Source: an uncultured virus (IMG/VR IMGVR_UViG_2061766007_000748) (taxonomy: Duplodnaviria > Heunggongvirae > Uroviricota > Caudoviricetes). From it: DNA of 64,000 nucleotides. Position 1 is the stretch's first letter. Every line of letters begins with the position of its first letter. Positions 1 through 64,000 of the stretch are shown here, one piece after another. The stretch lies in the IMG/VR virus record IMGVR_UViG_2061766007_000748; one strand, written 5' to 3'. A program made the translations under genes and the position numbers. A model generated the notes under the pieces. That model was given only the letters and a program-made list of their open reading frames with translations, did not search any database and was not told the origin of the DNA.

Positions 1-546
1 GAAACATCAAACGGTAAGACAGATTGGAGAATTATAAGATATAATCCAGACATAGGTATTGAAATTATGTTAAATAAGGTAATGTGTAGGATATGGGATG
101 GATATGAAGAAGCCAAAACATCAAACACGGAAAGAACAGAGTATTGGAATTCTAAACCGAAAGATATTATTCCTGTTTATTGTGAAGTATCTGATTTTCA
201 TTATACAGAACCGAGACACGAGGTTTTCGCTGCCGCTAACTCATCATTTATACATGATATCATTACAGAGGCTGGTGGAACGAACATATTTGATGATATT
301 GATGAAGCTTATGTTTATGCCGGAGAAGATTTAGTTATAGAACGAGCACCTGAGATTATCATTCTCTTAAAGTCTAGTGGAATCACAGTTCAAGACATTA
401 AGAACAGAAAAGGATGGGAGAACATTCCCGCTGTTAAGAATAACCGTATTTATGTAATTGATGATGTACCTGGTTCTTTTTTGGATATAGCACAATCAAC
501 AATGACTAAACAGATACAAGAGGCGATAAAGGAATATAAGAAATAA
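1..546 (+). CDS. BtuF/FepB-like (class III) ABC-transporter substrate-binding protein, 5'-partial
   Basis: Frame is open from base 1. The C-terminal part 'VYCEV..FAAANSSFIHDIITEAGGTNIF..EDLVIERAPEIIIL..IKNRKGWENIPAVKNNRIYVID' matches the C-lobe pattern of cobalamin/siderophore-binding proteins. Confidence 0.75.
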   Translation, partial: ETSNGKTDWRIIRYNPDIGIEIMLNKVMCRIWDGYEEAKTSNTERTEYWNSKPKDIIPVYCEVSDFHYTEPRHEVFAAANSSFIHDIITEAGGTNIFDDIDEAYVYAGEDLVIERAPEIIILLKSSGITVQDIKNRKGWENIPAVKNNRIYVIDDVPGSFLDIAQSTMTKQIQEAIKEYKK

Positions 547-560
547 TTTGGTCTATAACA

Positions 561-622
561 CACCTGAGAGGCTTTTTACCCATAAGATATTACTTATTTT
601 AAGGGTAAAGTCTCTCCTGGTG
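561..622. other. Long imperfect intergenic inverted repeat
   Basis: Nested arms cacc/ggtg, gagag/ctctc, tttaccc/gggtaaa and ataag/cttat around atatta. Confidence 0.75.
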
Positions 623-934
623 AAGATATAGGCGTTTCAGGGAGATACTGATTATGGAAGATATAAACTTAACTTTCAAAGGCCCGTTTCTTATTGTAAA
701 AGGTCCTGAATTGTGGATTAATTTTGTAAAGGAACATATAATGGATTTACTAAATGATTTTAGTGATGTACAGGAAATGTCTTTACAGAAAACTTGTCAG
801 AAACTAATAGATGATGAAAAGACTCAAACTGAATTTAAGTTAATGGTAAGCATAATAGCCATTGTAAACATATAAGGAAGGATATTACAACGATTAAATT
901 GACTTTTTAGGTTTTGCCATCTAACATTATTAAT

Positions 935-2791
935 ATGGCAAAAGCAGAATTGATAAGACCCATAGTTGACATCGAAACCTGGTTGACGGACGAATTCTAT
1001 TTAGGAGATGAAGTAGACACTATACGACCTTATGTAGCAGATTTCGTAAAAGAATTCAACCGTGCAACTTATGTTAATGAACTTGGTCTTACAGTACCAA
1101 AAAGAAAGTTTATTGCTACAGGTGCTTCACGAACAGGTAAGTCATATGGTTCACGTATACTTGTAGATCGTATACTATACGAGATGTCCTGTTGGAAAAA
1201 CTTCCCTTGCTTATTCAACCTTTCTCCTTCTACAATTCCAAAGATCTTCTGGTTATCATACACAATGAGTAAATCTTCTTCTACTGGTATGAAAGGGTTA
1301 ATGAAGATAATTGATAAAACCCCTTATTGGAATTTACCCGATGTAAAGAGGAAAGACGTTGAATCTGCTATTATTTTTCCATTCTGTGAAGTATTACCTG
1401 GTTCCAATGTATCACACATTATTGGTGAAGATATGTTGGGGTGTATTCTAGACGAAGCCAATGTACGAAAGGTAGCACAGGGAACAGAGGTTGAAGAAAC
1501 GCAAAAAATGTTCCAAGAGATGCGACAGCGTTCTGTTATGACCTATTCTAATGAGAAAGGTACTTGGGGCGGATTTAGCGGTATTATTTCTTCCACTACA
1601 ACATCAAGTTCTTTCGTAGCACTTGAACTTGAAAAGGCAAAGAAAGAGGGCGATACTGTAATAATGGAGGCATCTGTTTATGAAGCTAACCCTAAAAACT
1701 TCAGTAAAGAAAAGTTCCCGGTATTTGTTGGTAATGGTGAAATAGAACCATTCATAGTAGATAAGGTAGACGAATCAACAATAGGCCGAATAAACGAAAC
1801 ATATGGTACTACAGTACAAGAGTTTCTAGACGATAACAAAGACCTGGTGGAAATGGTACCAGTATCAATACGAAAGTTCTATGAAGAGGATTTAATCTTC
1901 TCCCTTGCCAATATGTCTGGTAAGGCTATGAGTGGTTCCAACAAGTATATGAACCCTTCTGTAGTATGTAAGATATGGGATAAGACATTAAGAAATCCAT
2001 TCCATGACGATATACCGGAAATAGGTATATATGACAGTACGGTACCAAGTGAGATATGGAATCCTGATATAGCACTACAGAATTATCACGGTGAAAATGT
2101 TTATGTTCATATAGACGCAAGTCAGAAACACGACCATACAGGATTCAGTGCTTTATACTATGACAGTGAAGACAGATACATTAAATCAGTTCTTACTGTT
2201 AGAATGTTTATGAATAACAAGATACCAGATAACCAAATAGACCAAGAGAAGATACTCCAACTGTTACTCTATATGAGGGATAACGGGGTAAACTTTGCAT
2301 TTATTAGCGGGGACCATTATGCCAAAGATTTTCTTATTCCACAATGTAAGAAGATATTCGGAAACGATAAGAGTGAATACCTTTCGGTTGATAAAGACCC
2401 TGTACCTGCTATGGTAACATTAAACTTTGCAAAGATGGGTAGATATAAACTTCCTTTCTATAAACCACTTGAACACGAGTTAGTAAACCTTATCAAAGAT
2501 CTGGCTACTAATAAGGTAGATCACCCTAATAACCCAAACCCTAGCCTTCCAATATACTTCAAAGACTGTTTTGATGGTTTACAGGGTGCAACATTCCATC
2601 TCTATACAAGAGAACACGTTCAGTATGAAACAATGATGATAGAGAAGGAAACCGAAAAGATTAAGATACCAGATGACGGTTTCTTTAGTACAATAAGCAC
2701 AGAAGAAGAGAAAGATATAGAAGATGAATTAAAAATGTTTACCGACAGTCTTTATGGTGAAGACGAATCATACAGTTATTTAGAGGATTAA
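935..2791 (+). CDS. terL: Terminase large subunit
   Basis: Walker A 'ATGASRTGKS', Walker B 'GCILDEAN', RNase H-like nuclease 'VYVHIDASQKHDHTG' and C-terminal 'DHP...KDCFDG'. ATG 935 preferred over TTG 914. Confidence 0.9.
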   Translation: MAKAELIRPIVDIETWLTDEFYLGDEVDTIRPYVADFVKEFNRATYVNELGLTVPKRKFIATGASRTGKSYGSRILVDRILYEMSCWKNFPCLFNLSPSTIPKIFWLSYTMSKSSSTGMKGLMKIIDKTPYWNLPDVKRKDVESAIIFPFCEVLPGSNVSHIIGEDMLGCILDEANVRKVAQGTEVEETQKMFQEMRQRSVMTYSNEKGTWGGFSGIISSTTTSSSFVALELEKAKKEGDTVIMEASVYEANPKNFSKEKFPVFVGNGEIEPFIVDKVDESTIGRINETYGTTVQEFLDDNKDLVEMVPVSIRKFYEEDLIFSLANMSGKAMSGSNKYMNPSVVCKIWDKTLRNPFHDDIPEIGIYDSTVPSEIWNPDIALQNYHGENVYVHIDASQKHDHTGFSALYYDSEDRYIKSVLTVRMFMNNKIPDNQIDQEKILQLLLYMRDNGVNFAFISGDHYAKDFLIPQCKKIFGNDKSEYLSVDKDPVPAMVTLNFAKMGRYKLPFYKPLEHELVNLIKDLATNKVDHPNNPNPSLPIYFKDCFDGLQGATFHLYTREHVQYETMMIEKETEKIKIPDDGFFSTISTEEEKDIEDELKMFTDSLYGEDESYSYLED

Positions 2792-3604
2792 AATGAGAAA
2801 GCGAACACAACTAGCGGCAACTAACCTAAAAAAGATAATGAAGGAAAACGGTGTTGAATTAATTAAACAGTCTTATTATCCACCAGCCGACAGCATCATA
2901 TTGATATTTAGTTATACTGATAAGAATGTAGATAAGTTAGTAGAAAAGATTTCTCCACTTGCTAATTACAGGATAGAAAAAGGTAAAGAANNNNNNNNNN
3001 NNNNNNNNNNNNNNNNNNNNNNNNNAAAACAATGGAAGAAGAAAAAGTAACTCCTTGTAATTGGAAAGAAGTTAGTAACAATCCAGACTGGTTCTATGTT
3101 GGTTGCATAGACAGAAAGATAAACATTTGGAAACAATGTAAGAAGAAACACATCACACCAATTCAACTCTTTATGTCCTGCCCTTACTGTAAAGGTAAGG
3201 TTATTCTTGGAGAGAAGAAATGAGGATGTTCTATGAATGGCTTAATAAGATAGGATATACTGAAAATGAAATAAAGAAATTATCAAAACGTCATATTGAG
3301 ATTCTTATGGAAGAGTTCAGTATGTTACTAAAAGAGATGGGAGGAAATAAATGACGCCAGGTGAATTAAGGTGGAAGATAATTAAATTCTTTAATAACCA
3401 AGCACAGGTCTATATCACCAGTCCAACTAGAATGGAGGTTGATGTAAGTAAAGAAATAGACATAAGTGAATGGAAGAGATGTGCAGACACTTTGGGTTTT
3501 ACAGATAACAGTAAATCATTACCAAATTCATATAGGTATGATAATATAATCATAATGTTCTTTTACGGACCATTACAGAAATTCAATCAGAGGAATAAAA
3601 ACAA

Positions 3605-4048
3605 TTGGAGTATTTCACGACGACCCAGCTCTCAGAGCGATATAGACGGGATAACAGTACAATCGTCAACATCCTTAAAAGCGGAGGAATAGAAGCTGTA
3701 GGGGAAGGCGAACATAACGTAAAGTTATGGGGTGAGAATGCCGACATATATCTTTCAAAGTATGTAGTAAGCGAAACTGCGACATCAGCCAATAAATACG
3801 CTAAGGAACTTGGAGTACCGGCTAATGAGTTTAAGGTTATACTTAAATCACTTGGTATACATAACTTTCAGAGGGTAAGACGGAGTATGAAGGTAATGAA
3901 TGCCGNNNNNNNNNNNNNNNNNNNNNNNNCATTACCACTGGAAGAAATGAAACTCCTTCATCCGCTTGTTACTGATGAAAGATGTTTTCAGTTTAATTAT
4001 TGGCCAGATACAGAACCGATATGTTTCAAGGACTTGGATAATGACTGA
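3605..4048 (+). CDS. Putative HTH DNA-binding protein
   Basis: 'YFTTTQLSERYRRDNSTIVNIL' and 'SANKYAKELGV' resemble helix-turn-helix motifs; the gene spans a gap. Confidence 0.4.
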   Translation: MEYFTTTQLSERYRRDNSTIVNILKSGGIEAVGEGEHNVKLWGENADIYLSKYVVSETATSANKYAKELGVPANEFKVILKSLGIHNFQRVRRSMKVMNAXXXXXXXXXLPLEEMKLLHPLVTDERCFQFNYWPDTEPICFKDLDND

Positions 4049-4429
4049 CAGGTATATAGTCTACGTCAATATAGCCATATGTATAATCAATCAGGCTGTA
4101 CGGGATATCGGTAAGGACGGATACTGGAAGAAAGATGCGAAAGTCTTTTTCGATTCAGAATGGTATGAAGTTCTTCAGGGTATGATAGACCTGTATAAGA
4201 ATCCGGAGGGTAATACTATATGAACAGGGTGTTGAGGGAATTCTGGAAGTACAGAATGGAACTGTATGATGCCAGATATAAGTATCTTACCAGTATAGAA
4301 CGTTTGAAGGCTTGTGATAACCGTTATATGAGAAGATTGAACCAGTCTGTATGTAAGGCTATGAAACAGCGGTACAAAGAATCAACAAAACAATACCAGA
4401 ACTTTTTAAGAAATATTTCTGATTTTTCC

Positions 4430-4459
4430 TATACATAATGTTTTATTCAATGTTATAAT
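4430..4459 (+). promoter_or_regulatory. Sigma70-like early promoter
   Basis: TATACA-18nt-TATAAT with an extended -10 TG; AGGAGG RBS before ATG 4490. Confidence 0.7.
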
Positions 4460-5757
4460 CCTAAGTATAAATGCTTTAGGAGGCAATTTATGGATAACAC
4501 AGAATTCTACAAGAGAATCTTAAACGNNNNNNNNNNTAATATGTGTCAGGACTATTCAGACATCTACAAGGATGTTTACGGATACAGACCAAGAGACGAA
4601 CAGAGTATGTGCGTAAACGGATACAGTGGCAACCCCGACATTAATAAGTTCCGTGAATTACTTAAACAGGGTATCAATCCTCTCTTAGACCTTGACAGGG
4701 CTTATGACAGTTATATTGAGGATGAGGACGATTGGATGGAAGACTGTATGGAAAGGGATTTCTTTGAGACTAATCCTTCAAAGGAACAGATTATCAATCG
4801 TAATCCTGAATACGCTCAGTATTTCGTTTAATTCTATTATTGTAATAAGGAGTAAAATTATGACTAAAGAACTTGAAAAAGAAACAGAAGAATACGACCT
4901 TGTAATACGATTTAAGAGTAATAAACCTAAGTATGAGATTAGAGGTTACATAATAAATCATATTCTTGATGAGTTTGACAATTTGCAGATGTGGGATTTT
5001 AAGAGAAGTGGTGAGATTATAGAGCCAAGAGAAAAGCGAATTGAAGAACTTGAAAAAGAAAATAAAAAGTTAATACTTGGTAACAAATCACTTTCTGAAA
5101 AATTGGTGAATATCACAAGGAAAAAACTTGACTTACAGAAAGAAAACGCAGAACTGAAAAAGACTGTAGAACATTACAGAAAAGAACGAGAGTTTTTTAT
5201 TGGTGAGGTAGAAAAATGAAAAATGAAGAATTCGTGAGAAATATAGTTTTTTGCAATAACTGTAAAAAGTATGTGATGCCTTATGGTAGTGGTGTTTTAT
5301 TGTGGTGCCCAAAATGTGGAGTTGATAATCGAAATATTGAAGTCTCAGATGTGCTTGTTCACAATATGGAAGAACAACAAAATATTACAAAAAAATTAAA
5401 AGAAGCAAATAAAAAAGGTATCAAGATTATTTTATAAGGAGATAGAAAAATGAAAAACTTTTTATTAGGTATCATCCTAACTTTAATTATCGGTGGTTGG
5501 GTAACTCTTGCCATAGTAGGAGTAATTTCTGTAAAGACTGCAATTCTTGTTCCTGTTGGAATAGTTATAGGTTTCCTAATTGCTATGTGGCTATTTGGAT
5601 TGTGGTGGGATTCATAGGAGATAGAAAAATGTCTATAGTACAATCATGTCCTTATGACATAAATGGGGAACACTGTAAATATGAAATATATTATGGTGAA
5701 CCTATTTTTTCTAAATGTAAAAATTGTAGCAGAACAATTTTTAAGAGAGGTGTAGAA

Positions 5758-6069
5758 ATGAAAGACGAAGAAATGGCAAAAGAATGGTTTAATAAGGAAT
5801 TATATTTAGAGTCATCTATGTACAATATGCAAATAGAGTATTACTGTAAACAAGCCTTCCTTGCAGGACTTAAAGCAGGCAGAACACAATGGCACGATTT
5901 ACGGAAAGACAAGAATGATTTGCCGAAGTTTAGAAGAAATATTCTTGTAACTTGTGAGTACAGAAGTAAATTAAAGAAAAAGCGTGAAACTTTTGAATGG
6001 GACTATAATAGCGAAATGCCTTTACACGTTATCGCTTGGTGCGAAATCCCCACTTTTGATAAGGAGTAA
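5758..6069 (+). CDS. DUF551-like small phage protein
   Basis: 'WHDLRKDKNDLPK...VIAWCEIP' pattern; start moved to ATG 5758 after a GAGG RBS. Confidence 0.55.
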   Translation: MKDEEMAKEWFNKELYLESSMYNMQIEYYCKQAFLAGLKAGRTQWHDLRKDKNDLPKFRRNILVTCEYRSKLKKKRETFEWDYNSEMPLHVIAWCEIPTFDKE

Positions 6070-6241
6070 ATTATGGTAGAAGAAGATTATGAAGAAGTAG
6101 ATTTGGGTTTAGAAGAAGATGAAGAAACGGAAGAACGCAGATATTACTGTAAGACTTGCAGAGATTTAATGTGTCATTCTAGTGGTAAAGATAGATATGA
6201 AATCAACTGTAGTGGAGTTGAAGAAGATTAAGGAGTAAATT

Positions 6242-6685
6242 ATGTTTGAGAAAGAAGCAGAAGAAAGAGGTATTAAATATGCAGATAATCTTAAACCTTC
6301 AATCGGAAAGTTTGATGGTGAAGAAGGTTATTCTTGGAGTCAAGTTGAAGAAGGTTATGAAAATGGTTTCAAAGATGGTGCAGAGTTCGGCTATAACAAG
6401 GCTAATGAATGGCATTATGTGAAAGACGGAGATTTACCGAAAGCATATCAAAAATGCTATTTTATTTATTCTAATTCTTATAGAGAAGGTAACAAACCTA
6501 TTTTTTCAGAATCTAACATCAATGTTCTTACGGGTATTTATGCTTTTTTTCTTGATGAAGAAACAGGTGAAGAAACAACAGACCCTTGTTTTTATGACGA
6601 TATAAATGATAACGAAATAGGTTTGGAAGAAGTTTATGCTTGGAAAGAAATTGTACTTCCAGAACTTCCAAAGGAGAGTGAATAG
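6242..6685 (+). CDS. DUF551-like small phage protein (paralog of 5758)
   Basis: 'NEWHYVKDGDLPK...VYAWKEIVLP'. Confidence 0.55.
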   Translation: MFEKEAEERGIKYADNLKPSIGKFDGEEGYSWSQVEEGYENGFKDGAEFGYNKANEWHYVKDGDLPKAYQKCYFIYSNSYREGNKPIFSESNINVLTGIYAFFLDEETGEETTDPCFYDDINDNEIGLEEVYAWKEIVLPELPKESE

Positions 6686-7479
6686 AAATGGAAAAACTTA
6701 ATATGCAAAATTACGTCATTCCGAATATGACTAAAGAAGACTCAAATGCAATCTTCAATTGTCTGCATATTCTTTGTGAGAAGATGGAAACATTCTTCAA
6801 TGTAAACAATGACGGAAAAGATTTTGTCTATGATTGTGTAGACAAAGAAACAGGAAATACTATTACTGTAAGAATCAACAAGGAGAGTGAATAAATGTTA
6901 GGTGCTTTACTATGGGGAATAGGTGCAAGTATGGCTCTTGCAGAAGAAAATGAAAAAGCCAAAACAAGAAATGTTAAAGAACAGCTTGAATATGCAAAGA
7001 CAATCATTCAAGACCTGTTAGATAATTCTGATGAATACGCAAGAGAAAGGGCAATAAACTTTTTGAAGGAGAATGAATAGAAATGGAATTAGAAATCAAT
7101 GGTGTTTTCGATTTGAGCGAATCTGGTTTATCATCAGAAGATTTTCAGAAAAAATTGTTAGACTTTATTGAATCTGTAGATGTAAGTTTTGGTGGTGCTT
7201 TCTACGAACTTGATGAAAATGGAGAAAGAAAGGAGTAAATAAATGCAGAAAGTAGGAAAACAGAAACAATTAAAAGGCAGGTGTTCTAACTGTGAGAATA
7301 AGTTTATTGCAACTGCTGCCGATTTCTTTATGACACAGAATGTACGTTGGAAAACTTTACATCCAATGATTAGGTGCCCTTATTGTCAAGCATATTTATA
7401 TAAAAGTTCAGGTTTTATCGGTGGTGTTATATGGGAAGAACCTTCCTGGGAATTTAAGATTGTAAAGGAGAATAAATAA

Positions 7480-7743
7480 ATGCCAAACTTTGTAGATAAA
7501 AACGGAAAAACATTAAGAGAAAGGGATAAGGTTTACTGTAAGCTTGAAGATGGAACGATAGCTGAAGGCAGAATCCTTTATCATAAAGCAAGCAAACAAT
7601 ACATGGTACTTTTCAAATATTCCATGTGGTATGGAGAAGATGAGTTTGACTATCATTCTTATGGTAAAGGTTTTGTCCTTAAAGATGTTAAACCGGAAGA
7701 TCTTGAATTAATTGAAAGTTACCTTGGAAGCAGAAATCAGTAA
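7480..7743 (+). CDS. YopX-like small protein
   Basis: 'VDKNGKTLRERDKV' resembles the YopX DKNGxxIxEGD motif. Confidence 0.35.
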   Translation: MPNFVDKNGKTLRERDKVYCKLEDGTIAEGRILYHKASKQYMVLFKYSMWYGEDEFDYHSYGKGFVLKDVKPEDLELIESYLGSRNQ

Positions 7744-10700
7744 TATTCTATAATTATAATAAGGAGTAAAAATTATGACAATTAAGATTTATAAATCAAA
7801 CAACGGTGAACCGCCTTATAAGACTATCGGTGGAAATGTATCTTACATCTATAATGATGAATCAAAGATACTATCCGTTTATACAGGTAACGGTTGGTCA
7901 TATTTCCAAGATGTTAGAATTATCGTCACATATCAACCTGACGAAGTTCTTGTTTATGAGAAATGGAATAACAGTAAAGACCGTTTTGGTAATAAAGCCG
8001 GTGAATATGAACCTTTCTAAAAGGAGTGTGAATAATATGGGTGTATTATCGACAATGTTGCTTACCTGCTGTGACGCACTTGAAGATTATGAAGGTGAGT
8101 ATAAGTTTACTCATCTTTCTGAAATANNNNNNNNNNNNNNNNNNNNNNNNNNNNNNNNNTGGTTGCTGTAGCCTTTAAGAAGAAGATTCCCGGCTATGAA
8201 CCAAGCCTTCCTAACCTTGGTAAGATGCTGAAGAACTACGGAATGAAAGTAGTCTACAGGAATCCGTTTAAGGAAATTTTCACATCTATACAGTTCAGTT
8301 TCACTTTTCATAAAATAAAACAATTACTTAGGAAAAATAAGGTAAAGAAGTTTCTCAGGAGTAAGAAATGACANNNNNNNNNNNNNNNNNNNNNNNNNAA
8401 AAGTCCCTGAGGAGATTAATAACAAGTGTTCTACTTGTTATCTTTATGTTTATAATGGTTATGCTCAATGTCATGGCCCGGAAGCTGATTGTGTTTTATA
8501 TGACTATCGATATTATGAACCAATGTATCGTATAAAGAAGGAGTAATTATGTACAATGAAAGTTTTGTAGTTCTTTGTCGTGAAGGTAAGAAAACTTTAG
8601 CAGACCTAGACAATTTTATTGCAGATTGGCATAAACTATCTTCTGAAAGAAAACATGATTTACGATTTGAACTTGGTTTAACTAAGGAAGAATATGTCAT
8701 GTTTATGCTTGGTGAAGAGGAATCTGTTTTTCTCCCACTTATTAATTATAAGTTCGAGTATGATTGGGAACTTACTGGTCCGGCTTGTCCTGAACAGTAT
8801 GAAGTCTATAAGAAAGGAACCAGAGAAGTTGTTGCTTATGTTCGTGAACGATGGGATTCGTTTACTGTTTACTGCCCTTTTGCAGGTGACTATGATGTTT
8901 ATAGTGGGTTTGGTGATGTCACTATGCGTGTAAAGATTGAAATTGAAGATGCTATAAAGAAATGGTACAAGAAACATAACAGTATTTTCTTCAGAAAAGA
9001 TATTGAAAAAAGGCGTAAAGAAAGCAGTGATTTGATTTGGAGAAGTAATCCAAAACATGAATTTCACACAATGCCTTAAAGGAGAAATAAGATGAATATA
9101 TTTGATAAATTATATGGAACTTTGTTTATTATAACACTTATCTTGTTTGCAATCGGTCTGTGCTTGACAATTATCTATCTTGTTGAAGGCTGTACATTAC
9201 CTAAAGCCGATGCTGAGAAAGTAGAAAAGCATGGAGTTATCGCTTGGAGATTAATGATACCTTTCTTGATAATCTTTACAGTAACATTGGTATATCTCAT
9301 TTTTGTTGAATTGATACTTGATGGAATTTGGGGAATGAATATACATCTTCCTTTTTCTTTTTTACAATCATAGTTTACAAAGGGTGTTAGATTATGAATA
9401 CTGTGATAAAGATAAAGAATCCATATTATGACGCAAAAGATTGTGATTACTGTAAATGTGAGTATTCAGTCTATTCAGAATCTTTAGACCATTCAACACC
9501 ATTATACTGTAAGCGATGCAGTAAGGTGATAACGATATACAATCCGGTAACATCTGAAAAATATGCAAGACAAATCGAAGAGTGTGTAAGACTTGAGAAA
9601 TTAAGTTTATCATTAAGGAGAATTACTGAATGAAATATGCAACTAAACAACTAATTAAAAGATTATTGCATCCGTTCAAAAATGGATTCTGGTGCATTAT
9701 GAACATTGGTGGAAATTATCATTTTGGTATGTTATGGGAGACATGGGATAGTTATGCCGGTGATGGGGATTATGGCTATTCTTATTATTGGACCGGAAAC
9801 AGGAAAACAACAAAGCAACTCATTGTAGAATATCCCCATTGTGTATTCAAAATTAATGACGATTGCGGCTTTGATATTATAGTGCCGTTTTTCATTGCGT
9901 GGTTATTGGTTCTTCCTGGTACTATCTATAACAGATATAAATTGGAACAAGAAATCAGATTCTGGGAAGAATATCATAGAACCCATTATTTCAATGAAGA
10001 ATCTATGTCATGGGAGGAGAATCATTAATGATTAAGGTAAGAAGTGAAACTCCTGATAAATATACTTTTATCTGTGATACATACGAAGAAAAGAACTTTA
10101 TAGATTTACATCAGAATGAATTGTTTGACAAGTTTATCAATATGCGAACCAATGGTAAAATTAAGAACCTTGATGACCTTTACGAGAAAGCAACAGATTT
10201 AGAGTTTGGAGTAGCATCTATAAAATACTTTTGGTATATATCTCGTGGACTTGAATGGCTTTCAAGTACCGTAGATGTATTCCAACATTTTGTAAATGAG
10301 GAGTATAAGAATGAAACAGGTAACCAAACAGAAGATTGAAAAGTACGAAAAGGCATTTAATGAAGGATTACCGGTTTATATGTTTGTCAGAACCGGGCAG
10401 GACTTGAGGTATTATTCGTGGACTAGGATTACTAATAAGAAACAGATTAAAAAATGTGTATTGAATAATATAGAGATGAAGATNNNNNNNNNNNNNNNNN
10501 NTTAGGGAGAAACAAATAATTATGGAAAAATATCAGGTAATTAAATTCACGGTTTCAGATAACGATTATTATTTCTTAATGACATATACTGCACGTTATC
10601 TTGCGATGTGCCTTAACGATTCCAATTACAGCCTAGATACCCCGGAACAAATCATTCACGAATTCTGGAATCTTATGCACATTGATAAGGAACTCTTAAA

Positions 10701-11125
10701 ATATTTCAACGAACACTTAAAAATTGAAATTCTTAATAAACTTCCCGAGTATCAATGGGATAATTCAGAAACATATTTTGTTTATTTTGATTATGAGCAA
10801 AATCATTGGGCTTGGAGATGTGATTAAAAGAAAGGAGGAAATACATATGATTCAAAATGCAAATAACGTAAAATCAGAAGGAACAGTTACCACAACAAGT
10901 ATCTGTTATGATGATGTTTTAAGAACAAACATCAAAGCGGTTCTTCATAGTGATATGAAAGAAGATGATAAGGTAAACGTAATAATAGGTTTGTGTAAAC
11001 AACAAGAGATTATGAAAACTTCAACCTATTATCCGACATATCCTTGGAATCAACAACAAATTATGTATACATCACAGACTGATAAAACCGAATAGATTCT
11101 ATTATTAATAACAAGGAGTAAAATT

Positions 11126-11602
11126 ATGGAATTCGATAAGAGTAAAGTATACACATCTTTGAATGCCGATGAACTTAAACCAGGTAGTAAGGTTATCTGT
11201 GGATTTTCAATGTCTCAGTTAAAGGAACGAGTTGAAGAAGGTGAACAGATTACAGAAGTATATCAGATTCTTTCTGATGATTTGGAACAAAGAATTAAAG
11301 TTTTTTATCAGGATGGTTTTTTCTGTTATCCACTTGCCTATCTTGTCTCAGAACCTAAAGAAGATGAGGATGAAGGCCAGGATACATTAACCAAAGAAGA
11401 AGCACTCGACCAAATAAAAGAGAAAATAAATAGAAGATACAATAAGATAATCACTAAAGATTATATTTCATTCAAAATTGCTCGTTATGCTCTTACTGAT
11501 GTTCTTGAAGAACTTCATAAGAGTAATGCTAAAGATATTATCGTAACAAAGGAAGACAGTAGTCTTGTGGTAAAATACAAACCATATTGGAAAATAAATT
11601 AA
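11126..11602 (+). CDS. Hypothetical protein, paralog of 20550..20933
   Basis: 'EFDKSKVYTSLNADELKPGSKVI...LAYLVSEP' aligns with 'EFNKDRVFTILDADQVKIGSKAI...LAYLVSEP'. Confidence 0.75.
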   Translation: MEFDKSKVYTSLNADELKPGSKVICGFSMSQLKERVEEGEQITEVYQILSDDLEQRIKVFYQDGFFCYPLAYLVSEPKEDEDEGQDTLTKEEALDQIKEKINRRYNKIITKDYISFKIARYALTDVLEELHKSNAKDIIVTKEDSSLVVKYKPYWKIN

Positions 11603-14600
11603 GGAGTAAAATTATGTGGGAAGATTTTTATAACCAGGGACCTTCTGATTTCGATATCGCAGTTGAAGAATTTAAGGAACAATTAAGGAAAACTGTCAAA
11701 GAAGAAATTCTTAAAGAGATGTCTCGTCTTAAAAAAGAGAATGAAGAATTACAGGATGTAAAAAAGAACTTTGAACAGATTAAACAGGATTATGAACGTA
11801 AAAAGAAACATTTTGAAGATGAAGAGCATAATTTGACATATACGCTTGCTCGTAAGAAGATTAATGAACTTATTGAGCTTGCAGACCTTCATCAAGAATG
11901 TTATTACATTGACACCGTTTATGGATATGTTCCTAAATGCGATAAATGTGATGAAAGACGTAAAATATATTTCAAATCACCTAGTGGAAGAAATTGTGAA
12001 GAAGAATGTCCTGTATGTGGTAAATATTGGTGCAAATATGTTGTAAAACCTATTCCATCTATTCGTCTACGTTTTGATAATGACCCTAATATTAAATGTG
12101 AAGTGATTTATACTTGGCATGATAATTGGCGTGACAGTACAAGTTACACGAATAAAAACATTTACAATGGTACGATAGATGGTTTTGATATTAAGACATA
12201 TAACAGATATCATACGGTGTTTTCTTCAAAGGAACTTGCAGAACAGGTTTGTGATAAATTAAATAAAGATGCTGGTGTTCCAGATAATCTTGAAATTAAG
12301 GAATAAAATTATGGATGACGAAAAACTGTTTGAAACATTGAATGAACTTGTAACAGTATCTAATCCTGATAGACCTGATTTTGAAAATGAACTTAATATA
12401 CTTGCACGAGAATCATTATGGAATAATGCTACAGAAGATATTCGTAATAAACTTTCTCACTTTATTATTGTCTATACTAACATTCTTGTTGATAAAGGTC
12501 TGATTGAGGAAGATTTTAAGGATATGATTGCCGATAGGGTATTGTCAAGTATTCATTGTCAGGTTATGGATGATTTAACCAAGGTGTTTAATCCTGTAGA
12601 AGAACATAATGATCCGTTGGAAGNNNNNNNNNNNNNNNNNNNNNNNNNNNNNNNNNNNNNNNNNNNNNNNNNNNNNNNNNNNNNNNNNNNNNNNNNNNNN
12701 NNNNNNNNNNNNNNNNNNNNNNNNNNNNNNNNNNNNNNNNNNNNNNNNNNNNNNNNNNNNNNNNNTTGAAAAGAAAAAGATAGAAAATTCAGATAAGTTC
12801 TATTTCTATCCTCATATACCTGGTTTTTGCGAAGGATGTGATGTTGAGTTGGAAATATTCGATACTATCAAAGAAGTTGCGAAGAGAATAAAAAAGTATT
12901 CAAGATATGGTACATTGGCAACAGATCCGACAGATAAACCAAATCACATCATTATGACAGTAAGAAAAGATGGTACATCATGGTGGGTACATGGTTACAG
13001 TAACGCTATTGAGAATTTGTACCTTCCTGATTATAGAAGTCTTGCAAAGGAGTAAAATTATGTTAAACATCGTTGAAATTCTATTTTTGGTATTTGGTTG
13101 GATTTACAATCTTAAAGGATTGATTATCACTTCATTAATTATTTCAGCATTCTTTATGTTGATAACACTTAGTGAACAAGGTAAAAAAATTAAGGCTGCT
13201 GGCAAAGATTATAAGCCACCATTCAAACTTGGATTACTTATTCAGGTAACCTGTTTTGTTTTATCAATTATTAAACTGTGCATGTAAGGAGAAATAATTA
13301 TGGAAATCGATACAAGTAATTTAACAGATGAACAAATCAGTAAACTTGGAGAGCTTATTCATTCTATGGAAAATGAGAATAAGAAAGCACAGAAATGGTG
13401 GGTTATGCCAAAGTATCCTGTTTTCGGTATAGAAATACAGAAGTTTGGCCAGTCTTATGTTGTAGAACCACAGAAAGATTCTTACAGCAGAAGTAGACCA
13501 CCACTAAAATCTGATTTTGAAAGTAAGGAGGCTGCTGAGAAGTGGCTCAAAGAATATTTAGAAACTAAAAAGGACTTTGAACCGGCAATGAATGACTTAG
13601 ATAACCTTGTTTGTAATCTTGGTCATATCAAAGAAAAATTACAAAGGTTTGAAAAGATTACAAGAGATGAATGGGAAGCCTGTTTTAAGGATTTTGATGA
13701 ATCATTAAATCATAGTTCACTTAATAAGGTAACAAAGGAATAATTATGAAAGATAGAGAATTAGAAATGTATAAAGGTTTCTTTAATAGGGTAGAAAATA
13801 TAATTAAAGATGATAAAGAAGTTTCTGATAAAGAAAAACTTATTATAATACTTATTGAATTGGAAAACATGATGAGATATAAAAATGGTCGTGTTTTTAG
13901 AGAAGTTGATGATTTTATTCAAAAACTAAGAGTTAAATCTGATGATTGCGAAACTGATAATGTTTACGTTAAGGATGGAGAAATGAAATCTTTCAGTAAG
14001 GAAGCAGAAGAGTTTGCTAGAAAACGGGTAGACCATGAAATGAGTTATACTTGTGGAATGGATTTTACTGATGAACAGATAAAATGGATTAAGGACCATA
14101 TTTATACTTCAGTAAGAAACGCATATCAGAGTACTGCAGATATCAGAGATTTACAGGAAATAATTAGTGATAGGTGCCAGATCGTGTCCGGTAATAAAGG
14201 AAACAGGGCATACCGTATAGGGTCTAAAGAACCTGAGAAAGACAGATACCTTACCAATAAAGAACTTGCTATGTGGTTGGCTCAGGGTAACGGTTTGGCT
14301 ACAGATAAAAGTACAGGAAGGAAAGCTGCAAGTTATTCTTATCGGGAAGATGATGATGAAAGGGTGGATTATATAAATATGGCTGTTCGTAAATGGGAAG
14401 ATGATGAGTGGCATGAACCAACTTATAATTATTGTTTTGGAGATAAATAAATGAGAACACAAATTGTATTCACTTGTAAAAGATGTGGTAAGGAACAGAT
14501 AGAAGATATTACATTCTTTAATGTTCTGAGATTTAAGTTCAGAAATCTTGTTATTTCAGAAAAGTATTCGGATTCATTTGGTAATTTACAAACAATAAGA

Positions 14601-14820
14601 ACTAACAGCTATGAACTTTGTTCTGATTGCTGTAAGTCGTTAAATATTTGGTTGAGGAATGGTGACGAATACAAAGAACTTATTGATGAAAATAATAAGT
14701 TGAAAGAACAGAAAACTTATCTGAACAATGAGAGGATAAGACTTCAGGGAGAACTTAAACGAGTATCAGATAAGTTTGACGATTGTAAAAGATTCTGTCC
14801 TAGAGAAAGTCCTGATTATA

Positions 14821-14884
14821 AAGAATACTGTAAATGGATTAAGGAAAGGATAAAGAATACTGTAAATGGATTAAGGAAAGGATA
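14821..14884 (+). repeat. Perfect 32-bp tandem duplication
   Basis: aagaatactgtaaatggattaaggaaaggata present twice. Confidence 0.95.
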
Positions 14885-14901
14885 GAGAAAGAGGAAAAGA
14901 A

Positions 14902-15470
14902 ATGAGATTCCGAATATTAAATAAAGACCCGTTATATGACTATAGGGAAGCCTGCAGAATTACGCAGGGTATAGACCCGTACAAACAACCGTTGNNNNNN
15001 NNNNGATGAGTTTTCTTTTTGGGTTAAGCAGATAGTTGCTAACCATTCCTGTTTAAGGTCTGTTCATTTCAGGCTAGTAGATACAAGACCAAAATCCGTT
15101 ATTATGCAGGTTATAAGGGCAACTAAAGGACATCCTCAACCTGAAGTACAAAGCTCCCGACCTGACTGGAACGACGGTAAGGAACGAAGTAATGACCCAT
15201 ATGAAGATAAACTGTTTATGATGGATCATACACCGGAATCTTTTATTGAAATGGCTAAGCAGCGTTTATGTAACAGAACGGAAGACAGGACAAGAAAGTT
15301 NNNNNNNNNNNNNNNTAAAACAGTCCACTAATCCTTTGTTAAAAGCTATCGGTTACTGCTGTCATCCGTATTGCTGGTGGTATAAGGGTTGCCCTGAGAT
15401 AAAAAGCTGTGGTATGAACCCGCATAAAGTATATGACGATGTAATGAGTGAATATAGGAGTGAAAATTAA
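14902..15470 (+). CDS. thyX: ThyX-like FAD-dependent thymidylate synthase (split by two gaps)
   Basis: Rejoined: 'MRFRILN..EACRITQG..VANHSCLRSVHF..MQVIRATKGHPQPEVQSSRPD..FIEMAKQRLC..CHPYCWWYKGCPEIKSCG', the layout of phage ThyX-like proteins. Confidence 0.65.
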
Positions 15471-16368
15471 AATTATGAAAGAATATTGCACAATAACTAC
15501 NNNNNNNNNNNNNNNNNNNNNNNNNNNNNNAGATAGTGAGGAAGAGAACAAAGAATGTGTAAAACAACTCAATCAGGCTATAAGCAATGGATTTGAAGTT
15601 AAGCATATTACAAGTGCTGTCGTATGTGGTGAAATGTATGTTTATCATTTCTTGGAAAGGGAGGCTAAATAGTATGGCAAAAGAAACCAAACAGGAAGTC
15701 TATGTTAGTAGCGAATGTTGTTATGGAAACTCTTATATGATAACAGTTACAGTCAAAGGTTTAACAACAGATGGAAGATATGAGTATCAGGATAACTATA
15801 AATTTAATGCCAATAAACGCCTGACCAAAGTTGAATGTATAAAATGTGAAGACGGTCTGTTCCTGAATATTGCTACAGAATATGCTATTAAACATATGAA
15901 GGAATTGAGAAAGATAAAGAGAATCCGGTTCCCTTTATTCAATATATTCAAAGAGGAGGAGTAGTTATGCTAAGGGAAGGAGAAAGATGTTGGAAATGTG
16001 GAAGGTTGCTAACACCTGAAAACACAGGTCCTTTGCTGTATCTTACTGACCCTCCGAAACATGCTTGTACAACTTGTGATGGTACAGGAGATTGGCAGAA
16101 AGATTTGACACCTGAACAAATAAAGAAACTAAAGAAGGAGAAATAAATGATTATTGAAATTTGTTTGGAAAACAAGGATACCGGAGGATTGTATCTTCGT
16201 GATATATGTTATCCGGTTTCTTTTAAATTAAGCTATGACACCAGAAAAGCCGTTCTGTATTATCCTGACGGTAAAGAAGAATTAACCATTTCTAATTTTA
16301 TGGAAGACGAAGGCTGTATTAAAATAATACTGTAAACCACCCATAGATTGTTTGTAACGCATTCAAAC

Positions 16369-16409
16369 GGGGTAGATAGTGTAATTATACCAAATTCACT
16401 AGATACCCC
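16369..16409. repeat. TAATTATAC-core hairpin element, copy 1
   Basis: ggggta..tagtg[taattataccaaatt]cacta..tacccc. Confidence 0.65.
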
Positions 16410-16460
16410 TTAAATTTTTAATCCTAGAACGGTTATAAAGGAAATTTATAGCCTTCCCTG

Positions 16461-16489
16461 TTTACAAATTGTTTAGTTATTGTTATTAT
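16461..16489 (+). promoter_or_regulatory. Sigma70-like early promoter
   Basis: TTTACA-17nt-TATTAT with TG extension, followed by an AGGAGG RBS. Confidence 0.75.
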
Positions 16490-16764
16490 TACAAATATAA
16501 ACCAAATAACAGGAGGAACAGGATTATGAAGGTTTACGAACTTAATGATTACCTTACCGACCTGTGCCACCTCGGTCTGGCACAGGAAGAAATTGTGGTT
16601 GAGAAAAGCGATACATTGTTTAGTGATATTCTCGAACCACAGTACCCGACATCTCACTACGAAATCGAAGCAGTAAGAAATCAGAACAACAAATTAGCAA
16701 TCTGTATCGCATAGTTTACGTCTTATCAACTCTATATATTTATAATATAGGAGGACGTAAAATT

Positions 16765-16934
16765 ATGTCTAAAGCACTTTATCGTCTTATTTCTGGACTT
16801 GTTGCGGCTGCAGCAATGGNNNNNNNNNNNNNNNNNNNNNNNNNNNNNNNNNNNNNNNNATCCCTATTGCAAAAGAAGCTATCGACCAGATTCTTCTTAT
16901 CTTTGTAAATCCTGATTTGACAAAGAAGAAATAA
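16765..16934 (+). CDS. Small membrane protein (not in ORF track; spans a gap)
   Basis: AGGAGG RBS; 'MSKALYRLISGLVAAAAM...PIAKEAIDQILLIFVNPDLTKKK'. Confidence 0.55.
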
Positions 16935-16941
16935 GACTTTT

Positions 16942-16982
16942 ATAACGGTAAATGACAGGGAGGTCTTTACCGTTATGTTTTT
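16942..16982 (+). terminator. Rho-independent terminator
   Basis: ataacggtaaa...tttaccgttat stem followed by gttttt. Confidence 0.65.
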
Positions 16983-16998
16983 ATACAGAGGATAGATT

Positions 16999-17719
16999 AT
17001 GATAGATAAAGTTAATTTGAAAGGGACTAACCATTACATAGAGGATAATGATGATGACGGACTTAGGGGAACGGGTGTAAAGGTTAGAAGAGTCCGTAAT
17101 CAGCGTTATAATATCCTATGTTTTTATACTGACCGTTATCATTCCCCTGGTAATGATACATTTAATACCTTTGAAACTATGAGTNNNNNNNNNNNNGATG
17201 CCTGGTAGTCCAATATCAACTCCTTTAGATTGGTTTTATAGTAATTCATTCACAGGATGGTTTTTAACTGGTGAAGGTGTAGATAATGATGGATATATAG
17301 AGGTTATAAGCTCACAAGGAACAGTTGGTGAGTTTACTTGTGAAGTAACAAAAGATGCTTATTTACAATTTATTCCTTTCTGGGTTATTCTAAATGATTC
17401 TGATGGATATGTTCATGACACATTTATTCATCCTCAATGGAAAATAAGAACGGATCATGATGTATATTTCTCAGGTATATCAAAGGCAGGATATCAGACA
17501 ATCAACGATACTTCTTTACATTTCGTAGCAGAACCTAATTGTCCGACTTATTTTGGTGAATATATGCCTAGTGATAAGTATAATTCTATAAGATGGAAAA
17601 TAGCACAGGGTACAACTTTTCAAACTAATCACAGTATTTCAACAATCAAACCAAATCAGATTATCAGTGGATTAGTACATTATGAAGTTCCAAACCCTGT
17701 TAATTTAATAGGAGATTAA
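16999..17719 (+). CDS. Putative beta-rich structural/receptor-binding protein (joined across gap)
   Basis: N-terminal 'MIDKVNLKGTNHYIED' is fibre-like; the body is aromatic and beta-rich. Confidence 0.35.
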
Positions 17720-17723
17720 ATAT

Positions 17724-18547
17724 ATGCCAGANNNNNNNNNNNNNNNNNACAGAATACGATGTAACGGATAGTGCCGAAGGCAGTTTGAGAAGTTGTGACA
17801 TAATAACAAGAAAAGTTGTAAGACAGGATGATATAATTGTTGGTGTAGATTTTTTAAGACCAAATCCTTCTTCAGGTGATCTAAATAACTTGCCTAATCC
17901 TGTTCAGACAGGATTTGTTCCAACTCTTTATTTTGATAATTATTATCTACAGTTAGTTCGTAATGGATGTTANNNNNNNNNNNNNNNNNNNNNNNNNNNN
18001 NNNNAACTCTTATTTTGATAATATGTCTTTTGATTATATTCAATCTGGAAATGTTGATTATAGTACACAGACTGCAACAATAACACTTAATGGAGATATT
18101 CACTTTCAGATTACTGCTACAGGATATAACGCACTGTTGGAATCAGGCTATGGAAATGATTTATTCATACTGGTACCTAAATACATAACGATGCGGGTAG
18201 ATAATTATCAATCCGGCGGTACAGCTTATGGAAATGTACTGGCAATATTAAGTACAGCTGACAGCTATTGTCCTATAATCCCTTATCCATATACTGATTC
18301 TTTTTCACCCGTTTATTATGTTGTTCGGCTCGCTACTCCTAATACTTCTTCAATTTCTACTAATAGGATAACATATAATATACCAAATGGCAGCCAGATT
18401 ACTGATATAGAAGGTACAGCGGTGGTAAACCCAAGGTGGAGAATCCACGGAGCAGACAGTATGGGCGATTTTCAATCTGTTCCACCGTTTAGTTCGAACA
18501 TTTGTTCTGATTTTATTTTACAATCATTAGGTAATGAAACAGAATAA
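17724..18547 (+). CDS. Putative beta-rich structural protein (joined across gaps)
   Basis: AGGAG RBS; composition and N-terminal style similar to the 16999 gene. Confidence 0.35.
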
Positions 18548-18563
18548 AAAAAGGAGGATATAA

Positions 18564-18992
18564 ATGACGTTAGAAGAATTCGTAGATAAGTACAACGGTA
18601 AAAAGGTGGATTTTGATGGCGTGTATGGCTGTCAATGTGTAGACCTGTTCCGTCAGTATGTAAAAGATGTATGGGAAATAGAAGAGCATACAGGACCTTG
18701 TGCAACAACAGGTGGTGCTAAAGATTTGTTCCTTGATTACAATAAGATGCCGCTTGAAAAGAAATACTTTACAAAGGTATCTACAAAGACACCAAAGACC
18801 AGAGATGTTGTTATATGGAATTCAACTCCTACCAATAAGTACGGTCATGTTGCAATCTGTCTTGGTTTGTTAAAGAATTCCGTTATTGTGTTTGAACAGG
18901 ACGGTTTCAGACAGGACGGTGCAAAGATTAACGTAAGAAGTAAACAGAATATGCTTGGAGTATTAAGAAAGAATACTAAGAAGGAGAAATAA
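18564..18992 (+). CDS. CHAP-domain endolysin
   Basis: 'DFDGVYGCQCVDL' (catalytic Cys), 'YGHVAI' (catalytic His) and 'VFEQDG'. Confidence 0.9.
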   Translation: MTLEEFVDKYNGKKVDFDGVYGCQCVDLFRQYVKDVWEIEEHTGPCATTGGAKDLFLDYNKMPLEKKYFTKVSTKTPKTRDVVIWNSTPTNKYGHVAICLGLLKNSVIVFEQDGFRQDGAKINVRSKQNMLGVLRKNTKKEK

Positions 18993-18994
18993 CT

Positions 18995-19258
18995 ATGGAT
19001 TTTGGAAAGATGGCTGAGGTAGCACTTGCAACTGTTGGTGTTACGGAACTGATTAAGAATTTTGTTGGTAAGGGTGGAAAGAAGGTCTGGAGCCTTGTTA
19101 CTATTCTTGTTGGAAGCGGAATGAGTGCATTGAGTATATTCTGTCCTGAAGTAATCCTTCAATGTATTGTAGGTGTAAGTGGTGCAGTCGTATTCTATGA
19201 CACTATCTTTAAGGCATTTCAGAAACTGTTTGCCAAGATAGGAAATAAGGAGGAATAG
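18995..19258 (+). CDS. Holin
   Basis: 87 aa with 2-3 hydrophobic helices, directly after the endolysin. Confidence 0.7.
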   Translation: MDFGKMAEVALATVGVTELIKNFVGKGGKKVWSLVTILVGSGMSALSIFCPEVILQCIVGVSGAVVFYDTIFKAFQKLFAKIGNKEE

Positions 19259-19261
19259 AAT

Positions 19262-19578
19262 ATGAATATAACGGGTACTGTGATTGGAATTATCTTAATA
19301 GCCTTTTTTACGTTATTCGCCATATTNNNNNNNNNNNNNNNNNNNNNNNNNNNNNNNNNNNNNNNNNNNNNNNNNNNNNNNNNNNNNNNNNNNNNNNNNN
19401 NNNNNNNNNNNNCCAGATAAAGAAAGAAGAAGAAAAGAAGAAGGAGGAAATCAACAATGCAAAAACTAAAGAAGAACTGCGTAATATTGCTCGTGATAAC
19501 GCTAAGTCTAATAATGATAAGCTGCGTGAGCAAACCAAAGACGGAAACAGTACTTCCGGTAAGACCACAAAGAAAAGA
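19262..19578 (+). CDS. i-spanin-like protein (3' end in gap)
   Basis: N-terminal TM 'MNITGTVIGIILIAFFTLFAIF' followed by a K/E-rich coiled coil, overlapping a lipoprotein gene. Confidence 0.6.
19457..19578 (+). CDS. o-spanin-like lipoprotein (partial, runs into gap)
   Basis: 'MQKLKKNCVILLVITLSLIMIS-CVSKPKTETVLPVRP': signal peptide, lipobox and Pro-rich segment in an overlapping frame. Confidence 0.65.
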
Positions 19579-20549
19579 NNNNNNNNNNNNNNNNNNNNNN
19601 NNNNNNNNNNNNNNNNNNNNNNNNNNNNNNNNNNNNNNNNNNNNNNNNNNNNNNNNNNNNNNNNNNNNNNNNNNNNNNNNNNNNNNNNNNNNNNNNNNNN
19701 NNNNNNNNNNNNNNNNNNNNNNNNNNNNNNNNNNNNNNNNNNNNNNNNNNNNNNNNNNNNNNNNNNNNNNNNNNNNNNNNNNNNNNNNNNNNNNNNNNNN
19801 NNNNNNNNNNNNNNNNNNNNNNNNNNNNNNNNNNNNNNNNNNNNNNNNNNNNNNNNNNNNNNNNNNNNNNNNNNNNNNNTCTCAGATTGAAGATAGTATT
19901 AAGGATTTAAGAACTGTAGTTTTAGAAACAAAACTTCAGGAGAGAGATATTAAAGATTTAACCGAACAGCAGACGGAACTGTTACAGGCTATAAATGCAC
20001 ACGATGCCCGCCTTAAAACTTTAGAACAAAAACCGATAAAAGATAGAGCAGATAAATGGCAGTACATAATGGACTATATATTTAAGACAGCAGTTGCAGN
20101 NNNNNNNNNNNNNNNNNNNNNNNNNNNNNNNNNNNNNNNNNNNNNNNNNNNNNNNNNNNNAATAATATTATGATAACATTTAACGAATGTGATTTTGATT
20201 ATGTTGAAGAATTTGATTTAAGTAGTATAGATAACTATGGTTATGTAGACTTCTGGAAAGGTGACGATATAATCAGAGTTTACATAGATGAGTTTGATGT
20301 TGACAGTCAGTATGATTCAAGACCAGACAGTTTTAATCCTGAAAGTGGTAATGTAGGTTACAGTTCTTATTCATATGATACTGTAAATGATATTGGTGTA
20401 TATACGGAACTGACTGATAGTGATGGAAATATTCATACTAAAGAACAGTTCCTTGAAAACAATCCTGAAATATATGATTTAGATTCAATCATAAAACAGG
20501 CAGAAGAGTTTGCCAAGAAACTGTTCAGACAGTGGTGGGAAGATCAGAA

Positions 20550-20933
20550 TTAAATCTTAGCCCATTCTGAAAGTGTAATATCATCTATCCATTTGCTACC
20601 GGCGTAGATATGAAAACCATCTTTATCTTCTTCATCTATACTTGTGATAACAGAAGTTATGCCTTCACGTTTAATAATATCGCCAGGTTTCAAATCAGTC
20701 CATTTAAGTCCTTCCGGTTCTGAGACAAGGTAGGCAAGAGCCCAAGGATTGTAATTTGAATCCATGAACCGGCAATCATAACTCTCATCATTAATTTCTT
20801 TTACCTCTGACAGTCCTATTTCACTTTCAACATATTGTTTCAGATTAATAAGGTTATCTGCGAATATAGCCTTGCTTCCAATTTTTACCTGATCCGCATC
20901 CAATATAGTAAATACTCTGTCTTTATTGAATTC
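20550..20933 (-). CDS. Hypothetical protein (start in gap), paralog of 11126
   Basis: The ORF track fuses it to the upstream gene only through Ns. Confidence 0.65.
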   Translation of the reverse strand, partial: EFNKDRVFTILDADQVKIGSKAIFADNLINLKQYVESEIGLSEVKEINDESYDCRFMDSNYNPWALAYLVSEPEGLKWTDLKPGDIIKREGITSVITSIDEEDKDGFHIYAGSKWIDDITLSEWAKI

Positions 20934-20943
20934 NNNNNNNNNN

Positions 20944-21215
20944 TTTAAAATAAGTTGATAAACATAACCATTACCTTTTTGTAAAGAAAACCAATAAACT
21001 TCATCCTTTTCCCAACCATCACGTTCAAGTATTTTTTCTGCTGTCCACTTAGACCAATTACCATAACCCCTACAATGAGCGAGGAGCTTTTCTTGATCTT
21101 TTTTTGGAAGTTTATTAAAAGGTGTACNNNNNNNNNNTTGAAATTGAACAACTTTTACATAAGGACCACAATTATTATAAGGTGTTACTAAATTCTTAAA
21201 AATCCTTTCCTTCAT
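20944..21215 (-). CDS. Near-identical copy of the 22028..22549 gene
   Basis: Shares 'MKERIFKNL.TPYNN.GPYVKVVQFQ' and 'HCRGYG.WSKWTAE..LER.GWE..EVYWFSL.KGNGYVYQLIL'. Confidence 0.7.
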
Positions 21216-22027
21216 AATTTTACTCCTACATTAATAATAGAATTACCATTTACCTTCAAATCTTTCAGTATAAGGATTCCACTTTACACCTTTAGGAAGT
21301 GCATCAAGCATTGCAGTAATTGTATTTGAAGGAAGATTCAATATACCCATTTGAAGGTTCGGGTCACGTCTATAATCTTCTTCTACGATTACAACCTTAT
21401 CTGACCATTTGTATTCCGTTTCACATTCAGGAACATTAATGTATTCGTGTTTGAAATCCAAGTCCATCATAATCTGCCTCCTAATATCCGTAATGAAAAA
21501 CAACAATATCTTCCCAATCAGGATTTCTTACAAATGACCTCAACAAGTTGATAGCCATTTCTGTTCTGCGGTAGTGTTCTTCACCTTCACATTTATGAAG
21601 AACTTTAAGAAGTTTTTCAGGTGTGGTGTAGCGAAGTCTGTCACCATATTTATCTTCATCTACTTCACTAACTTCACCGTCATTCATAAAAATCTTCTTG
21701 CCTTCTTCCAATTCGTTTTCAAATGTTTCATTGATTGGAAAGAAACTGTTTGGCATACATGAAAGATTAAGTTCTGCAATTGTTTCTCCAAAAGATTCTG
21801 AAGATTCGTGACTCCATTTCTTAACAACAACTAATTTTGATTCGTATCCCATAACGTGCCTCCTAAAGCATTTATTTGTTATAACTATAATATACAGTAA
21901 AATAATAANNNNNNNNNNAATTGATTTGATTGCTCCACATAAATCGTGAATAGAACTAAGACACCACAATAAACCTAAAAACAATATGAAACATACTATT
22001 GATAAAATAATTATTGCCTTCATAATT

Positions 22028-22549
22028 TTACTCCTTTATTTCTTTCCATTCTGAGGAATGTTCGAAACGACATTCTGAACCAATTGTATAAAATGGTTGA
22101 TTATTTGGTTCATAAGCTTCTTTACATACAAAATCTCCTTCTCTTAAAATAAGTTGATAAACATAACCATTACCTTTTCGTAAAGAAAACCAATAAACTT
22201 CACCTTCTTCCCAACCATTGCGTTCAAGTAATCTTTCTGCTGTCCACTTAGACCATTTACCATAACCTCTACAATGACTAGAGAGTTTTTCTTTGTCTTT
22301 TTTTGGAAGTTTATCAAAAGGTGTACCATTCTCTTCATCATTATAATAATCATAATTTCCGATATCTATAAGATGTTGAGCGTGTTTATAAGATTCTTCT
22401 CTTGATTTTTCACTGTCAATAACACCATCGTTATCAATAATCCATTTACGAAAATCATTTAAATTTTTCATTTGAAATTGAACCACTTTCACATAAGGAC
22501 CATAATTATTATAAGGTGTTTCTAAATTCTTAAAAATTCTTTCCTTCAT
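22028..22549 (-). CDS. Hypothetical protein (duplicated at 20944..21215)
   Basis: Intact 173-aa ORF with an AAGAGTAAATTATG start. Confidence 0.75.
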   Translation of the reverse strand: MKERIFKNLETPYNNYGPYVKVVQFQMKNLNDFRKWIIDNDGVIDSEKSREESYKHAQHLIDIGNYDYYNDEENGTPFDKLPKKDKEKLSSHCRGYGKWSKWTAERLLERNGWEEGEVYWFSLRKGNGYVYQLILREGDFVCKEAYEPNNQPFYTIGSECRFEHSSEWKEIKE

Positions 22550-22903
22550 AATTTACTCTTTTATTTCTTCATAATAATCAAGTGCAGGTAAAGCACCACA
22601 ACCAATTCCTGCTCTGTTAAAAGCATCTACAGCATCATAACCTTCAATTATTTCTGTCTTTCCATCTAGCCAATAAAGTTTATACTTCTTAATTTACTCC
22701 TCCCAAGGGTCATCAAAATGCCTTTCTGAATATGAAACAGAACTACATTCTGGACATTTGATTTCATCTGTTTCAATATCTTTATTCTGATAATGAATAA
22801 TATAACTCAATCCCATTTCATCAACTTCATAGTTACAACCACAATNNNNNNNNNNAAATCTTATAAAAAATTACATATTATTTATATATGGAGAAATACA
22901 GTT

Positions 22904-24823
22904 ATGATTGAAGTAACAGGAAAAATGCCTACAGTTATTAAAAATAAACTCAGTAATGCAGGAATACTTTCAGACGGACTTATTACCGGTGGAAATGATA
23001 TTGACCTCACGTTTAATGCCAAAGGTACTGAAACACATCTTGCGGCAACTTTTGTTGGAAACGGTAAATGGGTTGTAGACGAAATAGATGATAATGCAAA
23101 CCTTTTCCCACAGATTGAAGAAGGCGATAGTGTATCAGCAGATATGATTACCAAACTGTTTATAGACAGTATTAACTCAGGACTTCATAACGGTTATGAT
23201 ATGGAATATGATTATGACCATTACGATATTCTTTCTACGCTATCTAAATATGCAGATTACGAACAGGATGGTTTGGATTCTGTAGGAAATACTGTATACA
23301 AGATTATGTGGAAGAAACTGTATGATGAGAATGAGTGTAAGGATTATGCTGAAGGAATGGAAGAAATATATGATGTAAACTTTAGCGAAGATTTATCAAA
23401 GATGTACATTTCAAAAGATGTACCTGAAGATTTATTTGAAGAATCTAATGTTATTAATTCAGACCTTATTCTTTCATTCAATCCACTTGGTAAAGTAAAG
23501 TATGGTATTCAAGATGTTGGTAAAGCGATAGGAAGGGCTGCTAAGAAAGTTGGTAAAGGAATAGCCGACTGGGCTGCAGACAGACTTGATGCAGATCAGG
23601 CTGAACAGTTTTTNNNNNNNNNNNNNNNNNNNNNNNNNNNCAGAGACAATAAAGTAAAAGAAAAGAAAGATTTTAATGCAGGTAATATCAATGTAGGTAA
23701 AATAGAAAAATTACCAGGTATGGGTCATTATAAAGTTCTTACGGGAAATCCTGATACACAAGATTTTCAGGTATGGCACTTGTACCGTAACGGAGCAAAG
23801 ACAAGGGTATTGGATTTAAGAACAAACCTGCAGGCAGCAGAAGCTCAGTGGGCTTTTGATAATAACATTCCAAAAAGTTGGTCTCCTAATGACTGGCAGA
23901 ACCCGGATGGTAAACAGCAGAAAGCAAACGAAATACCTCTTAATCAGGTTGGTGAAGAACAGACTGAAGAGGATAATGTAGAAGAAACAACAGAACAGGA
24001 ACAGACTAAAGGAACTGCTCAGGAAGAAAACAATGTGGAAGAAACTCAAGATACAACAGAAGAAGTTGAACAGGAAGATGAAGATAATGTAATGGAATAT
24101 TCTGAAGGGGAAGAAACAGAAGATGTTGAACAAGAAAATGAAAGTGATATCCACGATTTTGTAGTAGACCATTACAATGATAATGATGATGAAGATGCAG
24201 ATTATGATATTATGAATTCTGTAAACAGAGAAGAAAATAACGTTATAGAATCTTCTACAGGACAGGGTGGAGNNNNNNNNNNNNNNNNNNNNNNAGTGAG
24301 TTAGATGTTGAGGAAGATAATGTAATTGATTCCGGTAAGAAGAGAAAGAAATCAAAGTACAATGGAATGAATGTTACAGGATGTGCTCAACCAGATGGTA
24401 CTGTAGTAATGGCAAGTATTGAAGAGGACAATAGATGCGAATTAATTTCCTGTAGTTTATTATTGAATAATTTAACGAAATTTAGGGAAGAATTACGAAA
24501 CTATTCACTTGGAAAAAAATCAAGGGCAGTTCTTAGTGAAATATTATCAAGACTTAATCAACTTCCTTTTAAAGAAGTTGNNNNNNNNNNATAAAAATAT
24601 ATTGATGATCAATTTTGGTAAAACAAACCTAACCTCTGAAAATTATATAGCTCAATTCAGTATCTATAGTAATGAAGTTATGGCAATTGCTAATCTTGGT
24701 GGTAAGAATAAAGTTAAGGGTGATAGTGCGATAACCATGTGTACCCAGACACTAGACGATATGATTAGAAAATATCTTCAATACCGTTATCAGAATCAAT
24801 CGAATCCTCAACCTCAACCTTAG
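22904..24823 (+). CDS. Large acidic putative internal head/scaffold-like protein (joined across gaps)
   Basis: Late-type motif and GGAG upstream; very E/D-rich. After the 24273-24294 gap the frame 'SELDVEEDNVIDSGKKRK..' runs into the 24367 ORF. Confidence 0.45.
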
Positions 24824-25251
24824 GTAAAGAAAGTTTCATAAGAAGTTTATCTATCTGTTTCCGTGATAATGGAGTTATGTTCTTTACATAATTATCTGTT
24901 ATAAGAGCTTTTCTGTTGATGTCTTTAGGACAGTTTTTGGTTTTCATAAGTCTATCTCCAAGTAATGATTCTTCTTTCCTTAAAGAAATTAAAGAACCAG
25001 TGTTCTTTAACACATCTCTTGAATCCGTTTATGTACTGTTCAGGAGTTAGCAATATAGCTTCATCAGGATGTGTCTTGCTGCCATACTTCTTAACAATAC
25101 ATCGGAACATATTTCCATCACGTTCATACATAACCTGTAAAGTGTTGTCAGGACTTGTAGCCATAACACTTGCCATCTTTAATGACATTAAACAAAGTTC
25201 TTTTCCTTTAGCCTTCATATCTGCACCTCCTAAGTGTTTTATCTAATTTTG

Positions 25252-25280
25252 ATTATAATATTAAATAAAACAGATGTAAA
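25252..25280 (-). promoter_or_regulatory. Sigma70-like early promoter
   Basis: Minus strand TTTACA-17nt-TATAAT, then AGGAGG and ATG at 25218. Confidence 0.8.
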
Positions 25281-25326
25281 GGAAAATTGGAATAAGAATA
25301 AACTTTTTTAATTCATCCTAAAACAC

Positions 25327-25376
25327 CGGGTTTTACAGTAAGATGGTATAATTATACTATTTTTGTAATAGACCCG
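25327..25376. repeat. TAATTATAC-core hairpin element, copy 2
   Basis: cgggt..ttaca..atggtataattatactat..tgtaa..acccg, followed by ctgttttt. Confidence 0.75.
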
Positions 25377-26173
25377 CTGTTTTTGAACGATAATCGCGGT
25401 TTTAACGAAGATTTAAGAGAAGAGTGAATAGTCTTGTTTAGCCTGTTTCTTCTGTTCTCTAGCCAACTTCTTTTCTTCCTTTTCAATTATTGGCTTCCAA
25501 ACATTTTGATACATGGCAAACAGCTTATTCTTACTGTAACCGCCTTCCATTTCTACATATCCAATGTCTTCCTTACCTATTAACATAACCTTATCTCCAT
25601 TTACGATAAAGGTACCAAAGTCTGTTACAACTTCACGATTGATAAGTGACATTCCTACATTAAGAAGTTCATTTTCCTCAAGTTCTGCTACACCTTTTCC
25701 AATAAGGGTATGTCCAAGGTCTGGTCGTTCTTGAATGTAAACTTTAATAGCATAACCTAAATCTTCCCCAACAATAGTCTTGTCTTCTGCTTTTAATATT
25801 GTTCTCATAATTTTACTCCTTGTAATAATATTAGAAATCATTCCAATTCTATAATTAGATATATGACTACAGAAGATATGATTGAACAGATTATAGATCT
25901 CTCATACCGTAAATACAAAAAGATTTCTAAAGGCTGTAAAGAATATGATTTACTGAATAGAAAGATACCTGTGGTTATAAATGGAATTGAGTTTACAGGT
26001 TGGCGGGAATATGTCTGTTATAAAGTATGTGAGTTCATTAAGAGTAAGATTCCTGAAGCTGAACTGGAATTAGAACTTAACGGAAATGACAGTATTATAG
26101 CACTTGAAATGGATGACGAAGAAAAACAAAAATTAAACAATAAATTATTCGTATTAATAAAGGAGTGGATTGA

Positions 26174-27070
26174 ATGAATAGATATTTGTTGGTTAGTGAT
26201 ATTCATTTGAGGAGTACGGTTCCAAGCTGTATTGAAGCAACACCGGAAGAATGGATGAATATACAAAGACAAGCATTAGATAAGGTTGTAGAAATTGCAA
26301 TTGATAACGATGTTTGTTATGTTCTTTGTTGTGGGGATTTATTTCATAGTGAACAGACAGCGTCCTTTGAATGTATTCAGCTTGCACAAGATTGGGTAAA
26401 TAAACTTTATAAGAATAGTATTGCTTTCTATGTACTTGCAGGTAATCACGATCTTCCTATGCACAGTTCTTCAAATCTTTATCGCTCTGCTATAGGTGTA
26501 TTCTTAAATAGTTGTAATGTAAACATTATTAAATACCCTTCATCTAAACAATTTGTTGGTAGTAATTTTGATGTAGAACTTACTTCAGAAGATTGTTCTG
26601 ATTATGAAATTCTTTGTAAGCATATTCTTTGTATTCCAAAGAATGATATACCAGTTGATTTTATGCAATGTGAAACACCTGAATCTTTACTTAAAAAATA
26701 TCCAAACAGATTTATTTGTCTCGGAGATTACCACAGAAACTTTCAGTATAACTTAGACGGTCGCCATGTTCTTAATCCTGGTTGTCTTACTAAACAGGCA
26801 AGTGATTTTGAGGATTATGAAACAGGAGTTTACATATTTGATACAGACACAGAAGAAATTAAGTGGTGTCCTGTAAACATTGAGCAGAAGTTTAATCACA
26901 ACGGTCAGGAGAAAAAGGCTCTTGACGAAAGTATTGAAAACTTTGTAGAACATATTAAGGCTGAAGATGTTACCTTAGATTATGTTTCAAGTTTACAGAA
27001 AGAAGCAGAAAACCACGATAAACCTATCCAGACTAAGATTGAAAGTTGGATAACGGAGGCAGGACAATAA
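26174..27070 (+). CDS. Metallophosphoesterase, SbcD/Mre11/T4 gp47-like nuclease
   Basis: Calcineurin-like motifs 'SDIHL', 'GDLFH', 'GNHD', 'GDYH' and 'NPG'. Confidence 0.85.
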   Translation: MNRYLLVSDIHLRSTVPSCIEATPEEWMNIQRQALDKVVEIAIDNDVCYVLCCGDLFHSEQTASFECIQLAQDWVNKLYKNSIAFYVLAGNHDLPMHSSSNLYRSAIGVFLNSCNVNIIKYPSSKQFVGSNFDVELTSEDCSDYEILCKHILCIPKNDIPVDFMQCETPESLLKKYPNRFICLGDYHRNFQYNLDGRHVLNPGCLTKQASDFEDYETGVYIFDTDTEEIKWCPVNIEQKFNHNGQEKKALDESIENFVEHIKAEDVTLDYVSSLQKEAENHDKPIQTKIESWITEAGQ

Positions 27071-27633
27071 TGAAAGCAAAAGAATACATTGATTCACTTA
27101 AACAGACATATAATATTTTCCGTAAAAAGAAACTTTTGTTAGAAGATGTAAAAGGACCAAATGCATTTAAAGATCTTTGTGATGAAGTTTTTGAACAAGT
27201 ATTTCATGAAGAAAAATGTCATGATGCTTTCTATAGAGAGCACGGTTATATACCTGTAGTTGAAAAAGAATATAATAGTCTTTGTGATTATTATACTTCT
27301 GTCTTAAACTTTTTTAGTTTATATAANNNNNNNNNNNNNNNNNNNNNNNNNNNNNNNNNNNNNNNNNCTTCAAAGAAATATTACAAAGATATCACGTTTC
27401 ACCTCTACAGTATGATGACGGTGTTGAGTTACAGGAATCAGATTATAGTGATTTATATGTTGTTTTGATGAAATACTATTTTGTCAAGCAAAGACTTAAT
27501 TTAGGACGAGTACCTAAGATTCCTGATAATCTTATTAATAAAGTTGAATCACATTGTAAACGAAGTCTTCTACCAATTACGGAAGAGGACTGTTTAGATA
27601 TATTAATGGAACAGACAGGAGGAAAAGTTCTAA

Positions 27634-27969
27634 ATGAAAGTATTGAATGAAAAGATATTGGTAAAGGTTGCCAATGAAGAAAAGAAAACTGCTGGTGGGA
27701 TTATTATTCCTGAATCGGCAGGACAGGAACGAAAGTATGAAGGTACTGTAGTTGATGTTGGTACTAATCCTGACATTAAGGAGATTGGTATTAAACCAGG
27801 TGATTATGTTTATTACCCGAAAGGTCTTAATACTGAAATGACAATCAACGGTGTTATCCACGATATTGTNNNNNNNNNNNNNNNNNNNNNNNNNNNNNNN
27901 NNNNNNNNNNNNNNNNNNNNNNNNNNNNNNNNNNNNNNNNNNNNNNNNNNNNNNNNNNNNNNNNNATGA
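27634..27969 (+). CDS. groES: Co-chaperonin GroES (3' end in gap)
   Basis: 'MKVLNEKILVKVANEEKKTAGGIIIPESA..YEGTVVDVG..IKPGDYVYY'. Confidence 0.9.
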   Translation: MKVLNEKILVKVANEEKKTAGGIIIPESAGQERKYEGTVVDVGTNPDIKEIGIKPGDYVYYPKGLNTEMTINGVIHDIXXXXXXXXXXXXXXXXXXXXXXXXXXXXXXXXX

Positions 27970-28233
27970 ACATATCACAAAACAGTATGGTAAAACCTAT
28001 GCTTCAATTTATGAGGCTTATGCTATACTTAAAGAAGAATGTGAAGAATGTAAGGAAGATGTTGATTCAATGTCTGAACTGTTAGATGATATATGGAAAG
28101 AGGTAAGACATGNNNNNNNNNNNNNNNNNNNNNNNNNNNNNNNNNNNNNNNNNCAGCGTTATGTCTTGCAGAAGAAGCAGTTCAAGTAGCTGCTGTCTCA
28201 TTGAGATTTCTTGATACAATAAAGGAGAAATGA
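27966..28233 (+). CDS. MazG-like/all-alpha NTP pyrophosphatase-like protein (partial)
   Basis: 'EAYAILKEECEE...LAEEAVQVAAVSLRFL' (EExxE and E..QVAA pattern), joined across a gap. Confidence 0.5.
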
Positions 28234-28852
28234 AATATGCCTGCATTTGGAAAAGATGGAATTGTAAATATTAATCAGTCTACACCAAAGAAAACATATC
28301 AGCTAGTGAAACCTGATGGTACTGTAGTTATGTCCTGTGACAATAAANNNNNNNNNNNNNNNNNNNNNNNNNNNNNNNNNNNNNNNNNNNNNNNNNNNNN
28401 NNNNNNNNNNNNNNNTATCTAAAGGGAGGAATCATTTATGAAAGTATATATCATTACAAGATTTGATATGACAAATGGTAGTGAACGTATTGTAAAGATT
28501 TATTCCGAAAAGAATAAGGNNNNNNNNNNNNNNNNNNNNNNNNNNNNNNNNNNAGGATGTAAATCTTCAGTACAGTCTTAATTCTTATTTAGTTGACGCC
28601 GAGGATTGCTATGATTGAAAAGGAAGAACAAATAATCGTGGGTGCTGTCATTCAGGTATTTAAGCCCATAACCGTTCACCCAAAATTCAAAACAATATTT
28701 CACGGGCAGACTAAACTTATGCCTGGTAATTATGTTTGGTGGCACCCTATTAAATATACTCCTTATGCTGTTCTTATAAATCAATTACAGTTGAAGTATA
28801 AAGGTATTATAAAAGTGAATTATGGTTTGGCAGGTACGGTAGAGGTATAACA

Positions 28853-29356
28853 ATGTCAACANNNNNNNNNNNNNNNNNNNNNNNNNNNNNNNNNNNNNNN
28901 NNTTTGAATATTGGTGTAAACGAATATTTTGGAATTGGAAATTCTATGATATGGAGTTTGATACCTTTTATGAAATCTGTTGGGAAGCACTTCTTACAAA
29001 GATAAAAGAGTTTAACCCAAAGATTNNNNNNNNNNNNNNNNNNNNNNNTCAATAATGAAGCCTGGCGAACCTATATGAAAAATAAAACTAAGAAACCAGA
29101 AGTTGATACAGAAGATGATGTTGTTAAGAATACATTAAGTGCGGAAGAGAAAGAAACTTATTATGGATATTTAGATGATTTTGTTATGTACTGTAATACT
29201 CAAGGAATCATTGTAAACAAAAAAGAATTATATGCTGATTACATAGAAGAAAAAGATTCAGCTCCAATGCTAGCTTTTGCTTGGTGGATGGCTAAGAATA
29301 AAGAAGTGGGAGGAAGAGATGATTTTCAACAAAGAAAACGACGAGCTAATGCTTAA
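28853..29356 (+). CDS. Sigma-factor-like protein (region 2), split by gaps
   Basis: Hand translation from 28903: 'FEYWCKRIFWNWKFYDMEFDTFYEICWEALLTKIKEFNPKI', gap, then 'INNEAWRTYMKNK' in frame with ORF 29075. Confidence 0.55.
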
Positions 29357-29665
29357 TCTTGCCATTAAAAATAAAATGGATATGGATAAGATTATTTCAG
29401 CTTATCTTGTAGCAGGGGATGAGTTTTTTATGCTACTTCATATTTTTGAAGGCCAAATATTAAAGATTCCTTCTAAACGAAGACTAAACGCTTTGAATGC
29501 TCATAATATACAGTTTATTGAAGATGANNNNNNNNNNNNNNNNNNNNNNNNNNNNNNNNNNNNNNNNNNNNNNNNNNNNNNNNNNNNNNNNNNNNNNNNN
29601 NNNNNNNNNNNNNNNNNNNNNNNNNNNNTGAAGATGTTGTAGAGGAGATTGAAACAGATGACTAA
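29319..29665 (+). CDS. Mor-activator-like protein
   Basis: 'VAGDEFFMLLHIFEGQILKIPS' resembles the Mor-family 'G......L...FGG..IYIP' motif; overlaps the sigma-like gene. Confidence 0.4.
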
Positions 29666-30061
29666 TGGTGAATTAGAAAGTATGTTACCAGATATACATA
29701 ATGTTCTTCATAAAATGATGAGTTCCAAAGATTTTACAGATTATGAAGACAAACTTGATAAAGCAACTTCAAAGGCAATCACTGCACTTGAAGGAATTAT
29801 AGATGATGGNNNNNNNNNNNNNNNNAATGGTTGCTGCTGTAAAAACTCTTACCAAGGCTAAAACAGATATCATTGAAAGTAAAAGAAGATTGTTCGATAC
29901 TTGTATTAAGGGTGAAGTTATGATCAAGGCACTTGAAAAACCAAAGGATGATAAAACTCCAAGTGCTTTACTTGATTATCTCCAGAAGAATAATCTTGAT
30001 ACTTCACTTGATAAGACAGGAACCACTCCAACATCTATATTTGAATCAATAGCTGACGAAA

Positions 30062-30944
30062 ATGTACAAACTGATAACGACTAAGAAAGGACAAGTTCCA
30101 ATAGATAAAATAGAAGAAGGAACAGAAGTTCTTTGTATGGGTGAATGGAAGAAAGCACCTAAACCCGTTATTGGTACTTGTCTTAAATGTCATTTTCAAA
30201 CTTTACCAACTACAACATTTGAAAAAACTTTTGCTACTCATAAAAGAGAAGTTTCTATTTGCCACACAATCATTCTACAACAAACAAAAGAATTTATGCC
30301 TGAACTTTCTATNNNNNNNNNNNNNNNNNNNNNNNNNNNNNNNNNNNNNNNNNNNNNNNNNNNNNNNNNNTGATGAACCTATAATGCCATTTATAACAGA
30401 AATTGGTTTTAATCTTTATCACAGTCCAAAGAAGTTTGGTGATTTACAGGGTGAAGAATTAACAGAACGAAACCTTGAGTACATACTTGAAGGAATGACA
30501 AGACGAACTTTTTGTTATGCTAACGGTAAATATCAGATATTACCAATTAATTCGTGGACAGAAACAATTCGTATAACAATGAGATTACTTGATATTGAAT
30601 GTGATGTATTTAAGGACGGTAAATGTGTAGTGAAGAATCCGATCTCATTTTACAGGCATATTAAAGACGAATATACTAAGAAGAAAATAAAAGACAAAGA
30701 TATCGTGTATAACTTAAAGAAAAGTANNNNNNNNNNNNNNNNNNNNNNNNATAAAATACTTAAAAAAGAAGAGGTACAAGACTGGACATTACCTGGAATT
30801 AATCCTGATATAAACTGTATTAATCCTTTGAATTGTTATGAAGAAGGATTTACTAAAAAGAAATGGGTTTGGGCAGACCCGGTAAAAGATGGTAGGGAAA
30901 TTGGTTTATTAAAGAATAATTTCTTTAGTCAATTTCAAAAATAA
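30062..30944 (+). CDS. Free-standing degenerate intein-like (Hint/LAGLIDADG-like) protein
   Basis: N-terminal 'LITTKKGQVPIDKIEEGTEVL' (block A-like, no Cys1) and C-terminal 'EVQDWTLPGINPDINCINPLNC' (block F/G-like). Confidence 0.5.
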
Positions 30945-30972
30945 TTAAATATTTATATATGGAGAAAATTGT

Positions 30973-31594
30973 ATGGAAGAAGTTCAAAAAGAATCAATGA
31001 TGTTTCAAAGAAAAGCACTTGGTATTCTTTGTATGCTGTTGGTTCCTTGTTGTATATTATTTGGATTATTTGGGTTGGAAACAAACTTACCTAAATGGTA
31101 TTTTTCAGTATCAGCAACGTTTTATGCTAATTCAAATATCTTTATGATTGGACTTCTTTTTGCAACATCTGTATTCTTTATTTCATATAGAGGATNNNNN
31201 NNNNNNNNNNNNNNNNNNNNNNNNNNNNNNNNNNNNNNNNNNNNNNNNNNAGGAACACCTGATAACGTTGGTATATTTCAAATACCGGTAAATATAAGCG
31301 GCGTTATACATAATATATCAGCAGCTGTTTTATTTTCTACATTCGCATTTAATGTTTTGTTTCTTTTCAGATTAAGTGGTCCTGAACCAACTGANNNNNN
31401 NNNNNNNNNNNNNNNNNNNNNNNNNNNNNNNNATTCTTATCTGTTTGTTTATTGTTTTACAGTTAGCAACAACAATTATAAACTTTATGTCGGATAATAT
31501 TCCTTGTACAATGATAAATGAATTTGGTATGTTAGAGTCATTTGGCTTTGCATACTTCGTAAAATCAGAAGCAATATCTAAATTAAACGACTAG
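30973..31594 (+). CDS. Multi-pass membrane protein, DUF998-like (joined across gaps)
   Basis: 'RKALGIL..SVSATFY..FFISYRG..IHNISAAVLF..E' with about 5-6 TM segments. Confidence 0.5.
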
Positions 31595-32242
31595 AGGAGA
31601 ATAGATTATGGATAAGGCAATAAAAGAACTTGAGGAACTGTTTGGTACGACTGCAAAAGGTAATGTGGTTTATTTTAATGATGTAACATATACACCAATT
31701 CCACTTCCTGTTCAAGAAGCAGTAAAAGCCATTATGGCAGAATACCCAGACCTTGGTTATCAACTTGGTTTGTATTCTGTAAAGGTACTTGATAAGAATG
31801 TACATCCAATTTATATTTCAGAACCAATAGAAGCTTCTTACAGTAAAAAAAAAGAACTTGAATCTTCCCGAGTAGGTGATATCCATGATGACTTTGTAAT
31901 GAACAAGGTTAGTGAATCGGAAGCCATAAATAACCTTAAAGATTCAGGATATGATACTAAGAAAGCAAAAGAACTCGTAAAGAAATGGAAACCAGATATT
32001 ATCAAATCTTCCCTTTCTGATTATTTTCCTGTAAGTGAAGAAGAAGCAAAAGAACTTAATGAACTTGAACAAACCTTTGGTAATAGCCGTTCTGAATTAA
32101 GAAGTGTTCTCGAAGACTTCTTCCATATATATGATGATTATGCAGAAATGAGTGTACAAGAATTTGATACTCATTTAGCAGAATATTTTGATTCTGAAGA
32201 TACAGAAAATAGCATCTAACATTTTTAATATAGAGGATTATC

Positions 32243-34191
32243 ATGGCATCACCTATAAACTTTAATCAGAAAAAGAAAGAAACAACTATTCCACAGAAGG
32301 TAAAACATTTTTTATTTCCTGAAAAGGATGAAGAACTTTTTAAGGAAGTAGAAGAATACAATAACTNNNNNNNNNNNGTTCAATTCTTAATGGACTTAAA
32401 GATATACCAAGTATGATAGAAGATCCTATCTGTTCTTCCGCTGTAAAATGTGTTATGCAAACATCATTTCAAACCAATTCNNNNNNNNNNNNNNNNNNNN
32501 NNNNNNNNNNNNNNNNNNNNNNNNNNNNNNNNNNNNNTGATCAATTTCATCAAGATATAGATGCAGATAACTTTCTTCTTACAGATGGTTATAACTGTTT
32601 GTTATGGGGTCAGTTACCTTGGAAACACGTTTATAATAAAGAAGGTGTACTCGAAAGGGTTCTTCCTATTCCTGATTTTACAAGTGTCACACCTGTTATC
32701 ATTTCAGGTAAGACAATTGGTTTTATGGATGAAGAAAACAACTTCGTACCATCATATATGTATACCTATNNNNNNNNNNNNNNNNNNNNNNNNNNNGTGG
32801 AAACAGTAACAGTAGGTTTATGACAATTGGTGGTACAACAGGTAGTGACGTAGAACAATTCCAAAACGAATTTAGTTATGCCAATTCCTACTTAGGTTCT
32901 GCAAGTAAACCTTGGCGAAATGTAAACATCATTGAAGATGCTTTATTACTTGCTCGTATGGATCAGAGTAATTATTACAGAATTATTTCTGTAAATGTTG
33001 GCGGTCAGGTTTACAGTAAATCTGCTATACAAGTTCTTAATTATTATAGAAACTTGTTCAAAAAGGTAAGACGAGTAAATTACGATTCAAATGGAATGTC
33101 TAGCCGTGGTAATGGACAAGAATTTGAAGTTATTGTTCCAAAGACACAAAACCAAGGTGTTGAAATACAGAATGTTGGTGGTGATGTAGATATTAAAGCA
33201 CTTAAAGATTTGGATACACAATATCAAAAATTATTTGCTGCTTTACAGTTACAACCAAGTATGATTGGATTTTCTGAAGATACTCCAAGTTCTTTAGGAG
33301 ATAGTGCTGCAGTTACCTGGGATAAACGTTTTGCTAAGGTATGTAAAACAGTTTCTTATTCTGCTTATGATGCACTTCGTAATATTGATTATCTACATCT
33401 TCGTTCACTTGGTTATGACGTTGACCCTAGTGATTGGAATTATGCAACCGTATCACAAACTTTACAGGACGATGCAGACAAGGGTGAAACATTAAAACTC
33501 GCTATTGAAAACCTTAATCAAATTACAGATGCATTTAGTAAGATGGAAGCACAGTATGATAAAGATTATCTTATAAAATCAATTCTTAGTGAATCACTTG
33601 GTAATTATGGAATCGACTNNNNNNNNNNNNNNNNNNNNNNNNNNNNNNNNNNNNTAAAGATCTTATTGCAACATCTCTTAAGAAAGAAATGGCAAAAAGA
33701 GCAAAGAACTTTAAGAAAGATATTCTTACTAAAGATGCACATATTATGTCTATGGCAGGNNNNNNNNNNNNNNNNNNNNNNNNNNTACAAAATCAGAATA
33801 TGATAAATTAAATATTCAAGAAAAAGTTACACCAATAACACTCAAAGAAGTTTATTCTTCATTTGCCGTAAAACGTGATAATCCAATAGATCTTACTAAT
33901 TTTGTTATCTACGAAGATATTAGTAGTGAGGCAATGAATGAATGGTTTAAGAACAGTAAACGAAAAGAAGGCGAAGCAATGGACTTCAAATTCCCACTTC
34001 ATTGTCCAAAGGAAATTGAGATTACTGCAGGAGACTTAGATTTGACAGGACCAAGTTATATTGATAATCTTTATGTTGATGAATTTGGTCAGCAATTTGT
34101 TACAAGTAAGGCAGACCTTTGTAAATATCTTTATAATTATATGAATGGTGGACTTGATAATTATTGTGCAAATGTCATTATTCGTAAATAA
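32243..34191 (+). CDS. Portal protein, T4 gp20-like (split by gaps)
   Basis: 'SYLGSASKPWRNVNIIEDALLLARMDQSNYYRIISVNVG' and 'DIKALKDLDTQYQKLFAALQLQPS' match gp20-type portal motifs; post-gap frames continue into ORF 33934. Confidence 0.8.
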
Positions 34192-34778
34192 AACAAACCT
34201 TGATTCTAATATTATGTGTATAATGTTTTTATTAAGGAGAATATAATATGACAGGTAGAACAATAAGACTTCAACCAATCAGTGGAAAGTTCCTTCAAAC
34301 AGATGTAAAGGGTAAACAGATTAACATCTGGCTTGTAGACCCTAAAACAAATCAACAGGGTACAGAAGTAAATTACGATGACGCTATTGCTATTCTTGCT
34401 TTTAATCATCCTGTAGCAACCCTCGCTGCAATTAAAGGTAAAGATGGAAAGTTTATTCAACAGCTTACTGAAGACGACAAGAAAAAGATTCAGGAACTTA
34501 AAGAAGAAGGTTTGAATGCAACAAATGTATCGGTATCTACTCCAACTTCAAATAACAGTAATCTTGAAGAACTTGTAAAAGCACAGTCAAAACTTCTTGA
34601 AACTCAAGGTGAACTTATCAAACAGATGAGAACAGAAATTGACGGAATTAAGAAGGGTAAGGCAAAAACAGCTAAAGAAAAATAAGGCGGTGTTACCGCT
34701 TTAAGGTACAGGTTAGTGCTCCTTACCAAATCATATCATACCGGTTACCCAGGCCGGAATTATTCCACCTAAAAGCAT

Positions 34779-34811
34779 AATAGGGTTCTTGGTAACGAGA
34801 ACCCTATTTTT
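34779..34811 (+). terminator. Rho-independent terminator
   Basis: aatagggttcttg-gtaa-cgagaaccctatt followed by a T tract. Confidence 0.8.
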
Positions 34812-34840
34812 ATTAAATATTGTATATAAGAGGAACATAT

Positions 34841-35559
34841 ATGGTTTCATTAAAGAAATATACAAAGGAACAAATACTTACAGAAGGTAGCAATCGTTTT
34901 AAGAAGATTGCAAGAATACTTAACCTTACAGATATTGAAGATATGTTACAACAAGCATTATCTTGGTTAGATCAGGCTATCTTTACACCACGAGCAATTT
35001 TATTCAAACCAGAAGATGTCATGGGTTATAATGGCGGGTATTNNNNNNNNNNNNNNNNNNNNNNNNNNNNNNNNNNNNNNNNNNNNNNNNNNNNNNNNNN
35101 NNNNNNNNNNNNNNNNNNNNNNCGGAATTAGGAATTATGCCTTTTATCTATGGTGGTTCAAATATTAATCTTTCTACTGTATCAGATTATCTTGCCTTGG
35201 TATCTAATCTTAATGAAATAAGACGTCAGACAGAAATGAACGGTGACTATGAACTGTGGCCAATAGATGAACAGGGTAGACAGTTATTACAGGTAAAGAA
35301 TAATAAAATCATAAGAATTGAGTTCCTTCCAAATATTGATAGAGATGCAAACGAATGGTATTTGTATGATTTTGAATATGCTTCATTGAAAGATGTATTT
35401 TATGATTTAGCAAACATATTTAATTATGAACAGTTGATGTCAGCACAGACTTTGGGTGTAGGAAAGGAAACAGAAAATCTTGCTAAGTATTGGCAGGATA
35501 AACTTGAGAAGGATAAGAAAGAGTTCCACGATAAGGCATTGGTTACTTCTCTTATGTAA
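34841..35559 (+). CDS. Putative neck/head-tail adaptor protein (joined across gap)
   Basis: Late-type motif upstream; gp13-like size and layout; lies after the portal. Confidence 0.45.
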
Positions 35560-35575
35560 TCTTAAATATTATTAT

Positions 35576-36263
35576 ATGAGTTTTANNNNNNNNNNNNNNN
35601 NNNNNNNNNNNNNNNNNNNNNNNNNNNNNNNNNNNNNNNNNNNNNNNNNNNNNNNNNNNNNNNNNNNNNNNNNNNNNNNNNNNNNATATCTTTGTGCTGT
35701 TTGAAGATTTTTATACAATTGGTAAAGATAAAGATATCGATTTTGAAGATGCGATAGATTATGCTATAGAGTGGGGCGACATTCACATTCGCTGCACATG
35801 CCCGGCACAGCTCTATTGGGGGTACAGTTATCTTGGTACACAATTAAAATACCTTTATGGTATTCCTCGTGAAAATCGTTTTCCTAAGATCCGCAATCCA
35901 AATCTTAAAGGTACTGTTTGTAAACATGATGACGCTGTAATACAATGGATTCTTAAACATAAAGACATTGTAGCTAAGTTATTTGCAACATATTATAATC
36001 GTCTTAATGATGGACAATCTATTTATGCTGTAAATACAAATGGTACAACAATAACAATTGGTAAGAAAAATGAAGAAGGGGATATCTTTTTTGAACGACA
36101 AGTTCCAGAAGAAATGGAGGAAGAAATGATGGATGAAAATGTTCCTGAAGAAACACAAGAAGAAAACAGTGAGTATGAGGGTGAAGGTTATGGAATTGTT
36201 GACCCTGATGAATTATGGGAAGATGAAGATAATGTAATTGATTTAGATGAGAGTGAAGAATAA
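35576..36263 (+). CDS. SWIM zinc-finger protein with acidic tail
   Basis: 'IRCTCPAQLYWG...RNPNLKGTVCKH' (CxC..CxH). Confidence 0.7.
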
Positions 36264-36737
36264 TGGCTATTCAAGATTTACTTGATTATGAAGAATATAT
36301 CTCATATATGGATAAACAGTTAGAGATCTGGGGCCAACCCTGTACCATATTCAGCCCAGAACGAAAAACAGCACTTGGTTATGAAGATACTACTTATAAT
36401 GAAATAGACAGAATGAACAGTGATAAAGTTCTCGGTAANNNNNNNNNNNNNNNNCCGTATTTGGATTAATTTTACTGTGAAAAAATCAACATATTATCAG
36501 CATAATTGGTTTCCAACTGATGGAGAAGAATTGTGCGAAGCCTTTATTAATTCAGACAGCACTGTAAAAGAAAATGATTATATAAGAACGGCTATTCCTG
36601 GTGCAACAAGTACCTGGGGCGATATGATATTTGAAGTACGAAAAATATTTGATGAAGGTTTGGCAAATGTTCTTAAACGAACTTATCTTCTTAAACCAAC
36701 CAATAACGCAGACTTACAAAAGGAGCTTAGTTTTTAA
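36263..36737 (+). CDS. Putative head-closure/neck protein (joined across gap)
   Basis: 'LEIWGQPCTIFSP' start and beta-rich body; neck-region context. Confidence 0.45.
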
Positions 36738-36738
36738 T

Positions 36739-36978
36739 ATGAAAAAACTTATCTTTAGTTTAATACTTTGTCTTACCGGAATATTTATTCTTACAAGTGG
36801 TTATGCCTATGCCCGTAGATGTGAGAAGTGTCAGGAACATATTGAAAAATATCATAACGGTGTTCGTGGAATTGCTCACAGAGACTTCGACCGTTATGTT
36901 GTAAGAAAAGACGGTAAAACCTATGCCTGGTATGTCTGTGAGTATGGTCACGAATATCTTGTAGATTTAGATGAATAG
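36739..36978 (+). CDS. Small signal-peptide-bearing Cys/His protein
   Basis: 'MKKLIFSLILCLTGIFILTSGYAYA-RRCEKC...VCEYGH'. Confidence 0.55.
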   Translation: MKKLIFSLILCLTGIFILTSGYAYARRCEKCQEHIEKYHNGVRGIAHRDFDRYVVRKDGKTYAWYVCEYGHEYLVDLDE

Positions 36979-37138
36979 ATAATTTCTCCAATAATTAAAT
37001 ATTTTATATGGAAGTTGTAGAAAAAGATTTATCAATTGAACAATCGAAATCAGCTGTTGTTTATACAGAGGACGATAATGATGTTGTAGATACTAGTCTG
37101 CAACTTATTGTAGAAGAATTTAATTATTTGGAGATAAT

Positions 37139-38250
37139 ATGATACAGTTACGAAACAATCCTATTGAAGGCAGTTCTGTAAAACTTGGTTTGTCTTTTAG
37201 AGATACTCTTGGTAAATACTATATACCGGAATCAGTAAGTTATACATTCCTTGCCTTGAACAATGATAAAGAATCATGGTCTGTCGTTGATGATATTTAT
37301 TGCACACCTTTGGAACCGGCTTCTGTAATTAGCTTAACAATTCCTAATCTGAAGATAATTGAAGGAACAACTTTGGAAAGAAAGGTTGTAATTAANNNNN
37401 NNNNNNNNNNNNNNNNNTGATGAGATTAATTTCACACTTCAACCTCAACCAACTATCAGCAATGAACCACCAGGACCTATAGTTCCTCAGGTTTATGTAA
37501 GGGTTAGGGATATCTCACTTCAGATAGGAAGTCTGGTTAGTGCTCCTGTAGCACCTGTCTTTATTGCGGCAATGAATATGCCTGTATTTGCAAATGAAGG
37601 ACATTATTCAGTTATAGACACTTTTGGTCAGACCGTAGAATGTGAAATTACAGTTGATTCAACCAATACTCTTATAACAATTACACCAATAGTAGAACTT
37701 CAATATCAGTCTCATTATACACTTAGAATAGAGGATCTCACTTCTATCAATGGCAATTACGCAATGAAACAACCTTTTGAAGTTGGATTTAATACTATAA
37801 GACAGTCAATGATTCTTCAACCGAATAAGGAAGTAACATTTACTCATAACGGCGTTGAAGAAGTTACAGCTGATGAAGGTTACTCTGGAATGGCTAAGGT
37901 TACAGTTACCGTTGATACTCAGGTAATGGAAACCAAAGAAGTATTGATTACTACAGATGGTCTTACAGTAGTTGAACCTGACGCAGGATATACGGCTATG
38001 AAGAAGGTTCTTGTAACAACCAATACGGAATTGAATGTAGCTTTGTATGCCTATAAAGATGTTGAAACTGAAACAATTTATTACTTTGATAAAATTGTTA
38101 CTCAGAGCGATTCATATAAGGTTATGGATGCAACCCCAGGAACAACATTCAATGGATTCGCTACTATTGAAGTTACCAAGTCATATGNNNNNNNNNNATA
38201 ATACAAATGTTACCGCTTTAAGGGAACAGGATTCTGATTTAAGGCGTTAA
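37139..38250 (+). CDS. Ig-like-domain virion decoration protein (joined across gaps)
   Basis: SbsA/Big_5-like 'TLITITPIVELQYQSHYTLRI..LTSING..FEVGFNT' plus two 'KEV..T.NG...V..D.GY..M.KV.V' repeats. Confidence 0.55.
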
Positions 38251-38296
38251 AAGACATTTATATATTTTTTATAAATCATAATGGAGGAGAACAGAT

Positions 38297-39454
38297 ATGT
38301 TTTTACTTAAAGGAGAATATTATCCAGAAAGCAGTATTATAAAGATTACTGTAGACAATAAAGAAAAGGTTATCACTTATTTCTTTGCTGGTAATAAAAC
38401 AGTTAAGGAAGTTGTAGCCGACACTGATTTTAACAATGTGATTAATGAACTTGAAACATCGTTTGTTAATATTAATGGTATTTTCTACGATGCCGAAAAG
38501 ATTCAGTCTTTCACAAAGAAAGATAATGTTATCAAATATGTTTTCGTAGGTAATATTATTATAAATGAAACATTTGATACGGAAGATGATGCTGATGAAA
38601 AGATTGCTAATAATTTTACTGATACTCACATTAATGTTAACGATGTTTATTATAATGCTAAGGTATTACAGATTGTTGAAACTAATGAAGTTGCTTTGAA
38701 AATCGTTTACCTGTTTGCCGGTAAAGAAAAGATTACAGCAACTTATGTTAATCAGGCAGCATTTGACAATGCAATAGAGGCTATTGAAAATTCAAATAAT
38801 GGTGGTGGTGAAGACAGTCACGCAACAGAAAAACCTGTATTCTCAGTAACACCGGGATATGTCGTTGGTGGTACTAAAGTTGGAATCAGTTCTGCTACAC
38901 AGGGTGCAACAATTTATTATACAGATGATGGAACCACTCCAACATTGGAATCTACAGAATATGAAAACGAATTAACAGTTGGTGAAGACGGTCTTACATT
39001 AAAGGCTATTGCTGTAAAACTTGGTCTTTCCACATCTAAAGTATCAACAGGAGTTTATATGGTAGACACATCAAAAGGAACATATTATAAAGGTTGGTTG
39101 CTTGGGGATGATGCTACAATTTCATCACTTGATGCAGACGACATTCTTGGACTTGCTGGACTTGAAACAGGTATCGTAACAAGTGCAAATTCACCTAACC
39201 CGAATGTTTATACAGCACCTGAAGGCATTACTCCTGACGGTGGACGTATTGTTTGGGCTTATCCTGCTATGTTTGGTAAACTTGATAAGTTCATTGATTC
39301 TCTTGGTGAACACGCTATTGAGAATTCTTATTCAAATCTTCAGGTTACTGTCAACGGAATTGAACTTGAAGTATATTTCCTCACAACCCCTATCACACCT
39401 GATGTTGGTGAAGAATATGCCGAAGTATTCGTAGCTGATACTGATTCTGAATAA
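38297..39454 (+). CDS. Virion protein with N-terminal repeats and an Fn3-associated (CHB_HEX_C-like) domain
   Basis: 'KPVFSVTPG..V.ISSATQGATIYYTDDGTTPT..STEY' and three ~55-aa N-terminal repeats. Confidence 0.65.
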   Translation: MFLLKGEYYPESSIIKITVDNKEKVITYFFAGNKTVKEVVADTDFNNVINELETSFVNINGIFYDAEKIQSFTKKDNVIKYVFVGNIIINETFDTEDDADEKIANNFTDTHINVNDVYYNAKVLQIVETNEVALKIVYLFAGKEKITATYVNQAAFDNAIEAIENSNNGGGEDSHATEKPVFSVTPGYVVGGTKVGISSATQGATIYYTDDGTTPTLESTEYENELTVGEDGLTLKAIAVKLGLSTSKVSTGVYMVDTSKGTYYKGWLLGDDATISSLDADDILGLAGLETGIVTSANSPNPNVYTAPEGITPDGGRIVWAYPAMFGKLDKFIDSLGEHAIENSYSNLQVTVNGIELEVYFLTTPITPDVGEEYAEVFVADTDSE

Positions 39455-39465
39455 GGATAAGTTAG

Positions 39466-39897
39466 ATGTCTGAAACTCTTGTTGATAACTTTGATTACAA
39501 AGGACCTAAACCGGATTTTAATCGACAAGAATATCCTACGTTTGAGGCTATGAGAAGAGTTTATGATTCTCGTATGCCTCAGATGTATCTGGCTTATTGT
39601 CTTGAAGATAAACAGGTTTACCTTTATGACAAGGATAATAGCTGGGATGATTTAATCGGTAAATTCAGACCTTTTCCTGGTAAGAATTTCAAAGGTATTC
39701 AGAAAGAAAGAATTCCTGCTGCTTCCTCTGAAGTTGTACATAGAATTTATCAGTATGTTGGAGAGACGGATGATCAGTTCAGGAAAGGTTTCTTTTATCT
39801 TTGTGCTATAGATTCAGGAACATATTATTGGCAGGAAATTGATACCTGTGAACCTGAACCGATTATTACATCAGATATAGACAGTTTGTTTGAGTAG
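39466..39897 (+). CDS. Putative structural/fibre-associated protein
   Basis: In the late operon; ends 'ITSDIDSLFE' like the adjacent gene. Confidence 0.45.
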   Translation: MSETLVDNFDYKGPKPDFNRQEYPTFEAMRRVYDSRMPQMYLAYCLEDKQVYLYDKDNSWDDLIGKFRPFPGKNFKGIQKERIPAASSEVVHRIYQYVGETDDQFRKGFFYLCAIDSGTYYWQEIDTCEPEPIITSDIDSLFE

Positions 39898-39903
39898 AAC
39901 AAT

Positions 39904-40590
39904 ATGAGCAATGTGATAGTTAGACGGTCTGAAAAAAGATTCAGGTTTCTTGATTGGGAAGGACTTAAAGAGTTCAAGCGTAAGTGTGATGAAGCTTATG
40001 CCAAGTCAGGTTCTTTATCATTCAAGGGTACTGTTCTTAATATTGCTTCTCTTCCAAATGTATCAACCTGTAATGTTGGTGATATGTATAATATCACGCA
40101 CGGTGGTAAAACAACATCAGATTTCGTGGAAGGTCCTGATAAGACACTTCAAGACGGTGAGAACGTCGTTGCTATTAATATATCTGCCCCACAATCTCCT
40201 GTGGTAATGAAATGGGATATTCTTGGTGGTGTTCTTGATGTAAGTGATAAACTTACATTTGGTTCCGTTATGCCAAGTAATCCAAGTGATAGTGATACAT
40301 TCTTATATCTTGGTGATACGACTTATATCTATAATGAAATTACAAATGTAGACCCTAGCGATAATCCTTCCGCTTTAGGTTGGTATGAATATGATGATTC
40401 TACACAACAATATATTTTATCGGAAGATACTTCTGTAGACCCCCAGAAAACCTATTACAATAAAACAGAACAGTATGTCAAAGGTGTTATTTATGTTTAT
40501 GATGATACCGAGCATTCCTGGATAGCACAAAGTTCCGGTGATACATTTGTTCCAATCACTACTTCTTACATCAACAGTTTATTCGACTAA
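39904..40590 (+). CDS. Putative fibre-associated structural protein
   Basis: 'FLDWEGL', 'FKGTV...LP....VGDMYNI...WDILGG' and 'LSEDTSVDPQKTYY' are fibre-type motifs. Confidence 0.55.
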   Translation: MSNVIVRRSEKRFRFLDWEGLKEFKRKCDEAYAKSGSLSFKGTVLNIASLPNVSTCNVGDMYNITHGGKTTSDFVEGPDKTLQDGENVVAINISAPQSPVVMKWDILGGVLDVSDKLTFGSVMPSNPSDSDTFLYLGDTTYIYNEITNVDPSDNPSALGWYEYDDSTQQYILSEDTSVDPQKTYYNKTEQYVKGVIYVYDDTEHSWIAQSSGDTFVPITTSYINSLFD

Positions 40591-40632
40591 AAATACCCGT
40601 CTGATTTTATATATTTTATAATAGGTGTATAT

Positions 40633-43600
40633 ATGTCAGAAAAATATTACCTTGATGAACAAGGTCTTACAGAAGTAGCTAATCACGTTAATTCACGACT
40701 CAAAACCGTTACCGTTATGCCACAGAATCCGGCAGATGGTATTGTAAGACTTTATGTTGGTGCTACTAACAATAATTTCACCAAAGGACATATCTATCAG
40801 TATAATACAAATGCCTGGACTGATATTACTGAAGTTGATCAGACATTTAATCCTAGCAGTACCAATGCTCAAAGTGGTATTGCCATTGGAACGGAACTTG
40901 ATAAGAAAGTAGATAAAGAAAGTGGTAAAGGATTATCTACTAATGATTTTACGGATGCTCTTAAAGATAAATTAGATGGTATAGAAACAGGTGCTCAGGT
41001 AAATACTGTTACAGGTGTAAAAGGTGACAGTGAAAGTTCTTATCGTACTGGCAACATTAATATCACTAAAGATAACATAGGACTCGGTAATGTAATAAAT
41101 ACAGGAGATAGTGCAACACCTGTAGAAAACGGTACGACAAAATTCACAACCGGTGGTGCTTATACTGAATTAAATAAAAAGGTAGATAAAGAAAATGGAA
41201 AAGGTTTGTCTACCAATGATTTTACGGATGCCTATAAAACAAAACTTGAAGGAATTGAAACGGGTGCTGAAGTAAACGTTCAGTCAGACTGGTCACAGAC
41301 AAATAATGCAAGTGATGATTTTATAAAAAACAAACCCGTTATTGATACGACGGTAACAGAAGACAGTTCTAACCTTATTACCTCAGGTGCTGTTTATACG
41401 GCTATAGCAAACGAAACATCTGCAAGGGAAGATTCTGAATCTGCTATACAAGATGAAATTGATGATATAGACGACAGGGTATCTGACATAGAAGACGTTA
41501 TTCCAAATCAGGCAAGTGTTTCAAACCAACTTGCAGATAAAGATTTTGTTAATTCTTCTATTGCTACAAATACAGCAAACTTTTTGGGAACGTTTGAATC
41601 TATCAGTGATTTAAGGGCATATTCAGGAACAGTTACAAACAACGACTATGCTTTTGTAAGAAATAGTGTTGTTGAGTATAATGGTGGAGATTTTCCAAAC
41701 GTTACCACATTAAATAATTATGATAAGAATTTACTCACTAACGGTGATTATGCTTGGGTGGTTAATTCAGAAGATAACACGAAGTTTGATTTATACAGAT
41801 TTGATATTATTGAACAATCCTGGATTTTAAGAGCAACAAAGGTTGCTAAATCATCTGAGATGTTAAACAGTGCTTTCAACAGATATAAAGCAACTGTTTC
41901 AGGCTCAACCATAACCTGGATTTATGAATATACATTAAACAATTCAAGTTTCACAGCAGAACAATGGGCTACAATAAATTCNNNNNNNNNNNNNNNNNNN
42001 NNNNNNNNNNNNNNNGATGCAGATTCCGTTGGTGGAAGTGGAAAATATATTTCTGCAATTAGTGAATCTGACGGTATAATTTCAGCTACGGAAGGAACTA
42101 TAGATTCAAGTCCAACTCAAGGCTCAAACAATCCTATTACAAGTGGAGCAGTTTACACAGGACTTGATGGTAAGGTTGATAAAAGCACTGCTGTAACGGG
42201 TGTAAAAGGTAATAGTGAATCTACATATAGAACAGGTAATGTAAATATCACTAAAGCAAATGTTGGTCTTGGAAGTGTAGTAGATACTGGAGATAGTGCT
42301 ACTCCGGTTGAGAATGGAACAACCAAGTTTACAACAGGTGGTGCTTATACTGAACTTGCAAAGAAACAGGATGTTCTTACTTTTGATACTGCTCCTACAA
42401 CAAGTTCAACTAACCCTGTTACTTCTGATGGTATTAAGACAGCAATAGATAATGCAGAAACTAATGCTAAGAATCTTGCAAACGCAACTGGAACACTTGC
42501 TATAGGTAAAGGTGGTACAGGAGCTGATAACGTTAATGGTGCTGTTACTAATTTGCTTGGAGGCATAGGTGTTGGAGATAGTAATGTAACAGATAATACT
42601 GATTTAATAACATCTCATGTTGATGGTTATTCTGTTTCAAACAATAAGTTCTATAAACGAAAAGTCACATACCTACTTCCGTATCTTAATAACCGAATTT
42701 CAGGTAGACCACACATTGTTTGTGGTACAGCGGCTTCTACAGTGGCAAAAACAGCTAGTCTGGCTGGTTTTGTATTAATGAAGGGTGCAGAATTAACAAT
42801 TGAATTCACTAATACAAATACAGCTTCTAATCCTACTCTTAGTATAAATGGTACTACCGCAACTCAAATAATGGGATTAAACGGAAATCCTGTAGGTAGT
42901 GGGAATCAGATAACATCAGGTAAAAACTATTATCTAACATACGATGGGGAATATTGGTTTTTAGATGAATCTTGTAATGTTCCTAATGCAAGATATGCCC
43001 CATATTCGGGTGAAGCTATATCATCAGAGTCTGCTGCAAACGCAAAATATTACGGTACTTGTAGCACATCAAGAGCCACAAACGCTAAGGTTGTTACTTG
43101 TGATGATTTTGTTCTTGTTACAGGTTGTAGAATCGTGGTTAATTTTACAGATACTGCTGGTAGTGCTCCGACTTCTGGTAATATCACTATGGATATAAAC
43201 AATACGGGTGCTAAAAATGTATACAATAAAAACGGTACTCAAATGACTTATGCTTACAGTGGAGAGTTTCGTGCTTCTCGAAGATGTGAGTTTATTTATG
43301 ACGGTACACAATATATCTGGCTTAACTATGACTCTAATACAACATATTCTACAATCACACAAGCAGAAATCACTGCAGGTACAAGTACGGGTTCAAGACT
43401 TGTCACTCCGAAATTACTTGTTGATAATTTTGTAAAGAAAGAAAGTGGTAAAGGATTATCTACAAATGATTTTACGGATACTCTTAAAACTAAATTAGAC
43501 GGTATACAAACTGGTGNNNNNNNNNNNNNNNNNNNNNNNNNNNNNNNNNNNNNNNNNNNNNNNNNNNNNNNNNNNNNNNNNNNNNNNNNNNNNNNNNNNN

Positions 43601-44040
43601 NNNNNNNNNNNNNNNNNNNNNNNNNNNTTGTATCAGGAACTATGGTTGCGGTTAAGTTCTCTAATACAAATTCTGCAAGCAGTGTTCAATTTACTCTTGA
43701 TGGTGGCACTACAAAATATTCACTTTATTATAACGCTAGTGCTTATACAGGTTCTAATTCTGCAATTACAGGTTATGCAAATCGAACAATCTACTATTTA
43801 TTTGACGGTACATATTTTGTGTATCAAAGTGATGGATTGATAAATGATGGTAATGATGATAATAAAGTGACCCAAACGGCAACTACAACTAGTGCAGAAT
43901 ACGAAGTTTTATTTAGTGCAACTGCTGATAATACAACCAGAACAGAAGGTGCTAGAAAAAATAGTAATTTGAAATTCAATCCTAGTACTGGTAATTTAAC
44001 CGTAACCACCGTAAATGGATTTGCATTTAGTATCGTTTGA
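40633..44040 (+). CDS. Long fibre protein 1
   Basis: 1135 aa; 'K(D/K)E.GKGLSTNDFTD..K.KL.GI.TG' x3, 'VTGVKG.SES.YRTGN.NITK.N.GLG' x2 and 'C.T....AK....F.L..G....F...NT....T....G......YDG.Y' modules. Confidence 0.8.
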   Translation: MSEKYYLDEQGLTEVANHVNSRLKTVTVMPQNPADGIVRLYVGATNNNFTKGHIYQYNTNAWTDITEVDQTFNPSSTNAQSGIAIGTELDKKVDKESGKGLSTNDFTDALKDKLDGIETGAQVNTVTGVKGDSESSYRTGNINITKDNIGLGNVINTGDSATPVENGTTKFTTGGAYTELNKKVDKENGKGLSTNDFTDAYKTKLEGIETGAEVNVQSDWSQTNNASDDFIKNKPVIDTTVTEDSSNLITSGAVYTAIANETSAREDSESAIQDEIDDIDDRVSDIEDVIPNQASVSNQLADKDFVNSSIATNTANFLGTFESISDLRAYSGTVTNNDYAFVRNSVVEYNGGDFPNVTTLNNYDKNLLTNGDYAWVVNSEDNTKFDLYRFDIIEQSWILRATKVAKSSEMLNSAFNRYKATVSGSTITWIYEYTLNNSSFTAEQWATINXXXXXXXXXXXXDADSVGGSGKYISAISESDGIISATEGTIDSSPTQGSNNPITSGAVYTGLDGKVDKSTAVTGVKGNSESTYRTGNVNITKANVGLGSVVDTGDSATPVENGTTKFTTGGAYTELAKKQDVLTFDTAPTTSSTNPVTSDGIKTAIDNAETNAKNLANATGTLAIGKGGTGADNVNGAVTNLLGGIGVGDSNVTDNTDLITSHVDGYSVSNNKFYKRKVTYLLPYLNNRISGRPHIVCGTAASTVAKTASLAGFVLMKGAELTIEFTNTNTASNPTLSINGTTATQIMGLNGNPVGSGNQITSGKNYYLTYDGEYWFLDESCNVPNARYAPYSGEAISSESAANAKYYGTCSTSRATNAKVVTCDDFVLVTGCRIVVNFTDTAGSAPTSGNITMDINNTGAKNVYNKNGTQMTYAYSGEFRASRRCEFIYDGTQYIWLNYDSNTTYSTITQAEITAGTSTGSRLVTPKLLVDNFVKKESGKGLSTNDFTDTLKTKLDGIQTGXXXXXXXXXXXXXXXXXXXXXXXXXXXXXXXXXXXXXXVSGTMVAVKFSNTNSASSVQFTLDGGTTKYSLYYNASAYTGSNSAITGYANRTIYYLFDGTYFVYQSDGLINDGNDDNKVTQTATTTSAEYEVLFSATADNTTRTEGARKNSNLKFNPSTGNLTVTTVNGFAFSIV

Positions 44041-44052
44041 TGAGGTATATTA

Positions 44053-45142
44053 ATGAGTTATTTGAAAGCAACAAAAAGTAGTACGAATCATCGTTTTTCT
44101 CTTGAACCTCAAAATGATACAACATCATCTTTATTTCGACCTATAAGAACTGTTGTTGTTTCTGCAGCAAATACTTTAAGTTTCGGAACAATAAATTATG
44201 TAAATGGAACAAAATATCATGTTATGGTAAAGTTTCGTACAAGGGGTGATGGTGATTCAACTTCTTCTAAATGTTCATCTGTTGGATTTATAGCAAACAA
44301 TTCTGCCTGGTCTAATACATGGAGTTACATACATACCTCGGCAACGGCTTATGCTGAAAGAGGACAAATTGTAGAATGGACTTATAACTTTACTGCAAAT
44401 GTTACAGAATCACGGAGTACGGGTTTATATTTTATTATANNNNNNNNNNNNNNNNNNNNNNNNNNNNNNNNNNNNNNNNNNNNNNNNNNNNNNNNNNNNN
44501 NNNNNNNNNNNATGTGGGATGATAATGGTCATGTGTATAGTGAAAACGGCAATCCAAACGAAAGTATAATAAAATATTGGTCTGATGGAACAACTTCTAT
44601 AACAACGGAAAAAACATTAATTAATGCGACAACATCGGAAAATTATTTATATAGTGGAGTTATAAATTATAATTATATAACAGTTGGTGAAAAATACAGA
44701 CTCACTTTTCAAGCAAAAAAAACTTCAAATTGTAAAAGCGTAGACGTATTTGTTTTATCTTCAGATTATTCCACCACAGGTTTTATAACATCATCTACAC
44801 CTTCTGTTACTACAGAATATTATCAATNNNNNNNNNNNNNNNNNNNNNNTACTGCCTACACTTAGAATTAGATTTGACAATAACGGTTCTTCTGATACAA
44901 CCGATAGTACATTATATATAAAAAACGTTACACTTAAAAAACTTGAACAATATCCTAGAAATTTTATGAAAACAACTAAAGATGGAACAGAATATTTTAC
45001 TCATGCTTTTAATACATCAAAAGATATACAAATATCAGAAGGTACAACATCTAACTATTTAGCACAAAGTATACATGAATACAAATGTTCAGAATTAACT
45101 TCGTTTACATATGATACGTTAGATAAAAAATTTGAATATTGA
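44053..45142 (+). CDS. Carbohydrate-binding-module-like fibre partner protein (joined across gaps)
   Basis: Two jelly-roll-like segments, 'GTKYHVMVKFR..EWTYNFTA' and 'GEKYRLTFQAK..IRFDNNG..STLYIKNVTLKK'; stop at 45142. Confidence 0.55.
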
Positions 45143-45154
45143 TGAGGAGATTAT

Positions 45155-47353
45155 ATGACCTATACGACAAATTATAATTTACATAAACCTGATACTACAG
45201 ATAATTTTAATATTAGTGATTTTAATGCCAATAGTGATATAATCGACAAACAATTTGGAATAACTTCGGCAAATATACCAAAAGTAACGTGTAGTACAGC
45301 TGCTTCTACTGTAGCTAAAACTGCAACAATAAATGGAACTTTTGTATTAAATCGTGGTGCTAGAGTGTTAGTTGTTTTATCTACCGCAAACACCGTGGCT
45401 TCCGCAACATTCAATCTTAATTCTACGGGGGCAAAATCAATATTGGTTAATGGTGCTTCCGTAACAGCAAGTAATTTGACTGCACAAACTTATTTGGCAG
45501 AATATGATGGTACTAATTGGAGATTTATAACAAGTATATATACAAGTGATTATGCTAGATATTCAAATAGTGCAGCTTCTGCCACAAGTGCGGGTAAACT
45601 CACCACCGCTAGAAAAACCTATGTGACATTAGGAACAGCAAGTACAACCACAACTAGAGATTGGAGTGGAGATACAACAATTCCTGTTAATGGAACATTA
45701 AATATTGTAAACGGTGGTACAGGGGCTACTACAGATAAAGCTGCTCAAAATAATCTACTTGGTTCTATGAATCAAGTTACAGACGATTTAACAGACAATA
45801 CACAATTTGTATTCAAGTATGTAACACCTTCCAACAACAATGGTGCTTTATATAATTGTACTGCACAATATCCTGTCAAATATTTTAATAATCGAATCTC
45901 AGGTAGACCTAATCTTACCTGTTCTACAGCTGGTGCGACTGCAGCTAAAACTGTAGATTTAGCGGGATTTGTACTTAGTAAAGGAGCTCAGTTANNNNNN
46001 NNNNNNNNNNNNTCCAACTCTTAATGTAAACTCTACAGGTGTTAAAGAAATTAGAATTAACAGAACCACTGTAAGTACTGATTCATCCAGTGGCAACTAT
46101 CTTAAAGCTTCAACAGCGTACTATGCTCATTATGATGGTTCTTATTGGCAGTTAGATACATATCAGGTTCCTCTAGCCAGATATGCGGCATCCACGGCTT
46201 CTGCAATCGACTGTTCTTATCCTGAAAGTAAGTTTGAAGCCTATTGTGATACGGCAGCGGCTACGGTTGCTAAAGTAGGACGATGTAGAGGATTCGCTAT
46301 TTATACCGGTTGTGTTCTATCTTTAAGAGTAACTGTTGCTAATACAGCTACTAGCCCAACATTGAATGTTCAATCCAGTGGTGCTAAAACAATATATATC
46401 AATGGTAGTGCTGTTACTAGCAGTAATCAACTCTCAGTAGGTTTATACATTGCTTATTATGATGGAACATACTGGCAGTTAATAAGAACAGTAACAGATA
46501 GCACAAAACGTCTTACGGTAGACGCTTTTCATAGTCCTGATGTTGCATTTAGTTATACACCAGCTGCTACTACNNNNNNNNNNNNTCATTTAAGTTAGTT
46601 GCTGGAACCAGGTTTAGATTTTATTTAATAAATTCAAATACGGTTGCCAATGCTACATTAAACGTGAATGGTACTGGTGCCTTATCTATGAGTCTTAATN
46701 NNNNNNNNNNNNNNNNNNNNNNNNGTTGGTATGATATAGTTTATAATGGAACTGGTTATTTACTGAACTCGGTGCTCCAACCAGATTGGACCCAGACAGA
46801 TAACACTAAAGCAGATTTCATTAAGAATAAAATACCTATTTGGATAACAAGCGGAACAGCCGTTGATTCTACAGCAACGATACTTTTGAATATGGTTTAT
46901 CCTGTAGGTTCTGTTTACATGAGTGTAAACAATGTATCTCCACAGTCATTCCTTGGTGGAACTTGGCAAGCAATTACAGATGGTAGATTTGTTCGTGCAA
47001 GTGGCAGTAATGCGGCTAGTGTACCAACAATAGCACAGATAAAGGCTGGAACGGGAATTCAGGCTGAAGGATTACCTAATATTACAGGTAGTATCGCTTC
47101 TTCAAACAGTACATATGGTATTGGTTCTAATAATGGATCAACAAATGTAGGAGCATTAAGTGGTTCAGGATTTAATAAAAAGACTTCTGCAGGTACATCA
47201 AGTAGTAGTAGCTATATGAACAAAATTGAGTTTGATGCTAGTTTGGGAAACTCAACTGTTCCTGATGGTGCATCTAGTGGTAAAATATATGGAAATTCAA
47301 ATCATGTTACACCAAAGAATATGTCAGTGTATATGTGGGTAAGGACGGCTTAA
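45155..47353 (+). CDS. Tail fibre protein 2 (one gene split by gaps into ORFs 45155, 45969 and 46664)
   Basis: N-terminal 'MTYTTNYNLHKPDTTD..FNANSDIID', about 4 'CSTAA..AK..TLNVNSTGAK..YDG.W' modules and a C-terminal tip 'YPVGSVYMS..GGTW..GLPNITGS..FDAS..VTPKNMSVYMWVRTA'. Confidence 0.8.
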
Positions 47354-47357
47354 TATT

Positions 47358-48794
47358 ATGGCAGATTTAAGAATAATTGGTCTTAATGGAGAAATTGAAG
47401 TATATCCATTATTCTCAGGAACAGCTAATGGTGTTATTGCGGCTACTATAAATAGTTCTAATTATTACCTGAAAACTTGTACTATTAATGTTGGAACTTT
47501 ACAGGCTACAACAGATGGTGGTACGGCTTCTTTTGAGAAGACCAGAACCTGTACCACCTGTAATTCCTGTGATTTATGTTATAACGTGACTGATTCTTGT
47601 AGAACTTGTGAAACGTGCGAATCACAATGTAATTCAACCTGCCAAAGTTGTAATATAGGATGTGATACAACCTGTAATGATAGATGTTATGATTGTCAGA
47701 GTTGTAATACAGGATGTGATACAACCTGTAACAGCAGATGTTATAACTGTAATTCTTGTAATAAACAATGCCAAGGCTGTGTTAACTGTAACGGAAATTG
47801 TAATACTGCTTGTTATAGTGATAATAGTGGGTGTTCAGTTTGCCAAGGATGCACAACCTGTGATGGAAGTTGTAACGGAAGTTGTTTTGGAAGTTGTAAT
47901 TTGACTTGTCAAGGAACTAATACAACCTGTAGCGGTAATTGTAATGAATGTCAAGTCTGCAACTCTGAACAAAATTGTGCCAAGGTTTGCTATAGTCATG
48001 TGCAAACCAAGTGTTCTTCTGGTTGCTATGATAAATGTGTTGGTCAATGTTATGTTAGTTATTATATATGTAATTCAGGTCAAGGATCCTGTTCAACGAA
48101 TTGTTATACATCTTGTATCGACTGTTATAATTATTGTCATGGAAATTATTGTTCAGGTGGTCATCAAGGTTGTCAAAACGGATGTAAAAACGGTAGTTGT
48201 ACTCCTTGCTATGGTTCTTATAGTATATGCTCCTCAGGTGAGGGTTGTGTAGATGGAACATCTTGTGCTTGTAACGGTTACGGAGGGGCAGGTTGTTATG
48301 GTGATAATGCCTGTTCAGGTGGTTGCCAATCATGTGCATCAATATGTTACGGAAAGTGCCAAACAGGAAGTTATACCGTTACTTGTTCAGCTTGTAACAG
48401 CGGTTGTACAGCTTGTGACAGCAATTGTTACGGTAAATGTTATGTTTGTAATACAAGTTGTAATGGTACTTGTAATGGTACTTGTAATGCCGGTTGTACT
48501 AGTTGCGATGGAAGTTGTACAAGTTCATGTAATAGTACTTGTGACGGTTGCCAGGCTTATCACAATCAAGGATGTCAACAATGTTATAAATGCCAAAGTT
48601 ATGTTAATGCCTGTCGTCAATGTCATGACTGCCAACTTTGTAACGGAACTTGTCAGGGTTGTGTTGGTTGTCAGGCGGGAGATTGTGCAACCTGTTATGA
48701 GTGTAATTCTACCTGTTATAATTATTTTGCTACTAACGCTCAGATAGCGTGTGGTAATGCTACCACCTGGGGCTATCCTGGAATCACATCGTAA
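47358..48794 (+). CDS. Giant Cys-rich CxxC/CxxxC repeat protein; putative radical SAM substrate / adhesin
   Basis: 478 aa with 96 Cys by hand count; ~63-aa Cys-poor N-terminus; starts 4 nt after the fibre 2 stop. Confidence 0.8.
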   Translation: MADLRIIGLNGEIEVYPLFSGTANGVIAATINSSNYYLKTCTINVGTLQATTDGGTASFEKTRTCTTCNSCDLCYNVTDSCRTCETCESQCNSTCQSCNIGCDTTCNDRCYDCQSCNTGCDTTCNSRCYNCNSCNKQCQGCVNCNGNCNTACYSDNSGCSVCQGCTTCDGSCNGSCFGSCNLTCQGTNTTCSGNCNECQVCNSEQNCAKVCYSHVQTKCSSGCYDKCVGQCYVSYYICNSGQGSCSTNCYTSCIDCYNYCHGNYCSGGHQGCQNGCKNGSCTPCYGSYSICSSGEGCVDGTSCACNGYGGAGCYGDNACSGGCQSCASICYGKCQTGSYTVTCSACNSGCTACDSNCYGKCYVCNTSCNGTCNGTCNAGCTSCDGSCTSSCNSTCDGCQAYHNQGCQQCYKCQSYVNACRQCHDCQLCNGTCQGCVGCQAGDCATCYECNSTCYNYFATNAQIACGNATTWGYPGITS

Positions 48795-48830
48795 TACATT
48801 CTATTATTGAAATATAAAAAGGAGTTTATA

Positions 48831-50093
48831 ATGAATGCTAACATATCATTAGTTTTATACGGAATAAAGAAATGTTCCGGTTCGTGCCTTTACTGTTCGG
48901 CTGCTTCAACAATGAAATATCGTTCTAAAAGTAATCATACATCATTTGTTTTTGATAAAAAGAAAACGAAAGAACGAATTCTTGAATTTTGTAAAGATGC
49001 TCTCGATAGAGCTAAACAAAATAATGAAGGTGTTGAGCTGAATGTAGATATATGGGGTGGGAATCCTGTAGAGAACATAGACCCTTTCAAACAGGCAGTA
49101 GATTTTATAGAAAACGAACTTAAAGAATTTAAGTTTATCACAATTCACACTAGTGGTAATGGTCTTGAACTTCAGGACAGAGACATTGTAGATTATCTTA
49201 TCAGTCATAATATTCATTACCAGTTATCACATGATGGACTTGGACAATGGATTCGTACCGGTGAAATAGATCCTCTTTATTGGGATAAGACAAAGGATAA
49301 TATAGCAGAACTTGCAAGAAAAGGAATCTTGGACTGGATAAACTGTACCCTTTCAGCTCGTAATCCTTCTTTCTTCAGGAACATTGAATTTTGGAATAAA
49401 TGGCGTGACGATTTTAGAATTGCTGATAAAGATATTACCATTAAACTTAATCACATTTATGACGGAACAAAACCAATCACTAAGAAATGGCTTGGTAAAG
49501 ATAATGAATTTATCAAGCATGGTGAGGAAGTGGGAGATTTGTGTTTCCACGGCACAACCTTACAAGAATATCTCCACGAGTTCAGGAAATTATCTTATAT
49601 CTGTATGACACCAGGCATTGAAAATAACATTACGTTCAAACCTTTTGTAAATTACATCAGAGGACAATATGACAGATTTAAGATAATGAAAACTGATGAA
49701 GATTGTGGAAGTTGTGTAGCCTTTCAGCGTGGACTTAAAAAAACTAACTTCGCAATTGATACTAAAGGTGAATATTGTCAGTGCAATCTCATTGATAGCA
49801 GCACTAAAGTTCAGAATCCTGGGGCTAAACAACCTGATTACTGTAAAGGTTGTAGATACGAAAAAATGCTTGAATGTAATAAATGTGGTTCAGAGAATTA
49901 TATGCCTAAATGTGAATATCATTACTGGTGGGCTGAAACATTGGAAGAAACTTGGCAGGTTATTCAACTTATGCAGCAATTACAAAACAATCAGAATAAT
50001 CAAATGAGAAATAATTTCTGTAACGGAGACGAATGCAATTGCAAAGATAAAAACCGGCAACCGGTATTCTGTGTAAAGGATTATATTTTCTAA
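48831..50093 (+). CDS. Radical SAM enzyme with SPASM/twitch-type Cys-rich C-terminus
   Basis: 'CSGSCLYC' (CxxxCxxC), 'IWGGNP', 'HTSGNG', 'LSHDG' and 'CGSC..AIDTKGEYCQC..YCKGC..ECNKC..KC'; AAGGAG RBS before ATG 48831. Confidence 0.9.
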   Translation: MNANISLVLYGIKKCSGSCLYCSAASTMKYRSKSNHTSFVFDKKKTKERILEFCKDALDRAKQNNEGVELNVDIWGGNPVENIDPFKQAVDFIENELKEFKFITIHTSGNGLELQDRDIVDYLISHNIHYQLSHDGLGQWIRTGEIDPLYWDKTKDNIAELARKGILDWINCTLSARNPSFFRNIEFWNKWRDDFRIADKDITIKLNHIYDGTKPITKKWLGKDNEFIKHGEEVGDLCFHGTTLQEYLHEFRKLSYICMTPGIENNITFKPFVNYIRGQYDRFKIMKTDEDCGSCVAFQRGLKKTNFAIDTKGEYCQCNLIDSSTKVQNPGAKQPDYCKGCRYEKMLECNKCGSENYMPKCEYHYWWAETLEETWQVIQLMQQLQNNQNNQMRNNFCNGDECNCKDKNRQPVFCVKDYIF

Positions 50094-50097
50094 ACAA

Positions 50098-50131
50098 AAA
50101 CCCTACTCAATTACGAGTAGGGTTTATTTTT
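50098..50131. terminator. Likely bidirectional terminator closing the fibre-rSAM unit
   Basis: aaaccctactc-aattac-gagtagggttt with flanking A and T tracts, between convergent genes. Confidence 0.8.
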
Positions 50132-50384
50132 GAACCGAACAAGAAATTATTTTGCCTTATATCCNNNNNNNNNNNNNNNNNNNNNNNNNNNNNNNNNNNN
50201 NNTTTAAGTTGTGAAACCTTAATGTTGTTATCCACAGTTGCAATTCTTCCTATGATTTCTGTATCTTCAAAAACTGTTATGTTCTTGCCGGCCAATGTCT
50301 GGTACTTTCTACCGTTCACCTTAGTAAATGATTTTCCCATAGTCTAAATCTCCTTTATAACCGTCATTATCTTAAAAAAACCGA

Positions 50385-50432
50385 GGGTCTAAAAGGCAAA
50401 TGGTGTAATTATACCAGATGCCTTAAAACCCC
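50385..50432. repeat. TAATTATAC-core hairpin element, copy 3
   Basis: gggt..aaggca..tggtgtaattatacca..tgcctt..accc, followed by gctgttttt. Confidence 0.75.
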
Positions 50433-50439
50433 GCTGTTT

Positions 50440-51253
50440 TTAAGCTGCTATAAGTATCTTTTGAGCTTTATTAAGCATTTGATACCCGTCCATAAAACCT
50501 ATCATCTTTGCTGTTGAAACAGGCTTCTTCTTTTTGTCGTTACTTACAAAATCAGCGACAGCATTGTAAAGGCCCCATTTTGTACCGCGGAAGTTCTGTA
50601 GGTCGTCTTTGTTCTTGTAAATATCTGCAATTGATTCAAGTACATATTTCTTCTGGTTTTCTGAGAAGTCAAACTTCTTAAAGAACTCGCGGAAGAATTT
50701 GTCTTCGTTTACTTTTTCAATAGCAAGTTTTTCTGCGTCTTCCTTGATACGGTCAATGTAGTTAAGTGAAAGTGAAAGTGAACTTTCTGCTTCCTTCTGC
50801 TTTTCTTGAAGATTACCAAGATGTGCTACTCGCCAAAGTCTTGTAGCACCCTGTTCTGCCAACTGTAAGGTGTTGTTACAGCAAACCCTCACATTGGTTA
50901 TTCCTGCGGTTAAACCAAATACACCGTTGTGACCGTTTGAAACAAACAAGTAATTTTCAACCTTGTCACCAACCAGGTTAGTTTCAGGAAGTCTTACAAG
51001 GAGGAATACACGAGCTCCGTTATAAAGGCTACCTGCTGTTTCGTAATGACATTCAACACCTTTAGCGTTCTTGATAATCGCATCTGTAAAGTCAAACAAG
51101 TCTTTGTTCTGATAAACCTGATACTTTTCCTTTACAACACCAAGAACTTCTTTTGTATCTGAACGAACATTAGCAAAGGTATTAGGAATCTCAATTCCAC
51201 CCTTTAGATAAACAGGCTGTTGAACTACATCCCAACCAAGGTTTGCAAGTTTA
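50440..51253 (-). CDS. DUF932-family phage/plasmid protein (5' end in gap)
   Basis: Frame extends upstream as 'ANLGWDVVQQPV..ANVRSDTKEVLGVV..YQVYQN'; also 'YETAGSL..G', 'SNGHNG', 'VRVCCNNTL' and 'GTKWGLYNAVADF'. Confidence 0.8.
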
Positions 51254-51536
51254 NNNNNNNNNNNNNNNNNNNNNNNNNNNNNNNNNNNNNNNNNNNNNNN
51301 NNNNNNNNNNNNNNNNNNNNNNNNNNNNNNNNNNNNNNNNNNNNNNNNNNNNNNNNNNNNNNNNNNNNNNNNNNNNNNNNNNNNNNNNNNNNNNNNNNNN
51401 NNNNNNNNNNNNNNNNNNNNNNNNNNNNNNNNNNNNNNNNNNNNNNNNNNNNNNNNNNNNNNNNNNNNNNNNNNNNNNNNNNNNNNNNNNNNNNNNNNNN
51501 NNNNNNNNNNNNNNNNNNNNNNNNNNNNNNNNNNNA

Positions 51537-52398
51537 CGGTAAAATTGAAAGTCAGGTATTTGCAAATTCTACAGCCTATAACAATGCCATTTCAAAAATA
51601 GAAGATACTAACTTCATTTTACTTGGTGATACTTATTACAATCTGAAATACATTTCAATTGTAAAACAGAATGGCAAGAATGTTACCTATATCTTTACTG
51701 GAAAAGATGTTGTAGATTTTGCCTATGGAACTGTAAAGGCAGCTGAAGATGTAATTGCTTTACTTAAAGATTCATTCCTTGAAATCGAAGGTAAATGGTA
51801 TAATGCGGAACAGTTGGTTGTTGCAAACAGTAATGAAGATTCCCTTATTGTTACTTACAATTTTGGTGGAGAACAGTTGAATGTTCAGTATGCTAATTCT
51901 ACAGACTTTGAGGACGCTGTTGAAAAGGTTGAGGAAGTTAATGGTAGTGGTAGTGGAGACGTAGATATTGAAAACAACAAAGCTGCTACAATTGATGTTT
52001 CTGAGTATACTGATCCGGTTGTGGTTACACCGTCTAAGGGTAAAGACGGAATGAAGAAAGCAACTGTTACGTTGAGCAACATTCCAGGTGGAGGAGGAGT
52101 ATACTATTTGTATACTGCTCAAGACGAAACTCTTATAGTAGAAGAGCCCCTAAGTGCTGATGGAGGAACTCTTACTGGAACCTATATTGATAATGTAACT
52201 GGTACACCTACAACCAAAGAGTACAAAAATGCTACTTATTCTTGGGCTGAAGGGGAGTGCCAGAGTATTTGTTTATTTATTGGTAATGATTCTACTAAAA
52301 TATCACCAAAGAGTCCAGATCCTATTGTTGCGCCTGACTACACAGTAATTTACCTNNNNNNNNNNNNNNNNNNNNNNNNNNNNNNNNNNNACCATTGA
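51537..52398 (+). CDS. Virion protein paralogous to 38297 (5' end in gap)
   Basis: Same N-terminal repeat style ('FILLGDTYYN', 'FLEIEGKWYNA', 'YANSTDFEDAVE') but a different C-terminus. Confidence 0.6.
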
Positions 52399-53063
52399 TA
52401 ACCATATTTGATTTCTACGATTACAGTTCAAATCCAATAGTTCAGTACTGCTTATCACAATATAAAGATAAGCAGGTACTGACATTGGACGACTGTATGG
52501 CAGACATAATGAAACTTAGACACTCTCGTTTCTGTTATGNNNNNNNNNNNNNNNNNNNNNNNTTATACTACGCTACACAATCAGATGATTTTATTTATGT
52601 AGATGCTGACTCACTGGTTGAAAATATTCAAGACCTAAAAATGAATATGACTTGTCGTTCTTCTTTTGGTTTCAATGAAGGTAGTTATTTTAGAGCAAAT
52701 AAAGATACAGACTGGTGTCAGTTTTATGTTAATGTTTATGAAACAGATTTAGAAATAGGAGATAATCCTACTGCAACCGTTTACAGAAAACATCCTTTTA
52801 CTGTTCCACTTCAAGATTTGAACTATACTCATTTTTATGTGAGTATCTTTAACAGGTTTCCAAAGGTTGATAAAATACTTTATACAGACGACTACAATAA
52901 GGCTAATGAATTAAGACAGCCTGTATGGTGTTTTGATGTTAGACCTGGATTTATAACTAACGGCAGAATTTTTCATACTACTCATAAACTACCGTTTGAA
53001 GTATTTAAGGAACAGTTAATGTATTCACAACAGAATTCTAATCTGAAGTTCGAGGAGATTTGA
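52395..53063 (+). CDS. Putative GT-A glycosyltransferase
   Basis: 'DFIYVDADS' DxD motif; coupled to a nucleotide-sugar dehydrogenase. Confidence 0.5.
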   Translation: MITIFDFYDYSSNPIVQYCLSQYKDKQVLTLDDCMADIMKLRHSRFCYXXXXXXXXLYYATQSDDFIYVDADSLVENIQDLKMNMTCRSSFGFNEGSYFRANKDTDWCQFYVNVYETDLEIGDNPTATVYRKHPFTVPLQDLNYTHFYVSIFNRFPKVDKILYTDDYNKANELRQPVWCFDVRPGFITNGRIFHTTHKLPFEVFKEQLMYSQQNSNLKFEEI

Positions 53064-53064
53064 G

Positions 53065-53844
53065 ATGTTTGAACAGGAACAGATTCTAGAGAATCCTACG
53101 GTATTGATATGTGGCTATGGTATAGTAGGTAAGAATATTAAAAAGGATTTTCCTTTTGCACATACTTACGATGTTTATGTTAAAGCTTTTCCCGATTACA
53201 CTACTCCTCCTGATACTACATACGATATTGCTTTTATTTCTGTTCCTACACCCTTAAAAGATAACAGATGTGATATAACCTATGTTAAACAGGTTCTTTC
53301 TACAGTCAAGGCAAACATCTATGTTATTAAGTCTACTATTCCACCTGAAACCACAAATCATTTAAAAACCGAATTTCAGAAAAGAATTGTCTTCTCACCC
53401 GAATATACTGGAATCACTCATTCTTCCAATGCCGGTAATTTTGTAATATTGGGTGGAGAAAATGAAGATGTTCATATTATCAGACAACTTTATGAACAGG
53501 TAAAAGGACCAGAATTATATATCTACCAGTGTTCCAGTACTGAAGCAGAAATCATTAAATATATGGAAAACTGTTTCCTTGGACTAAAGGTGGTATTTTG
53601 TAATCAGTTCAAGGATATTGCAGNNNNNNNNNNNNNNNNNNNNNNNNNNNNNNNNNNAGGATTTATTTTAGATAAACGAGTCGGAAAATCACATACCCTG
53701 GTTTATGACAAATATAGGGGATATGACAGCAAATGTCTGAATAAGGATATTCCTGCCTTTATTACAGAAGTAAAAGAAAGGGGAATGGATTCTTTTATTA
53801 TGGAATCTGTAAACGAAATAAATAACAAGATCAAAGCACGTTAA
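53065..53844 (+). CDS. UDP-glucose/GDP-mannose dehydrogenase family protein
   Basis: 'ICGYGIVG', 'FISVPTP', 'IKSTIPP', 'FSPEY', 'AEIIKYMEN' and 'GYDSKCLNKD'. Confidence 0.85.
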   Translation: MFEQEQILENPTVLICGYGIVGKNIKKDFPFAHTYDVYVKAFPDYTTPPDTTYDIAFISVPTPLKDNRCDITYVKQVLSTVKANIYVIKSTIPPETTNHLKTEFQKRIVFSPEYTGITHSSNAGNFVILGGENEDVHIIRQLYEQVKGPELYIYQCSSTEAEIIKYMENCFLGLKVVFCNQFKDIAXXXXXXXXXXXXGFILDKRVGKSHTLVYDKYRGYDSKCLNKDIPAFITEVKERGMDSFIMESVNEINNKIKAR

Positions 53845-54034
53845 TNNNNNNNNNNNNNNNNNNNNNNNNNNNNNNNTTAATTGCATGATTAAACTGTTTT
53901 TCTGAAATCTCATAAGCCGCACAGGCACTCATTGTATCTTTGAATACTTCAGCTGTTTTTGATTTAAGGTTATTAATTTCGTTAGGGTTATCTTCGTCAA
54001 GGTAAATTGTAATTTTAATTTTCATAATTTCTCC

Positions 54035-54949
54035 TTATTGAATATTTAATTCTTTTTTTATCATATCAACCTCTTCATAAGTTAATTCTCCCGGATCATT
54101 CTTTCCAAATGGTTCACAGATGTTTACTACTTCTACTTCCATTCCGGTTGAGGATAAATTCATTCCAAGATGTTTAGCTTTCTCCTGAGCCTCATATTCA
54201 TTATCAAAACAGATAAATATCTTTTTGTATCTTTCTTTTAAGAATAATTCTTGTTCGTGGGTTACGGTAGTACCAAGTGAACAGATACAGTTATTTCCAA
54301 CGCGAATGACATCAAATGCACCCTCAACCAACATAACGTAATCTTGTGTACTGTTATCAAGATTAAAAAAAATATCTTTTGCTGCAATTACAGACTGTTC
54401 AATAGACAAGTTTTTGTATCGTGGAATATTAAGTCTTTTAATCTCTTCTTTACTTAAAATAGAACGACCAGTCCAACTTACCAAAACCTTTTTGTAATAA
54501 ATTGGAATAAGGATTCTGTAAGACCAATCACCGGCAATTCCACCACCTCTGATATGAAACTTATCTTGAAGATAATTTACATCATAACCTCTATTTATTA
54601 AATACTGTTTTTCCTGTTCATTTAAGTGATAACCGGGTAAATCAAGATATTGAGCTTTTGCTGTTCTTTTTGTTTCTTTTTCAGGTGCAATATATTTATA
54701 GTCTTGTATAAATTTAGAAACTTGATTAAACGGAATATTTAAGATTTTCTCAAGTGCGTCATACCAGCTGTGACCACCACATCTCCAACAACTGNNNNNN
54801 NNNNNNNNNNNNNNNNNNNNNNNNNNATTAAAATGAGTATCTGGTGGGTCAGAACAGAACGGACAATTTACATTAACCCAAAATTTATTTACATCTGTTC
54901 TAACAGGAATATGAGCATTATCAAATATGCGTTTGAAATCAATTGCCAT
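54035..54949 (-). CDS. DNA primase (zinc finger + TOPRIM)
   Basis: 'CPFC..H..CWRC', 'LVEGAFDV', 'CFDNE' and 'KNDPGE'; start re-placed at 'MAIDF'. Confidence 0.85.
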   Translation of the reverse strand: MAIDFKRIFDNAHIPVRTDVNKFWVNVNCPFCSDPPDTHFNXXXXXXXXXXXSCWRCGGHSWYDALEKILNIPFNQVSKFIQDYKYIAPEKETKRTAKAQYLDLPGYHLNEQEKQYLINRGYDVNYLQDKFHIRGGGIAGDWSYRILIPIYYKKVLVSWTGRSILSKEEIKRLNIPRYKNLSIEQSVIAAKDIFFNLDNSTQDYVMLVEGAFDVIRVGNNCICSLGTTVTHEQELFLKERYKKIFICFDNEYEAQEKAKHLGMNLSSTGMEVEVVNICEPFGKNDPGELTYEEVDMIKKELNIQ

Positions 54950-55490
54950 ATTTACANNNNNNNNNNNNNNNNNNNNNNNNNNNNNNNNNNNNNNNNNNNN
55001 NNNNNNAAGTTCTTCATCAAAATATGCTCTTACAATAGCTTCAAGTATCATTTTATCAGCTATATTGTCTTCAATATCTTTATAACAAGAATCTACACCA
55101 TAATGACCACCTGAAATAAAACCAATTNNNNNNNNNNNNNNNNNNNNNNNNNNNNNNNNNNNNNTTCCTCATGATTTAATTCATAAATAATAATCGGAAC
55201 AATATCCTGGTTTTCGTAAGGCATGGCTCTGATTGTATTGTAATCAAGCCATTCAAAAGCGTCATTGTAAAAGTCAGGCTCACATCCAGGACTATCACAA
55301 TCGTTATGTTCTTTATCGTTCCATTCTTTTTCGTAATCTTCTGCAAGTGCCGCAGCAAGTGTATAATAACCATAAATAATATGTTTTTTATCTTCACTTA
55401 CTCCAAGAATACCTTTATTGAAAACTTCTTCTGGTTCTAAAAACAATACTGGTTCTTCAATTCCAAACCGTTCACAGATTTCCTGTTTTG

Positions 55491-55964
55491 TCATATATTA
55501 CCTCCTATAATTTTAAGAACTTTCTGTCTCTGTTCTTCTATTTGTTCAGGTGTTGCAAGTTTACCACCTGGTATCATAACGTCAAGAAAATCACCAATAT
55601 CAAATATTTCACCTTCTGATAAAACATTCAAAGCATAAGCATTATTTAATGTAAAATTGATAATTTGATTAATATCCTTCTGATTTAATTCTGATTTAGT
55701 TTTATCATATGTATCTTCTACTAATTCACNNNNNNNNNNNNNNNNNNNNNNNNAAAATTGTTTTTGGACTGTATCTGCATGATTTATCTGAAACTTAATC
55801 CTTTTACCATGTCCACCTTTAAGATATTCTTTACCTTCATCTACCCATATATTTACAGGTAATCCACTTCTTTTCTTACGAATATTTGCCATAGAATAAA
55901 TCCATGAACATTCTTCAGTAACATTATCTATTTCATTATCTATTTCATTATCAATAAGTTCCAT
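55491..55964 (-). CDS. Hypothetical protein, possibly DUF4160/toxin-like
   Basis: 'MANIRKKRSGLPVNIWVDEG...HGKRIKFQ'; short IDNE repeat at the N-terminus; AGGAGG RBS. Confidence 0.45.
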   Translation of the reverse strand: MELIDNEIDNEIDNVTEECSWIYSMANIRKKRSGLPVNIWVDEGKEYLKGGHGKRIKFQINHADTVQKQFXXXXXXXXXELVEDTYDKTKSELNQKDINQIINFTLNNAYALNVLSEGEIFDIGDFLDVMIPGGKLATPEQIEEQRQKVLKIIGGNI

Positions 55965-55980
55965 AATCTAATTCCTCCTT

Positions 55981-56120
55981 AAAATAAAAACCCCTTTATG
56001 AAAGTGTCTGGTGGTTTGCCAAGATTGTCCAATGCGAATAAAACAATCATAAACACTTTCACAAAAGGGTTTTAATTATCTCTCGCATTGTCTATCTTAT
56101 CCACAGTCACCAACTAAGGA
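55981..56120 (-). ncRNA. Structured 5' leader with competing terminator/antiterminator folds
   Basis: 21-bp stem (55987-56007 with 56053-56073) plus U tract; the upstream segment pairs with the loop. Confidence 0.65.
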
Positions 56121-56127
56121 CAATTAG

Positions 56128-56156
56128 ATTATAATATAACCACTTCTGTTTGTAAA
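56128..56156 (-). promoter_or_regulatory. Sigma70-like promoter
   Basis: Minus strand TTTACA-17nt-TATAAT. Confidence 0.8.
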
Positions 56157-56954
56157 GTATAATTTATTCTTCCTTCTCAGATAAAAACTTAAACAGTTCT
56201 TCAGCTTCCCATTTTACTTCACCGGGAAGTCCTTTACTTCTTTGAGTAAGTTCGTCACCATAGTGCATATAATCATCACCAATTTTAATGCTGTCACCAT
56301 TATTCTTAACATAAGTAATACCACAGTGCGTTCTAAAAGGAAAGTTATTCATAGCACCGTCATAATCGTCGTCTGTAAGATGGCACAGGTTCTTATAAAG
56401 TGGATGGTTTTTATAAATTATGGCATAAACATTCCAACACTCATTACCCATAAACCCACATAATTCATTAGCCTTCTCTTCATCATCTATCATATGCCAA
56501 TGAACGATTTCTACTTCAAAATTATTCCCTTTGTTTACACAATTCTCAAGAAAAATATTCCTTGGGTTTTCTTTTAGTTTCATTTCAAAATTCATTTATC
56601 ACCTCCTAAAATAAAGGGTTCATTGCAACCGTAGTATACATTTCGTCTACCTTTACATCCAAGTTTTCTTCTGTTCTAATTTTAGGTGCTTCCTTGTTCA
56701 CTTCCCTTAAAGTATCAATAATAACCTTGTCCGGTTCCTGTATAAGTTCAATTGTAAACTTGTTATTCAGATAACCCCAGCATACATTCCATAATGACTG
56801 GCTGTCATTTTTAATGCCGCACTTTTNNNNNNNNNNNNNNNNNNNNNNNNNNNNNNNNNNNNNNNNNNTCCACTCATTCTCATATGATTTTACTCCTTAT
56901 ACCTTAATAATAGAATTACTATGATTTTCACAGATTTATTATATATTTTTTAGT

Positions 56955-57626
56955 ATGAATGGAACTGTGAATAATAAAATAGAATCTACTCTAGCCAAAT
57001 NNNNNNNNNNNNNNNNNNNNNNNNNNNNNNNNNNNNNNNTAAATTAGTTCCTGTAATAAAACCTCATTGTAGACAAAATTCTGTAGAAGATATTTACCAG
57101 CATCTTTTTCTTTGTCCTGCTAATTTATCCAAGAAAAGAAACTTTCAACTTCAAGGTGTATTAAGTCCATTTATTTGTCTATGGAGAACTTCACCTATTA
57201 ACTGGAATAAAGAATGGTATGGAAGAAGCGTTTTGAATAGAGATTTTTATTACACGGATAAAGAAGGTATAACACAATGTGAACAGGGATTTTTGTACGA
57301 TGTAGAAATTGAATTTGAACTGTTTTCGTCTTCATACTATAAATCATTCCGGGATAGAGTAAACCAAAATCTTATTGATATGGATAGGCTGAGGTATTTT
57401 GATGTTTCCGTTACAGAATTATTAACCAACTGTTCCGATATGAAAACCAGAGCAGAATTTATGCTTACAGGAATGCAGGCTACAGATAATCTGGATAATG
57501 AACAGAATAATAGAAGTTTTGACCTTAATGCTAAATATAAGGTAAAGATGTCTATTCCTTACTGTAGAAGCTTTGATTATATTGAAAATGTTCAAATATA
57601 TCTTAATGATAATAAAATATACGAAA
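56955..57626 (+). CDS. Putative tail-completion/neck protein (gapped)
   Basis: Late-type motif directly upstream; lies before the sheath. Confidence 0.35.
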
Positions 57627-57979
57627 NNNNNNNNNNNNNNNNNNNNNNNNNNNNNNNNNNNNNNNNNNNNNNNNNNNNNNNNNNNNNNNNNNNNNNNNNN
57701 NNNNNNNNNNNNNNNNNNNNNNNNNNNNNNNNNNNNNNNNNNNNNNNNNNNNNNNNNNNNNNNNNNNNNNNNNNNNNNNNNNNNNNNNNNNNNNNNNNNN
57801 NNNNNNNNNNNNNNNNNNNNNNNNNNNNNNNNNNNNNNNNNNNNNNNNNNNNNNNNNNNNNNNNNNNNNNNNNNNNNNNNNNNNNNNNNNNNNNNNNNNN
57901 NNNNNNNNNAGGATAGAATATTAAATCTGTTACCAAGGAAATATTCTAACTAGATTTATATATTTTTTAAGGAGAAAAT

Positions 57980-58988
57980 ATGTCCGTTTACAATTATGGC
58001 GACCAAAAGATAGGATGGNNNNNNNNNNNNNNNNNNNNNNNNNNNNNNNNNNNNNNNNNNNNGATTTAGTCAGCCAGGACTTGTTACAAGACCGGCTATG
58101 ATTATAACTACAACTGAAACAGGTGCTAATGTAACGATACGCCCGTTTTCTCTTTTAATTCAACCTTCTGATATGAAAACAGATGTTACAGATGAAAACG
58201 GCAATAATATCATTGTCAGACTTGCTAAGGTAACAACAGAAAGTAATGTAACCGTTCCAATTGACGAAAATACCCGTGCTATTGGATTCAGGTATATGTT
58301 TAAGCAAGCCTCACAAGCGACAGGACAATCAGAATGGTATGGTGATTTCGTAGCCTTAGACACTGATACTATCAGAGGGTCTAATCCTTTTGAAGGTATC
58401 ATTATTGCAACCTGTATGTGTAATATAAACAATGATACTTCCGATAAATATTTTTCTGTAACCACAAGTGGAGCTGATATAAGTGATTTACTTCTTAAAG
58501 AAGAAGGATGGAATCCTAATTGCTGGGTAAGTCTTGTTTCACCAAGACGGGCAGCATTATCAAATGATAAGATAGCTTATACTAAATTAGAATTAAGAAA
58601 CCATAACAGTTCATTTGCATCTTATATAAACAGTACATCAGGTGTTACTTATATATATGCTCCTACCTATACATTTATGAATAACGGAGATGTTACGGGT
58701 ATTTATGAAAGTGGTGTTATATATCATACAGTAAGTGATACTAAAACACCATTTATTCAGAATGGGATCTGTTTCAATAGTAATGGCTTAACCTGTACTG
58801 ATTATGGTAACAGTATACCATTATCTAATACACAGGGTGGAATATTAGCAATAGCAGAAAGTGTTCACAGTGGTTCAACCTGTACTGATACACTTGCAGA
58901 ATCATTTGCTAACCGGATTAAATTGTATCCTTGTATCAAAGAACAATTAAACATATATGTATCAGATAATACATTATATATCAAATAA
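57980..58988 (+). CDS. Putative baseplate/fibre-attachment structural protein (joined across gap)
   Basis: Late-type motif and AAGGAG before ATG 57980; beta-rich; precedes the sheath. Confidence 0.4.
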
Positions 58989-58999
58989 GGAGTATTCAT

Positions 59000-60785
59000 A
59001 TGGATAAAGAAAGTGGAGTATACATTGAAATAAATGATAATACGTTTGAAACACCTGGCGTATCAAGTATGAAGGTACTAGTACCAATGTGTACAACCAA
59101 AGGTGAACTTGGACTAAATCTTGTTGACGCAAATAATTTCAAAGACATTCTTGGTTATGATTTGGACTATAACTCTAATTATTATGGTTTGAATCTAATG
59201 CTTGAGAATTTGTCTTATGCTTATGTATGGCGATTGAATCAGGACGCTAAACTTGCTAATGCTTATTTCACAAACACTTCTACAGCTAAAGGTAGTAATG
59301 CTAATGCAACAACATTCAGTGATATTACAGGTTCTACACCAAAACTTGCAGTGGCATTAAAAAACCCAGGAAACCCTCAGACAATTGCTGTTAAGTTTGA
59401 ACCAACTTATATTGTTACTACAGAACCAAATAATAATCCAACCACTACTACAACACAAGAAATTGTATTAACAAACGTTTCTTCTAGTGAAAGTAAAACA
59501 TTTAATGGTGAAACAATTAAAGGTGGTTGTATATTCTATGATGCTTTAGGTACAAGTGTTGTAGGTATTATTAAAGCTAATGCCGCTAGTGCATTAAAGG
59601 TATATCGAGTTGTAGATAATATAATTATTGATGACGTATCTGAAGGTACAACCGTTGTTACAGATAATTCTTGTGGAAGTGCTTCTTGGAGTTCAAATAC
59701 ACTTACCGTTACTCTTACTGCACCTCTTTCTAAAGAATCATATTATACTGTAAAAACAATTCCACCTACTATTACAGAATGGACTTTAATTTGTGCTTCT
59801 TATGACGGAAATACTCATAGTGAGATGAGTAGAAATAATTTTAGTACGAACTCATTCTCAGATATTTATTGGAAAAATGTTGCTTTTAAGAACATTGATT
59901 TGTACCTTAAAACTGAAAGTGGAACAGGAACAGAAAACATACCTAGTAACTGGACTGCTATTCGCGATTATTTCCAACTTGAAAATGGTTCAAATGGTGT
60001 TGCTGTAGATTCTATTATTGCTGCAAACATCGATACCACACCAATCGATAAAGCTCATTGTAATGTAATTGCAATGAATGGTATTACTGATTCTGCTGTG
60101 ATTAATAGAATTGCTCAGAAAGCAGAAAAATCATTCACTCACACTTTTGCTGATGCACCTGCAGAATCATCATATACGAATATTTATAACTGGAGGGAAA
60201 ATCTTTACAGTAGTGAATATTTAGCCATTGGTGCAAGACCAGATCAGGTTAAAATATCAGCAACCAAATCTATCTATGTATATCCTTCTGTAAACTATGT
60301 CTTGATTCTTTCAAGAATGCAAGACCAGTATCACTCACTTAATTATCCGCCAGCCGGTTTTACATACGGNNNNNNNNNNNNNNNNNNNNNNNNNNNNNNN
60401 NNNNNNNNNNNNNNNNNNNNNNNNNNNNNNNNNNNNNNNNNNNNNNNNNNNNNNNNNNNNNNNNNNNNNNNNNNNNNNNNNNNNNNNNNNNNNNNNNNNN
60501 NNNNCTCCTGTATTTATTATGGACGGACTTCGTGAACAGTTACAGAGTTTTGAGGAACAGTTCAATTTCCGATATATGTCGCCAACAGACCTTCTTAATC
60601 AGGAATCAGGAATCAAATCTATTCTTGATAGTTATGTTACACAAGGTTTTATTTTCAGATATGAACTTAATGTTCCAACTTATTCAGAAGCACAGGAAGC
60701 AGGTCGTACACTGGTTATCACAATTGGTGTTTCTATTGCTAAAGATAGTGAGGTTATCTATATCAATATTAATTTGAATAACTAA
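59000..60785 (+). CDS. Contractile tail sheath protein (joined across gap)
   Basis: 'SGVYIEIND', 'YAYVWRL', 'FADAP', 'YPPAGFTYG' and a sheath-type C-terminus 'QFNF..IKSILDSY..RTLVITIGV..SEVIYINI'. Confidence 0.85.
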
Positions 60786-61223
60786 GAGNNNNNNNNNNNN
60801 NNNNNNNNNNNNNNNNNNNNNNNNNNNNNNNNNNNNNNNNNNNNNNNNNNNNNNNNNNNNNNNNNNNNNNNNNNNNNNNNNNNNNNNNNNNNNNNNNNNN
60901 NNNNNNNNNNNNNNNNNNNNNNNNNNNNNNNNNNNNNNNNNNNNNNNNNNNNNNNNNNNNNNNNNNNNNNNNNNNNNNNNNNNNNNNNNNNNNNNNNNNN
61001 NNNNNNNNNNNNNNNNNNNNNNNNNNNNNNNNNNNNNNNNNNNNNNNNNNNNNNNNNNNNNNNNNNNNNNNNNNNNNNNNNNNNNNNNNNNNNNNNNNNN
61101 NNNNNNNNNNNNNNNNNNNNNNNNNNNNNNNNNNNNNNNNNNNNNNNNNNNNNNNNNNNNNNNNNNNNNNNNNNNNNNNNNNNNNNNNNNNNNNNNNNNN
61201 NNNNNNNNNNNNNNNNNNNNNNN

Positions 61224-61514
61224 GAACCTATGTGGTGTTATGATTTCTTTATGGCACTTAAAGACCTTACAGGAAATGAAGAAAATCAGGCATCTGTATA
61301 TGGTGTTCAGTCTAAATTCAATATAGGTATTGCAAAGATTTCTGTAGATAAGAAAACGATTACCGCATACAGACGTCTTGTTGGATGTCGTGTTTATGAT
61401 GTAGTACCAGGTGACGGATTAGAAAAAGAAGGGGAAGGAACTTCTTCTGTTAAGGTTAATATGGGTTGGGATAGAAACGTAGAAGATAAGACTATGCGTG
61501 GTAAAGAAGTCTAA
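61224..61514 (+). CDS. Tail tube protein (3' part; 5' in gap)
   Basis: Follows the sheath; 'AYRRLVGCRVYDV...VKVNMGWD' is a tube-like ending. Confidence 0.5.
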   Translation, partial: EPMWCYDFFMALKDLTGNEENQASVYGVQSKFNIGIAKISVDKKTITAYRRLVGCRVYDVVPGDGLEKEGEGTSSVKVNMGWDRNVEDKTMRGKEV

Positions 61515-61527
61515 GGAGCGTTGATGT

Positions 61528-62249
61528 ATGCGTCCTGAGACTTTACCTTTAATTTCTGACTACAAGAAAGAATACAAGTTTCTCTGGTTAATTGAGATTA
61601 ACGAAACCCGTGACAGCCAAGTTATGGATAGAGTTGGCATAGACGGTATGAAATTCTTTAACAATGTGGTTTCAGATANNNNNNNNNNNNNNNNNNNNNN
61701 NCTGAAACTGTAAATCCTCCTGATGATGAATTTGAAATTGAAACCATTCCTCAAGGTCCTGTAGATTATCAAATGCCTAAGAAAGTAAAGTTAGATGATA
61801 TATCTGTTACTTATCTTGAGGACACCTTAGAATCAGTATACAATTTTCATAAGGCTTGGTATCAGGCTATACGATGTGGAAAGACCGTAGGTATTAACAG
61901 TCCTTATTTATTTTCAGCGTCTGCCAGATACATTCCTTTTGATGATACAATGCTTGCAACAGAATATATAGCATTCAAGAATCAATTTGTTCAGAATTTT
62001 AATTCTGCCGTTTCAAGTAACAGATTAATGCCTAGTTTACCATTAGGAGCAAAGGCGACATCAATTATCACTTATCCTAGAATCTATCCTAAAAAGATAC
62101 ACCGTTCAGCTGCTAATCATGGTGGTGAATCAGTTGCTACAGTAGATGTTACCTATGCCCGTATTCCTGAATTTAAGAAAAAGAATACCGCTTTACAGAT
62201 GTGGGACGGTTATACCTGGCATAATACTTCTAACGGTAAAATGGTATAA
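61528..62249 (+). CDS. Tube-like baseplate/tube initiator protein (gp54/gp48-like; joined across gap)
   Basis: 'MPKKVKLDDISVTYLED..VYNFHKAW..YPRIYP..VDVTY'. Confidence 0.55.
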
Positions 62250-62294
62250 ATCTTAATATCTTTATTCTAACATTATATTAAGAGGTACCCGTTT

Positions 62295-62875
62295 ATGAGA
62301 AAGAATATTAAATTACCTGCTCCTCAATTATCACAACTTAAAGAAGTAAATCTTGATTTGGATATGACAGGAAGACACTATTCTTTATTGGCTTNNNNNN
62401 NNNNNNNNNNNNNNNNNNNNNNNNNTCAATTCTTAAAGACTTGATGGAAGAAGATGCTAATAAACTTACATTGGCAGAACTCAGGTATTTATTTATGTTA
62501 GTTAAAATCAACAGTCTTGAGAATGAGTATATTGTAAACGTTACTTGCTCCCATAAAAATAAGAATGGTGAAGAATGTGGTCACGTTAATGAAGTTAAGA
62601 TATTCCTCTCAGATGCAGATCTTAATCCAACACCATCAAATTATACACCACCAAAAATAAAATTCAGAACAAAAGATACGGAAAAAGAATATACTGTTAT
62701 GCCGTCTACAATGAATAAAGAAAGTCAGTTATACAATTATTTCCTTGTAGAACGTGGTGAAAATCNNNNNNNNNNTTCTTTCGGCGTTCAAAATAAAGTA
62801 TATGAAATTGAATGTAAGGAGTGTGGTGGAAGAATTATCTTCCAGTTACCCTTACTCAATGGACTTGTTGATTGA
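62295..62875 (+). CDS. Baseplate hub assembly protein, gp26-like (gapped)
   Basis: 'LTLAELRYLFMLVKINS..VTC..ECGH' and C-terminal 'ECKECG'. Confidence 0.6.
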
Positions 62876-63100
62876 CAGGAAAAACCGTTCATTAGAAAAC
62901 TTCTATAAGGATGTCTTAATACCTTTATCATTTTATAATCTCGGTTCTGTTAATGATTTACTTAATATGAAACAGTACGAACTCAAACAGTTACGGTCTT
63001 GTCTTAAAGATAAATCAATCATAAAATTACATTATGACATCATAGGTATACCGCTTAAACAGGACTAAACTGTTTTATATATTTTTAATAGAGGTTACAG

Positions 63101-64000
63101 ATGGCTACATACTCTCGTTCAGATTCAAGTTCTCAAACGGCAACAGCAACTCAGGTTTTACCAAGTAAAGATTTAAGTTCTGTTATTGTTAAATCATTGG
63201 AAAATATCGTAAAAGAAAACAATGATGGTAAGAATGAACAGGAAACCATTACAGATGCTATTAACAATTCTAATCTTAACAGTTTACTTGAAAAGAAAGA
63301 AAAAGATACTAATACGAAACAACTTGAGAATCTTCTTGTAAAATCACCTTCTGTAAATAAAATGCTTACCCAAACATTAAGTCAGAATATTGGTAAAGTA
63401 NNNNNNNNNNNNNNNNNNNNNNNNNNNNNNNNNNNNNNNNNNNNAGTGGTGCTATAGGTGGATTACAGAAAGCTGTTCATACACCACTTAAAACAATCGT
63501 TACGAAACTGGCATTAGGTGCAGCAATTGGAAGTCAAATATTTGTATTTCTGGAAGGAGCTTTAGCTAAGTTTCTTAGCGAAAAAGATTTACGGACAATT
63601 AATNNNNNNNNNNNNNNNNNNNNNNNNNNNNNNNNNNNNNNNNNNNNNNNNNNNNNNNNTGAACAAGTTCTTTCTAAAGTAACCATCATGGGAAAACCTA
63701 TCTATGGTTCTTTAACTAATGAAGAAAAAGACCAATTAAAAGAACTTGAAAAAGATAAGAATGTTCTTGCCTATAAAGCCGCTACCTATTACACGAAACA
63801 AACAGATAAAGAAATATTCAGGGAAGGTCAAAGGGTTGGTATTCACAATAAGGATGATTATGATCTTAATACTGAAGAAGGAAGATTAAAATTCAGATAT
63901 GATTATCTTGAAAAAATATCAAATATGTATTCGGGTGAAGAACGTGATAATATGATTTATTCTGAAGCCAGAAGAATAGACCAGTTGTACGAACAAAGAA
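63101..64000 (+). CDS. Putative tape-measure protein (partial, gapped)
   Basis: Long helical/coiled-coil ORF after the baseplate genes; late-type motif upstream; runs off the window. Confidence 0.5.

Follow-up and report, generated by a model that had tools for sequence, protein, structure and literature searches.

Our analysis of a 64,000-nucleotide stretch of DNA from an uncultured virus of the Caudoviricetes (IMG/VR record IMGVR_UViG_2061766007_000748; hereafter the window) leads us to propose, with about even confidence, that the last two genes of a tail-fibre operon encode an enzyme and its substrate, which together would give rise to a thioether-ringed, fibre-associated protein. The proposal builds on gene order, amino acid composition, a position-specific motif, a recurrent gene pairing and a fold class, all of which are observed directly. 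An earlier note on this DNA had suggested a phage system for crosslinking a virion adhesin; the checks that can be computed, namely synteny and the relatives of the enzyme, speak in its favour and support it in part, while its thioether, virion and adhesin parts are presumptive.

The presumed substrate is a cysteine-repeat protein of 478 aa encoded on the plus strand at 47358..48794. As the earlier note had described, it is about 20% Cys (96/478, 20.1%) and starts 4 nt past a fibre ORF, that is, past the stop of ORF 46664..47353. Among its 95 Cys-Cys spacings, 39 equal 4 and 34 equal 3. This richness goes beyond chance, because only one of the 96 window ORFs of at least 100 aa attains 8% Cys and the median is 1.3% among those of at least 150 aa. 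ORFs in other frames within the gene, such as 48253..48747, were set aside as by-products of the repetitive sequence. Searches of the protein against Pfam (E <= 0.01), NCBIfam and PHROG returned zero matches, and its AF2 model shows no fold (pLDDT 31). In an alignment of five close homologues, 89 Cys columns are invariant and the dipeptides CN and CQ are kept in 5/5 sequences. In the repeat core, Asn, Gln or Asp directly follows Cys 46 times versus 26.7 +/- 3.7 in shuffled sequences, and Asn or Asp occupies position -3 28 times versus 11.8 +/- 2.9, counts that 0 of 2000 shuffles reached in each case. The repeats are preceded by a non-repeat N-terminal region (residues 1-65, 'RII..GEIEVYPL'; 47358..47552, plus strand), which is conserved in homologue alignments and may, judging from sequence, be leader-like or serve as an attachment handle. 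A profile search with this region against 1.84 billion representatives recovered only 2 true relatives, both running into Cys repeats.

The gene that follows encodes a radical SAM enzyme of 420 aa (48831..50093, plus strand), listed as 48807..50093 from TTG 48807. The ATG at 48831, which sits 7 nt after AAAGGAG and 36 nt from the Cys gene, appears to be the likelier start, and residue numbers count from it. The motif CX3CX2C (C15, C19, C22; 48873..48896, plus strand), which in radical SAM enzymes ligates the [4Fe-4S] cluster that binds SAM, is invariant in the 21/21 members of the enzyme-family alignment A1, from whose columns the invariant cysteines were read. With a terminator-like hairpin at 50098..50125 beyond it, the order of radical SAM gene and terminator is as the earlier note had given it. 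The window enzyme scores 25.3 bits with Pfam PF04055 (Radical_SAM), under the gathering cut-off of 29.5; 19/21 family members match this profile at E <= 1 (best 1.8e-6), and structural comparison shows a fold that is clearly radical SAM.

The Cys-rich C-terminal third of the enzyme contains seven invariant cysteines (C295, C318, C338, C341, C349, C352 and C361; 49713..49913, plus strand), putative sites of two auxiliary clusters. The canonical SPASM motif comprises seven to eight C-terminal Cys arranged as C..G-x4-C / C-x2-C-x5-C-x3-C / C, which hold two auxiliary clusters. The phage arrangement, C295-x17-G-x4-C318, C338-x2-C341-x7-C349-x2-C352 and C361, keeps the canonical order with altered spacing. 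The 'SPASM-like' C-terminus claimed beforehand stands by fold and, less plainly, by its seven conserved Cys, but not by profile: structural alignment pairs the region with the SPASM domains of CteB and anSME, and no SPASM HMM (PF13186 / TIGR04085) matches any of the 21 members in Pfam at E <= 1 or appears among the NCBIfam matches. The modelled fold is that of a radical SAM core joined to a SPASM domain. An RRE (N-terminal PqqD-like) is absent, the cluster motif lying already at residue 15, and structural alignments begin only at residue 92 of CteB, 105 of SuiB and 107 of TigE.

By both sequence and fold, the closest relatives of the enzyme are SPASM enzymes that modify peptides or proteins rather than small molecules, so that the clustering with non-peptide enzymes that would have spoken against the earlier note is not seen. 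Profile searches of the two proteins gave weak maturase matches for the enzyme and no family for the Cys-repeat protein. The NCBIfam matches all lie far under their cut-offs and span the radical SAM core alone; across the 21 members, weak HMM matches are to thioether maturases in 19/21 and to anSME in 1/21. The best three fold matches are tied between CteB, which makes thioethers, anSME, which converts Cys to formylglycine, and ChlB, which forms cyclophane C-C links.

In this regard, we consider it highly likely that the Cys-repeat protein is the substrate of the adjoining enzyme, and we lean slightly towards a thioether chemistry. The same pair could instead carry out anSME-like formylglycine formation, ChlB-like cyclophane C-C linkage on the 31 Tyr of the window protein, or epimerisation, which we regard as unlikely. 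An aldo/keto reductase gene lies beside the enzyme in 9/20 distinct related loci and could act next on a formylglycine, but the window has none. The sulfatase motif C/S-x-P/A-x-R, moreover, occurs 0 times in the window protein and is missing from 21/24 Cys-repeat proteins, the HMM affinities cited above favour thioether maturases over anSME, and the invariant residue in the homologue alignment is Cys, not Tyr.

The pairing of the two genes recurs in related phages, and the enzyme therefore probably staples the Cys protein. Scans based on A1 fetched 22 loci, 20 of them distinct, and in 18/20 the flanking sequence covered around the enzyme gene includes a Cys-repeat ORF (19-146 Cys, 9-24% Cys); the two loci lacking one are contigs of 2-3 kb. 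None of 18 unrelated IMG/VR control loci carries an ORF with at least 19 Cys. Within the close clade, the two genes abut in 7/7 informative loci, window included, either in tandem (window, L002, L011) or convergently (L001, L008, L010, L022), and since both orders abut, the adjacency outlived an inversion. Repeat types vary (CNxxC, CTxxC, GExxC 8-mers), each staying with its own enzyme clade, and the type of N-terminal handle switches together with that of the repeat and with the enzyme clade. The reciprocal search of IMG/VR, begun from the Cys-rich protein, yielded no more than 2 true genes, both on contigs that were known beforehand. The synteny of fibre, Cys-rich and radical SAM genes anticipated by the earlier note is recovered, with fibre genes adjoining in the close clade. 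A relative about 93.5% identical, from sheep-gut runs of another study, carries the whole fibre-Cys-enzyme block on one contig.

These data also bear on the possibility that the Cys-repeat protein is no substrate and binds metal or Fe-S, for example as a metal-stiffened fibre segment comparable to the T4 fibres, whose His residues bind iron. The enzyme, together with the reductase in loci that have one, would then make or modify a sugar, a nucleotide or a small molecule. The spacings CxxC and CxxxC are typical of metal sites, the window protein contains 7 copies of CxxCxxCxxxC, and 3 kb off there is a UDP-glucose dehydrogenase-like gene. We nevertheless hold this explanation to be quite unlikely, as the polyferredoxin or ferredoxin signs sought in the window protein (Fer4 HMM, CxxCxxCxxxCP) were not found, nor was any other metal-domain match at Pfam E <= 0.01, and Pro follows CxxCxxCxxxC in none of the 24 Cys-repeat proteins. 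The widely differing repeats that each keep to one enzyme clade, the adjacency preserved through an inversion and the peptide-modifying relatives of the enzyme argue in the same direction. The Fe-S or metal loading that the earlier note had offered as its second option likewise gained no positive support.

The location of the pair may point toward the virus particle. Upstream, the region 45155-47353, earlier called 'fibre 2', reads as three ORFs in two frames, each broken by masked N runs, so that its gene structure is provisional. A tail-fibre-like ORF of 289 aa (45155..46024, plus strand; PHROG 11393 tail fiber protein, E 1.1e-6) is broken by the N run 45995-46012. The second fibre-like ORF (45969..46598, plus strand; 209 aa as listed, its start uncertain owing to masked bases) has no family match, and its translation shares a module of about 90 aa, 'C-x-T-A-A-x-T-x-A-K', with the neighbouring fibre ORFs. 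The third (46664..47353, plus strand) encodes a protein of the fibre or baseplate whose C-terminal head domain resembles gp10, matching Pfam Gp10_C (PF21939; 45.2 bits versus a cut-off of 27, E 2.4e-11) and PHROG tail proteins 5717 and 6465, and shares 51% identity with the ORF that precedes the Cys-rich gene in L008. Downstream, the bidirectional hairpin (11-12 bp stem, T-runs on both strands) ends the operon, with convergent minus-strand genes beyond it. The window also holds, 3 kb away, the UDP-glucose dehydrogenase-like gene.

The Cys-repeat gene comes straight after tail-fibre genes, in one operon, in the window, L002, L008, L010, L001 and L022, and recognised tail-fibre domains flank the pair in the first four of these. 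From this neighbourhood, a place for the protein in the virion seems rather likely, and it could have a host-binding or adhesin role. It might alternatively be a giant RiPP-like product that never enters the particle, such as a toxin, a factor that masks receptors or a matrix protein freed at lysis. RiPP maturases normally yield diffusible products, the Cys repeats of L018 are fused to a weak histidine-phosphatase-like domain, and a recognisable fibre gene does not adjoin in L011, where the gene upstream of the module is of another kind, or in clade B, where the module lies near terminase. Against this very unlikely alternative stand the shared operon, a 1115-aa, 77-Cys neighbour in L020 with weak tail-fibre and S74-chaperone matches, and the first 20 residues of the window protein, in which no obvious signal-peptide-like hydrophobic stretch is seen by eye. 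As the earlier note had stated, exporter and protease are absent nearby: the neighbours of the pair are fibre genes, the terminator and a DUF932 gene. The candidate substrate, at 478 aa, is also unlike the short, leader-bearing precursor peptides of ranthipeptide and sactipeptide systems.

Taken together, our findings allow us to outline how a thioether-forming pair might work. The 420-aa enzyme would carry one SAM-cleaving [4Fe-4S] cluster and, as the seven invariant Cys near its C-terminus suggest, two auxiliary ones, and would act on the 478-aa protein in the anaerobic cytoplasm of the host. Since it is devoid of an RRE domain, recognition would probably proceed via the 65-residue N-terminal handle or via the repeats themselves. 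Proceeding along C-[N/Q/D/Y]-x(-x)-C units, it would join Cys sulfur to a nearby side-chain or backbone carbon in linkages of the ranthionine or sactionine type, as NxxcB, PapB, CteB and CrpC do, with an Asn, Gln or Asp that precedes the Cys by two to three residues as the preferred acceptor. Dozens of small thioether rings would follow one another in the product, a stiff, protease-resistant and redox-independent rod or knob that the phage may deploy in association with its fibres, for structure or for host binding; as AF2 yields no structure, the 'rod' shape is conjecture. Window DNA is present in ruminant-gut metagenomes, an origin that fits the anaerobic rationale of the earlier note. More tentatively, and with some doubt on our side, a dedicated RRE-less enzyme may turn the core of about 400 residues into dozens of consecutive thioether micro-rings, a 'vulcanised' tail-fibre polymer standing in for disulfides where the gut is anoxic and rich in proteases. 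The thioether model leaves the reductase unexplained. Points against the overall proposal are this gene in other loci, the tied fold matches of differing chemistry, the missing SPASM HMM match, RRE, protease and exporter, the small yield of the reciprocal search and, for the virion location, the context of L011 and clade B.

The nearest known parallel comes from Methanococcus voltae, with the pair CrpC/CrpA, in which CrpC puts thioether (ranthionine) links on the whole 28.8 kDa Cys-rich CrpA (Dieter et al. 2026, PMC13692751); this tempers the earlier claim that the phage substrate is far larger than known ones. According to the available text of that paper, both pairs adjoin a SPASM radical SAM enzyme with seven SPASM Cys to a large Cys-repeat protein with a non-Cys N-terminal region, C-terminal repeats and Cys near Gln or Asp. 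The features that its section 8 gives for CrpA-like substrates are found here, with 478 aa, 20% Cys, a 65-aa N-terminal region and 36 nt to the enzyme gene. CrpC, however, has a predicted RRE, CrpA consists of ten 17-residue repeats whereas the phage protein has its 96 Cys at 3-4 residue spacing, and the archaeal context is cellular and pyrite-induced rather than a tail-fibre operon; phages go unmentioned in that paper (PMC13692751). The CrpC family HMM TIGR04463 is likewise unmatched by the window enzyme (NCBIfam E <= 0.1) and by the 21 members (E <= 0.01). For the streptococcal RaS-RiPP enzyme NxxcB, a review describes conversion of NxxC to a Cys-Asn beta-thioether, with Gln and Asp tolerated (PMC9389541). 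Of the 22 NxxC motifs in the phage protein, 18 read CNxxC, whereas in NxxcA one link is made in a short peptide (PMC9389541).

PapB (ranthipeptide; NF047865) is comparable in that one enzyme forms repeated small thioether rings, and weak HMM affinity to it is seen in 19/21 phage members, with scores far under the cut-off of the PapB family (21.5 versus 340 bits). Its product freyrasin has six Cys-X3-Asp rings. The PapB substrate is a peptide, and its cluster has a leader and an exporter, unlike the phage locus. CteB (PDB 5WGG/5WHY; TIGR03974), about 15% identical to the phage enzyme, differs in its N-terminal RRE and in its substrate, the SCIFF peptide CteA of about 45 residues with six Cys. 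As for anSME (PDB 4K36-4K39), it makes formylglycine in a motif that the phage substrate lacks.

Our literature search found no paper on a radical SAM enzyme paired with cysteine-protein stapling in a virus. Thioethers made by radical SAM/SPASM enzymes have been described in small antimicrobial peptides and, as of 2026, in a single archaeal protein. If the 'vulcanised' polymer is real, a virus structural protein would for the first time be seen to undergo radical-SAM modification, and among known ribosomal products this one would carry by far the most cross-links. The two-gene system is directly testable, and about 170 natural enzyme variants, associated with differing repeat types, lend themselves to comparison. 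If phages indeed use thioethers on a host-recognition protein of about 100 cysteines, the enzymes would make up an RRE-independent family working through the repeats of an entire protein, of use for stapling peptides and proteins; the product would be a novel kind of densely cross-linked protein material, and the whole would represent a new, oxygen-free route to stable virus particles.

The window carries phage genes for a portal, tail and tail-fibre proteins, an SbcD-like nuclease and a primase; no tRNA was found in it, and masked N bases make up about 6% of its length. A run of fibre genes (40633-47353) precedes the Cys-repeat gene (47358..48794), which encodes a 478-aa protein with 96 Cys and starts 4 nt past ORF 46664..47353, itself assigned to PHROG tail proteins and bearing a Gp10-like head domain at its C-terminal end (PF21939, E 2.4e-11, above cut-off). 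The radical SAM gene follows, listed from TTG 48807, with an ATG at 48831 that has AAAGGAG 7 nt ahead, and a hairpin at 50098-50125, terminator-like on both strands, closes the operon against convergent genes. Among the 96 window ORFs of at least 100 aa, a single one reaches at least 8% Cys. ORFs, composition and hairpin confirm the order described in an earlier note on this DNA, namely fibre, 96-Cys protein, radical SAM enzyme and terminator. The 'fibre 2' of that note (45155-47353) comprises three ORFs in two frames, split by masked runs.

Across the fibre ORFs (40633-46598), a module of ~90 residues starting C-(S/G)-T-A-A-x-T-(V/A)-A-K recurs in at least five copies over three ORFs, a pattern suggestive of fibre domains being shuffled as modules. 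The operon is flanked by a UDP-glucose dehydrogenase-like gene (53065-53844; PHROG 9148, E 3e-26), a hint of sugar chemistry, and by a DUF932 gene (50440-51099, minus strand; E 7e-38).

Scans with the 21-member enzyme alignment recovered six loci from IMG/VR, 15 from metagenomes and one from a genome collection, the latter a 34.7-kb contig from the bin of a Candidatus Fimenecus MAG; removal of two duplicates left 20 distinct loci. The pairing with a Cys-repeat ORF, whose recurrence the earlier note had put forward as a check, is found again in 18 of these 20, with at least one ORF of 19-146 Cys (9-24%) in the examined flanks, and the two loci lacking it (L007 and L014) are contigs of 2.2 and 3.3 kb. 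Where a small Cys-flagged ORF overlapped a longer one in another frame or on the opposite strand, it was left out of the counts (e.g., L009 4107-4319, L012 7104-7445, L016 1226-1636, L019 13778-14071, L020 12084-12542, L021 12126-12452 and L022 9115-9495). None of 18 unrelated IMG/VR loci, chance pattern matches that serve as negative control, contains an ORF with at least 19 Cys. Within the close clade (52-77% enzyme identity), enzyme and Cys-repeat genes abut in 7/7 informative cases, either in tandem (window, L002, L011) or convergently with overlapping ends (L001, L008, L010, L022); in the more distant clades (28-37% identity), between 14 nt and about 7 kb separate the Cys-rich gene from that of the enzyme. 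The enzyme tree comprises three well-supported groups that are tracked by repeat type: C-N/Q-x(-x)-C repeats in the group of the window, G-E-x-x-C octamers and D/E-rich forms in the second, and C-T-x-x-C or CxxC repeats in the third. The non-Cys N-terminal regions are clade-specific and common to paralogues within one locus, just as CrpA and CrpB have their N-terminal region in common. The Cys-repeat protein is well supported as the substrate of the enzyme.

Some loci depart from a simple gene pair. Two Cys-repeat ORFs lie 20 nt apart in L002 (6380-7027 and 7047-7961), the first with an N-terminal handle (in the window's Cys-repeat protein, the conserved residues ~1-65) and the second beginning straight in Gly/Cys repeats; a stop may have divided a single gene in two, or the second may be a substrate devoid of a handle. 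L018 has another radical SAM gene (5529-7040; PF04055, E 4e-12), and upstream of its enzyme gene lie three Cys-containing ORFs that are paralogues of one another (699-4776); its Cys repeats are fused to a weak histidine-phosphatase-like domain.

Fibre-related genes also neighbour the module in other loci. Upstream of the Cys-rich gene, L008 has an ORF 51% identical to the window Gp10_C piece, L010 a minor tail or fibre protein (PHROG 13892, E 3.6e-30) and L002 a fibre of 888 aa that carries a Phage_fiber_2 repeat, and L020 has a 1115-aa, 77-Cys neighbour with weak fibre and S74-chaperone matches. The handle might serve for docking on one fibre tip; it is kept, however, while the upstream fibre C-terminus varies between phages, for which reason a conserved partner such as the enzyme fits better.

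The Cys-repeat protein contains 31 Tyr and 49-56 residues each of Gly, Ser, Thr and Asn, is nearly free of hydrophobic residues, and Cys-to-Cys spacing is 3 or 4 in 73 of 95 cases. Five close homologues (478-616 aa, 44-57% identity) have in common the opening ~65 residues (RII..GEIEVYPL...SFQRTKTCPTCN) as well as a short C-terminus; their repeat core differs in length, with the Cys columns and many CN and CQ dipeptides preserved. In this core, N/Q/D stands right after Cys 46 times, against 26.7 +/- 3.7 in shuffled sequences, and N/D three residues ahead of Cys 28 times, against 11.8 +/- 2.9; none of 2000 shuffles reached either value. Gly right after Cys is seen once, against 14.5 when shuffled. 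The protein has 22 NxxC motifs, no sulfatase motif and no ferredoxin-type CxxCxxCxxxCP, and AF2 gave it no fold (pLDDT 31). The central part of the Cys gene (about 47765-48540) is almost without contig cover in sequencing run X5, which could be assembly failure on repeats.

Searches from the Cys-repeat side returned few relatives. A handle profile had nine matches at E <= 0.001 among 1.84 billion representatives, and only two of the matches read (P0121 and P0122) are true relatives, both of them fragments that continue into Cys repeats. P0123, P0124 and P0129 were rejected on reading as unrelated repetitive proteins, and P0125-P0128 were set aside solely for many short match stretches in long proteins. 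Neither the whole protein nor its residues 1-64 matched anything among 5.8 billion proteins, which is no evidence of absence because composition filtering is the probable cause, and ESM Atlas yielded no usable match. In IMG/VR, an alignment covering the handle and the motif CQSCNxxC[D/N]xxCN each recovered the L001 contig only, and CQxCNxxCQxC hit 20 loci, two on the L001 and L002 contigs and 18 being out-of-frame chance matches. This IMG/VR survey is too small to inform on Cys-repeat genes without the enzyme.

The enzyme itself is divergent. It scores 25.3 bits with Pfam Radical_SAM (cut-off 29.5), lacks a PHROG match, and matches the NCBIfam models HxsB, ScfB-like orphan maturase, PapB and QhpD far under their cut-offs; in GenBank phages, tblastn matched neither it nor the Cys-repeat protein. 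Its 169 relatives at 33-94% identity in the 5.8-billion-protein search come nearly all unnamed from metagenomes, where their contigs reach 318 kb. C15, C19 and C22 (numbered from ATG 48831) are invariant in the 21-member alignment, as are seven C-terminal Cys (C295, C318, C338, C341, C349, C352 and C361). Scanned individually, 19 of the 21 members match the SCIFF maturase, HxsB, PapB and ScfB-like models, 17 QhpD and one anSME; none matches TIGR04463, or a SPASM Pfam model at E <= 1. Against solved structures, the alignment profile matches CteB (E 3.9e-11), TigE (1.1e-8) and ChlB (2.3e-4) over the radical SAM core only. The confident AF2 model (pLDDT 86.1, pTM 0.84) is ranked by Foldseek closest to anSME (E 2.8e-9), then CteB, ChlB and SuiB, and since structural alignments begin at residue 92 of CteB, 105 of SuiB and 107 of TigE, the enzyme lacks an RRE domain. 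By fold, it counts as a divergent member, devoid of an RRE, of the SPASM class, whose radical SAM enzymes modify peptides and proteins. The predicted fold by itself does not separate thioether, formylglycine and C-C link chemistry, the best matches of the model being tied among the three.

The low-confidence enzyme tail (residues ~397-420, window 50020-50090), C-N-x-x-x-C-N-C ... P-V-F-C-V-K-x-Y, is kept in the close clade and looks like the repeat of the substrate; a fourth metal site and a self-mimic are two possible readings of it.

Window DNA was found in bovine-gut metagenomes, and sheep-gut runs of another study contain a 5.4-kb contig with the same fibre-Cys-enzyme block (219 differences over 3.4 kb); the host is therefore a ruminant-gut anaerobe. 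No RNA run is among the listed sequencing runs bearing this DNA. Module relatives also lie on large contigs (L011, 368,867 nt; P0071, 318,426 nt; L002, 219,523 nt), so the system would also reside in very large phages, or these are large host contigs.

Precedents for thioether chemistry exist. PapB and CteB form thioethers on peptides, and NxxcB links Cys to Asn by a beta-thioether within NxxC, with Gln and Asp also tolerated (PMC9389541). CrpC installs ranthionine links on the 28.8 kDa CrpA and has a SPASM domain with seven Cys, whose first auxiliary cluster may bind substrate Cys; phages go unmentioned in the CrpC paper (PMC13692751). Full-text searches, outside subscription journals and supplements, turned up no description of a phage radical SAM enzyme with a Cys-rich virion protein as its partner. 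The phage module is set apart by a free-standing, almost all-repeat substrate (96-146 Cys) and an RRE-less enzyme.

A thioether mechanism does not account, however, for the aldo/keto reductase gene that adjoins the enzyme gene in 9/20 distinct loci (L002, L004-6, L016-18, L020-21) and covers all three enzyme clades (PF00248, E down to 4.6e-33; for example L002:9264-10151(-), L005:7162-7926, L016:7090-7995, L018:7077-7985, L020:12814-13734(-)). None is present in the window (best tblastn E 0.43). This reductase may be a third module component, and would fit an aldehyde intermediate or a separate small-molecule job. Four distant loci (L003:5388-6383, L019:5433-6410, L020:7057-7998, L021:7065-7994) have, ahead of the gene for the enzyme, one for a conserved ~310-330-aa protein with only a weak PAC2 match, which may be another accessory gene.

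We nevertheless favour thioether formation, by which the enzyme would modify the Cys-repeat protein inside the reducing host cytoplasm, most likely by bonding the sulfur of Cys to a carbon atom in a residue nearby, for which Asn, Gln and Asp would be the preferred acceptors. The reaction would recur along the core and string small thioether rings together into a product that is stiff, resists proteases and does not depend on redox state. Such properties would suit an exposed fibre part in the rumen, and the Cys-repeat protein is a putative part of the virion.

Follow-up and report, generated by a model that had tools for sequence, protein, structure and literature searches.

The window analysed here, a stretch of 64,000 nucleotides from an uncultured virus, has a G+C content of 33.6% and contains 4,033 masked bases in 76 runs. 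Since its PHROG matches include portal, tail, baseplate and primase proteins, it can be assigned to a tailed phage, and near-identical contigs of the studied stretch come from sequencing runs recorded as bovine and sheep gut metagenomes. A megablast search of positions 53800-57200 against plasmids and phages returned no matches.

The gene block of interest lies on the minus strand. A 143-aa gene (P0001, 56595-56164, with its TAA stop at 56166-56164), whose sole PHROGs match is phrog_2164 (0.00038) and whose relatives amount to one weak locus only, is followed by a 157-aa gene (P0002, 55964-55491, ATG at 55964, 24 bases masked). The stop of the latter overlaps by 4 nt with a 133-aa gene that has no assigned function (55494-55093), and downstream of this lies the gene for a Toprim/DnaG-type primase (55051-54035 for the longest ORF; Toprim_2 at 8.6e-07, phrog_47 at 9.4e-37). 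The true start of the primase is probably Met37, since its relatives align from residue 35 on. The 143-aa gene and the 157-aa ORF are separated by a gap of 199 nt, which holds a promoter and a structured leader. The 143-aa gene carries no terminator of its own and its stop lies 7 nt before the -35 element of this promoter; therefore, transcripts coming from upstream would also enter the leader.

Promoter and leader RNA

A sigma-70-like promoter spans 56156-56128 on the minus strand, with TTTACA as the -35 element (56156-56151), a 17-nt spacer and TATAAT as the -10 element (56133-56128). Scoring 11/12, it is the best of 64 promoter-like sites in the 14 kb between 50000 and 64000, a total that is itself not above what shuffled sequences give (54.2 +/- 6.0). 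The extended motif CTTTACAAA-N(12-16)-TANAAT has a single occurrence in the window, where 0.02 are expected, and CTTTACAAA also precedes the homologous genes of five other loci (L016, L015, L017, L019 and L020); in L019 and L020 this promoter is followed by a short leader without a hairpin. From the spacing, G56121 on the minus strand, 7 nt past the -10 hexamer, is the expected transcription start. One contig of run X6 has an A here, also a purine, by which the first pair of the 5’ hairpin changes from G.U to A-U, and differs further by a single change in the linker and an additional U in the U tract; overall, the leader is unchanged or nearly so in contigs of four further public DNA runs. The preliminary description of this DNA had placed a consensus promoter and a leader of ~140 nt on the minus strand, and both are borne out. 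It had also considered antisense control, but a simple scan of the plus strand within 55950-56120 found no countertranscript promoter of at least 9/12, and so no candidate inside the leader. On the minus strand, two weaker promoter-like sites (9/12) lie within the leader at 56103-56075 and 56075-56046, an observation that bears on whether the downstream genes are accessible by read-through only; the second of these, if used, could start transcripts downstream of the 5’ arm of the terminator.

From G56121 to the U tract the leader RNA measures 141 nt and folds with a minimum free energy (MFE) of -44.2 kcal/mol (z -4.96), as good a value being found in none of 200 shuffles. In this fold, the hairpin P1 at the 5’ end is joined by a linker of 25 nt to stem T, whose 23 bp close a three-way junction with two sub-hairpins, Pa and Pb. 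P1 (56121-56099), which has 4 + 5 pairs in the MFE structure, carries UUGGUG at its apex (56113-56108), hereafter segment A1. Segment A2, located in the linker (56090-56082; CAAUGCGA plus a G), is complementary to the loop of Pa. Stem T is built of a 5’ arm (56073-56053) and a 3’ arm (56007-55987), which form 21 bp, two G.U pairs included, and enclose 45 nt; the MFE structure adds two pairs, leaving 41 nt. Enclosed are Pa (56048-56023), an 8-bp hairpin with the 10-nt loop a (56040-56031), and the Pb region (56021-56008), which comprises a small UGG/CCA hairpin and the sequence CACCAG (56013-56008), the partner of A1. The partner of A2, UCGCAUUG (56037-56030), falls in loop a and on the first base of the Pa 3’ strand. 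The U tract UUUUUAUUUU (55990-55981), of which the first four U close the stem, forms the predicted 3’ end of a short RNA, and directly 3’ of it stands AAGGAGG (55980-55974), the Shine-Dalgarno sequence of the 157-aa gene, which is predicted to be free in the leader fold. The 21-bp stem with its two G-U pairs, the U tract and the ribosome binding site had all been pointed out in the earlier description, and direct reading of the sequence agrees. Because the G.U pairs of the stem become mismatches on the plus strand, the fold is strand-specific. The pattern formed by the two arms has 2 matches in the window against 0.01 expected, and the window contains no repeats of the leader RNA.

With a stem of 21-23 bp, CCC/GGG(G) near its base and UUUUUAUUUU thereafter, the leader hairpin resembles an intrinsic (Rho-independent) terminator, and termination is predicted to occur here. 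It is not listed by a simple terminator scan, since that scan allows loops of 3-8 nt only. None of the families in Rfam 15, among them C4, IsrK, guanidine-IV and T-box, matches the window at gathering score, so the covariance-model check that had been proposed yields no known family. At E up to 10, the region 55800-56400 gives 8 matches, all far under gathering; the top one is a miRNA model on the plus strand, at 23.2 bits versus a gathering score of 90. A leader peptide was considered as well and ruled out: the loop does contain small ORFs, but frameshifts separate those of close relatives and none has a Shine-Dalgarno sequence, for which reason we take the leader RNA to be non-coding.

Three nested complementarities between the 5’ segments and the terminator loop had been named in the preliminary description, and all three are present in the sequence. 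Taken together, the 5’ segment and the loop form a duplex of -28.1 kcal/mol (RNAduplex), an energy reached by 2 of 500 shuffles. However, chance complements of the loop elsewhere in the 64-kb window reach -28 to -32 kcal/mol, and duplex energy alone is for that reason not our argument; conservation is.

Homologous leaders and compensatory changes

The 157-aa protein has 13 homologues in a large protein collection, none of which is named, and those designated P0004-P0010 are 70-93% identical to it, so that the seven genes encoding them are likely to have a leader as well. The alignment of these homologues was used to fetch 11 viral and 38 metagenomic loci (49 in all), of which the 220 nt upstream were folded; leaving out 9 duplicates and one region that was too short, 39 distinct upstream regions were obtained. 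Three of them, L016, L015 and L017, show the design of the leader. In L016 the protein is 72% identical and the leader 87% identical over 151 nt, whereas in L015 and L017 the protein is 46-47% identical and the letters of the leader are unrelated, with the architecture being kept. A covariance model built from the window and L016 only was run against 46 sources (8 duplicate loci left out). Its full-length matches are L015 (38.1 bits, E 5.6e-06) and L017 (36 bits, E 1.7e-05), and no other match on the correct strand has an E below 0.1. By this comparison, the known leader family is one of four instances from two independent lineages, each of these a near-identical pair. All four have P1 and a linker, followed by a long stem within which two sub-hairpins meet at a junction, and their MFEs range from -44.2 to -48.5 kcal/mol (z -4.96 to -6.21; 0 of 200 shuffles for each).

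We also searched more widely. The 21-mer of the arm has no matches in viral contigs, and a two-anchor pattern has none in either viral or genome contigs. A degenerate pattern of the 3’ arm occurs at 32 loci in IMG/VR, among which the model re-finds the leader in the L015 contig alone, apart from a 77-nt hairpin in L064 (E 0.0015); for a degenerate 5’-arm pattern, with 5 loci, it is again the L015 contig alone. The 157-aa protein has no tblastn matches in 50,697 phage records, and scanning genome contigs with the alignment of its homologues gave 194 pattern matches, none of them a relative. No published description of the leader element was found in the full-text literature collection searched.

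Between the window and L016, 26 of 144 columns differ. Half of these changes, 13, fall on predicted pairs, and in 13 out of 13 cases the pairing is kept. In stem T we find four single changes (A-U to G.U, C-G to U.G, G.U to A-U and U.G to U-A), while Pa of L016 has one inserted base per strand, which adds a U.G pair. P1 is identical at 23 of 23 nt, its partner CACCAG is invariant too, and 13 of the 25 linker columns are changed. A shuffle control on just these two sequences has no power (71/500). The helix between A2 and loop a is where the changes are most telling: three of its pairs differ in both bases and one in a single base, and still all eight pair. Each of the three loop-a substitutions has its counterpart at the exact partner position, and sliding the partner by 1-3 columns lets just 36-50% pair. 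As such, the nested complementarity stands for CAAUGCGA/UCGCAUUG, which is backed by compensatory changes, and for UGGUG/CACCA, which L016 leaves unchanged and for which L015 and L017 have a different pair of complementary segments, but it does not for AAGAU/AUCUU, of which 3 of 5 pairs are left in L016. The alternative pairing thus passes comparison with homologous leaders, with three double-compensated pairs versus L016, albeit in a family of two lineages only.

What these compensatory changes prove, at the level of sequence, is the contact between A2 and loop a, and not which larger fold holds that contact. By these changes alone, an antiterminator helix is not distinguished from a tertiary kissing contact within an RNA that also forms the terminator. 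The paired insertion in Pa favours the terminator fold, where A2 and loop a would form a kissing contact, and it may be that the antiterminator and terminator folds form in turn.

In L015 and L017, a 6-bp hairpin with a 9-nt loop occupies the same place as P1 of the window, and Pb is a 4-bp hairpin with a loop of 8 nt in which the complement of the P1 loop is found. The nested scheme accordingly comprises 7 bp between the loops of P1 and Pb and 7-8 bp between the linker and the loop of Pa, and the duplexes of 5’ segment and loop amount to -22.2 and -22.7 kcal/mol, energies that 1 and 2 of 500 shuffles reach. When the four sequences are aligned by the covariance model, stem T has 22 pairs that are 100% paired, 8 of them with both bases changed and 5 with one; over the whole structure 96.3% of cells are paired compared to 81.4% in shuffles (0/500 reach this), figures that belong to an alignment fitted to the structure and to four rows representing two lineages. 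The conserved leader with a terminator-like hairpin that had been anticipated is found in this form in all four instances.

The interacting letters differ between the two lineages, and on that account a riboswitch, in which a small ligand would stabilise the loop contacts and prevent termination, is disfavoured. Its appeal lies in the layout. For guanidine-IV (mepA), the source describes an upstream hairpin loop that is complementary to the terminator loop region, and proposes that their contact favours read-through (PMC11611296); in the leader, too, an upstream hairpin loop complements the terminator loop, so that its layout resembles this proposal of a kissing loop promoting read-through. 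However, guanidine-IV is there described as ligand dependent and as having conserved loop nucleotides, whereas the leader has two contacts with lineage-varying letters, a three-way-junction terminator and no ligand-gene context. The pairing segments and loops are wholly different between the lineages, with no conserved binding pocket visible (although in two lineages a small one elsewhere in the RNA might escape notice), Rfam gives no match, and downstream lie replication genes rather than a transporter or metabolic enzyme. The riboswitch that the preliminary description had listed among its options is, in our estimation, extremely improbable.

The 157-aa gene as constant partner

Across the loci compared, the constant partner of the leader is the 157-aa gene and not the primase. 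The leader had originally been described as lying upstream of a primase operon, and the operon does end in a Toprim/DnaG-type primase; the conserved association, however, is a different one. L002, an 83-kb record, has a primase that is 70% identical and a homologue of the 133-aa protein (61% identity, at 3278-3598), but has no equivalent of window positions 55509-56593, and so is missing the leader together with the genes for the 143-aa and 157-aa proteins; no homologue of the 157-aa protein was found anywhere in it. Window, L016 and L015 each have a different gene upstream of the leader, and none of the other three leaders (L016, L015, L017) is adjoined by a homologue of the 143-aa gene. Downstream of the leader and the homologous gene, L015 encodes a DnaB-like helicase and an SNF2 helicase, and therefore both lineages place the leader in the context of a replication module.

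The 157-aa protein has no match in Pfam, PHROGs or PADLOC. Its AF2 model (pLDDT 83, pTM 0.80) was compared to the PDB, where Foldseek returned nothing at E <= 0.001 and a wide VIA-align search reached a best Z of 3.1, and a language model gave DUF4160 as a weak lead (0.83; carried by 16% of one cluster). The suggestion of a toxin-like gene or an RNA antitoxin is not supported by any Pfam, PHROGs, PADLOC or PDB fold match.

Could the leader be under control of a protein? A phage or host protein, with an N/Q-like antiterminator and the 157-aa product itself, which is basic, as candidates, would then bind it and shift the balance, with P1 as the recognition hairpin. P1 being identical at 23 of 23 nt between the window and L016, next to a linker changed in 13 of 25 columns, is what such binding would lead one to expect, as is the co-inheritance of leader and 157-aa gene in both lineages, which share 46-47% identity in the protein. 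However, the invariance of P1 is explained equally well by its invariant pairing partner, and both its sequence and its loop differ in L015 and L017. Furthermore, most loci of 157-aa homologues are without such a leader, as only the aforementioned three of 39 distinct upstream regions have one, and the protein shows no recognisable RNA-binding family or fold. We therefore regard control by a protein as very unlikely.

Discussion

In this study, we describe a phage leader that, on the grounds of its conservation and covariation, is a real, conserved and uncatalogued RNA, probably of the attenuator kind, which is already known. The reading that we favour, and to which we would give about an even chance, is that of a promoter-proximal terminator/antiterminator attenuator, giving rise to a short RNA of ~140 nt and a read-through mRNA. 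The leader probably gates the 157-aa gene and the primase. Since the hairpin stands between the promoter and the genes, with the ribosome binding site abutting the U tract, the 157-aa, 133-aa and primase genes would be reached by read-through only.

Folding of shortened transcripts lends substance to this idea. When the RNA is cut before the 3’ arm, the MFE structures of all four leaders (-32.5, -24.6, -22.5 and -23.0 kcal/mol) pair the 5’ segments with what will become the loop, thereby enclosing the 5’ arm of T, and the competing fold that the preliminary description had foreseen is in this way reproduced in silico. Once the 3’ arm is present, the MFE structure is the terminator in four out of four cases (-44 to -48.5 kcal/mol), and in the full-length RNA the terminator is favoured by 12-25 kcal/mol; therefore, the read-through proposed here depends on kinetics. 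Transcription would start near G56121, and within the first 114 nt the top of P1 and above all A2 would pair with sequences of the future inner loops of the terminator, so that in this antiterminator state the 5’ arm of the terminator is enclosed in an early fold of 5’ leader and loop. As the 3’ arm (56007-55987) emerges, it would have to displace this early fold to form the stem of 21-23 bp that precedes the U tract. If the stem forms in time, the polymerase would stop at about 55981-55986 and release the RNA of ~140 nt; the remaining polymerases would continue and transcribe the genes for the 157-aa protein, the 133-aa protein and the primase. Termination and read-through would thus both occur, with the alternative pairing deciding between them, and the element would set, and possibly modulate, the output of the operon. 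The ratio of terminated to read-through transcripts may even be fixed.

A simpler element would be a constitutive terminator or insulator that stops transcripts of the upstream genes and of the strong promoter alike, with a fixed, incomplete efficiency, and in which the pairing of 5’ segments and loop amounts to tertiary contacts that compact the apical region of 41-47 nt or protect the RNA. That the full-length MFE structure is the terminator in all four leaders, with both sub-hairpins formed, accords with this, as does the support that Pa receives from a paired insertion; moreover, kissing contacts of 6-8 bp are compatible with a closed stem, the leader has no recognisable sensor, and the upstream gene lacks a terminator of its own. 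However, a plain terminator needs no promoter upstream of itself, nor does it need loop-complementary 5’ segments that are kept by three double substitutions, and the folds of the shortened transcripts set exactly these segments against the 5’ arm of the terminator. Such an element strikes us as unlikely.

The short RNA could also act in trans, in the manner of P4 CI or IsrK. Here, the sense-strand RNA of ~140 nt would accumulate, pair by way of its exposed loops or its 5’ segments with nascent leaders, block the antiterminator and enforce termination, which would amount to dosage feedback or immunity on the replication operon, with the A2/loop-a helix as the determinant of phage specificity. 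One RNA bears both partners of the two pairings, which in L015 and L017 are shown in hairpin loops, and antisense RNAs display their recognition sites in loops likewise. Furthermore, the columns of A2 and loop a are changed at 7 of 16 positions compared to 19 of 128 elsewhere (Fisher p 0.010), always with compensation, as would be expected of a specificity pair that co-evolves. It should be noted, however, that this enrichment mostly reflects the variable linker (13/25), the loop side taken by itself giving 3/8 versus 3/35 (p 0.067). Precedents exist in P4 CI and IsrK, both treated in PMC4825925, but the leader matches neither C4, IsrK nor any other Rfam family, and no second, seqC-like target is seen downstream among the best complements in the window. 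Elsewhere in the window, the sites that best complement the apical region are on the plus strand and no better than expected by chance. All in all, we consider an action in trans conceivable, if doubtful.

How, then, does the proposed attenuator compare to known systems? Transcription attenuation is textbook knowledge, and short RNAs from 5’ UTRs have been mapped in a few cultured phages. In the attenuation of plasmid rep genes (pT181, pIP501, pAMbeta1), a terminator lies just before the ribosome binding site, and a preemptor segment at the 5’ side prevents its formation by pairing with its 5’ arm, under control of an antisense RNA from the opposite strand. The leader shares with these the replication-gene context, a terminator adjoining the ribosome binding site and a 5’ segment opposing that terminator; however, a simple scan gave no promoter candidate on its opposite strand, and the pairing is with the terminator loop instead of the 5’ arm. 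This placement is the special feature of the leader: the 3’ strand of the antiterminator sits inside the terminator’s own loop.

The P4 CI RNA, which stems from the leader of its replication operon, pairs with seqA and seqC, and transcription is thereby made to terminate early (PMC4825925). Both it (seqB, with seqA and seqC as targets) and our leader are located in the untranslated leader of an operon with replication and primase genes, and in both cases one transcript contains a structured RNA and an upstream complementary segment, with premature termination as the outcome, a predicted one in our leader. The comparison with P4 CI and P1 C4 made in the preliminary description is thus fair as a lead on how the element works. 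The P4 CI RNA, however, is processed, acts in trans in the lysogen and requires a second target downstream; no target of this type was found on the minus strand among the best apical complements in the window. Moreover, the complement in our leader sits in the loop of the terminator itself, and its effect in silico is antitermination, not termination.

For IsrK of the Gifsy-1 prophage, the same source describes a short form that acts in trans on its own read-through isoform, and it shares with the leader, as we read it, one promoter that yields a terminated short RNA and a read-through mRNA, as well as alternative leader structures (PMC4825925). The difference is that IsrK controls translation, whereas in our leader the ribosome binding site is predicted to be free and it is the terminator that the alternative folds affect. 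Among Pseudomonas phages, ONT-cappable-seq has placed 42 terminators within 5’ UTRs, where they give short RNAs as well as read-through mRNAs (PMC10914365). These resemble the leader, as it is proposed to work, in having a promoter followed by a terminator within 250 nt, an abundant short RNA and some read-through. They are known through transcript mapping, and the available text describes no conserved alternative pairing for them, whereas the leader is known through conservation and covariation (PMC10914365).

The attenuator proposed here is a rare case of a phage leader that is backed by matched mutations and has the competing partner inside the loop of the terminator itself. Should the proposal be right, an uncultured rumen phage would meter the operon of its replication module by RNA alone. 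The leader furthermore offers a compact part of ~140 nt, of which the specificity helix could be re-programmed, and it draws attention to the 157-aa protein as a widespread phage protein family tied to the replication module. In a bolder and doubtful extension, the leader would belong to a wide and as yet undescribed class of self-complementary terminator RNAs that guard the replication genes of phages, acting in trans as a sense-strand device for immunity or dosage. The RNA of ~140 nt would then target nascent copies of its own leader, whether from the same phage or from a co-infecting relative. By analogy with the heteroimmunity that rests on the C4 RNA of P1 and P7, a relative of P4 CI RNA, the fast and in every case compensated divergence of A2 and loop a would be a specificity code, here incorporated in an intrinsic terminator. 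If this were true, RNA immunity of the P4/P1 type would extend to unrelated phages of Gram-positive-like hosts.

The leader-containing module and its neighbours

Comparison with L002, a relative whose primase is 70% identical, shows that a module of 1,085 bp (window 55509-56593, minus strand) is absent from that locus, where the counterpart position is 3264-3276. The breakpoint between the two falls exactly at gene boundaries, and the module comprises the gene for a 143-aa protein, the leader with its terminator-like hairpin, and the gene for a 157-aa protein. In L002, the primase is preceded by a 131-aa gene (L002 3602-3997), which the window does not carry.

The 157-aa protein (window 55491-55964; homologues at loci L005-L053) belongs to a phage family that bears no annotation, among whose invariant residues are D, Y, K, K-F-Q and N-N-x-Y-A-L. 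Its AF2 model is confident, and no fold match to this model was found in the PDB. A second copy of the homologous gene occurs in tandem in L005, L013/L014, L023, L024 and L027. Furthermore, in two phage contigs the homologue has TnpB-like neighbours with OrfB_IS605 and Cas12f1-like TNB domains: one such gene adjoins it in L015 (507-1832), and two flank it on both sides in L020 (1200-2411 and 3539-4771).

At its 5' end, the 157-aa gene contains a 12-nt repeat, GATAATGAAATA (window 55911-55957), which codes for IDNE repeats; the close homologue P0004 is four residues shorter at this point. When reads are mapped, this repeat pulls in numerous metagenomic contigs that are not related to it otherwise, and does so to high depth. 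As for the primase itself, the longest ORF includes a partly masked N-terminal extension of 36 residues (window 54943-55051) that is found in no relative, and translation probably starts at Met37, at 54943.

Motifs elsewhere

The stretch of the leader between Pa and Pb, the two sub-hairpins enclosed by the long terminator stem, has as its complement GTTTGCCAAG, of which three extra exact copies are present on the plus strand of the window, at 19228-19239, 20508-20517 and 47838-47847. The copy at 19228 is longer, with 12 matching nt, and is followed after about 10 nt by an AAGGAGG similar to the RBS in front of the 157-aa gene. Since a single 12-mer complement in 64 kb is what chance would be expected to yield, we do not call this copy a target.

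Upstream of the 157-aa gene homologue in L006, L007, L025 and L040, a promoter-like motif, GTTTAGA-N17-TATATT, sits partly within a hairpin. These four loci represent a different phage group, of higher GC content. Within the window, a perfect hairpin of 11-12 bp is found at 50098-50125; its perfect stem, the T tracts on both strands and its position between converging genes make it a likely bidirectional terminator.
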